A stretch of 63,481 bases of DNA, the filler included, from Octopus bimaculoides (lineage: Eukaryota), in NCBI RefSeq assembly GCF_001194135.2. It is 8 parts of 7 records of this genome, joined end to end, with 100 filler letters (N's around TTAATTAATTAA, not from the genome) between each part and the next. Parts side by side here need not be neighbours in the genome. Positions count along the whole stretch, not along the records: positions 1 to 26,952 come from NC_068995.1; 7 more parts are not named here. The stretch is one strand, 5' to 3'. The notes beneath the pieces are model-generated. The model was given only the letters and a program-made list of their open reading frames with translations, was not told the origin of the DNA and made no database searches. Positions 1 to 63,481 of this stretch are shown here, in pieces. The position numbers and the translations under genes are program-made. Positions within the stretch are counted from its first letter, which is position 1. Each line of letters begins with the position of its first letter.

Positions 1-36
<36 letters not shown>

Positions 37-2784
37 TTTTTAACTTGATGCGAAGCCAAATGTATACTGTCACCCAAATATGCAGTAATCCAGATCTCAC
101 TATGGCTTGCACTGCATTGGAATATTCGCATTTAGCTCAAAATGAATACAAAAGTTAAGCATAATTGACAGGAAGTTATACAAAAAAATTGATTTTACAC
201 GCACAGTGTTATGGCCATTTTGTGAGAATAAAGATGCACACTAATGAAAATGATGACGCTAGGTTGTGTAGTCGTTGATAAGAAATAGAAACTTAGTATT
301 GTAATTGACGTGTCCATTGATACCAGAGTGAAAAGAAAGAAAAGAGGATAAATAAAGTATTATACTCTCTTCTAAATGACTGAAATATAACATTTTGTAA
401 AGTCTATCCGAAATTTATATGAGTATTCTGTAATTTTTTTCTGCTGCTTATAACATGATTTCATTTCTTTCTCCATCAGGATATGTCTAATATACATTGT
501 ATAAGACTCTTATTAAAACTTTGTCTTGTGAAAGGCTGCTATTTTAATTTCGTTAAGGACAGGGTTCTTATTTCATCCACTGAACATTGGTTCTCCTTAA
601 AATGTGGGTTCTTCCTCAGAGGAGAAAGTCCTCCGAGTCGCATTTTTATAGCTTATTTTTTTATCAGTTAAGTCTTTTATGCTTTTTTCTAAAGCTTCAG
701 TGTCTCTATCAGTCTTCTGACTGAGCTCCATCCTTATAAGTGGGTGGGTATTGCTATGACAGGTACTCCTTGATCATTCACTGTTAGTTGTTTTGCTGCT
801 CACCGGCTTGTCTCCACCGGCTTGTGGCTAAGAGAGGAGGATTTTAGGATTCCAGGCTCGCTTCTGATAATGAGAACAGGGCCATTTCATTTGCCGACTC
901 ATGGGTTGTGTCCTAGGACCGACGAGCTACAGGATGATTTTTTGGAGTTGCTTTTGTTTTGTAAAGCTTTCTGTTAAGACAACTTTTAGAGGGGTTTTGT
1001 ACCACTACTCTAAAAGCAGGGACACAATTCTTATAAAGTCATCAAAGTTTGATTCGTCAGGACGGAAATACGATACAGTCGCGTTAAATTAGTCTACATT
1101 TTTTCTTTATTTCTTCGCCTGTTAAATACTCTGTTGACATTGTTATTGGACCAATTTTATTTCTAACAAATTGGGTGATTGATTCAGGACTTGAGAAAAT
1201 TCCACATTGTTTTCGCCGGATCTCTTTGGTGTCTCTGAACTCAAATCTAACGTGGAACCAAGTAAGCAATTTCTGGAAACTATATTTTTTCTAATAATAA
1301 AATGGAAAATTAATATGTTCCAACTATTTCTTCAGCTATCCAGTCTCTAAGTTAACATGTTATCACCGTGAATAGATCCATAGTATAAAGAGATGTGATG
1401 AATATTGTTCTTGTTCCTTCAACAACACCCACTCCACCCACTAAAGAAATTACTTTTCTGTAAAGCTGATAACTTATGTCGTCAAAATATGCAAACTAGT
1501 CAACTATCTGATAATAATGATGATGTATTGAAGAGCTTCGACACTTTTTCTTTTGTATAGATTAAATGTAACAAATATTGCACAAACGATAATATCTACC
1601 TCCATCACATATTTATGAATTGATTTTTATTTGATATAGTAAATTCCTAACAATAGAGTTGGCTATAAATACATGACGGTTCATCCATTCATTTATTCAC
1701 TGCATTTCAGTATCTAACTCAGAGACAGTAAGAATATTTCAAAAGGCTACTTTCGCAAAGCGTTGAATTTTTAGCTTTCCCGCCACTTAAAGTTTATATG
1801 TTTATAAAATACAATGACTGTATGTCAGTATAGCACGCGAAAAAGAGTGAAAATGTGTGTAGCCTATAACGATCCCAGTAATTCAGTAGAATACAAAATA
1901 ACACTTTGGCAAGAAGATACGTCTGTATTCGAGAAAAACCAAGTGTATTGTGTTTTTTATGCGTGATGCGTGTCTCATAAGAAAACGAGGGACCCTGGAT
2001 GTACTTTAATGGTATGGGCAAAAGGAGAGGGGATCACACAGCGGTGATATTGATGAAAAACTAAAAACCGATTATGATAGTCATGATGAACTTTGTCAAT
2101 ACTACATAGCCGCACTAACTGAATTCCGGAAGAATCAAGAATCAGGTACTGATGGGCAGGGCAAACGTGTGTTGTCAAGGATGATTAAGGGTATTGCGTC
2201 GTTAAAAGAAAGGGTTCTTTGTCCGAGTTGACTTCAAGGTCACAAACGAGAGAGAGGCTATAAACGTCACGAAATTGAGTCAGCGTAATTAGGCCAGGAA
2301 AAAATTTACTCAAGAGGAAACATGCAATAAGGTCAATAACACATAGAGAAATGTGGATGATTAGTTTATCCTTCATTAAATCTCATCACAAGGGGATAAA
2401 CACATAAACACATAAACTTTCCACCTCTTACACCTAGCTCCACTTGTCTGGCCGACGCTTGGATACAGCCTTTGTTGTTATGTCAACAAGTGTACTGCAG
2501 TGGTGGTGGTGATGGGGGTTTTTGCAACCCTTGTCTGAGCTTAACTCTTGGACCTTTTATTTGAAGTCCTCAGGTTGTTCTGTAACAACTTGGCTTAAGA
2601 ATTGTCCCCTAAGAGACAGTGGACCCCAGTTTGAGAAGCTAAGATCTAGAGCTTGTGTTCTTTATTGTTTCAGTCTTCGATTCAATCGTTCTGTAATGTA
2701 GTTATATATAATTACAATATAGTAATTGCTAATAATTATCAAAATATTTTGTGTTTTAAAATTAATTTTAAACAATAGGCCTTG

Positions 2785-3158
2785 GGGTAGCTGTGTGGTA
2801 AGAAGCTTGCTTCCCAGCTACATGGTTCCGGATTTAGTCTCACTTCGTGACATATTGGTTGTTTTCTATTGTAGCCTTGGGCCGACCAAAGCCTTGTGAG
2901 TAGAATTGATAGATAGAAACTGAAAGAAGCCCGTCGTGTGTGTGTGTATCTAACTGAATTTGTTCCCCACTGCCGCTTGTCAACCGATGTTGGTGTTTTT
3001 ATGTCCCAGTAATCTAGCCGTTCAGCAATAGACCTTAATGGAATAAGTATAAGGCTGTAAACAAAGCACCAAGGTCGATTCATTCGACTAAATATTTTCA
3101 TGATGGTTACCCAGTATGGCCGCAGTCTAATGACTGAAACCAGTAAAAGAAAAAGAAT
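2785..3158 (+). mobile_element. SINE family A (tRNA-like head, central microsatellite)
   Basis: Head gtggtaagaagcttgcttccc, body ggccgaccaaagccttgtgag, tail gactgaaaccagtaaaaga. Confidence 0.85.
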
Positions 3159-3876
3159 ATTGATATTAAATATTGCATTTATGAGGAAAATACTTGAAAA
3201 TATTCACGTGAATTCTATTGATTGCCTAGAACATGTAAGGTAATTAATAGTGTTGTTGCACATGGTACAACGGAATCATCAATCTGGCAACCCTGGAAAT
3301 TCTAATGATACTNNNNNNNNNNNNNNNNNNNNNNNNNNNNNNNNNNNNNNNNNNNNNNNNNNNNNNNNNNNNNNNNNNNNNNNNNNNNNNNNNNNNNNNN
3401 NNNNNNNNNNNNNNNNNNNNNNNNNNNNNNNNNNNNNNNNNNNNNNNNNNNNNNNNNNNNNNNNNNNNNNNNNNNNNNNNNNNNNNNNNNNNNNNNNNNN
3501 NNNNNNNNNNNNNNNNNNNNNNNNNNNNNNNNNNNNNNNNNNNNNNNNNNNNNNNNNNNNNNNNNNNNNNNNNNNNNNNNNNNNNNNNNNNNNNNNNNNN
3601 NNNNNNNNNNNNNNNNNNNNNNNNNNNNNNNNNNNNNNNNNNNNNNNNNNNNNNNNNNNNNNNNNNNNNNNNNNNNNNNNNNNNNNNNNNNNNNNNNNNN
3701 NNNNNNNNNNNNNNNNNNNNNNNNNNNNNNNNNNNNNNNNNNNNNNNNNNNNNNNNNNNNNNNNNNNNNNNNNNNNNNNNNNNNNNNNNNNNNNNNNNNN
3801 NNNNNNNNNNNNNNNNNNNNNNNNNNNNNNNNNNNNNNNNNNNNNNNNNNNNNNNNNNNNNNNNNNNNNNNNNNNN

Positions 3877-5800
3877 TTAATTGTCGCTCCCGTTACAGCT
3901 TCGTATTCTTTTAGTGTCTCGCGACCAGGTCGATATGCCTGTGGCTCGACACTATCACGTGACGTCGTCCGCGTATGCAGACACACTCCTCCCGCATCCC
4001 AGTTCTCGCGGGATGCCCCTCAGCGTGGTCAGCTTCCGCAGTAGTGGCTCTAAAGTCAATATGTACAGAAGCGACGAGTGGGGGCAACTTTAACGGACCG
4101 AACGCGTGATGTTAAATGGTCTGGACAGATGACCATTTACGCAAACTACCGAGCGGATGCAGCTGTATAAGACAGCGATCCAACCGCGAAAGACAGGACC
4201 GAAACTAGCCGCTCTAAGGACAGCCTTCAAGTAACGATGGTCTACACTTTCGAAAGCTTTCGATTGAACCCCACCCATGCCAGGTTCCTTAACTACCTTG
4301 TCTATGATGTAGCGCATCAGATGGAGGTTGTCATGGATACTCCTGCCCGGCACGGCGCATGTTTACGACTTCTCGACCAGTTTCTCAATGACAAGCGCTA
4401 AACACTCAGCTAGAACCTTGGCTAAAATCTTCAAATCTGCATTGATCAGAGTGATAGGCCTGAAGTTATCTATGACGTTCCCCTTGTTTGGACCTTTAGC
4501 AGCCTCACAACTCCTCGGCTCACAAAACTGGGAATACTCCCGTTTTGCTGTCAGTTGCAGCAGACTGCTGCCAAGAGGGTGATCGTGTTGTCCCTCTACT
4601 TAGTGGCGCTGGTGGTGGTGTTGTTTGGTTGGGCTTTTTGGTTGGTGGAGCCCTTTCATTTGCTTTATCAGTCGTGCTGCTGGCGGTGTGGGTAGCAGTA
4701 CTGATTTGCCTTTCGGTTTTTGGTTTTGTTGTTGATCCTTTTGTTGTTGTTGTTGTTGTTGTTGTTGATGATCTTTTGCTAGAGGGCAGTCTATTTTTGA
4801 GATGGTATCTGCTACCACAAATGTAGCAACGGCCACATGTAGGGTTGTACCATCTGGAAATTGAATCAAATCTGAGAGATTTTCCGTTGTTTCTAGATTT
4901 GCTTGAATTAATAAATCAACCCTTGTCCAATCCAATCTCAGGACGGTAAGTAGGAATCATTATAAATTCCCCGCACTCCAGGCTATTTGTCCAGTGTTCC
5001 TTTGCGCATTCTTCCGTATCAAATCCTTCCTCGATCGTGGCAAATATTTTGCCTCTTGCAATATATGTTTTAAAAGCCCATATGGCCTGTAGACATTTCT
5101 CAACTGTTTCTTGAGTGGCCTGTTCTAATCTTTTATTTTTTGTGTTCGGGGTGGGGGGAATGTCTTGCAAAATGCTTTCTGTGGTGGTCAGTTTAATGGT
5201 TCTGTCTTCTTTATATAACAATTGTTTACAATCTTGTAGTTCTTCCTTTGAGAAGGACATTAAATATATCTTTTGCTTTAAAACAGAAGCAAAATTATTT
5301 AGTCTGTGATATTGTTGTTGGTGGTAGCAGTCTTCGTGGCAGAGGTGATAGTGGTGGTGACAGGAGAAATGATAGACGTGGTTGTACTGCTCATTGTTTT
5401 ATGAGTGTTTTCATTGTTTCTGCCTTCCCTTACAACTTTTCGGGAGTAAAGCTTGCGTCAGTATGCGTATTGTTGTACAAATGTGTGTGTGTAAGTACAT
5501 CAATGTTTTCTTTTTTGTTCGACGTGTTCGGTGTAGGTAATGGAGGGAATTTCATTTCTAGGTGGACCTCAGAGACGCTGACACTGTTAGCTGAACTGTC
5601 TGTATCGGTTCTCCAGACAGAGGAAAATATTTATGAGATAAGATTTTGCAATATGAAAATTGGCCCTTAGAGAGCACATTTTCGAGCGAGCGAGCTTTAG
5701 GTCAAGCAGATGTTATTAGAAACCTTTCTGACAAAAATATATACAGGTATATATAAGCATACACGACGAAATATATGAACTTACGCGAGACGACGCGAAC
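3877..5800 (-). mobile_element. Tx1/L1-clade LINE remnant (RT fragment plus ORF1-like region)
   Basis: FRPITLINADLKILAKVL, PGRSIHDNL, KAFESVDH and SAYADDV motifs at 3877-4545, frameshifted; decayed ORF1-like frames at 4600-5670. The 5' boundary is approximate. Confidence 0.8.
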
Positions 5801-5811
5801 AACAGCCAATC

Positions 5812-5852
<41 letters not shown>

Positions 5853-5854
5853 TA

Positions 5855-5925
5855 GTCGGTCTATGGAGTTACCCAAGGTTTCACGTCCATAAAGCACTTA
5901 GCCTTATAACGTCTCATCAGACTAG
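5855..5925 (-). ncRNA. Hammerhead-like motif
   Basis: Minus strand AGU-CUGAUGA-G-ACGU...ACGU-GAAA-CC(UUG)GG-UA^ACU, adjacent to a Penelope fragment. Confidence 0.6.
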
Positions 5926-6035
5926 ATCTAGGAGGTACCCACCCAGGATCAAGGACCTTGATGCCTTCGAGGCAGACCTGCTGGACTTCATTCCCAGGCT
6001 AAAATTCCGTAAGACCTCTTACTCCTTCCAGCGTA
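5925..6035 (+). mobile_element. Penelope-like element ORF fragment
   Basis: RSRRYPPRIKDLDAFEADLLDFIPRLKFRKTSYSFQ resembles the PP..L..FE.DL..I...KFR segment upstream of Penelope RTs. Confidence 0.65.
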
Positions 6036-6042
6036 AGCATTA

Positions 6043-6107
6043 GGGTCTGATGCTGTAAGGCTAAGCGCTCTATGGATGAGAATCCTTGGGTAACCCCATA
6101 GACCGGC
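6043..6107 (+). ncRNA. Decayed hammerhead-like motif, inverted partner of 5855-5925
   Basis: GGGU-CUGAUG(deletion)...GAAU-CCUUGGG-UA^ACCC; core is damaged. Confidence 0.4.
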
Positions 6108-7199
6108 CATAACTATCTTTATCTAAATACTCTACTGCTCTATAACTTAGTGTACTTCTCTTTCGGAATTATGATTTACTGATGATGATGATGACGATGA
6201 TGATGTGTGTGTGTGTGTTTGTGTCTGTGTGTGCGTGAGTGCGTGCGTGCGTGTGTTTACTTCTAAAGTCAAATTTATTGCAGTTACATAGAGGCTTAAA
6301 ATTTCGTAGACGTCTTCCAGAAAGCAAGCCCGTCGGGTTTAGTTAACCGAATGGAAAGATACAGGAAGTCCAAGATGACTACTGGAACCTGAGCTGCCAT
6401 TGTTGAAGGCAGGTGACATAGTGTTGTTCGAAATAAAATCGACATTCCAGCGACATCAGATATATTTTTTTTTTAAATGTTGAATTTCTTGGAGCACGTG
6501 GCTGACCAGGAAGCTGGTGACGTCTTGTTGTCTGGCCGGTCTTTCAAAGGACTATCGGGCGAAGATGTGTATACCAGATGTATGAGTGCATAGATGTGGA
6601 TGTCTGATGCTAATGCGTGTGTATCTACTATATGTATACGGGTGAGGGTGCGCATGGGGATAAACCGGTGTGTGGCTGAGAGCTGATGACATCCGTTCGT
6701 TGGTCGCACGCGAACATGTCGGTATATGCGTCAGCTGTGTACATCAGCTTTGTGTGTGTTTGTCTGGAAGAATATCATGTGTGCGTGTGTGTTTGCATCT
6801 GGTATATGCGTGTGTGTGTATATATATTCATTCTTTTGGCATTTATGTGCCCGAGCATGGCAGATGTATACGAGTGTGGTTGTATCAGCGTTGCTGGCGG
6901 GTGTGGGGTGGAGAATTTGGCGTTGAATTCAGGTGGAGTGAGGTTGTGAGGAAAGGTTTGGTTATGCTAGTGGGAAAGAAAGAGAAGAAAAACATACATG
7001 CATAGATGTTTATGTGTGTGTGTGCACGCCGACGTATATGAAGACGGCTATAGGAGATTACACGAGATGCATAAGATTGAAAGGTCAGCCTGTGGTCTGT
7101 GTAGGCATTGGTAGTTAGAAACTCTGTCCTTTGTTGTGGGGCAGTCACTGTGGAGGTGCAATCGATGTTAAGGTGAGTTGTTGGCGAATAGTAGTTTGA

Positions 7200-7720
7200 A
7201 GCTCACTAGGAGGGCGTTCCTCTGATGGCAGCCATAAGATTCTGTTAGTATTTTCTGATGACAGACACTGCAGGCTGGTGGAGAATATGCAATCTCTCGC
7301 TGATACAGAGCAGAAATTCCTTGCACAGATGGGGCCCTGTCGATGGTCCATTCGATGGTTTCATTCCTACAGCCCTTGAGAAGCAGGATCCTCCTAAAAG
7401 GCAGCTGGCACGGTTTCGTCGATTACAGATTGAGGTTGGTCGTTGTGTGGGCGCATGTTTGCGTCTGTTGTTGTACGCAATGTTAGAAGCGATTCTGTGT
7501 AGGCAAGAGTAGCTCACCTTGACGTTATGTGGGTTGAAAAGTTTATAGTACTTATGGCCCCTGGGAAAATGATTTTTAATCAGCGACAAGAACTGCCTAA
7601 CTACGTCGGTGGAAACTTCTAGGTTAAATGGAGGTTGAACCAGATGATCTTTCTTTTTGAGGTCCTTTTCGGGTGTTGAGGTACAGGTTGGAAGTCTTCT
7701 ATATATGCTAACCTCTCGGA
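7200..7720 (-). mobile_element. Penelope-like element RT/GIY-YIG linker remnant
   Basis: IIWFN..., LIKNHFPRGHKYYKLFNPHNVKVSYSC and CNRRNRASCLLGGSC motifs. Confidence 0.8.
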
Positions 7721-8313
7721 ATATTAACTCCTCACCAATACATAATTGTGGTGGAGGGATGTCCAGTTGAAGATCTTCCTATCGACAGAAAGCTTAGATA
7801 TTCTGCTAAAGCCTGAAACTAGGTTTCTAACTGCAGTGTGTGGATGATTCGAGCTTCTGTGAATGTACACAGTTTTACAGTATATATAGACAGTTAATTC
7901 AAACATATTCGCACGCGGACATTTACAACATATATACATACTTGAATACATACATAAATACATACATATTCAACTGGCTGAGCGTTTGAATAAGCCGTCA
8001 GGAGATACCTATAGTCTCACCAATACGAATTTTACATGTGTATGCATGTATGCAGAGAGGAAGTTATAGATATGTGAGGAATATGCCAGAGTATTTTTTT
8101 ATGCTTGACAATGTGAAGTAGCGTCGAGTTGCGTCACTTTATGTCAAAGTCATAATCTGGTGGTTCGATAAATAGACACCAATAATTACTACCAGATTAA
8201 AATAAGTACTTATGTTGATATGATGGGCTAAAACCCTCTGAAATCGAATAACTTAAACTAGTAAAAAGAAAAGTATTGACCCTGGTTTTGTAGTCTAAAT
8301 ACATTATGAGTAA

Positions 8314-8529
8314 GACGGTGAGCTAGCAGAATCGTCAGCACGCCAGGCAAGATGCTCAGCGGCATTTCGCCCGCCTTTATGTTCTGAGTTCAAATTCCGC
8401 CGAGGTGAACTTTACCTTTCATCGTTTAGGGGTCGATGAAATAATTGCCAGTGAAACACTGGGATCGATGTAATCGACTACTCCTCCCACCCAAATTCCA
8501 GGCCTTCTGTCTTTGGTAGAAAGGATTAT
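8314..8529 (+). mobile_element. SINE family B
   Basis: Head ggtgagctagcagaatcg, B-box-like gagttcaaattcc and ggggtcgat core; at least 8 related copies in the window. Confidence 0.85.
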
Positions 8530-9399
8530 GAGTAATGTGTCTTTGTCAGTTGTATCATAATCATTCGCAATATCATCGTCTTTTTCGTTCTCGTCATCAT
8601 ATTCGGCACTATGTATAATCACCGTCATTTATCCTCATCATTATACCTCCACGACCTTCACTGTCGACTGTTTGCGCTTAGTTCTTCCGTAAATTAGGAC
8701 ATCTAATGAACAATTACATTTGTTCTGAATATTTTTTTTTGCTTTTGAAGTATAATATGAATGTTACTTTTATTCGTTTCAATAACACAAACACCAATAT
8801 TCCCGAACGCTTCTCATCATAATTATGGTCCTCATTACTATCATTTCCACAATCTCCTTCACAGTCGCACTAACCAACTTCACTCATCTCATTATTACAA
8901 TATTGATTGCTAGGATGGTTGTTTCTTTTAGTGGAGCGAAGTAACTCTCTCCCTCTTTCTCTTTGTTCCCTCTCTCTCTATCTCTCTCTCTTTCTCTTTC
9001 TTTCACTTGGGGGTCAGTGATTTGAGCAGCGAAGTCAGCAAAGTTAGCTATTCTAGTAAATTTCAAAGAGAAATCAAGGATCAAGTTACAAATTAGGCTT
9101 TAAAATATGAGTAGTTACAAATTTGATTGCTAAACCTGTGTAATATTTTTTAAAAAAGGTGAATTGAAATATTTCATATAGACTTATTTCTATTTTTTAT
9201 CGTAATATTTCACAGAATCATCTTATATGTTAGCTATATATATCTTAGATTATCTACTCAAATTTACTCAATTCAGTAATTCCATTAAACTATTCTTCTG
9301 ATACAATTTTTGTTTATGTAAAATTGTATGTTATATTATTAGTTGTAATCGATTTAGAAATATCATATCAACACAGTGTTCATTTCTTATCTTTTTCAG

Positions 9400-9545
9400 T
9401 ATAGACAACCCTGGTTACCTGCCAGTCATGATGTCGGGCATCCACTGTTTCGGGCGGGAAATGACGCTTTTCGAATGCCATATTGAAACATGGAGACTAG
9501 AAACAAATTGTGACAAGATTGCACATGTTTATTGTTATAAGAAAG
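9400..9545 (+). CDS. SRCR gene exon: C-terminal half of an SRCR domain
   Basis: Acceptor ctttttcag| and donor G|gtaaaa; phase 2 to 1. Translates IDNPGYLPVMMSGIHCFGREMTLFECHIETWRLETNCDKIAHVYCYKK, with the SRCR C-G-E..L..C....C....V.C pattern. Not in the ORF track. Confidence 0.88.
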
Positions 9546-10212
9546 GTAAAATTCAATACTGTGTGAGGGTCTATTCCGTATAAAAACAAAATCTACATTA
9601 GATCTCAGCTGCCATCAGATGTTTTACCTATATATTTGTATTTTAGATATAATTGTCATGTCGTCAAACATCTATTGGACTGTAGAATGTTTCAGAACCT
9701 AAGGTTAGTTATACATGTCTGTCATTATAAATTACATTTTTGCCAGCTGAAGAAACGTTTAACAATCTTATTTTCTTATTTACCTGATAAAAAAAGAATT
9801 CCTCGTAAATTATCATAAATGATTATTATCTTATTTGTTTTTAATTTAATGTTTTTTAGGTGGGGTGTTTCTTTGTTTTCCTCTCCCCACTTTATTCCAA
9901 CATCTTTATAATATTTTCCTTCTTGAGAATAGAAGCAAATTAATAATGTTCGTGTTCATTATTTGCATTTATTTGCTACTGTTTTCTGCTAAATATTTAT
10001 GTAAACTTACATAAAGCTATATTATAGAAATATTCTAATTCTAGGAGTCTTCAGTCGCCTTCTTTCTGTTTTCAATATACGTCTCTGATATAGGGCCGTT
10101 TATACAAACTCATTAATCTTCTTTTTTCTATGTAGTCTGTTTGGTTTTTGTCTTTTTTTTCAACTTCCAAATATTGATTTCAAATGTTGATTTCAAATGT
10201 TGGCACATATGG

Positions 10213-10411
10213 TCAACAATTCCAGGGGAGCGGGTCGGTCAATTACATCGATCCCAGTGCTCAATTGGTACTTATTCTATAGACTCCGAAAGGATGAAAA
10301 GCAAAGTCGACGTCGACTTTGCTTTTTATCCTTTCAGAACGTAAAGAGCTACGTGAAATGCCGCTAAGCATTTTACCTGGCATGCTAATGATTCTGCTAG
10401 CTCGGCGCCTT
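10213..10411 (-). mobile_element. SINE family B
   Basis: Reverse complement of family B. Confidence 0.8.
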
Positions 10412-11029
10412 CAAATTCCAAATAGTATATTGAACTATAGTGTATTTAAGTACAGCTAACATCCATAATGTACCTAATTTTTCTCTTTTAACCTATAATC
10501 CTGCTCTCTTCACTTTGTTTTCATTCATAAAATTTCTATACCCTTTGTTAAGATTCGTTATGTATGACCATTTTTCTACTGTCATTTTCGGAACCACCTC
10601 TCGCAGAATGGTTGTGTTTATTAGAATGGATTATTGAAATTGTTTGTAATAATCCTATGCCAGTTGTATCTTTGTTCGTAAAAAACAATGCAAACTTATG
10701 ACTTTTTGTTATATTATTCGGTTAAGCTTTCCTCCGACCATCGTTTTCTTTTTTTCTCCTTTTTTTTTTATTTCTGTAGATATATACATGTTCTGTAACT
10801 TGACATATTATGATTAATATAATTATATCTGATGCTACCTTACTCAACATCTTTAGATATGGAACAACATTAAATGCTTCCTAGATAATTAGTACAATTC
10901 AATCTTGATTTTTTTCTTCTTCTTCTTATACTGCTATTCCAACGTCTACATAAGTTTTACTCATCTGGTTTTATATTATTCTCATCCAAATGTGCCTTTA
11001 ATCTGCCGCGACTGATTTATATGTCGTTG

Positions 11030-11074
11030 ATATACTGAGAGTGTCTTATGGAACATAAGACACTCTCAGTATAT
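11030..11074. repeat. Perfect 21-bp inverted repeat with GAA loop
   Basis: ATATACTGAGAGTGTCTTATG-GAA-CATAAGACACTCTCAGTATAT. Confidence 0.95.
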
Positions 11075-11104
11075 ATTGTCAGGTATTAGATTTTTCCTTC
11101 CCTT

Positions 11105-12370
11105 TGAGGTGCTATTGGATCTCTTCAATTTCGATCACAGATGCTTTAATTATTTTTTAACTAAACAGTTTGAAACTTCGTATACTGGTATAATGTCTTA
11201 CGCTGAACACGGTTTACTTTTAACATTTTTGACAACATTTCGTATTTTAGAAGTTATTTCGTGTTAAAGATGTCGAATTTTGGCAATTTTAACCAATCAA
11301 CGACGTGTATTCAGCTGAAGAAAGTTACTACTGTTTGCGAAAGTAGTCGAAGAGCAACAACTTCCGAGTCATCTCTATTGAATATCACCACTGTGTTGTA
11401 TTTCATTTTTGTTTACTACCTGTGTTGCATATTACACGTTTTTTTTTTTTTTNNNNNNNNNNNNNNNNNNNNNNNNNNNNNNNNNNNNNNNNNNNNNNNN
11501 NNNNNNNNNNNNNNNNNNNNNNNNNNNNNNNNNNNNNNNNNNNNNNNNNNNNNNNNNNNNNNNNNNNNNNNNNNNNNNNNNNNNNNNNNNNNNNNNNNNN
11601 NNNNNNNNNNNNNNNNNNNNNNNNNNNNNNNNNNNNNNNNNNNNNNNNNNNNNNNNNNNNNNNNNNNNNNNNNNNNNNNNNNNNNNNNNNNNNNNNNNNN
11701 NNNNNNNNNNNNNNNNNNNNNNNNNNNNNNNNNNNNNNNNNNNNNNNNNNNNNNNNNNNNNNNNNNNNNNNNNNNNNNNNNNNNNNNNNNNNNNNNNNNN
11801 NNNNNNNNNNNCCGTGCATTCCTTACACTTTCCCTCTCTACTGGTAGACAGCTACTTCTACACTATCGACTATAAACCAGCGAGCGAACTTGCCACTGCC
11901 ACTACAATTACTGCTGTATCTCTAACTACATGTCGGGCAAACGAATAAATGTGTAAATAATATTTCTTCCTTCTTGGTGTTGATTCTTCGATGCTTACCG
12001 GTTACTCCGACGCGAGAACCCCACCCCAAAAAGAAAGCGTGTAATATGCAACGCAGACTGTAAACAAGAATAAAATAGAACAGAGTGGTGACTTTTAGTA
12101 GAGATGACCCGGAAGTCGTTCTTCTTCGACTGTTATCGCAAACAGCAGTACCTTTCATCAACTGAATACACGTCGATGATTGGTTAAAATTACTCAAATA
12201 CAACTTTTAACACGAAATAGCTTCCAAAATACGAAATTTTGTCAAAAATGTTGAAAGTAAACCGTATTCAGTGTAATTACACAAGTATACGAAGTTTGAA
12301 ACTGTTTAGTTAAAAAAAAGAACATAATTAAAAAATCTGTGAGCAAAACTGAACAGATCCGTACTATCTC
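11105..12370. mobile_element. Foldback-like element with ~340-bp diverged inverted arms
   Basis: 11105-11452 is the reverse complement of about 12028-12370 at roughly 80% identity by eye; the centre is partly a gap. Confidence 0.7.
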
Positions 12371-12677
12371 TGATTGTCAAGCGGCGGTACTGAAAAGCTT
12401 TAAAAAAAGTCATAGAGCGACGAAACGATTCTGCATACACTCGTTTAGTATCAGGGCATTACTGGCTTGTTAGGTTATGTCAAACAGCTGCAGTTGACTG
12501 CAAAGGGAAGGTGAGGGCGAAAAGAGAGATACTGCATTCGAAAATATTTATTGAAAATCGGGTGAGAGTGACGAAAATTACAAGGGTGGATGGGACCACT
12601 CTACGTACATTCCAGTAAATGAGAGAAAGATGGCATCACCACTCAAGAAGATTGCATCATCATCATGATCATCATCA

Positions 12678-13141
12678 TTAACTTTCAGAAATCTCTCGCC
12701 TGGCAGTGCTACCGAGGGGCGCTGCCGTTCAGGATAAACTTTACAAGCACGGAAATGTCGTCAGCCGAGCCTGGCCGAGGTGCATGCAGAGCGACGAAAG
12801 CGTTCTGCACACACTCGTCCGGTGCCCGAGCACTGCTGATCTGTGGGTTTATGTCGAACACCTGTTGTCGTGTGTAGGACGGATCCTGCTATCAGCTGAA
12901 TCCATAGTGACGATTGCCCTGCCGCCCTCCTTTGGCCGAAAGGAGCAGGCAATTATTATTTGTCTAATGGCTGTAGCAAAAGAGGTAGTGTGGTGGACAC
13001 ATTTGAATGGGCTAAAGACAGACACTTTCCTCTTTGGCCAAGCCGTCATAAAATTTTTCAAGTTTCACTTGAAAAGGAAAGTGGGGGTGGAGGGGAAGTG
13101 TTTCTTTCTAACAATTTGTTGAAAAGTGAGTGAATGTCAGA
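12678..13141 (+). mobile_element. Tx1-clade LINE 3' fragment (C-terminal zinc-knuckle region)
   Basis: SLAWQCYRGALP-QDKLYKHG...PRCMQSDESVLHTLVRCP; a more decayed copy lies at about 12410-12610. Confidence 0.8.
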
Positions 13142-13857
13142 NNNNNNNNNNNNNNNNNNNNNNNNNNNNNNNNNNNNNNNNNNNNNNNNNNNNNNNNNNN
13201 NNNNNNNNNNNNNNNNNNNNNNNNNNNNNNNNNNNNNNNNNNNNNNNNNNNNNNNNNNNNNNNNNNNNNNNNNNNNNNNNNNNNNNNNNNNNNNNNNNNN
13301 NNNNNNNNNNNNNNNNNNNNNNNNNNNNNNNNNNNNNNNNNNNNNNNNNNNNNNNNNNNNNNNNNNNNNNNNNNNNNNNNNNNNNNNNNNNNNNNNNNNN
13401 NNNNNNNNNNNNNNNNNNNNNNNNNNNNNNNNNNNNNNNNNNNNNNNNNNNNNNNNNNNNNNNNNNNNNNNNNNNNNNNNNNNNNNNNNNNNNNNNNNNN
13501 NNNNNNNNNNNNNNNNNNNNNNNNNNNNNNNNNNNNNNNNNNNNNNNNNNNNNNNNNNNNNNNNNNNNNNNNNNNNNNNNNNNNNNNNNNNNNNNNNNNN
13601 NNNNNNNNNNNNNNNNNNNNNNNNNNNNNNNNNNNNNNNNNNNNNNNNNNNNNNNNNNNNNNNNNNNNNNNNNNNNNNNNNNNNNNNNNNNNNNNNNNNN
13701 NNNNNNNNNNNNNNNNNNNNNNNNNNNNNNNNNNNNNNNNNNNNNNNNNNNNNNNNNNNNNNNNNNNNNNNNNNNNNNNNNNNNTGAATAATTTCACTGG
13801 AAAAAGATACATAAGTTTTGCCAAGAGTTAGCCTTCTCATCGCAGATCGGTGGCTAT

Positions 13858-13902
13858 CGGACGCTGACGAAGGGAAATAACCCTGAAACTCGAGTCCGTT
13901 CG
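13858..13902 (+). ncRNA. Type I hammerhead ribozyme, canonical core
   Basis: CGGACG-CUGACGA-AGGG(AAAUAA)CCCU-GAAA-C(UCGA)G-UC^CGUUCG. All conserved core bases are present; helix I 6 bp, helix II 4 bp, minimal helix III with a palindromic UCGA loop; predicted cleavage after 13896. Confidence 0.9.
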
Positions 13903-14229
13903 TGCTACAGATCACGATGAGAGGGATAACTTCCCTTGGCAAAACAAACAGGACACAGAAGTGTGTCGATAAGCCAGCTGTAGGAGATGTCCTCCTGGGG
14001 CTAAAAGCAACAGTAACATCCACCCCTAGGCGTCAGCCACATTTAAGTGGCAATATACTTCAATTTTATCATCATTATTATTATTATTATTGTTGTTGTT
14101 GTTGTTATTGTTGTTGTCGTCGTCGTCATTTAGGACGTCGCACAGTATCCAATATCATGAGGTTGTTGATAGAAGATATTGTGTCTACCAGGGATTTGTA
14201 CTGTCTGTCAAGTCATAACAAAGATCTGT

Positions 14230-14430
14230 TCTGTGGTATTTTTAGTGAAAATCTTTTAATCAACCATGTACAAGAGATGGTTTATTTTTTGTCCATAGCA
14301 TCTATAACCTATGATTTCATTTAACAAGCTTGTTAGCGAGGTTAGTGCAAAGCAGAAAAGCAAAGGTGACAGCGAGTCTCCTTGGAATATCTCTCTTCTT
14401 GTGAGTATAAGATAGATTTTAACGACTTGT
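14230..14430 (-). mobile_element. R4/Dong-like (RLE-clade) RT fragment
   Basis: IFQGDSLSPLLFCFAL...KINHLLYMVD. Confidence 0.75.
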
Positions 14431-15094
14431 GGTTCATTTTTTTAGTATAATACGGGTTTTCTTGTTTGCTATTGCGTGGTTTATATATTTTAGTAATGTT
14501 GGAGCTACTTTAGCTGTGTGGATAGAATCTCTTTCGGTTTTAGGCACTTTTCCTCTCGTTATTATTGTTATTATTATTATTATTATTAATATCATCCTCA
14601 TTCCCATCATTGTTATCACTACTAAAAATAATTCGACTCGTGCTGTTTTACTTGCCCTTTTTCATACGTGAAATCCAGTTGTGGTCGACACTACTTTTCT
14701 TTTTATTGTCGATAGAATAACTAAAAGTTGATTTAATCGGCTGCGTCAGTTACCAAAATGGATGATCCTGTACTGAGGATGTATTGCAATCTACATTTCC
14801 TATCTTGCTTCTTTAAGTTTAATCATAAATGAATGAGAGACACAAATTAACTTTCTCCAACCTAAAAATATTGAGATAGCATGCTTATACATAGAACAAT
14901 TATTACCATTTGGTTAATGAGATTCACACTTACTGTAGAGAGTAAGACCTCATACTTTTTTTGATCAAAGATTGCAAAATCTTCCTGTAAATAAAGTTAC
15001 TAAAGAGGTGTGAGGAATCGGAGTTTGTTCCATTGATTATAAATGTCCTTTCTCAAAAATATTTGCAGTATTGACAAATTTATCTTTATTTCAG

Positions 15095-15463
15095 TTCGAC
15101 TTCATGACGGTGTGATGTTACCTGACTATGCAAGCGGCTGGGTAGAAGTTTACGACAAGTTCTATTGGCATGCAGCATGCGCAGATTTTAAAGGCAGTTT
15201 TAATTCAAAGGCCGTACAAGTAGCTTGCAGTGAGCTTGGCTACAAATATGGCTTGCAACTCCCTATTGATTCAAATAGATCGTTTTACATGTCCAACTTT
15301 TTAGAAAAAGTACATTGTGAAGGAAACGAAACATCTGTTGACAACTGCAATTTGACGTTTGGTAGTGTTACGAATTGCGACGTGAATCTTGCCGGATGTG
15401 TCCGGTATTATGAATGTCGAGATGATGTCTTCATTGGTTGTTCTAATACCAAAAAGGTAATGG
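15095..15463 (+). CDS. SRCR gene exon: divergent SRCR domain (8 Cys)
   Basis: Acceptor tttatttcag|; VRLHDG...SGWVEV...AVQVACSELGY...VHCEGNETSVDNC...IGC. Phase-1 donor G|gtacgt at 15464 fits the next exon; an alternative phase-0 donor at 15457 does not. Confidence 0.9.
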
Positions 15464-16143
15464 GTACGTATATTATCGACACACATCTATAATCAGCGAC
15501 TGAATCAATCACCTTTGCTTCTATATATGTTTTTTCGTTTTTAATTCTTTGAGTTCGTCTAAAAAAGAGCTGATACAAATAAGAAACCTTGAAATTTAGA
15601 TAAAAACAAAAGTAAAGAGTTTTGGTGGTACTTCTCCTTCGTCAACTTCCCATTGAAAATCGTCTAATAGCGTATTATTTTCGATAAAATTCGGAACTCA
15701 ATATTGAATTTTTTTCGCGTTGTATTTTGAATGTTTTCACCTTCTTACTAGAGATAAGAAATTATTCCTTTTGAAAGCAGTTTATTCCGTGAAAAATCTG
15801 TTTGGAATAGCATACTCTGTCACTGCACTAAATATTCAAGGGAGTTTCAAATATTACAATTTTCTCCTCCNNNNNNNNNNNNNNNNNNNNNNNNNNNNNN
15901 NNNNNNNNNNNNNNNNNNNNNNNNNNNNNNNNNNNNNNNNNNNNNNNNNNNNNNNNNNNNNNNNNNNNNNNNNNNNNNNNNNNNNNNNNNNNNNNNNNNN
16001 NNNNNNNNNNNNNNNNNNNNNNNNNNNNNNNNNNNNNNNNNNNNNNNNGACGCTTCCTGCATGAAATACAAAATACAATTAAATTAAACTAATTGCAGTT
16101 AGCATTATTAAATTTGTTTTTATTTCACTTCTATGTCATCTAG

Positions 16144-16455
16144 ATCACAAGATATTTCTTGCAAACGAAACCTTCGGAGAATTAATTTTGCAACAATATG
16201 GCCTCAACGCTAGCGTTTGCTCAGCCAACTGGACATCATATGAGCCTAAAGTTATTTGTCGAGAACTGGGATTTAGCAATGGCGTGCTTCTCGGTCCACA
16301 AGATACGTTCAACCGAACTTTCCTGAATATAACTAGGAAAGAAAGATTTAGATGCAACGGGGAAGAACTGAAACTTAAAGATTGTGAAACATACACAGAA
16401 GATGTTTGTAGAATGCCTTACGCTCACACATTAATCCTCTGTTATAAAAAAAATG
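16144..16455 (+). CDS. SRCR gene exon: group A-type SRCR domain (6 Cys)
   Basis: Acceptor catctag|; DHKIFLANETFGELIL...SVCSANW...KVICRELGF...FRCNGEELKLKDC...VC...ILCYKKN. Ends at G|gcaagt; phase 1-1. Confidence 0.88.
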
Positions 16456-16624
16456 GCAAGTATACCAATAAATGCTTACATATGTATTTCTATTTACATG
16501 TACGTGTAATGTTTATAATGTTGCTGTCGGACAATTATATGCCGTAAATCAACCATTAATATATGATAAGAACTTAATCATTTTCCAGGCTGGTTTAATA
16601 TAATTACTTCTAATTTTGGCACAA

Positions 16625-16793
16625 GGCCTGCAATTTTAGGGGGAAGGGGCAAGTCGATTTTATTGACTCCAGTACTTGACTGGCACTTTATGTTATGGTC
16701 CTCGGAAAAGAACAGAGACAAATTTGACTTCGGCGGGATTCTAGGAGGAATTCTACTATTCCGACGCGCAAATGATTTTACCCGCTCGCCACC
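16625..16793 (-). mobile_element. SINE family B (diverged)
   Basis: Partial match. Confidence 0.6.
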
Positions 16794-17112
16794 TTAGATT
16801 GGTTTTACGTAATACCAGTAATTCATCCTCAGTATTCTTTTATTCTTTTACTTGTTTCAGTCATTTGATTGCGGCCATGCTGGAACACCGCCTTAAAGGG
16901 TTTTAGTCGAATAAATCGACCCTAGGACTTATTTTTTGTAAGCCTAGTACTTATTCTCTCGGTTCTTTTGCCGAACTGCTAAGTTACAGGAACGTAAATA
17001 CACCAACATCGGTTGTCAAGCGATGGTCGGGAGACAAACACAGACACAAAGGCACACACATAGATATACACACACACACACACACACACACACNNNNNNN
17101 NNNATATATATA

Positions 17113-17304
17113 TACTTGGAATTTACAAAAAACAAAAGACGAAAACAGGTGTATAAACAACAAACCGCTGTATTAGTTTAACACTCGGGAAGGTGAGAAA
17201 GTCTTTTACGTTTCGAGCCTACGCTCTTCAACAGAAAGGAGCACGAGAAAATAAACTGAGAGAGAATTAAAAAAAGCTTTAGTGGCTAGCGGTCGATCAT
17301 GGCG
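17113..17304 (-). mobile_element. ~200-bp non-coding repeat carrying an HHR-like motif (copy A)
   Basis: Homologous to 61763-61978; inserted in the microsatellite of a SINE. Confidence 0.7.
17203..17238 (-). ncRNA. Minimal hammerhead-like motif, A6-to-U variant
   Basis: CUUU-CUGUUGA-A-GAGC(GUAG)GCUC-GAAA-C-GUA^AAAG. Confidence 0.6.
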
Positions 17305-18339
17305 ATAAGCTTCTTACAGTTTCTGTCTACCATGTTCACTCACAAGGCTTTGGTCGGCCCGAGGTTATACTAGAAGACACTTGCCCAAAGTGTCACGCAG
17401 TTGGACTGAACCCGGAACCATGTGGTTGGGAAGCAAACTTCTTACCACACAGCCACGCCTCCGTTTATCTATTGTTAACAATATCCAATTAAGCTAATTG
17501 TGTTACACGTTTGGCTCTTGTTAATACATCGCATTGACACTTAAGAAGAATGGGAAATAATGCATCAAACAAAACAAAGTGTCTCGGACATGGTGTGAGC
17601 TCAGATATTATCAGCCACGATATCGTATCTGATTTATAACTCGTCAAATTGGACATTTTTCAACTATATTAACGAAACATTTTTCAAACATATCTTAGAA
17701 CATCAGTTCTAAATATTGCTAAATATTTAGCTGTGATGGTATTGTCTGTGTATGGCGTGTGCTTCTGGATTTAAATTATCGCTCAAAATATTTTAGATGT
17801 ACGAAAATGCTATAAGAGTTAAATATAAGTCAAATATTTATGTTTGTAAACATTTCTTTTTCTCAACATTTCTGATAGCCTTGATTGATCTTTCTTGTGG
17901 CTAATAACTGCACCTTCTCCCTTTGTCATAAGCTACAAGCAAAACTTTGATTCCTCTTTCTGGACATTTCATTTCAATTTTGGTAATAATTCTCATGATA
18001 AACAGAATACAATCCCACTAATATTTTTCTAAAAATTACTATTTTTACCTATAATTTTACATGTTATGTTGCACCATTGACTTGCCTTTGAGTCTTTATA
18101 TGAAGAGTAAGTTTCCAGAAATACCCACATGATGACCCACTATGTTATACGTCATTACCACCAGACCTACATTATGTATTTTTCTTTAAATATATATATA
18201 AAGATCGGATTATCTTGGTAAGTATCAAAATGATTCCTTACCAAAAAGGTGATTTTTTGAAAGGTTGACATGAAAACGCTAAAAGATCATGTGCTACACA
18301 AAGACATTCTTTGTACACCAGATAGTAGTCTTACAAGAA

Positions 18340-18520
18340 TTGCACTGACAGACACGTTCTAGTCTGGCCCACAGTCGCGCTATTTCCTCTCCCTGTTTTC
18401 TCTATTGCAGCTATAATGACCTCTTTTCTTCAGAGCTGGCTAGTCTCGAATGCCCTCAAGCACCTGCCGTTTACTGGCTCGCCTCTCTCAATAACCTTGT
18501 TGAGTAAATAACAGACCATA
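18340..18520 (+). mobile_element. CR1/L2-like LINE 3' fragment
   Basis: Decayed SLFS...YNDLFSSELASL-like segment typical of L2/CR1 ORF2 ends. Confidence 0.45.
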
Positions 18521-18584
18521 ATCTGCTACATAAAAGGCTATTAGACTTGAAGGAGTGATTTTTGCTTTTTGTCTTCTAACGAAA

Positions 18585-18662
18585 AATGTATTTGTTCTTT
18601 TATAAGACATTTGTTTTCTATTTAATGTATCTGTTCTTTTATAAGACATTTGTTTTCTATTT
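18585..18662 (+). repeat. 39-bp tandem duplication
   Basis: Two units with one mismatch, immediately upstream of the exon acceptor. Confidence 0.9.
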
Positions 18663-18668
18663 CACTAG

Positions 18669-19001
18669 ACTTGAATATAAGACTTCATGGAGGAGGGAGA
18701 AATTATGGTCGCATAGAAATATTATATAATGGTAAATGGGGAACGATATGCAACACAACTTGGACGCATATTAACTCAATGGTCATCTGTAAGCAATTAG
18801 GATTTGTAGATGGTACACCTTTTGTGTCTGGCCCACTAAGTCCACTCCCTGCAACGAAAGAAACTCCAGTTTATATGGAAAAGATTTGGTGCAGACAGGA
18901 AGACACTCATATCTGGTCTTGTCCAAACAATGGATGGGAAAGAGTCGACTCTAAATGTTTAGATCATTCTCGAGATGCTGCCGTTTATTGCTTTTTTGCA
19001 G
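18669..19001 (+). CDS. SRCR gene exon: canonical group A SRCR domain (6 Cys)
   Basis: Acceptor tttcactag| and donor G|gtaagt; IRLHGGGRNYGRIEILYNGKWGTICNTTW...VICKQLGF...IWC...WSC...GW...C.DHSRDAAVYC; phase 1-1. Confidence 0.95.
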
Positions 19002-19232
19002 GTAAGTACTGAAGTAAATGCTAAATTATTACATATGTAGGAGGATATCAAGTTCATATTTAGGTCTTTAAATGTTTTTCCGTAATCGAATATTCAAATT
19101 AACTTGATCAATTATACTTTAGGCTAGATATTATCAATGCACATAGGACTTGACAAAAAGCTAATCTCATATGTTTTTAGGTTTTTTTTAAACATATGAG
19201 GGCATGGATACATACAACATATGAAGAGAATT

Positions 19233-19311
<79 letters not shown>

Positions 19312-20035
19312 ATGAAATTTCATGGACGGCTATAACAATGCCAACAACAATTAACAACGTCAGCAGCAGCGGTGCCAACGATGGTAATAACAACTACCAT
19401 GATGGCAACACCGTGGGCGAACACACATACGCAGAGGAATACAGGGACTGTATCATATTTTTTCGGGTCTTAGAACAGAAGCAGCACAATGGGCTGACAG
19501 GAAGGGCTGCTAAAAATTATGACACACACGTACACACAGACGCACACACATACACACACACGCACACACAAACAAACAAAGAAATAAGGACAGAAACGCA
19601 TGCGCACATAAGGATATACATGTTAGAAGAACAAAATGGAGTAAGTAGAGCAAGAACACACACGAAAACGAAACGTGTGGCTGAAGAAGTAACAGATGTG
19701 TGACGAAAGATTTCCGGACAATGGACATGAGTTAAAATAATAAAATAAGAACAGGAACAAACGAGTGAAGAAAAATATATAGTGCGTGTGTTTATTTGTC
19801 AAAAAAAATTACCTCCCGATATGCAATATCCGTTTCAACGCACGATTTCACATCAGGAATCTTGCAAAACGAATTGATATATATAGAGCGCAAATAAAGG
19901 TTACAAACCTCATTCAGGGATAGCAAAAGCCTATGAAAGTACTGGCTAGTACCTATACAAAGAATGTTGAACATTAAAGTTAATACTCAGCTACAAGGCA
20001 ATTATATAAACTGTGGTTTATATATATTTATTTAT

Positions 20036-20306
20036 TATAATAAGATGAGAAAATTGAGAGGTAATTAATAAATTATTATTTAATAATTAAAAACATGACA
20101 AATATCCTTTACAGCTGTTTCACTGCCAGGAATTGAATACCTATTTTGTATATCTTAAAGTACCTCTGAAGAAATTCGACTTTCAAATAATTTTTAATTT
20201 TATTAATTAATTTTCTGGAATTGAAACAGCTGTGAGGGATGTTTATCAATTTTTTAATTAATAATAATTTATTAATTACCTCTCTATTTTCTCATCTTAT
20301 TATAAT
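20036..20306. repeat. Inverted repeat, ~88-bp arms
   Basis: 20036-20123 is the reverse complement of about 20222-20306. Confidence 0.9.
20163..20237 (+). ncRNA. Hammerhead-like motif with a GUG triplet, probably inactive
   Basis: CCU-CUGAAGA-AAUUC(40 nt)GAAUU-GAAA-C(AGCU)G-UG-AGG. Confidence 0.55.
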
Positions 20307-20658
20307 ATATAAAACAAAGTTATTTTATTCCACACGAGTAGGAATATGCACTGTTGAAATACACTGAGAATAGTTAAAATATTTTTTATTAATATATTCA
20401 AAGCTTTAACCGGTTTCACAATTTACACTGATTTTCAAAACGTTCAAGTAGAAAGGCATGGCTTATGTCGCAGGTCTCTTGCTTCTCAAGAGTGTTTGAA
20501 GCTTGTCCTATTTTTATAGGGAGTTCATGGCTCAAATTAGTATATGTTTTGAATAGGATTTGATTGGTACCGGATAGTTACATAACTGGTCCTAGAAAGT
20601 TTTGTAGTTTTGTATCTCTTCAACGGTGGAAGAGAAGTGCTCTTTGGTTCTTCAATTA

Positions 20659-22241
20659 CACTGGTCAACAAAATGAAACTTTTTTTAATCATAAGAGTTG
20701 CTGATTGACTTTTTTTGGTTAATTTTTGATGTTGTTTACGAATCTGCAGTCCGATTTCCTCTATCAGGTCATATTTTCATGTTAATGATACCTGCTGTTT
20801 TAACTCATAGGATACGTAAAGCATGTCTATATCAAGTATAATGAATACAAGGTACGATAATTTCATGGCTTTTTATTGTACAAAATTAAAATTATTGTGT
20901 ACAAATAAGTTAGAATACACTCGAATGCATAACAACTTAAAATCTTTGGGATTTGGACTTTCTACGGTGTTTTGTCTCAGGTTCATTCCTGTATAACATA
21001 CAACAGTAGTCAGCTAACATTCTTGCATCCCAAAATCCTTGATATCGTTGTTCCATCGATGCAATATCTTGATGAAAGCGTTCCCCTTGCTCATCAGACA
21101 CTGCTCCAAGGTTCTCTGCAAAAAAGTCCAGACGTGAATCAAGGAAATGGACTTTTAGTGACATCCGACAGCCCATTGCAGCGTAGGAGTCTAGAAGACA
21201 TTTCGCTCCATTCCTAAACTCTAGAGATCTCTTGTTGCCTAGGAAATTTTCACAAAACCATTTGAAGGATTCCCAGACTTTAAGCTCAATCTTATCCAGT
21301 GCTGTGAGGAAGTGGTTGTCCTTTAAGAGTTCTTTTATCTGCGGAGCTATGTATACGTCCTCCTTCAGTTTTGCCTCAGTGATCTTTGGAAATTTGGCCT
21401 TCACATATTCAAAACCTTTTGAGCTTTTCCGGGCAAGTGTCTTCATGAATTGTTTCATGAGGTCAAGCTTTATGTGAAAAGGGGGAAGGAGAACATTTTC
21501 TGGGTTTAAAAGTGGCTTATTCTGGATGCTATAAACTCTTGGCTCATGATTTTTGCAAAGGCCACTCTGATTGCACATAGTGTTTGTTAGTTGCACGACT
21601 GTCCCATAGGCATAACAAGCAACAATATTTCATGAACCCAGATTGCATTCCCATCAACATTCCAATCACCTTCCAGTCTCCACATATTTTCCAGCTGTAG
21701 TTTGTATACTTTATGGCATTGATGAGTACTTGCATGTTTTCATAATACTCCTTCATGTGCACTGAATGTCCTATGGGAATGGATGGTTTCTTATTGCCAT
21801 TGTGTAGTAGTACTGCTTTGAGGCTTCCCTTAGATGAATCAATGAATAAGCGCCATTCAGCTGGAACATGCTCTCGGAACAAACACAGACATGACAAAAT
21901 ATATCAGGTTTGTTCTTGCAATGCCTTGACATCCTGAGTAGAATTTGATGATGATGATGACTTGGCACCTTAAACAGAAAGTAAAATTTAGGAAAAGAAA
22001 AGATTATGAAAACATAAAATTAGAAAAGGAATACAAATAGTTATAAAACAGAAGTCAGACTTTACCTGTATAAGACGTTTACGTGTAGCGATACTGCTGA
22101 TGGGAGTTATATACCTCTCTTATCTCATCAGAAAAACTGTGCCTGATAGAAGGAAACCGATTACATTTTTGAAATCTGCGGACAAAACTACATATAAAAC
22201 ACCATATAATATCTCTGAGGAAAATTGGCTGTTGACCAGTG
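20659..22241 (-). mobile_element. Chapaev3-like (CMC) DNA transposon with both ends, internally deleted
   Basis: 12-bp TIRs CACTGGTCAACA and TTA on both flanks (3-bp TSD). Transposase pieces CKNKPDIFCHVC, EWRLFIDSSK, ICGD.KV, FHIKLDLMKQF and SDEQGERFHQDI. Confidence 0.85.
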
Positions 22242-22269
22242 TTATGAATCTCATTTCAAAACCGAATAC

Positions 22270-22935
22270 TCTACCGAAACCTGCATCAACCCTATTGAAG
22301 ACACAACATACAAATTCAAATCAGAACAGATTTTTACTGTAAAAATTCACTTTACATGTATACCCTATCAAATGTCAAAGATGTAATGAAGATTACACAG
22401 GTCAAACAAAGTTTGCTCTAAGAAATAGACTGGCCATTCACCGACAACAAGTACGAGACCCCAGTACTAGACAGATTTCACTGACTGAACACATAGACAT
22501 ATGTGCTAAAAATAAGTCTCCCAAATTCCAGGTCTTCCCATTTTACCTATGCTCAGCGAATAGCACAGAAGGAGCACGGATAAACAAAGAAAATATTTTC
22601 ATACAAAATACAAACCAAGCCTTAACAAACGTTAACAGAGTACATACGCAAATGACTACTCACACACAAAACTTATTCTGCCACTTATCATGAGGAACCT
22701 ACACAGCTAACAACCTACACTTTATCCACAGCACTACATACAAACCTGCCCCCTCTCCCACCAGACAGATTAAATTTGGAGTGCCTTGATTATAACTAAA
22801 CATGTTCAAGGCAACTGCGACTTAAGCCATGTTTTTTCTGTTTTAACCTTTTGAAAAGCAGTGTAAACTGTAAAACCACTGAAAGCTTTAAACATATTTT
22901 TAAAACTATTGTAACTATTCTCAGTGCATTTTCAA
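22270..22935 (+). mobile_element. Penelope GIY-YIG endonuclease end plus 3' pLTR-like region
   Basis: YPIKCQRCNEDYTGQTKFALRNRLAIHRQQ...TEHI...KE...YKPSLN (frameshifted); 22812-22935 has an inverted homolog at 20350-20480. Confidence 0.8.
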
Positions 22936-22977
22936 CTTTTATTTTTCCTATATATATAGATACACACACACACACAC

Positions 22978-23013
<36 letters not shown>

Positions 23014-23449
23014 NNNNNNNNNNNNNNNNNNNNNNNNNNNNNNNNNNNNNNNNNNNNNNNNNNNNNNNNNNNNNNNNNNNNNNNNNNNNNNNNNNNNNNN
23101 NNNNNNNNNNNNNNNNNNNNNNNNNNNNNNNNNNNNNNNNNNNNNNNNNNNNNNNNNNNNNNNNNNNNNNNNNNNNNNNNNNNNNNNNNNNNNNNNNNNN
23201 NNNNNNNNNNNNNNNNNNNNNNNNNNNNNNNNNNNNNNNNNNNNNNNNNNNNNNNNNNNNNNNNNNNNNNNNNNNNNNNNNNNNNNNNNNNNNNNNNNNN
23301 NNNNNNNNNNNNNNNNNNNNNNNNNNNNNNNNNNNNNNNNNNNNNNNNNNNNNNNNNNNNNNNNNNNNNNNNNNNNNNNNNNNNNNNNNNNNNNNNNNNN
23401 NNNNNNNNNNNNNNNNNNNNNNNNNNNNNNNNNNNNNNNNNNNNNNNNN

Positions 23450-23730
23450 TGAGTGGATTTGGTAGACGGAAACTGAAAGAAGCCCGTCGTATATATGTAT
23501 ATATATATATGTATGTGTGTATGTTTGTATGTGTGTGTTTGTCCCCCCAACATCGCTTGACAACCGATGCTGGTGTGTTTATGTCCCCGTAACTTAGCGG
23601 TTTGGCAAAATAGATCGATAGAATAAGTACTAGGCTTCTAAAGAATAAGTCCTGGGGTCGATTTGCTCGACTAAAAGGCGGTGCTCCAGCATGGCCACAG
23701 TCAAAAGACTGAAACAAGTAAAAGAGTAAA
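23450..23730 (+). mobile_element. SINE family A (5' end in gap)
   Basis: Close match to the other family A copies. Confidence 0.9.
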
Positions 23731-24151
23731 ATATATATATATATATATATATATAAAACGGGTAACTAATTTTTCTGTGCCTGTTATGGCTTGTGACACT
23801 TGTTCTGAGATGACTCACACCCAGCTGCATTATAATATGGTTCTAGACAGATGCCGGAATCATGGAAGAGTTATAAAAATAAAGAGTGATGGTGAGCGAC
23901 ATCCTATCAGGTCATCCCATAAGTTCTGTCCGAATTTTGAATAAAGAAAACAAGTGATCAAATTCATTCATCTTTCCTCTCCCTACTTCGCTCTGTCCAC
24001 ATTCAAGTATGTGTTATATTACTTATTCTTACTTATTCGCTTTCAACCCCATGTGCTAAATTTTACGTCTTCGTTGTGAGAAAGTTTATGCATAAATTCA
24101 TTTAAAATTTATTGACTGAAATGCATTGATTATAATAATTCTGTTTTTCAG

Positions 24152-24221
24152 CATTATGGTATAATCTATCTATACTTTTTCTCAGATCCAATGATACACA
24201 TTCAGACATAAGGTTCCTCAA
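24152..24221 (+). CDS. Candidate small exon, possible SRCR gene continuation
   Basis: tttttcag| ... AA|gtatgt; open phase 1 to 2 reading ALWYNLSILFLRSNDTHSDIRFLK; alternative acceptor before 24186. No domain homology. Confidence 0.25.
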
Positions 24222-24430
24222 GTATGTTTCTTTGTTTAGACCATACTAGTAGTATCAGCAATGTAGTAGAGTGCTAGCTGTGACAATACCTACCGAATGC
24301 AATAACAGCATAACTTGTGATATCCTGAAATTTTCGTTAATATTTCACTAATTCGGTATTTTCCAATCTTACATATTACAGTATTTCTTCAATGGAGAAG
24401 TAATAATCTAAAGAAATAAAAGACAACGTT

Positions 24431-24780
24431 ATGTGTGTGAAACAAAAGCTACAACTGATAAGAAAGTTAGAGGCTGCTACAGCGGTGGCGAATATTTATT
24501 GGGAGTATAGTGCTAAAATGTAAATAATTTCCAACATACACGAAGCTAAGGACAAGCTCATTGAATTTTCTTTCAAAAATCACATTGATGCCATTTCTAA
24601 ATCATCATTTGTTGCTGCTAGAAATCGTATGACAGTTCAAGAAGATACATATGTTGATGAGAGTGTGGCGAAATGGTTTATCCGTCAACAATTCTGTGGT
24701 AACAAGTCAAGAGTGTAACAATTCAAAATGCGACTGCTAATCTGGCTAAGCATAAAAACATCAAGAATGCCCACTCTATA
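24431..24780 (+). mobile_element. pogo/Tigger-like transposase N-terminal remnant
   Basis: VKQKLQLIRKLEA...AKDKL...RNRM...YVDESVAKWFIRQQ (CENP-B-type HTH pair) with stop codons. Confidence 0.65.
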
Positions 24781-24851
24781 GGAGCAAATCACGGAACACC
24801 ATTGAAAGGATTAAGAAGAAAATAGGGAAGGCCAACTCATGGNNNNNNNNN

Positions 24852-25126
24852 NTAACAAGACAACGACGTATGTAGGTGAAACAGCACGGAGCATAGGGGA
24901 GCTGGCAAATGAAAATTGGCGGGAACTTAAGAAAGGGAAGAGCTCATCAGTTCTGTACCAGCACGCTGAGCAAGAACACGGAGGCTCACTCAACAACATA
25001 GAAATTAAATTCTTATCCACACATAGCAGAGACGCAGCACTTAGACAAATTACAGAAGCTACACACATAATAGAAGATAAACCTAGCCTGAATAGGAAAC
25101 TGGAATGGAACACTAACACACACCCC
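24852..25126 (+). mobile_element. Penelope GIY-YIG fragment
   Basis: YVGETARSI...SSVLYQH...LRQITEATHIIEDKPSLNRKLEW. Confidence 0.8.
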
Positions 25127-25853
25127 TAACAAACCACAACATATGAACAAAATATAATACAATACAATATAATACAATACAATACATAGATAAACAAATG
25201 GAATTAAATACTACATACGTTAACAAAATTAAATTAAATACATAAAAAAAGAGTAGGTATAAACACATGAACAAATAAATAAATAAAAACAAAAATAAAC
25301 GAACATGTATTAACAGAGGATATAGATAATACAGGCACTCCCCATACACACACATGCACTTACAAAAACATAGACACATTGAAGGATACGCATGAGTAGA
25401 CACATACAATAGGAATACAAAATACCCCCAACAGNNNNNNNNNNNNNNNNNNNNNNNNNNNNNNNNNNNNNNNNNNNNNNNNNNNNNNNNNNNNNNNNNN
25501 NNNNNNNNNNNNNNNNNNNNNNNNNNNNNNNNNNNNNNNNNNNNNNNNNNNNNNNNNNNNNNNNNNNNNNNNNNNNNNNNNNNNNNNNNNNNNNNNNNNN
25601 NNNNNNNNNNNNNNNNNNNNNNNNNNNNNNNNNNNNNNNNNNNNNNNNNNNNNNNNNNNNNNNNNNNNNNNNNNNNNNNNNNNNNNNNNNNNNNNNNNNN
25701 NNNNNNNNNNNNNNNNNNNNNNNNNNNNNNNNNNNNNNNNNNNNNNNNNNNNNNNNNNNNNNNNNNNNNNNNNNNNNNNNNNNNNNNNNNNNNNNNNNNN
25801 NNNNNNNNNNNNNNNNNNNNNNNNNNNNNNNNNNNNNNNNNNNNNTATATATA

Positions 25854-26680
25854 CGGGAGGGTACCCAAAAGAAACCGTATTTCATTCAGTTAGTTTTACA
25901 CGTTTACACTTTTATCGCCTTCAGAGTGTTCTCCATTTCAAGCAATGCATTGGTCCGGGCGCGCTTTCCACTGTTCGAAGCAGTGCTGGAACTCTTTTCA
26001 AACGCCTCCATCGTTTTTTTTTTCTTCACCTCTTCTACATCTGAAAATTCCGTAGTACCATCTTTCGTCACCATTGATGACCTTCGAAAAGAAGTCCAGA
26101 TCAACTTTCAACTGTTCTTTCAGTTCACGACACACATTCGGTTGTGACTGCTTTTGATCTTCCATGAGATAGCAAGGCACAAATTTTGCTGCATCTGTTT
26201 TCATTTGCAATTCCTCGCTCAAAATTTGTCGGCCGGAGCTCCAGGACACACCACTCACATTAACAATTTCGTCAATTTTTCGGCGACGGTCCTCCAAGAT
26301 CAGCTCGTGAATTTTCGTGATTTTTTCATTCATTCGGGAGGTCGACGGTCGTCTTGAGTGAGGTTAGTCTTCAGGCGACAAGAGACCATTTTTAAAGCGT
26401 GGAAACCACTTGCAAACTTGTGTTTTGCTCATTGCAACGCCCTCGTAAGCAGTTTGAACATGACAACTGTTTTCCTCGGCAAAAACAGAATTTCACGGAA
26501 GCACGCTGTTCCTTCATTTCAATCATCGCAAAAATCAATGAACAGAGGAGAAGCAATACAAAACAAAGATGTCCCCCGTAGAAGTACGTTCCACACGACA
26601 ACGGACTGATGCCTGAGGGTCGCATCAAGTGGCTTCTAGCGGCGGAAGAGAACATTTCGGTTATTCTTGAGCACTCCTCG
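25854..26680 (-). mobile_element. Internally deleted mariner element
   Basis: EQRASVKFCF, ELILEDRRRKIDEI, AAKFVP and VINGDERW motifs; imperfect TIRs (TACGAGG-type) flanked by TA. Confidence 0.85.
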
Positions 26681-26881
26681 TATATATATATATGTGTGTA
26701 TATATATATATATATATCCATACAGATATAGATAGTTATTATTTACATTATTTACATTTGACGGATATTTATCTTCATATTGTTTGTTGTTAACACAACG
26801 TTTCGGCTGATATACTCTCCAGCCTGGGGAGATTTCGAACCTGAGTTCTCATTCCTAAAGTATTTTTCGATGTTGTTGTTG

Positions 26882-26952
<71 letters not shown>

Positions 26953-26996
26953 NNNNNNNNNNNNNNNNNNNNNNNNNNNNNNNNNNNNNNNNNNNN

Positions 26997-27008
26997 TTAA
27001 TTAATTAA
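26997..27008. other. Assembly linker artefact TTAATTAATTAA between N runs
   Basis: The same 12-mer flanked by N blocks recurs at about 38890, 46140, 53021, 56615, 58756 and 61233. Confidence 0.9.
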
Positions 27009-27397
27009 NNNNNNNNNNNNNNNNNNNNNNNNNNNNNNNNNNNNNNNNNNNNATATATATATATATATATATACAGTGTACATTTAAACACATAGGACAC
27101 CTAGCATGCTAAGGAGTAACCAAAATCCAAATCACTATTAGGGATAAATTTCGAAGGGAATGAAAAATAAAAACATTTACCATCTATCTCCTTGACCATG
27201 GTTTCGAGCTCTAAATTAGCAAATAAAATAATTTGTTAGGCGGCGCTTTCTTCAGCAGGTACGCCAAGATTAACATATAAATACGAGGCAATACAGCATA
27301 TGCCTCGTGCTTATATATTATAATTTTTCAAATCCACCGCGCAAGTTTTTTGTCGGCAGCAAATAATGCCAGCATTTCTTCGAAAATTTTCCAAAAA

Positions 27398-27639
27398 TTA
27401 TCAATAATTAATAAATATCAGGGTAAGAAAAAATTTTAAAAATTTTTTACTACCAGTGTTCTAGCATGTAGAAAACTAGTCAACAGACTATATATTATTC
27501 ATATAATACCAATAATATAATATATATACTTATATGAATAATATATAGTCTGTTGACTAGTTTTCTACATGCAAGGCCACTGGTAGTAAAAATTTCTAAA
27601 AAAATTTTTCTTACCCTGATACTTATTAATTATTGATAA
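27398..27639. repeat. Near-perfect palindrome, ~109-bp arms
   Basis: 27398-27506 versus 27530-27639, with few mismatches. Confidence 0.95.
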
Positions 27640-27711
27640 CACTGGGGTCGATATAAGCGACTAGTCCCCACCCAACAAATTTGAGGCATCGTGCCTCTAG
27701 TAGGAAAGATA

Positions 27712-27790
27712 GCCAGAGGGGAAACTAATCGTATTCCTTGAAGAAAACAACTTGCTGAGTGATACCCAGCATGGCTTTCGACCCGGTAGG
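27712..27790 (+). mobile_element. CR1 RT fragment
   Basis: LEENNLLSDTQHGFRPGR; near-identical to 31438-31515. Confidence 0.8.
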
Positions 27791-27924
27791 GTACTTAATT
27801 TATCGACCCCGAAGGATGAAAGGCAAAGTCGACTTTGGCGGAATTTTAGCTCAGACTTAGAGACGGGCAAAATGCCGCTAAGCATTTCGTCCGGCGCGCT
27901 AACGATTCTGCCAGCTCACCGCCT
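27791..27924 (-). mobile_element. SINE family B 5' half
   Basis: Close match. Confidence 0.85.
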
Positions 27925-28304
27925 TTCCCTCTGACTCGCCGTTCCATGACTTTGCTGATGTGTGAAGTCAGAGAGATAGGCCTATAGTTTTTGGCATCTG
28001 CCCTGCTTCCTCTTTTATGCTAAATTAAAAGCATAATCATATAAATGTGACAGTTTAAAATTCTTTGAAAATGTATTTTATTTTCTGTACAATTCTATTA
28101 AATATGTATACTAACATGGCGGCATTTCGTCTGTCCTTTTTTTTTCTGAGTTGAAACTCTGCTGAGGTAGATTTTGCCTTTCATGCTTTCGGGGTCAATA
28201 AAATAAGTACTAGTTGACCACTAGGGTCGATGTAGTCGATTTATCCCACTCTGAAAACTTTGATGGCCTTGTTCCAAAGCTTGGAGCGTATACGTTATAT
28301 CTTG

Positions 28305-28518
28305 TTAAGGCGGTTAGTTTGAAGAATCGTCGGCATACTGAGCAAAATGGTTACCGGTATGTTAACCGTCTTTACGTTCTGAATTCAAGTTCCGCGAGGT
28401 CGACTTTGCCTCTCATCTTTTTCGGGCTCGATAAAATGAGTACCAGTTGAGCACTGGTGTTGTTACAATCGGCATGCCCCTCCCCTAAAATTGCTAGCCT
28501 TGTGCCAAAATTTGAAAC
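28305..28518 (+). mobile_element. SINE family B (diverged; second copy at about 28100-28290)
   Basis: gaattcaagttccgcgaggtcgactttgcc core. Confidence 0.7.
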
Positions 28519-29289
28519 CCATAAATTATATTTTATTTTTTTAAATTCCTATGTGCAAGTCTTTTTGTATCTGATTTTCGTTGTGATTAAGTGTGCTTTT
28601 AGGTGTCTGCATGCATTTTTAAAGTGGGTATTAAATTATTTATTTCTGTGAGCTTTTAGACAACATAATTGTATATTAAATAGCATAATGACTTAAAATT
28701 TGAGCTCAAAGTTCCGTAAGAAAGGCATTTTATGATCTGTTCTATATAATTCTCATTCATAATTGCCGATATATAAAATAATGGTCATTATATATCACTG
28801 TATACTAAAATACAATAAAATCTAAGAACAAAAGGATATTAATCTATGTTAAATATTATGTTTTTTTCGTTCCTTACATGAAATTAGCTCACAAAAAATC
28901 ATGTATCACTTAAACATAACCGCAAATAAATATATGCATGTCCATCTAGCTGGGTATGCTATATATTCCTATTTGATGTATACAGGTACAAAATATTGCA
29001 GTTTGTGTTAATGCATGTATCTGAATATATTAAAGCGTGTTAATATGTTATATAATATTTAGGTTTTATCAGTAACGTGTATACAGAAACAATATTTAAA
29101 TAAATATATCTGATATTCTGTATATGTTTTAATGGTCATGTATGCATACTCAGGTATAAAATGCAGCTAACGAGAGCCTTTAATATGCAATGTCGCATAA
29201 TCAAATTTCAACATTTGCATATCGCATCAGTTGCCCAAAAAATTACATATGTGCATACAGAATCAAATATCTTATTCCATATATATCCA

Positions 29290-29338
<49 letters not shown>

Positions 29339-29378
29339 GTCTGTCTGTCTGTCTGTCTGTATGTGTATATATATATAT

Positions 29379-29531
29379 AGACGCAGGAGTGGCTGTGTGG
29401 TAATTACCACATGGATCCGGGTTCAGTCCCACTGCGTGGCACCTTGGGCAAGTGTCTTCTACTATAGCCTCGGGCCGACCAAAGCCTTGGGAGTGGATTT
29501 GGTAGACAGAATCTGAAAGAAGCCCGTCGTA
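29379..29531 (+). mobile_element. SINE family A head/body
   Basis: Matches the family A 5' half. Confidence 0.85.
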
Positions 29532-29605
29532 TATATGTATACACATATAATATTAGGGACAAAATCCAAAATTACAGGTAAAAAAACCATATATATATGT
29601 ATGTA

Positions 29606-29638
<33 letters not shown>

Positions 29639-29696
29639 NNNNNNNNNNTATATATATAAAAGAATGTATATTATAATAAAAGGTAAAAATCATTAA

Positions 29697-30352
29697 TGAT
29701 TATAACAAGGGATTGGCTATAAGCCTCTCCACACGCTAGAAATAGACGCCAAAAGACGCTAGTACCACCTTAAGAACTCCAAAAAATAAAGCATGGGCTG
29801 TGTAATATATCAAAATAACTCTGCAGTGAATGTTGCTTTGACTAAGAAGTAAATTTTTCAAATATTAATTATAACAAAGGGTAAAAACCATTAACGATTT
29901 TATCAAGAGGTTAGCGCGGAAAACAAAAAAAAGCCTTATAAGTGAATTTTACAAATATCATAATAATTATATACCTAATTACAACAAAGGGTTGGCTAGA
30001 AGCCTCTCCACGTGGCTGAAAAGAAAGATAAGAATTCTACTTTACTGCATATTTTTACGAGTGTGTACATATATTGCTGTACGAAATCGTTGCTCATGTA
30101 CGCATGTGTAGACACTCGTGAATTTATGCTATGGAATAAAGTTGCTGAAGATAACAGTAGGAATATTATTTTTTTTTACCTTAAGTTTGAAACGGGATCT
30201 TGTACACGTTTAGCTAAAAGTTTAATTCAATATCTTTCTTTTGCTCGACTACAGCCCGTGTTTTATTGTTTGGAGTTTTTAAGGTGGTATTAGCGTCTTT
30301 TGGCGTCATTTCTAGCGTGTTGAGAGACTTATAGCGAATCCCTTGTTATAAT
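29697..30352. repeat. Inverted repeat, ~102-bp arms, plus partial direct repeats
   Basis: 29697-29800 versus 30250-30352. Confidence 0.9.
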
Positions 30353-30402
30353 TATGTATATAATTATTATAATATAAGAATATATATATATATATATATG
30401 AT

Positions 30403-30607
30403 CGTAAGATTGTGGTTTCGATTCCTAGACCGGGCGACGCGTTGTGTTCTTGAGCAAAACACTTCATTTCACGTTGCTCCAGTCCACTCAGCTGGCAAAA
30501 ATGAGTAACACTGCGATGGACTGGCGTCCTGTCCAGCTGGTGAACACATACGCCATTGAAACCGGGAAACCGGGCCCATGAGCCTGGCTATGCTTTAAAA
30601 GGGCCCA
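30403..30607 (+). mobile_element. SINE family C variant
   Basis: B box and gggcccatgagcctggcta tail shared with 40634-40936. Confidence 0.8.
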
Positions 30608-30719
30608 TTTATTTATTATATATATATATATATTAATATTTCTAAGTCTCTCTAAAGGAAACTACGGCAGCGGTACTGGAAATTAATAGTTATCGCCAAG
30701 CCAATATGGCAGTCCAAAA

Positions 30720-30755
<36 letters not shown>

Positions 30756-30821
30756 ATATATATATGTATATATGAGAAAAATATAACACAAAAATAGAAG
30801 ATATCATGCCTTAATAGATCA

Positions 30822-30918
30822 CAACATTTGTTTCTGTACTGCACACCGGCTTTAAGTTGCTGAGCTGAGACTTAAATCAGCAACTTAAAGCTGTTGTGCG
30901 GTGCAGAAACGTATGTTG
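30822..30918. repeat. Hairpin, ~42-bp arms, 13-nt loop
   Basis: Contains a perfect 15-bp stem GCTTTAAGTTGCTGA/TCAGCAACTTAAAGC. Confidence 0.9.
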
Positions 30919-31084
30919 CGGTCTACTATTTAAGCCTGATATCCTCAGTCCTCTTGTTATATTATTCTTATATTAATCTTATGCATAGAGGTGTTTCACA
31001 TGCACAGCCAGTCCTGGAAAATATCTTACTATACAATAACATGTAATAACCAAATAACGACATAAGCGCACTTAAATGCACCTG

Positions 31085-31215
31085 CTGGAGTTTCGTGGAG
31101 ACTTAGGTGTTTTTCGCTCAATAAACACACACAACGCCAGGTCTGGGAATCGAAAAACTGCGATCCTCCGACCGTGTGTCGGCTGTCCTAACCACTGGGC
31201 CATTGCGCCTCCACT
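31085..31215 (-). mobile_element. SINE family C head
   Basis: Reverse complement of the family C head. Confidence 0.8.
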
Positions 31216-31437
31216 AAATGCACCTTAAGAGGTTTTTAAGCCGAATTATGCTAAATATATAAATATATATAAAGGTGCAGGAGTGGTTGTGTAGTAAGAA
31301 GCTTGGTTCCCAACCACATGGCTCCGGGTTCACTCCCACTGCGTCGATAAATTAAGTACCAGTGAAACACTGGAGTCGATATAATCGACAAGTCCCCACC
31401 CCAAAAATGTGAGGCCTTGTGCCTCCAGTAGGAAAGA

Positions 31438-31662
31438 TAGTCAGAGGGAAACTAATCGTATTCTTTGAAGAAAACAACTTGCTGAGTGATACCCAGCATG
31501 GCTTTCGACCAGGTAGGAGCTGCCTGACCCGGCTCTTACAGCACTATAACTGGGTATTGAGGCAGTTACTCAACACTCAAATGTGGACGTAATATACCAT
31601 GACTTTGCTAAAGCTCTTGATAAAGTGGATCATGGTATGATATGCCACAAACTGAATGATCT
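31438..31662 (+). mobile_element. CR1 RT fragment
   Basis: QHGFRPGRSCLTRL...DFAKALDKVDHG. Confidence 0.85.
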
Positions 31663-31701
31663 TGGGAAAGTGTCTTCTACTTTAGCCTCAGGCCGACCAA
31701 A

Positions 31702-32801
31702 CAGTTCCGCAACCATAGGATGAATTTGATCAGATAAAATGCTAGCCTTGACTATTGATTCTGCTATAAATGAAAACCATTGGGCCGGCGGATTTCCAAG
31801 ATATAGCTCCACCCCCGATCAAATCAGATCCTCCTCCTTGTTTAACAGTTGGAAAAGGGCAATCTGGATCAAATGCTTCTTTTGGCTGTCTCCAGTATAC
31901 GTATACTCAGCTGGTGGTCGGAAATAAGGTAAAGGATGACTCGTTCAAGAAAATAACGTTCTTCCACTGCTCTAGGGACCAATTCTGAAGGTTTTTACTC
32001 CACTCTAAAAGCTTTGCAACATTTGTTTTTGAAAGTACTGGTTTTCTGATTGCAGTCCTCCTGTGAAATCCAGCTTTGTGCAACTCCCAGTGAACAGTTT
32101 TTGTGGAAACTAGATTCTCGTTATGGTCATTAAGCTCTGCAGTAATTTTGGGAGCTGTACTTTTGTGATCCTTTCTAACAATTCACGTATGAGTCCGACA
32201 GTCCCTATCTGAAAATTTTGGTTTTCTTCCAGAGTTTTATTTCGACGAAGAGGTTTTTCCCTCTTTATCAAAGGCTGTCATTACTTTTGAGACAGTACTT
32301 CTTATTTCTTTATTGCCCACAAGGGGCTAAACATAGAGGGGACAAACAAGGACAGACAGAGGGATTAAGTCGATTACATCGACCCCAGTGCGCAACTGGT
32401 ACTTAATTTATCGACCCCAAAAGGATGAAAGGCAAAGTCGACCTCAGCGGAATTTGAACTCAAAACGTAAAGACAGACGAAATGCCGATAAGCATTTCGC
32501 CCGGGGTGCTAACGTTTCTGCCAAACATTTCGGCTGTTTTCGTTACGCTAGCGCCTGCCATACGAGCAGCAGCAATTTGACCTCTTTGAAAGTCCAATAG
32601 ATCTGCCATTTTAATGAATGTTAATTACCTTTTTCTGATGGTATCTGAAAAGAAACTGCAATTTTAGCAAAACATATTAAGCAACACTAATAATATATTA
32701 AAAAAAACCATAAAAATAAACAAGCTTTTGACGGTTTTGTAGATATCTCAAAATTATGATGCTACGACGCTAGATGTTTCCATTATTTTGTCCAACCCCT
32801 G
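31702..32801 (-). mobile_element. Tc1 element, one end truncated, with a SINE inserted
   Basis: TIR CAGGGGTTGGACAAAATAATGGAAAC ending at 32801 next to TA; STAPKITAELN, WKNVIF.NES and PTVKQGGGS motifs. Confidence 0.85.
32295..32525 (-). mobile_element. SINE family B inserted in the Tc1 element
   Basis: Little-decayed copy. Confidence 0.85.
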
Positions 32802-33032
32802 TATATATTTATATATGGATATAAGTATATAAGCAATCACGTGCAAGTCAAACCTTACTAATAAATAAATATAACATCGATATTGAAAATTATGAAGATA
32901 TATTGTAGGATTATGAGGTTTCTTAATGGAATAAAAAATAATACCTTGGTTATCTTCATGTGGGTATTAAATAAGTTAAGAGGATTTCTTTATTGTTTAC
33001 GAAACTAAGATTTGTGGTTTATATTATTTTAG

Positions 33033-33060
33033 GTTTCATGTGTTTGGTGTGCACAAGGAG
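33033..33060 (+). CDS. Candidate 28-nt micro-exon
   Basis: Strong acceptor tatattattttag| and strong donor GAG|gtaaga; open in all frames (phase 2 to 0 gives FHVFGVHKE). Confidence 0.4.
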
Positions 33061-33144
33061 GTAAGATTTCAAATCGTTAATTAAGGGATTTCAAAGCTTT
33101 AATTTAGAGAATGAAGCTTATGTTTCCTCTATATCTTTTCGTTA

Positions 33145-33548
33145 TAGTTTCTTTTACTTGTTTCAGCTGTCATTCGACTGCGGCCATGCCGTGGCACCGC
33201 CTTGAAGAATTTCACACAAACGAATCGACACCTGATAAGTATATTTTAAAGGCAGGTACTTATTCTATCCGTGATTTTTGTCGAACCGCCAAGTTACGGT
33301 TAACATAAAGTCACCAGCGCTGGTTTTCAAGCGGTGGTGGAGAGAGACAGATACAAACACACGTACGCACGCGCGCGCGCACACACACACACGCACACAC
33401 AGAGGCTTCTTTCAGTTTTCGTCAACTAAATCCACTCACAATGCTTTGGTCGGCCCGAGGCTATAGTAGAAGGTGTCACGCAGTGAGACTGAACTCGGAA
33501 CCATGTGGTTTGTAAGTAAGCTACTTATCACAAGCCACTCCTGTGCCT
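33145..33548 (-). mobile_element. SINE family A
   Basis: Full head-microsatellite-tail architecture. Confidence 0.85.
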
Positions 33549-33610
33549 ATTCCTTAGAATCTTGTTACGTATTAATCCCAGTCCCATTTGTCATCGTCTA
33601 CTGCAAATAT

Positions 33611-33992
33611 TAGTGGAGGCGCAATGGCCCAGTGGTTAGGGCAGCGGACTCGCGGTCATAGGATCGCGGTTTCGATTCCCAGACCAGGCGTTGTGACTGT
33701 TAATTGAGCGAAAACACCTAAAGCTCCACCAGGCTCCGGCAGGGGATGGTGGCGGACCCTGCTGTACTCTTCCACCACAACTCTCGCTCTTACTTCCTGT
33801 TTCTGTTGTACCTGTAATTCAAAGGGTCAGCCTTGTCACACTCTGTGTCACGCTGAATATCCCCGAGAACTACGTTAAGGGTACACGTGTCTGTGGAGTG
33901 CTCAGCCACTTACAGGTTAATTTCACGAGCAGGCCGTTCCGTTGATCGGATCAACTGGAACTTTCGACGTCGTAAGCGACGGAGTGCCAACA
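33611..33992 (+). mobile_element. SINE family C (tRNA-derived), full length with TSD
   Basis: A box TGGCCCAGTGG and B box GGTTTCGATTCC; 11-bp TSD ACTGCAAATAT at 33600-33610 and 33993-34003; (CAA) tail. Confidence 0.92.
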
Positions 33993-34092
33993 ACTGCAAA
34001 TATCATCGATACATATACATAGCTATTCACAGATAGGAGAGTTTTGATACTGGTACCCAGCCTTCGAGAAATGTCAATTAAGTCGCTTTCAG

Positions 34093-34177
34093 ATCAGCAA
34101 AGAGACACATCATAATGATGAAAACAGAAACTTGAATAGGAACGTAGTTTATGAAGAAGTCACCGAAGTGTACAAAT
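34093..34177 (+). CDS. Candidate exon with a tyrosine motif
   Basis: ctttcag| ... T|gtatgt; phase 0 to 1 reading ISKETHHNDENRNLNRNVVYEEVTEVYK. Confidence 0.4.
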
Positions 34178-34267
34178 GTATGTACTGAGTCAGTAGAATA
34201 TGAAAAATATGCTTTCAAGGTAGACATTTTTAGCTGAACAATTTTGGTTTCAAATTTTTGCACAATT

Positions 34268-34436
34268 CCAGTACTCTCGGTCTTCCAATGCTCAATTGGA
34301 ACTTATCTTATTAGTCCTCGGGAGGACGAAAGACAAAGTCGACACTGGTAGCATTTGAACTCAGAAAGTGAAGACGGATGGGATAACGCTGAACATTTTG
34401 CTCAGCGTTTCTAACGACTCTGCTAGCTCGCTGCTT
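34268..34436 (-). mobile_element. SINE family B (diverged)
   Basis: Partial match. Confidence 0.7.
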
Positions 34437-48745: not shown

Positions 48746-50176
48746 GACATACATATATACATACATACATACATACATACTTACATACATATATNNNNNN
48801 NNNNATATATGTATGTATGTATATATTCTACCACCATCATCGCCACCATCATTAGCATCACCACGAACTCTACCACCACCCATCACCACCATTAAGTTGT
48901 TATGGTAGTAGCAACAATAGTTAACTGCCCATCCTATCATGTTTAAATATTCAGGCTGTCAGAGATATTATTATTGTACATAGAAACAGAAGCTATCCGT
49001 TCTGCTTACATCACACATCAAATAGTAACAACAAGTACAGCGACAACTAAAGAACTGCAAAAATCAACAAAACAACGATACCATTATCAGCACATCAACG
49101 AGGATAATAGTAGTAGATATAACAGCCACACATAGAGAAGTGAGGAATAAGAAATAATAAAAAAGCAACAAGAAATAAAAGAAAGTGGAGAGCACATAGA
49201 CAAACAAAAAGAAAAACACAAAAGATTTGGGTCTTTTTTTTTTGTTGATAAAATACAATGGGGATTGTATATGCGGCGATTTGGTGGAGATGGGTATCTG
49301 AAACGATGGGGGAGAATAGAAAACAAATAAGGAGAATGGGAAAGAGAAAAGGAAATGCATTACATGAAATGAAAGAGAGTAATGAGTTTTGTGTCAGAAA
49401 GAAATGGATTGTAAAAGGTGAGCTTGTGACGAATGAGACTGACATATTTCACAGGTATCTGAACACAGCCTCTAATGATATGTGTATGTGCGCCTCTGTG
49501 TGTGTGTGTATGTGTGTGTGTGTGTTTATGTGCGTGTGTTGATGTGTTTGTGCATGTTGTGGCTTCGCATGTATGTGCTTGTATCTGCGCGTGCTTGTGC
49601 AATTGTGTATATGAGTGTGTACAGTTAAACGTCTAAACATACTGGAAATAATATAAATGTAGATATTAAAGCAAATATATATACTAAATTCCACACTCTA
49701 ACATATATGTATGTGTGTGTGTGTGCGTATGTGTGTAGATATGCTATACATATTATAGATAAACATATTCTTATTCGTAAATATCATTACATTATACATA
49801 TGTATGCATGTGTGTGAATGTGTGTTTGAGTGTGTGTATATATGTATATATGTATGTATATATCTATATGTATGTATGTATGTGTGTGTGTCATCGTCAT
49901 TACATATAATTCCACAGTTAACAATTGTTTCAATAACGTACGGATGACAAATCATATAATATGATTGAAGACATTGAAGAGAGCAATGATATAATATCGG
50001 CTATATACTATTGATTACATAATGAGAGACCCATATTCATCTAACCATCACCCCCGTGAACAAATAAATAGCCTATATAAACTAATATAAACTATATATA
50101 CAATATATATATTGAAGACTAGCTGTTTCAAATGAAAATGTAACAGTTAATGAATGTTTAGAGCTCCCTGTAACTC

Positions 50177-50423
50177 ATTTTATTCTTTTATTTGCTTCAG
50201 TCATTTGACTGCGGCCTTGCTGGAGCAGCACCGCTTTTAGTCGAACAAAACGACCCCAGAGCTTATTATTTGTAAACCTAGTAACTAGTACTTATTCTAT
50301 CGGTGTTTTTGCTGAACTGCTAGCTTACGGGGACGTAAACACACTAACATCGGTTGTCAAACGATGGTGGGGAAACAAACACGCACACAAAGATATAGGT
50401 ATGTATGTATGTATGTATATATG

Positions 50424-50460
<37 letters not shown>

Positions 50461-50728
50461 GTATATATGTATATATANNNNNNNNNNNNNNNNNNNNNNN
50501 NNNNNNNNNNNNNNNNNNNNNNNNNNNNNNNNNNNNNNNNNNNNNNNNNNNNNNNNNNNNNNNNNNNNNNNNNNNNNNNNNNNNNNNNNNNNNNNNNNNN
50601 NNNNNNNNNNNNNNNNNNNNNNNNNNNNNNNNNNNNNNNNATATATACGACAGGCGTCTCTCAGTTTCCGTCTAACCAATCCATTCACAAGGCTTTGATC
50701 ATCCTGAGGTTATAATAGAAGACACTTG
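50177..50728 (-). mobile_element. SINE family A, head replaced by the R4-like LINE 3' end
   Basis: Tail and body present; abuts the LINE at about 50730. Confidence 0.8.
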
Positions 50729-50729
50729 C

Positions 50730-51990
50730 ACAGCTTCTAACGCTGGAGATGTACTACAGTGTCTGCTGTTCACTACCAGTGAACTAAGGTAACATCTCTT
50801 ATTTTTCGAGCACCTTCCGGAGTATTTGAGCGGTTCCAAGCAGTGCTGTTTTCTGTAAGTGCTCCACCCTTGTTGCAGCTCCTATTTGTTGTATGTGCTT
50901 CTTGAGATTTTCGTTCACTGTTCCCGGGGCTCCGACAATTATTGGTACTACTACTATTATGTCATCGACCACAACTACTTAACTTCTCAAGCTAACCTGT
51001 CATATCTCTCGACTTCTCTTTCTTCCTTATCGCACCCTTTGTTGTCTGCTTGGCACGCTATATTAATTTTCCCGCATAGTTTGTTTTCTTTCTCAATTAA
51101 GGCTATTCTCTATCTCATGGTCGCACTGAATCATAAAATCCCATAGGATCTTTGCATTTCTATTTTCGACAATGCCCGCAGGTTTGTGGTCGTACCAATT
51201 TTTTGCTCTGTCAAGTCCATACTTGTTGCAAAGTATCCAATAGACAAGCCTGGCTATATTTTCGTGACGGCTCTTATATTACTTCTGGGTTAGTGGCGTA
51301 CATTGGCTGGTAATATGCCATACGGTTTCACCATTTTATCCACAGATTCTGCACTTATCACTTTCTGATGTGTTGTCTATTTTGTATTTTATGTAGTTTG
51401 CTCTTAGTGTTTGCTCTTAGGCAGCACAGATTAGCGCCTCCGTTTCCGGTTTTAAATCCCTTTTAGTCATCCACAGCCTTCTTTTTGTCTCTCTCTGACT
51501 TATCTTCAACATCCCGATGAAATTGACCATGCATTCTTTTCTTTACCCACCTATTTTCAGTTTCATTCGTTTTCAATTTCTTGCATAGTGCTTTATCCTT
51601 GCAATCTTTCATCCTACACAAGCCTTACCTTCCCATTTCTAATATAAGCGGTTCTGTGTTATTTTTTACATAGCATGCTATGTTGTTTTCTTCTGCTCTA
51701 ATGCTGTGTTCGCATCCAATAAGTCCTTTTCCTCCTCTTTTTCTTGGTACATACAGTCTGTCTGTGTCGCTTTTTGGGTAGAGTGACCCATATCTAGTTA
51801 GCAACTTCCTTGTCTTTCTGTCTAAGCTGTTTAGTTCGTCTACTGTCCATGCGATTACCGCTGATCCATATCTAAGGAATGAAACCACCCAGGTGTTGAT
51901 AGCTTCGATCTTATACCGTCCGTTTAAGTTTTGACTTAAGGATCAGTCTCAGTCTGCGTAAGTACTCCACCTTAAATTTCTCTGTCATTT
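50730..51990 (-). mobile_element. R4/Dong-like (RLE) LINE 3' portion
   Basis: LDRKTRKLL...DRLYVPRKRGGKGL, CRICG..GETVWHI zinc knuckle, KILWDF and LQKTALLGTAQILRKVL*. Confidence 0.85.
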
Positions 51991-52015
51991 CTGTCTTTTA
52001 TTATTATTATTATTA

Positions 52016-52079
<64 letters not shown>

Positions 52080-52562
52080 GTTATTATTGAGAGAGCAGCA
52101 CATGCCATCAAAGTGACGCTGGAGTATAAACATACGAACTCCAGTATACACATCATGACTACCTGTTTGATACGTTTACAACAGGTATATATATATACCA
52201 CCACATTAGCAAAAGCGGATGTATTGCTTTCAGTCATGTTTGTTTGTTTGATTGTCCGTGGACAAGATATCTCAAGAACCGCAGGCTGGATTCAGATGAA
52301 ACTTTCAGGGATGTTTGGCCTCGTGTCTGGCAAGAACTGATTAGATTTTGAGATCGATCTGGTACCAGACAAGGATTATGGATTATTCTTCCTGTTGTTT
52401 TTACCTAATTTTTGAGGGAGATCGGGTTCATTCTTAGTATTCTCGTTTGTGAGAGAGTCGAGTTTATTTCAAATATTCTTATTTTAAAAATCATCTCTGA
52501 ATAATCGTTGACAGCACGTTGGTGTTGCCTTGGCGAAGGTTTGCGCTCTCTGAGTGCTCTTG

Positions 52563-52564
52563 TT

Positions 52565-52626
<62 letters not shown>

Positions 52627-52648
52627 AATCCTCCTCCTCCTTCTTCTT

Positions 52649-52679
<31 letters not shown>

Positions 52680-52696
52680 TAATTATTATTATTATA

Positions 52697-52778
<82 letters not shown>

Positions 52779-52830
52779 TCCTCATCATACATGCATACAT
52801 ACATACATACGTACATACATACATACAAAT
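52563..52830. repeat. Compound (ATC)(TTC)(ATT)(AGT)(ATAC) microsatellite
   Basis: Direct reading. Confidence 0.95.
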
Positions 52831-53181
52831 ATACATAGATACATATGTACCTACGAACTTAGGCGCAGACATAAATGCGTGGTAAGAAGTTTGCTTCTCA
52901 ACCACGTGGCCTCGGGTTCACTCCCACTGCGTGAAATCCTGGGCAAGTCTCATATATATATATATATATATATATANNNNNNNNNNNNNNNNNNNNNNNN
53001 NNNNNNNNNNNNNNNNNNNNTTAATTAATTAANNNNNNNNNNNNNNNNNNNNNNNNNNNNNNNNNNNNNNNNNNNNATATATATATATATATATATACAT
53101 GCATATATATACTCTCATTCATAGATTTTACAAATATGTATGTATGTATATGTGTATATATGTGTATATATATATATATAC

Positions 53182-53260
<79 letters not shown>

Positions 53261-53345
53261 CATACATACATACATACATACATACATACATACATACGTA
53301 CATACATATATACATATATACATATAGATATATATGTATATATAG

Positions 53346-53728
53346 TCTTTTATTTGTTTCAGGCATTGGACTGCGTCCATGCTGGAGCACCGCCTGTAGT
53401 TGAACAAATCGACCCTAGGATTGTAAGCGTAGTACTTTTCTATGTATCTCTTTTGTCGAATTGCTAAATTACGGGGATATAAACACACCAACATCGGTTG
53501 TCAAGCGATGGTAGTATGACAAACACAGACGCACAAACAAACACCCTCCCCCGCACACACATGAATATACGACAGGCTTCTTTCAGTTTCCGTCTACCAA
53601 ATCCACTCACAAGTCTTTGGTCGGCCCGAGGCTATAGTAGAAGACACTTGCCCAAAATGCCACGCAGTGGGATTGAACCCAGAACCATGTGGTTGGGGAG
53701 GAAGCTACTTACCACTCAACCACTCCTG
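53346..53728 (-). mobile_element. SINE family A
   Basis: Full architecture. Confidence 0.85.
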
Positions 53729-55099
53729 ATATATATGTTGTCCCCTTTAATAGCATTCCATTACTGAATTTGACCTCTCTCTCTCTATCGTCTGGCGTTA
53801 CTCAATTGCGTTATCGTCAGGTGCAAAAGATCCCTCTGTCCGTCGGAATTTATTTTTTTTGCATATTAGCTTTAATTGAAGTAATACGTACTAGTCTTAT
53901 GCATTTGCTTAGCAAGAGTCCTGATGTGAAATCTTGTGTTGAGAAAAAAAAAAAAAAATAAGTGACCATCCCGAAATATAACATATGTAGTATATTACTT
54001 TTAGTATATCCTTGAGAGACACTATGTATGTATGTATGTATGTTATCAATCAGTTTCATTTCTGTATTTCTTGTCCATAGAGAAAGAGCCGGACTCTAAC
54101 ATAGATTCAAGGCTCCTTCATTGGAACTTTTATCAACATCATCTAGGTATTTGTGCATATGTGTGTGTGTGTGCAGTATTTGGTGTTAGTGTATGCGCAG
54201 ATTTGTATGTTTGTTTTATGGATGCGTTTTTATGTCTAGATGCATGCATNNNNNNNNNNNNNNNNNNNNNNNNNNNNNNNNNNNNNNNNNNNNNNNNNNN
54301 NNNNNNNNNNNNNNNNNNNNNNNNNNNNNNNNNNNNNNNNNNNNNNNNNNNNNNNNNNNNNNNNNNNNNNNNNNNNNNNNNNNNNNNNNNNNNNNNNNNN
54401 NNNNNNNNNNNNNNNNNNNNNNNNNNNNNNNNNNNNNNNNNNNNNNNNNNNNNNNNNNNNNNNNNNNNNNNNNNNNNNNNNNNNNNNNNNNNNNNNNNNN
54501 NNNNNNNNNNNNNNNNNNNNNNNNNNNNNNNNNNNNNNNNNNNNNNNNNNNNNNNNNNNNNNNNNNNNNNNNNNNNNNNNNNNNNNNNNNNNNNNNNNNN
54601 NNNNNNNNNNNNNNNNNNNNNNNNNNNNNNNNNNNNNNNNNNNNNNNNNNNNNNNNNNNNNNNNNNNNNNNNNNNNNNNNNNNNNNNNNNNNNNNNNNNN
54701 NNNNNNNNNNNNNNNNNNNNNNNNNNNNNNNNNNNNNNNNNNNNNNNNNNNNNNNNNNNNNNNNNNNNNNNNNNNNNNNNNNNNNNNNNNNNNNNNNNNN
54801 NNNNNNNNNNNNNNNNNNNNNNNNNNNNNNNNNNNNNNNNNNNNNNNNNNNNNNNNNNNNNNNNNNNNNNNNNNNNNNNNNNNNNNNNNNNNNNNNNNNN
54901 NNNNNNNNNNNNNNNNNNNNNNNNNNNNNNNNNNNNNNNNNNNNNNNNNNNNNNNNNNNNNNNNNNNNNNNNNNNNNNNNNNNNNNNNNNNNNNNNNNNN
55001 NNNNNNNNNNNNNNNNNNNNNNNNNNNNNNNNNNNNNNNNNNNNNNNNNNNNNNNNNNNNNNNNNNNNNNNNNNNNNNNNNNNNNNNNNNNNNNNNNNN

Positions 55100-55138
<39 letters not shown>

Positions 55139-55514
55139 CTGTGTGTATGTGTATACATTGTCCCGTGGTGAAGAAGTTCACTCGGCAATTTTGACGATAC
55201 TGTATGTCTTTCATTTTAAGCATTCCGCCGATCCAAACCTTATGCATGTTACGGAGAAGGCGAAAATTGTGTAATAGACTGAAAGAGGTATTGTTTCTAC
55301 ATTTCAAAGGTCTAAGTCTTGTCACGCCATGATTATGTCGCTCTGATTATGTCTGCGATGAGGAAAAGGGCTTCAAGTGTTTGTTAAATTCTCAGCCACT
55401 TACATTGGAATTCAATGTGCAGGCCATGGTTTCCATTCAGAGGTAACCGCACCTCCTGTGGGTGTTAGGTAGCATTTCAAGAGGTGCAACAAAGTGGGGA
55501 AGTATATGTATGTA

Positions 55515-55728
55515 CAACATCGATTATCCGGAACCTTTGATTCCAAAGCTTTCCGGATTACTGATTTTTCCGGACGGGAGGTGCAAACCTTGGTGATCAC
55601 ACTCAAAATTAAACAAATATTTAATTTACTTGAATAATTAAATGAAATACATATATCGCTATACTAGTGTAAATTATTGTGGATTATAAAAGATGCCGGA
55701 CCACTCGAGACCGGAAAGTCGATGGTGT
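55515..55728. mobile_element. MITE, Tc1/pogo-type
   Basis: Imperfect ~20-bp TIRs (CAACATCGATTATCCGG / CACCATCGACTTTCCGG) flanked by TA. Confidence 0.55.
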
Positions 55729-55928
55729 ACTTGTTTTTATTTCGGTTTTGTATTTGGTTTGCAAAATTCTTGATGTGAACTCATGTCCAAACGTATTTTT
55801 GAATTTCGGGAGGGTCTATATGCCAATAATAAACACACGCACTGGTTCTCTTTCACCTTCTTACTTAATTTGTCAAATGGTTAACTATTTAACCTGTTAA
55901 TTAATCGATTGCTTGAATAATAGTTCGG

Positions 55929-55971
<43 letters not shown>

Positions 55972-56127
55972 GCTAGGTTTGTCAGAGCCCTTTCATCACT
56001 ATTCATGACCTCAGGAATGGCATGCTCTCTCTACTGCTTATTAAAATTGCTTTTCAGAATTAAGTTATTAACTTATCCTCAACAATAACTATGTACGGTG
56101 GTGCACCAGCCACTTGGCTGAAACACA

Positions 56128-56162
<35 letters not shown>

Positions 56163-56670
56163 CTATGTACAGTCAAAGCATACCAAGTACTTAATATAAC
56201 TGCATGGCACCCTCTGTAGTTACATTGAAAAACTATAATTACGTATTGGAAATTAATTTTCCTTTTATCTTCACATATGAAAGTAATTCTTGTTGGGCTG
56301 CGAAAAGTAATCAAACGTTTCTTCTCGGTGCTGGGGATAAATGAGTTTGGAAATCACTGGATTAGGGCAGTTTAGTGAATGCAATAGGAGAAGTAATCAT
56401 CGTAGAAACTGACGGAAGAAGCAATATACATAGCTTTTCTCTACTTAATGCACACACATACGCATACGCACACACACACTCACACACACACACACACACG
56501 CACACACACACACGCTTATTCATTCATTCATTCATTCATTCATTCATACATACAAACATACATACATATANNNNNNNNNNNNNNNNNNNNNNNNNNNNNN
56601 NNNNNNNNNNNNNNTTAATTAATTAANNNNNNNNNNNNNNNNNNNNNNNNNNNNNNNNNNNNNNNNNNNN

Positions 56671-57060
56671 ATTCAAAGTGAGATAATTACAGATAAATTC
56701 ATAAATTGCATCATGATACATCGAATCTGCCTTTCTATCGTAATCGATATGAAATATTCCAGTAAAACTATTCACTGCCAGTTCAGAAAAACCAAGCGTA
56801 TATCCTAATCTAAAAGCAACATCACGATCTTTAATGCTGTCTGCCCACTTCCGTATATTTTCGTGCGTGAAGAAACCTTTGTATGATGTGCAATTCATGG
56901 TAGCAACAACTTCTTCCTGTTCCTCACGACTTTTCCAAAACCCTGTTCGGTATTTTTCCGCATCTTTCTCAGGAATTGGCCCCTTTCCATTCGCATGGTT
57001 TGGCCCACACTTCGCCTTTTGTACATCCGTCATTTTACTGATTTGTTTAATAAAACTTTT
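56671..57060 (-). CDS. Coding exon running into a gap, possible death-fold domain
   Basis: Acceptor ttatctccctttag|, then 130 stop-free codons KSFIKQISKMTDVQK...THENIRKWADSIKDRDVAFRLGYTLGFSELAVNSF...DAIYEFICNYLTLN. The L-G-x-x-L-G-F-S pattern resembles death-domain helices 2-3. Exon status is more certain than the domain call. Confidence 0.6.
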
Positions 57061-58152
57061 CTAAAGGGAGATAACTCACACGCTTTGGGCGTGGAAACAA
57101 AAGTTTGGCCTGATGTAAAGTGTCGAATTTTCTCAGAAATGCATATTTTTTTTCCGAAATTTTGTCGAGGTAAAAGTTACAATTTTGCTGATATTAAAAA
57201 TCTTGGAGGAAAAAGGTTTCAGATTATTTTCTTCCACATGGTCATAACTACAGCGCAATTCCCCCCACCACCACCACTAACTTTGTTTCCTCATAACTTT
57301 CTTAAAGACATATATTTTCTAATGAAATTTTGCCGAGATACATTTTTAAAGATATAGATTATAATTATATTAATGGGGAGTTTCGGAACTATATCCTCCA
57401 TGCAGGTATAGCTATAACTCGATTCCTCACTTCCACCACCACCATAATTATACAAATTATAATCGCCTGTATGGCGGACCTGTTGCACAGTCATACCGCA
57501 TATTTTTGTATATAACATATAAACATGCACATCTTTTCGAAAATTGTCATTTTATAAAACTTTGCTGGCAAATTTTTAGATTAACATAAACATTTACATG
57601 AAAGAAAATTACCGGAGAACTTTTATTTAGTTCTTCCAAATCTCTCTGTTAATACTGTATTGAAACCAGTTGTGAGGAAAGATTGGGGTTAACCCGGAAA
57701 TGAAAATCCCACCCACCAAAAAAAAAAAAAAAAATACTGGAATAGGTGTAAAACAATGTGTAGGAAACGAATAAACGGGGGCACCAGTATTTTCTTAACG
57801 AAACACTTTGAAACTTGGGACACTGGTAGAATGTGTCATATAANNNNNNNNNNNNNNNNNNNNNNNNNNNNNNNNNNNNNNNNNNNNNNNNNNNNNNNNN
57901 NNNNNNNNNNNNNNNNNNNNNNNNNNNNNNNNNNNNNNNNNNNNNNNNNNNNNNNNNNNNNNNNNNNNNNNNNNNNNNNNNNNNNNNNNNNNNNNNNNNN
58001 NNNNNNNNNNNNNNNNNNNNNNNNNNNNNNNNNNNNNNNNNNNNNNNNNNNNNNNNNNNNNNNNNNNNNNNNNNNNNNNNNNNNNNNNNNNNNNNNNNNN
58101 NNNNNNNNNNNNNNTCTATGTGTGTAACAATTTTAGAGTTCGGATTCTAGAG

Positions 58153-58194
58153 TTAGGGTTAGGGTTAGGGTTAACAGTCTAGTTAGGGTTAGGG
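58153..58194 (+). repeat. Short interstitial (TTAGGG)n
   Basis: 3 plus 2 units. Confidence 0.8.
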
Positions 58195-58680
58195 GATTAA
58201 TACGATATACACCGTTACAGCGCTAACTGTTTTCAACTCAATAGACGTCAGTGATTAGTAGAAATTATCGAAATAAGACAATTTTTTACATGAAATAAAT
58301 TCAAATACAATTATTTTTTTCTGTTCTATAACACAAAATAGATAAGTATACGAAGTTTGAAAGTCTTTCGGTACCAAAAATACTACATAAAACATTAATG
58401 AAAACTGGTGCCCCCCTTTTAAACTAGATCCAAAAAATGTGCCCAAAACAAAAGGAGGGTGGGGAGAGGACTTCGGAAAATTCACAAGATCCAAGTTTTC
58501 TCCATAACCGTGTAACCGTGTGTGTGTGTGTGTATGTGTACGTGTGTAAAAATATGTATATGTATGTGTATATGTGTGTGTGCATATATCTATGTATATG
58601 TGTGTGTATATATGTGTATATATATATATATATGTATGTATATAATATATGTATATATATGATATATATATGTGTGTATG

Positions 58681-58711
<31 letters not shown>

Positions 58712-60327
58712 NNNNNNNNNNNNNNNNNNNNNNNNNNNNNNNNNNNNNNNNNNNNTTAATTAATTAANNNNNNNNNNNNNNNNNNNNNNNNNNNNNNNNN
58801 NNNNNNNNNNNATATATATATATATATATATATATATAGGATATGTTAAACTTGTGAAGGCATGGTTGCATCCAAGGAAATACTGGTTCAATACCGTGTA
58901 CTTTTGGGGAATGAAATACCCTTAAAACAATAATTGTATATTAGGCATATAGTTTATATCCATTTAAAAAAAGAAAAGAAAATGAAGATAAGGAGGTTAA
59001 TAAGTGTTTATTATTAACAACTTGGTGAGCTTCTCTTCTTACAGCCGTTTCAATTAATGCTCAATAATTTAATTACAAAATTGTACGTTCAATTTACATT
59101 TATCTGACAAAAGTCTAAAATTGAGAATAATTGTTTTATTATTATAGAAAGAACTAATTGAAGAGAACATTGGACCATAGAATTAATATCCTAAAAATGA
59201 AACAAAGAAATGAAAAGAACATTCCGCTCATTACGCAACTGTGACTGTGGGCTTACAAGCTTGCTTCCCAACCACATAGCTCGAGGTTCAATCCCACTGC
59301 GTGGCACCTTGGGTAAGTACCTTCTACTATAGTTTCCTGTATACACACATACAAAGACAAACACACTTAGATATGTATGTTACTGTGTGTATTTATGTAA
59401 ATCTAAGTATATGTGTATGTGGGTGTATGTGTGTAGAAAGTTTGTAGTCATAACGAACAAATATGTTTATGCAAAGAGAGAAACGAAAAGGCACAGTAAA
59501 AACGCGGTCAAATTTGCATCTTAAACACGTGACTCGTGTTCAGCGGCACAACTTTGAACCACGGATGAGTGTTTTCTGTCATAGCCTTTGGCCTACCAAT
59601 GTCTTCTAAATGGAATTTCTTAACGGGAACTGTGTGGAAGCTGAATGTGTATATATATATATATNNNNNNNNNNNNNNNNNNNNNNNNNNNNNNNNNNNN
59701 NNNNNNNNNNNNNNNNNNNNNNNNNNNNNNNNNNNNNNNNNNNNNNNNNNNNNNNNNNNNNNNNNNNNNNNNNNNNNNNNNNNNNNNNNNNNNNNNNNNN
59801 NNNNNNNNNNNNNNNNNNNNNNNNNNNNNNNNNNNNNNNNNNNNNNNNNNNNNNNNNNNNNNNNNNNNNTGGCGGGTCTCTTTATATAGTTTTATTGAGT
59901 GTGTAGGGGTGGAGAGAGAGATATATAGGATAGTAAGAGAGGGTGAGGAAAAGTGAGAGAGAGAGAGTGTGTGTTTTTTGTGTTGGTGTGTGTGTGTCTG
60001 TGTGTGTGCGTGTGTGTGTCGATGGGAAAGAGAAAAGAAGAAAATTGGGTTCACAGCTGGTTAGTTCTTTTCAATGATAAGTTTATTTTTAGCCTTTTAA
60101 AGGAATGGCAAAAGCAGGTGAGATCGTTTTGAAGTTGCTTTTCAAAAAGATATATACATAAATATATCTCTCTCCCTCTATCTGTCTGTCTGTTAGTCTG
60201 TTCGTATGTATGTACTTATGTATGCATGCATGTATGTATGTATGTATGTATGTATGTATATATATATATATATGTATGTATGTATATATATGTATGTATA
60301 TATGTATGTATGTATGCATGTATCTAT

Positions 60328-60375
<48 letters not shown>

Positions 60376-60395
60376 ATACATACATACATACATAA

Positions 60396-60554
60396 GCGCT
60401 GGCGTTGATGTATGTTAAAATGCTTGCTTCCTGAATGCACGGTTCTGGTTTCGGTCCTACTGCGTGGCAACTTAGGCAAGTGTCTTCTAATATAGCTTAC
60501 GGCTGACCAAGACCTTGTGAGTGAGGTTGATAGGAGGAAACTGAAACAAGCCCG

Positions 60555-60589
<35 letters not shown>

Positions 60590-60765
60590 TGTGTGTGTTC
60601 TTGTTCTCCATGCCCGTATGACAGCCGGTGTTGGTGTGATACGTCCCTGTAACTTAGAGGTTCGTCAGAATAACCGTTCGAAGTAGTACCAAGATTTAAA
60701 TAAGAATAAGTACCAAAAAGTCTTCAAGGTTGTGCCCAAGAGTGGTCGCAGTCTGATTAGAACAT
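60396..60765 (+). mobile_element. SINE family A (diverged)
   Basis: Head, body and tail recognisable. Confidence 0.75.
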
Positions 60766-61762
60766 GTAAACTATATACGTATACATAACGTGTGTGTTTG
60801 TGTCTGATTAGTGCTGTGATTAATGGTATCTTTCGTTATGTCGGTGACTTGGTAGTGTTTAAATAAAAGTTGATAAATAAGAAGTAGAACTTTTAAGACA
60901 CACACTGGCGTCGATGAGATTTGATTAAAAAAAATGGAGAAAGGAAAAAATGGAAAATCATTGTTCTAGTCAGAACGGAGTCCAACGAGTGAAAAGAAAA
61001 AACAGAAGAAAATGCAAAATAGTATATACTTGTACACATACATACACACATACATACACGCATACATACATACATGATGCATACGTACATACAAGCATAC
61101 ATAAACATAAACATACAAACACGCATGCACACATATGTATCTGTGTGTGTATATATGTATATATGTATATATATATATATATATATATNNNNNNNNNNNN
61201 NNNNNNNNNNNNNNNNNNNNNNNNNNNNNNNNTTAATTAATTAANNNNNNNNNNNNNNNNNNNNNNNNNNNNNNNNNNNNNNNNNNNNTATATATATATA
61301 CACATATACATATATACATTTATACATACATACATACATACATACATACATACATACATGGAAAATCATGTGGCGTAATGGTTAGGTAACTGGCCTCTCG
61401 ATCGAAGGTTCGATTCCGGATTTGGCCAGCATATTATATATGGGTGTCCTTTGCCACAACGTTTTCCTTTACTCCTGTCCCCTCAGTTTTCGGGGGGAAA
61501 ATGTGTGTTGACCGGGGTAATATTAAGACTAGCCGTGGTGTCAGTAGATGAAGAATTAAAAAACTTACCCTCCGTCGGTTTTCGTGATGAATTATCCAGT
61601 TTTTTCATAAACTGGAGCTCATTGAATTACTACGTAAATGGTCGAGCTGTCTATAGATACTTATATAAATATATACATTACATACATACACGCACACACA
61701 CATACATACATACACACTAATATATATATACGCATTTATGTATCATGTAAGTATACACATGT

Positions 61763-61978
61763 GCCATCACGTTGAACCGTTAACCCCTACACAGTTTTTT
61801 CTCTCTCCGTCTTTTTGTTTCCATTCTCTCTCCTCTATTTTCCTCTCAGCCCTTTCTGCCGAAGAGCATAGGCTCGAAACGTCAAAGACTTTTCCAGTCT
61901 TCCCCACCGTCAAACTAATACACCTGCTTGTCATTCCCTCACCTATCTTCGTCTTTTGCTTTCTGTAAATTTGAACAC
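61763..61978 (+). mobile_element. ~200-bp non-coding repeat carrying an HHR-like motif (copy B)
   Basis: Shares the HHR block and the aaactaataca, tcgtcttttg and tgtaaatt segments with copy A. Confidence 0.7.
61852..61887 (+). ncRNA. Minimal hammerhead-like motif, A6-to-C variant
   Basis: CUUU-CUGCCGA-A-GAGC(AUAG)GCUC-GAAA-C-GUC^AAAG; same family as 17203-17238. Confidence 0.6.
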
Positions 61979-61993
61979 TATATGTATGTAGAT

Positions 61994-62030
<37 letters not shown>

Positions 62031-62357
62031 NNNNNNNNNNNNNNNNNNNNNNNNNNNNNNNNNNNNNNNNNNNNNNNNNNNNNNNNNNNNNNNNNNNNNN
62101 NNNNNNNNNNNNNNNNNNNNNNNNNNNNNNNNNNNNNNNNNNNNNNNNNNNNNNNNNNNNNNNNNNNNNNNNNNNNNNNNNNNNNNNNNNNNNNNNNNNN
62201 NNNNNNNNNNNNNNNNNNNNNNNNNNNNNNNNNNNNNNNNNNNNNNNNNNNNNNNNNNNNNNNNNNNNNNNNNNNNNNNNNNNNNNNNNNNNNNNNNNNN
62301 NNNNNNNNNNNNNATATACATGCATATATATATACATGCATATATATATATATATGC

Positions 62358-62393
<36 letters not shown>

Positions 62394-62404
62394 TGTGCGC
62401 GCGC

Positions 62405-62570
62405 GTGCGACAGGCTTCCACACAGTTTCCGTCTACCAAGTCCACTCACAAGGCTTTGGTCAGCCCGAGGCTATAGTAAAAAGAAAACACTTGTCGAAGG
62501 TACCACGTAGTAGGAGTGAACCCGGAACCATGTGGTCTAGAAGCAAACTTCCTACCGCGTATCCACGCCT
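62405..62570 (-). mobile_element. SINE family A head/body
   Basis: Matches the family A 5' half. Confidence 0.8.
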
Positions 62571-63125
62571 GAACCTTTATTTATTTATTTATTTACTTAT
62601 TTATTTATATGCACCGTATGCATAACGACATTCCATGATAGGGGTCGCTGAATGGCAAAAGACTGTAAACCATTGTTTTACAACGAATAAGAATTTTTAA
62701 AGACTAAATTTCAAGAAAAATTCATTTTTTTGTAAAATATTTTAGTTTAAAAAAAAACGAGTTAAAGTAGAGGAAATTTCTAAGTACCTACTTACTTCTT
62801 CAATTAATGAAACATAATTAACAACGTTTTATATTAAGAATTTCCGCTGGTAGTTTTCATATTTAATATGTTAATATATATACAGGTGGGCGGTGGGTAA
62901 ATTGTTGCCATTTTATATTTTTTATTTCGTACATGTACATTCTTTGTTTTTTGATTTTGTTGGCTATACAAATGGACATTGTCTATGAGTAAAACAGCGC
63001 GATGACGCCATCACTATCGAACCAAGAGTTTAACTATGGTCTGTCCATAGCACTTACTTAGCATTACCTGCCATTCTTTGGGTCTTCTAGATACCAATAC
63101 CTCACATACATATATACATACATAC

Positions 63126-63294
63126 ATATAAGGATTTACTTTTTGTAATGAGATAAAAAACCAAAGCTATGTACTTTATAGAACATTTATAAATAGAAGG
63201 TCTCACAGCTGTAAGACCTTCTATTTCTAAATGTTCTTTAATGTACACAGCCTTGGTTTTTTTTATCTCATTAACGAAAAGTAAATCCTTATAT
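63126..63294. repeat. Palindrome, ~80-bp arms, centred on ACAGCTGT
   Basis: Arms align as reverse complements up to the central 8-bp palindrome at 63205-63212. Confidence 0.92.
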
Positions 63295-63481
63295 TCACAC
63301 GTTGATATATGACCTACGTTGGACCCCTTATTCGCATAATCACCGAACCTGGAGCTTAACTATGGTCTATCCATAGGACTTATTCAGCATTACCTGACAC
63401 CTCTGGGTCTTATTGACACCACTATCGCTCATAACCTCTCTCTCTCTCTCACTCTCTCTTTCACTATATATATATATATAT

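What the first reader, a model, noticed from the sequence alone, without database searches (positions are those of the whole stretch)
13815..13945. Intact type I hammerhead ribozyme at the tip of a 131-nt rod-like RNA
Seen: a canonical core (CUGACGA, GAAA, GUC after 13896). Helix I extends through stems GUGGC/GCUAC, GAUC/GAUC, UCUCAUCG/CGAUGAGA, CCU/GGG, AGUUA/UAACU and GUUUUGCCAAG/CUUGGCAAAAC, about 42 bp in total. The stems are interrupted by bulges and G-U pairs, as expected of a selected RNA fold rather than a DNA palindrome. A UAU x U internal loop sits 6 bp from the core. Established: natural type I HHRs dock loop II onto a helix I bulge, and minimal HHRs with palindromic helix III loops occur in Penelope pLTRs and in metazoan retrozymes that make circRNAs. 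Inference: this is an active retrozyme-like or pLTR module. A tandem copy could be hidden in the adjacent 643-nt gap.
Basis: partly seen in the sequence, partly recalled or inferred. Interest (0 to 1): 0.9.

Follow-up and report, generated by a model that had tools for sequence, protein, structure and literature searches.

The report
Canonical hammerhead ribozyme in octopus repeat
The sequence really contains a complete type I hammerhead self-cleaving ribozyme motif at the tip of a long hairpin, but it is an ordinary member of the well-known animal "retrozyme/satellite" hammerhead class, seen here as a single copy of a dispersed octopus repeat; its activity is untested.

Summary
Window 13815-13945 (+) folds into a 131-nt hairpin (-63.5 kcal/mol, z = -8.8). 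Its tip carries every defining element of a type I hammerhead: CUGACGA, a 4-bp helix II with loop AAAUAA, GAA, a palindromic helix III (ACUCGAGU), and GUC with cleavage after 13896. Helix I has 6 bp, then a UAU x U internal loop, then 36 more pairs (42 in all).

A generic descriptor finds this one site in the window and none in 2000 shuffles. A covariance model built from 25 independent metagenomic type I hammerheads matches it gaplessly (48.4 bits, E 1e-12). Rfam's Hammerhead_1 gives only 17 bits against a cutoff of 34.

The architecture is that of the canonical metazoan hammerhead (Schistosoma and retrozyme type), not the minimal Penelope pLTR type. One non-consensus feature is an A10.1-U11.1 pair.

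The element extends at least 74 nt further downstream. It has at least one paralogue in Octopus bimaculoides, so it is a dispersed repeat.

Only one copy is visible. A tandem partner in the adjacent gap, self-cleavage, circRNA formation and stem covariation could not be tested. It probably lies in sense orientation in an intron of an SRCR-repeat gene.

Verdict: real, and a new member of a known kind. Interest is modest.

The parts
13815..13945 (+). Whole 131-nt hairpin: a type I hammerhead with a 42-bp helix I
   Evidence: RNA MFE -63.5 kcal/mol, z -8.8. The hammerhead fold evaluates at -57.5 kcal/mol, with 42 helix I pairs.
13815..13854 (+). Distal 5' arm of helix I, with stems of 11, 5, 11, 4 and 5 bp separated by small loops
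   Evidence: Pair table.
13855..13857 (+). Loop 1, 5' side (UAU), 6 bp from the core
   Evidence: The same position reads UAC or UAU in 22 of the 25 comparator hammerheads.
13858..13863 (+). Proximal helix I, 5' strand (CGGACG)
   Evidence: all 6 pairs are standard.
13864..13870 (+). Catalytic box C3-A9 (CUGACGA)
13871..13884 (+). Helix II (AGGG/CCCU, with A10.1-U11.1 at its base) capped by loop 2, AAAUAA
   Evidence: An A-U pair at 10.1/11.1 occurs in only 1 of 25 comparators (L062).
13885..13887 (+). Catalytic box G12 A13 A14
13888..13895 (+). Helix III: A15.1-U16.1 and C15.2-G16.2 around a UCGA loop. The 8-mer ACUCGAGU is palindromic.
   Evidence: all four palindrome pairs of the Rfam model are met; a two-copy cofold forms an 8-bp intermolecular helix III.
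13896..13897 (+). Predicted cleavage site: C17 at 13896, scissile bond between 13896 and 13897
   Evidence: Position follows from the core alignment. Cleavage itself was not tested.
13897..13902 (+). Proximal helix I, 3' strand (CGUUCG)
13903..13903 (+). Loop 1, 3' side (single U)
   Evidence: This column is an invariant U in all 25 comparators.
13904..13945 (+). Distal 3' arm of helix I
13946..14019 (+). Downstream part of the same repeat, shared with an Octopus bimaculoides paralogue
   Evidence: P0001 aa 1-25 match the minus-strand translation of 14019..13945 at 96%. P0001 aa 25-54 match 13942..13853 at 83% in another frame, which implies a 5-nt indel at 13943-13947.
13142..13784 (.). Assembly gap (643 N) ending 30 nt upstream of the hairpin. 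It hides the 5' boundary of the element and any tandem copy.

Best explanation
This is a genuine, structurally complete canonical metazoan type I hammerhead ribozyme, of the Schistosoma and retrozyme type. It sits in a dispersed repeat of an octopus genome, probably Octopus bimaculoides. It is most likely a solitary (monomeric) copy of a non-LTR retrozyme-like element.

Proposed mechanism, by analogy with published retrozymes:
1. When the plus strand is transcribed (probably as part of an SRCR-gene intron), helix II and its AAAUAA loop dock onto the UAU x U internal loop of helix I. The RNA then cuts itself after C13896, leaving a 2',3'-cyclic phosphate and a 5'-OH.
2. In tandem copies of the family, two such cuts release a unit-length, highly self-paired RNA.
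3. A tRNA ligase circularises that RNA, and a retroelement reverse transcriptase copies it back into the genome.
4. At this locus a single visible copy can give only one cut, so this copy is probably a dead-end insertion.

Shown here: the motif, the hairpin, membership of the canonical architecture, and repeat status. Inferred: cleavage, the retrozyme life cycle and the intronic location.
For: 1. All core nucleotides and all three helices are present.
2. A generic descriptor gives 1 hit in the window and 0 in 2000 shuffles.
3. A covariance model built from 25 independent metagenomic hammerheads matches 13851-13907 gaplessly at 48.4 bits, E 1.2e-12, with all 16 pairs standard. Those 25 show compensatory changes in 14 of 16 pairs. 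Of the 12 comparator loci checked against Rfam (11 of them in the model), 11 scored 31-56 bits on RF00163.
4. The features not fixed by my search pattern also agree with the comparators: a 6-bp helix I, a UAY x U loop, a closing stem, a 4-bp helix II and a palindromic loop 3. They also match the published definition of canonical metazoan type I hammerheads: helix I 6 bp, helix II 4 bp, helix III 1-2 bp with a 2-4 nt palindromic loop (PMC4209133).
5. Rfam aligns the full 45-position model to the site, including the exact 14-nt helix II insert.
6. The nearest-neighbour energy penalty of the hammerhead fold relative to the MFE (6.0 kcal/mol) equals that of the commonest comparator family (5.9). 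So it does not argue against activity.
7. The repeat extends to 14019 and has an O. bimaculoides paralogue.
8. Extended helix I and solitary copies are normal for such elements. One comparator family has about 22 bp of helix I. L031 is a solitary ribozyme at the tip of a roughly 170-nt hairpin in an 8.7-kb contig.
9. Retrozyme monomers dispersed in genomes, many of them in introns, are documented (bioRxiv 10.64898/2026.07.22.740005).
10. A PLE-type GIY-YIG remnant lies at 22343-22690. Such elements therefore exist in this genome, which fits the reported co-occurrence of retrozymes and PLEs.
11. The GC content of the element is 0.49.
Against: 1. Rfam RF00163 is below its gathering score (17 against 34 bits) and gives no hit at window scale.
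2. The 10.1-11.1 pair is A-U instead of the highly conserved G-C. Only L062 among the 25 comparators shares this. G10.1 N7 is a metal ligand (PMC7151607), so the rate may be reduced.
3. No tandem repeat and no second copy is visible. The defining retrozyme arrangement is therefore unproven.
4. My comparators were retrieved with a pattern derived from this ribozyme (19 fixed nt), so part of the 48 bits follows from that choice.
5. The only paralogue is known as a translation. It needs at least 4 substitutions in the 9 nt spanning helix III and the cleavage site. Family members may be decaying rather than constrained.
6. There is no expression, cleavage or circRNA evidence.
Confidence: 0.58

Rival explanations
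1. The hairpin is part of a Penelope-like element pseudo-LTR, either a solo pLTR or the 3' end of a PLE whose body lies in the gap.
For: PLEs carry hammerheads in their pLTRs near the 3' end (PMC4209133, PMC8557442). Retrozymes appear to derive from pLTRs (bioRxiv 10.64898/2026.07.22.740005). A GIY-YIG remnant at 22343-22690 shows that PLEs are present in this genome. The 643-nt gap hides the upstream sequence.
Against: Metazoan PLE hammerheads are minimal variants with a long helix II, a short helix I, no helix III and no loop-loop contacts (PMC4209133, PMC6155905). This one is canonical. The ORF just before the gap carries a LINE-type zf-RVT domain, not a PLE RT plus GIY-YIG. The GIY-YIG remnant is 8.4 kb away, beyond three host exons, and has no sequence similarity to the element. 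A 643-nt gap cannot hold a PLE ORF.
Confidence: 0.1
2. The ribozyme belongs to another kind of non-autonomous or autonomous retroelement. Two candidates are a SINE-like element, as in Schistosoma Sm-alpha, and the 3' untranslated tail of the LINE whose ORF ends at 13122 on the same strand.
For: A LINE ORF with a zf-RVT domain (12682-13119, plus strand) ends 20 nt before the gap, in the same orientation as the ribozyme. The element is dispersed, extends beyond the hairpin and ends near a microsatellite at 14066-14117. Sm-alpha shows that canonical type I hammerheads can ride on SINE-like elements (PMC6155905).
Against: Hammerheads have not been described in LINE 3' UTRs in the papers read here. 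No tRNA-like part was found. The paralogue gene model gives no link to a LINE. The gap prevents any test.
Confidence: 0.18
3. A domesticated intronic ribozyme: the copy is retained because self-cleavage of the host pre-mRNA regulates the SRCR-repeat gene, as proposed for the amniote intronic hammerheads HH9 and HH10.
For: SRCR exons lie on the same strand on both sides, at 9302-9580 and at 15043-15489, 16083-16544 and 18626-19009. The ribozyme is therefore probably sense-intronic. The motif is intact.
Against: It is a member of a repeat family. There is no evidence of conservation at this locus in other species. About 40% of retrozyme copies fall in introns by chance of insertion (bioRxiv 10.64898/2026.07.22.740005). 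That the four exons belong to one gene is itself an inference.
Confidence: 0.04
4. A hammerhead by descent but catalytically dead: a decaying relic whose core happens still to read correctly. Alternatively, a chance motif in the loop of a DNA palindrome.
For: The pair at 10.1-11.1 is A-U. The Rfam score is sub-threshold. Both strands fold. The paralogue differs heavily around the cleavage site.
Against: Pure chance is excluded for practical purposes: 0 hits in 2000 shuffles and E 1e-12. All 11 invariant core nucleotides, all 12 pairs of helices I (proximal 6 bp), II and III, and the loop 1 and loop 2 nucleotides are intact. That is not expected of an old relic. A10.1 keeps the purine N7, and compensated changes at 10.1/11.1 occur in cricket satellite hammerheads (PMC2837043).
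Confidence: 0.1

Closest known systems
Canonical metazoan type I hammerhead ribozyme (Schistosoma mansoni Sm-alpha type; Rfam RF00163 Hammerhead_1)
   Same: Same core, including N7 = C as in the Rfam consensus. Same 6-bp helix I followed by a UAY x U internal loop. Same 4-bp helix II with a 6-nt A-rich loop (AAAUA motif), the exact 14-nt helix II insert, GAAAC, a palindromic helix III and a GUC site (PMC4209133, PMC6155905).
   Different: A10.1-U11.1 instead of G-C. The helix I and III sequences differ from the Rfam seed, so the score is 17 bits against a cutoff of 34. Helix I continues for 42 bp.
Non-LTR retrozymes of animals (coral Acropora millepora, mussel, axolotl; Cervera & de la Pena 2020, PMC7229834)
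   Same: Canonical type I hammerhead in a short non-coding repeat with GC near or below 50%. The RNA is highly self-paired with the ribozyme at one end. Helix III has 2 bp plus a tetraloop, as in invertebrate retrozymes that cleave as monomers. PLEs co-occur in the genome.
   Different: No tandem array is visible here; a single copy sits next to a gap. Unit length and boundaries are unknown. No circRNA or cleavage data. The family sequence is unrelated to any comparator.
Minimal hammerheads of Penelope-like element pLTRs (Cervera & de la Pena 2014, PMC4209133)
   Same: Type I topology, association with retroelements, and a palindromic 15.2-16.2 region allowing dimers.
   Different: PLE motifs have a 6-8 bp helix II with a bulged base after A9, a short helix I, no helix III loop and no loop 1 / loop 2 contacts. 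This motif has the canonical sizes and loops, and no flanking PLE ORF.
Newt and salamander satellite 2 hammerheads (dimer-dependent)
   Same: Type I with a weak helix III and a palindromic loop. A double-hammerhead with an extended intermolecular helix III is predicted here as well.
   Different: The amphibian helix III has a single base pair and needs dimers. This one has two pairs plus a tetraloop, like the invertebrate ribozymes reported to cleave as monomers (PMC7229834).
Intronic hammerheads of amniotes (HH9 and HH10; Rfam RF02275, RF02277)
   Same: Schistosoma-like type I motif, probably lying in sense orientation inside an intron.
   Different: Those are single-copy and conserved across species. 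This one is a copy of a repeat family, and no Rfam match to those models was reported.

Membership tests
Hammerhead ribozyme, type I (structural definition) | Conserved core C3 U4 G5 A6 N7 G8 A9 / G12 A13 A14 / A15.1-U16.1 / H17 | tested here: met
   CUGACGA 13864-13870; GAA 13885-13887; A13888 pairs with U13895; C17 at 13896.
Hammerhead ribozyme, type I (structural definition) | Three helices around the core, with helices II and III capped and helix I open | tested here: met
   Helix II 4 bp, helix III 2 bp, helix I 6 + 36 bp. A generic descriptor gives 1 hit against 0 in 2000 shuffles.
Hammerhead ribozyme, type I (structural definition) | Site-specific self-cleavage 3' of H17 | not testable with these tools
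   Needs in vitro transcription and a cleavage assay.
Rfam RF00163 Hammerhead_1 | Bit score at or above the curated gathering threshold (34 bits) | tested here: not met
   No hit at gathering. 17.0 bits and E 0.047 only in a 65-nt search, although the full model 1-45 aligned with no non-standard pair. Bona fide-looking comparators L046 (31.2 bits) and L026 (32.8 bits) also fall short, and L062 is not listed at all.
Canonical metazoan type I hammerhead with loop 1 / loop 2 tertiary contact | Helix I of 6 bp followed by an internal loop (UAY on the 5' side, U on the 3' side) and a closing stem | tested here: met
   CGGACG/CGUUCG, UAU x U, then UGGC/GCUA. The U and A of the 5' side are nearly invariant in the 25 comparators and the 3' U is invariant.
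Canonical metazoan type I hammerhead with loop 1 / loop 2 tertiary contact | Helix II of 4 bp capped by a 6-nt loop carrying the AAAUA motif | tested here: met
   AGGG-AAAUAA-CCCU. AAAUA was part of my retrieval pattern, so its agreement with the comparators follows from that choice. Agreement with the published Schistosoma loop rests on my own knowledge of that sequence.
Canonical metazoan type I hammerhead with loop 1 / loop 2 tertiary contact | Short helix III (1-2 bp) with a small palindromic loop | tested here: met
   AC-UCGA-GU. A dimer cofold gives an 8-bp helix III. Definition taken from PMC4209133.
Canonical metazoan type I hammerhead with loop 1 / loop 2 tertiary contact | Highly conserved G10.1-C11.1 pair | tested here: not met
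   A13871-U13884. Among the comparators the counts are 23 G-C, 1 G-U and 1 A-U. The pair is conserved rather than strictly defining, and compensated variants occur in cricket satellites (PMC2837043).
Non-LTR retrozyme (PMC7229834) | Head-to-tail tandem repeats of about 150-450 bp, each with one type I hammerhead | tested here: inconclusive
   No tandem or second copy in the readable sequence. The 643-nt gap ends 30 nt upstream. Monomeric derivatives are documented (bioRxiv 10.64898/2026.07.22.740005).
Non-LTR retrozyme (PMC7229834) | Multi-copy, non-coding, GC below about 50% | tested here: inconclusive
   One paralogue was found, and only as a protein translation. GC is 0.49 for 13815-14019. 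Copy number is unknown.
Non-LTR retrozyme (PMC7229834) | Expressed as unit-length linear and circular RNA | not testable with these tools
   No transcriptome data available.
Penelope-like element pLTR | Direct repeats flanking an ORF with a PLE-type RT and a GIY-YIG endonuclease | tested here: not met
   The ORFs near the element are a LINE-type zf-RVT (12682-13119) and an RVT_1 fragment on the other strand (14259-14441). The only GIY-YIG lies at 22343-22690, which is 8.4 kb away. The gap leaves 643 nt unread.
Penelope-like element pLTR | Minimal hammerhead architecture: long helix II with a bulge, short helix I, no helix III loop, no tertiary-contact loops | tested here: not met
   Helix sizes and loops are canonical.

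The most novel reading that the evidence does not exclude
This could be a cephalopod-specific retrozyme-type family in which the hammerhead is clamped by an unusually long, nearly perfect 42-bp helix I. The released RNA would then be a double-stranded rod.

In an animal with very active A-to-I editing and small-RNA pathways, such a rod could be an ADAR or Dicer substrate. As a sense-intronic copy, it could cut the SRCR-gene pre-mRNA. In that case the copy would have a host-level role rather than being a dead insertion.
Probability: 0.08. Interest if true: 0.5.

Novelty: new member of a known kind. Interest (0 to 1): 0.27.

Why it matters
If the motif cleaves, it adds an octopus family to the list of animal genomes that carry canonical type I hammerheads in retrozyme-like repeats. 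It also gives a natural A10.1-U11.1 variant with a very long helix I that standard Rfam annotation misses (17 bits). Counts of hammerheads in cephalopod genomes based on Rfam thresholds may therefore be underestimates. It opens no new question about ribozymes or retroelements. Its main practical value is as a seed for a genome-wide family search, and as a reminder that sense-intronic self-cleaving motifs can sit in host genes.

Tried and rejected
- Rfam at gathering threshold over the window, and at E<=10 over 215 nt: no hammerhead hit. The only match was a chance MIR950 hit at E 2.7 on the minus strand. The Hammerhead_1 alignment appears only in a 65-nt search.
- Orthologous or paralogous DNA by exact-protein look-up of window ORFs and of P0001: nothing on record.
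- Protein-space searches with translations across the element:
  - Minus frame: one real paralogue, P0001.
  - Exhaustive phmmer search: added only P0002 and P0003. On inspection these are unrelated repeat or low-complexity proteins, so I rejected them.
  - A chimeric query of the two plus-strand frames: no candidates.
- Exact 26-mer of the core in prokaryotic genomes and viral contigs: 0 hits.
- BLAST of the element against the 72 fetched loci: no similarity beyond chance 12-17-mers. The comparators are analogues of the motif, not relatives of the repeat.
- Back-translation of the paralogue to test helix III covariation: ambiguous. The most parsimonious solutions need 4 changes. One keeps a palindromic loop (CCGG) but mispairs 15.2-16.2. 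A fully compatible solution needs 5. No conclusion drawn.
- Search for the 30 nt upstream of the hairpin in the downstream sequence, as a tandem-unit test: no match.
- Bacterial promoter and terminator scan and tRNA scan: irrelevant or empty.
- The 6 kcal/mol deficit of the hammerhead fold relative to the MFE was considered as evidence against activity. I rejected it because the commonest comparator family shows the same deficit.
Full report
**1. What is in the sequence**

Window 13815-13945 (+) reads GUUUUGCCAAGAGUUAGCCUUCUCAUCGCAGAUCGGUGGC-UAU-CGGACG-CUGACGA-AGGG-AAAUAA-CCCU-GAA-AC-UCGA-GU-C | CGUUCG-U-GCUAC...CUUGGCAAAAC.

- The C3-A9 box is at 13864-13870.
- Helix II with its loop is at 13871-13884.
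- G12-A14 is at 13885-13887.
- The palindromic helix III (ACUCGAGU) is at 13888-13895.
- C17 is at 13896.
- The proximal helix I is 6 bp (13858-13863 / 13897-13902).
- The UAU x U internal loop follows.
- Five further stems bring helix I to 42 pairs, 3 of them G-U.

As RNA the plus strand folds at -63.5 kcal/mol, against -33 +/- 3.5 for shuffles (z = -8.8). The minus strand folds less well, at -56.1.

**2. Is it more than chance?**

- A generic type I descriptor finds exactly one site in the window (13864, plus strand). It finds none in 2000 dinucleotide-preserving shuffles of the window, both strands. The descriptor asks for CUGANGA, a 4-bp helix II with a 4-8 nt loop, GAAA, one further helix III pair, UH and a 6-bp helix I.
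- Rfam is less generous. There is no family at gathering threshold over the window and nothing at E<=10 over 215 nt.
- Only when 65 nt are searched alone does RF00163 Hammerhead_1 align. It gives 17.0 bits against a cutoff of 34, E 0.047, over the full model 1-45.
- That alignment includes the consensus N7 = C, the exact 14-nt helix II insert and all four palindrome pairs of helix III.
- The low score comes from helix I and III letters that differ from the seed, and from helix II being an unscored insert in that model.

**3. Independent comparators**

One scan of metagenome contigs with CTGANGA-N4-5-AAATA-N4-5-GAAAC-N4-GTC returned 71 loci.

- Most carry textbook type I hammerheads, for example ..UCGC-UAC-ACAGUG-CUGACGA-GUCC-CAAAUA-GGAC-GAA-AC-AGCU-GU-C-CACUGU-U-GCGA.
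- Twenty-five distinct ones align without gaps (A1).
- They show compensatory changes in 14 of 16 pairs, with 96% of cells paired against 26-49% when the partners are slid.
- Of 12 loci checked against Rfam, 11 score 31-56 bits on RF00163. L062, the only one with an A10.1-U11.1 pair like this window, is missed by Rfam altogether.
- A covariance model built from these 25, without the window sequence, finds one site in the window: 13851-13907 (+), 48.4 bits, E 1.2e-12, gapless, all 16 pairs standard. The next best hit scores 10 bits.

Part of that score follows from how the comparators were chosen, because 19 positions were fixed by my pattern. The features the pattern did not fix all agree:

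- 6 of 6 helix I pairs and 4 of 4 helix II pairs;
- a 4-bp closing stem;
- U-A at the 5' side and U at the 3' side of loop 1, both (near-)invariant in the comparators;
- a palindromic loop 3.

This is the published definition of the canonical metazoan type I hammerhead. Helix I has 6 bp and helix II 4 bp, interacting through conserved loop nucleotides. Helix III has 1-2 bp capped by a 2-4 nt palindromic loop (PMC4209133).

**4. Intactness and likely activity**

Every invariant core nucleotide is present. The one departure is A10.1-U11.1 in place of the highly conserved G10.1-C11.1.

- Among the comparators the counts are 23 G-C, 1 G-U and 1 A-U.
- G10.1 N7 is a metal ligand (PMC7151607). An adenine keeps N7.
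- Compensated changes at this pair occur in cricket satellite hammerheads (PMC2837043).
- A rate penalty is still possible.

The nearest-neighbour model prefers an alternative centre (CGGAC/GUCCG) by 6.0 kcal/mol. The commonest comparator family shows the same deficit, 5.9, so this says nothing against activity.

Two copies cofold into a double hammerhead with an 8-bp intermolecular helix III (-42.7 against 2 x -19.1 kcal/mol). A coral retrozyme hammerhead cleaved efficiently as a single genomic copy, and invertebrate hammerheads are described there as having this kind of helix III, 2 bp plus a tetraloop (PMC7229834). Monomer activity is therefore plausible. None of this was measured.

**5. 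What element is it?**

The repeat is larger than the hairpin.

- The only database protein resembling a translation across it is a 54-aa Octopus bimaculoides gene model (UniRef A0A0L8IHK6).
- Its residues 1-25 match the minus-strand translation of 14019..13945 at 96%.
- Its residues 25-54 match 13942..13853 at 83% in another frame. This implies a 5-nt indel at the end of the 3' arm.

So a paralogue shares at least 13853-14019, and the window comes from an octopus, probably O. bimaculoides. Its DNA could not be fetched.

The amino-acid differences cluster in two places: the 3' arm (IV to TS) and helix III with the cleavage site (GLE to VSG). The second needs at least 4 substitutions in 9 nt. 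Back-translation is too ambiguous to tell covariation from decay.

No second copy, tandem unit or partial copy exists in the readable window. The 643-nt gap ends 30 nt upstream of the hairpin.

**6. Retrozyme versus pLTR**

Canonical hammerheads with loop-loop contacts are the hallmark of animal non-LTR retrozymes. These are 150-450 bp tandem repeats with low GC, expressed as highly self-paired 170-400 nt circRNAs (PMC7229834).

Metazoan PLE pLTRs carry minimal variants without helix III or the tertiary contacts (PMC4209133, PMC6155905). Several observations point away from a pLTR.

- The motif here is of the canonical kind.
- The ORFs beside it are a LINE-type zf-RVT (12682-13119, plus strand) and an RT fragment on the other strand (14259-14441). 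Neither is a PLE RT plus GIY-YIG.
- A borderline GIY-YIG domain with the VY-I-C--C---Y-GQT motif lies at 22343-22690. It is 8.4 kb away, beyond host exons, and unrelated in sequence.
- That remnant does show that PLE-type elements, the proposed autonomous partners of retrozymes, exist in this genome.

Long helix I extensions and solitary copies are not unusual.

- One comparator family has about 22 bp of conserved helix I.
- One of its members (L031) is a solitary ribozyme at the tip of a roughly 170-nt hairpin in an 8.7-kb contig.
- Most comparator contigs hold one ribozyme. A few hold two, either in tandem at 260-515 nt or inverted.
- Dispersed retrozyme monomers, about 40% of them intronic, are documented in frogs (bioRxiv 10.64898/2026.07.22.740005).

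**7. Genomic context**

SRCR-domain exons lie on the plus strand at 9302-9580, 15043-15489, 16083-16544 and 18626-19009. If they belong to one gene, the ribozyme is sense-intronic and would be transcribed with the pre-mRNA. The region is otherwise full of transposon debris and microsatellites.

**8. Verdict**

The best reading is a solitary copy of a retrozyme-like octopus repeat (confidence about 0.6).

The alternatives are:
- a pLTR;
- a SINE-like element or LINE tail;
- a domesticated intronic ribozyme;
- a dead relic.

Activity, tandem arrangement, circRNA formation and stem covariation remain untested with the tools at hand.

The class is well known. Thousands of copies occur in corals, mussels, schistosomes and amphibians, and 235 Rfam hits were reported in the giant squid (PMC6962438). 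This is therefore a new member of a known kind. It has two minor points of interest: the A10.1-U11.1 pair and the 42-bp helix I. Because of its divergent helix sequences, it is also invisible to Rfam's threshold.

Noticed in passing
window 9302-9580, 15043-15489, 16083-16544, 18626-19009 (+): Four SRCR-domain exons on the plus strand (Pfam PF00530, E from 1.5e-4 to 3.7e-23). They probably belong to one multi-SRCR gene whose intron holds the hammerhead.
   Followed up: partly
window 22343-22690 (+): An ORF with a borderline GIY-YIG domain (22.1 bits, cutoff 22.6) and the motif VYPIKCQRCNEDYTGQTKFALRNRLAIHRQQV. It looks like a Penelope-like element endonuclease remnant. No RT and no hammerhead was found next to it before the gap at 23014.
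   Followed up: partly
window 12682-13119 (+) and 12414-12490: A LINE C-terminal ORF with a weak zf-RVT match ends 20 nt before the gap that precedes the hammerhead. A 73%-identical fragment of the same region lies 374 nt upstream.
   Followed up: partly
window 14259-14441 (-): A reverse-transcriptase fragment (..FQGDSLSPLLF..HLLYMVD; weak RVT_1 match) on the opposite strand, 300 nt beyond the repeat and its microsatellite.
   Followed up: partly
window 2784-3154, 16838-17459, 23450-23731: Copies, in both orientations, of a dispersed SINE-like repeat containing ..CAGTCATTTGATTGCGGCCATGCTGGAACACCGCCTT.. and ending in (CA)n or (TA)n runs (inverted pairs I2, I3, I5, I7, I12-I14 and direct pair D9).
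   Followed up: no
window 11198-11448 and 12028-12276: A long inverted repeat (177 nt at 82% plus 71 nt at 92%) flanking the gap at 11453-11811. It looks like a foldback or MITE-like element.
   Followed up: no
window 20940-21629 and 21547-21903 (-): Two adjacent ORFs of 230 and 119 aa with no credible Pfam match. They resemble transposase-derived proteins by eye only.
   Followed up: no
L031 3365-3553; also L004, L008, L019, L043, L051: A metagenome family (sample ERZ1740055) of type I hammerheads with about 22 bp of conserved helix I and a shared downstream segment. In L031 an inverted copy of that segment makes a roughly 170-nt hairpin with the ribozyme at its tip. A sub-threshold tRNA-like hit lies 130 nt downstream.
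   Followed up: partly
L062 27-83 (-): A canonical-looking type I hammerhead with an A10.1-U11.1 pair (AGGA/UCCU), like the octopus one. It is not reported by Rfam RF00163 even at E<=10. The Rfam model seems to under-call this variant.
   Followed up: partly
L005, L035, L040, L056, L068, L004: Contigs with two hammerheads, either inverted pairs 230-450 nt apart or direct repeats 260-515 nt apart. These are the arrangements described for PLE-associated copies and retrozymes.
   Followed up: no
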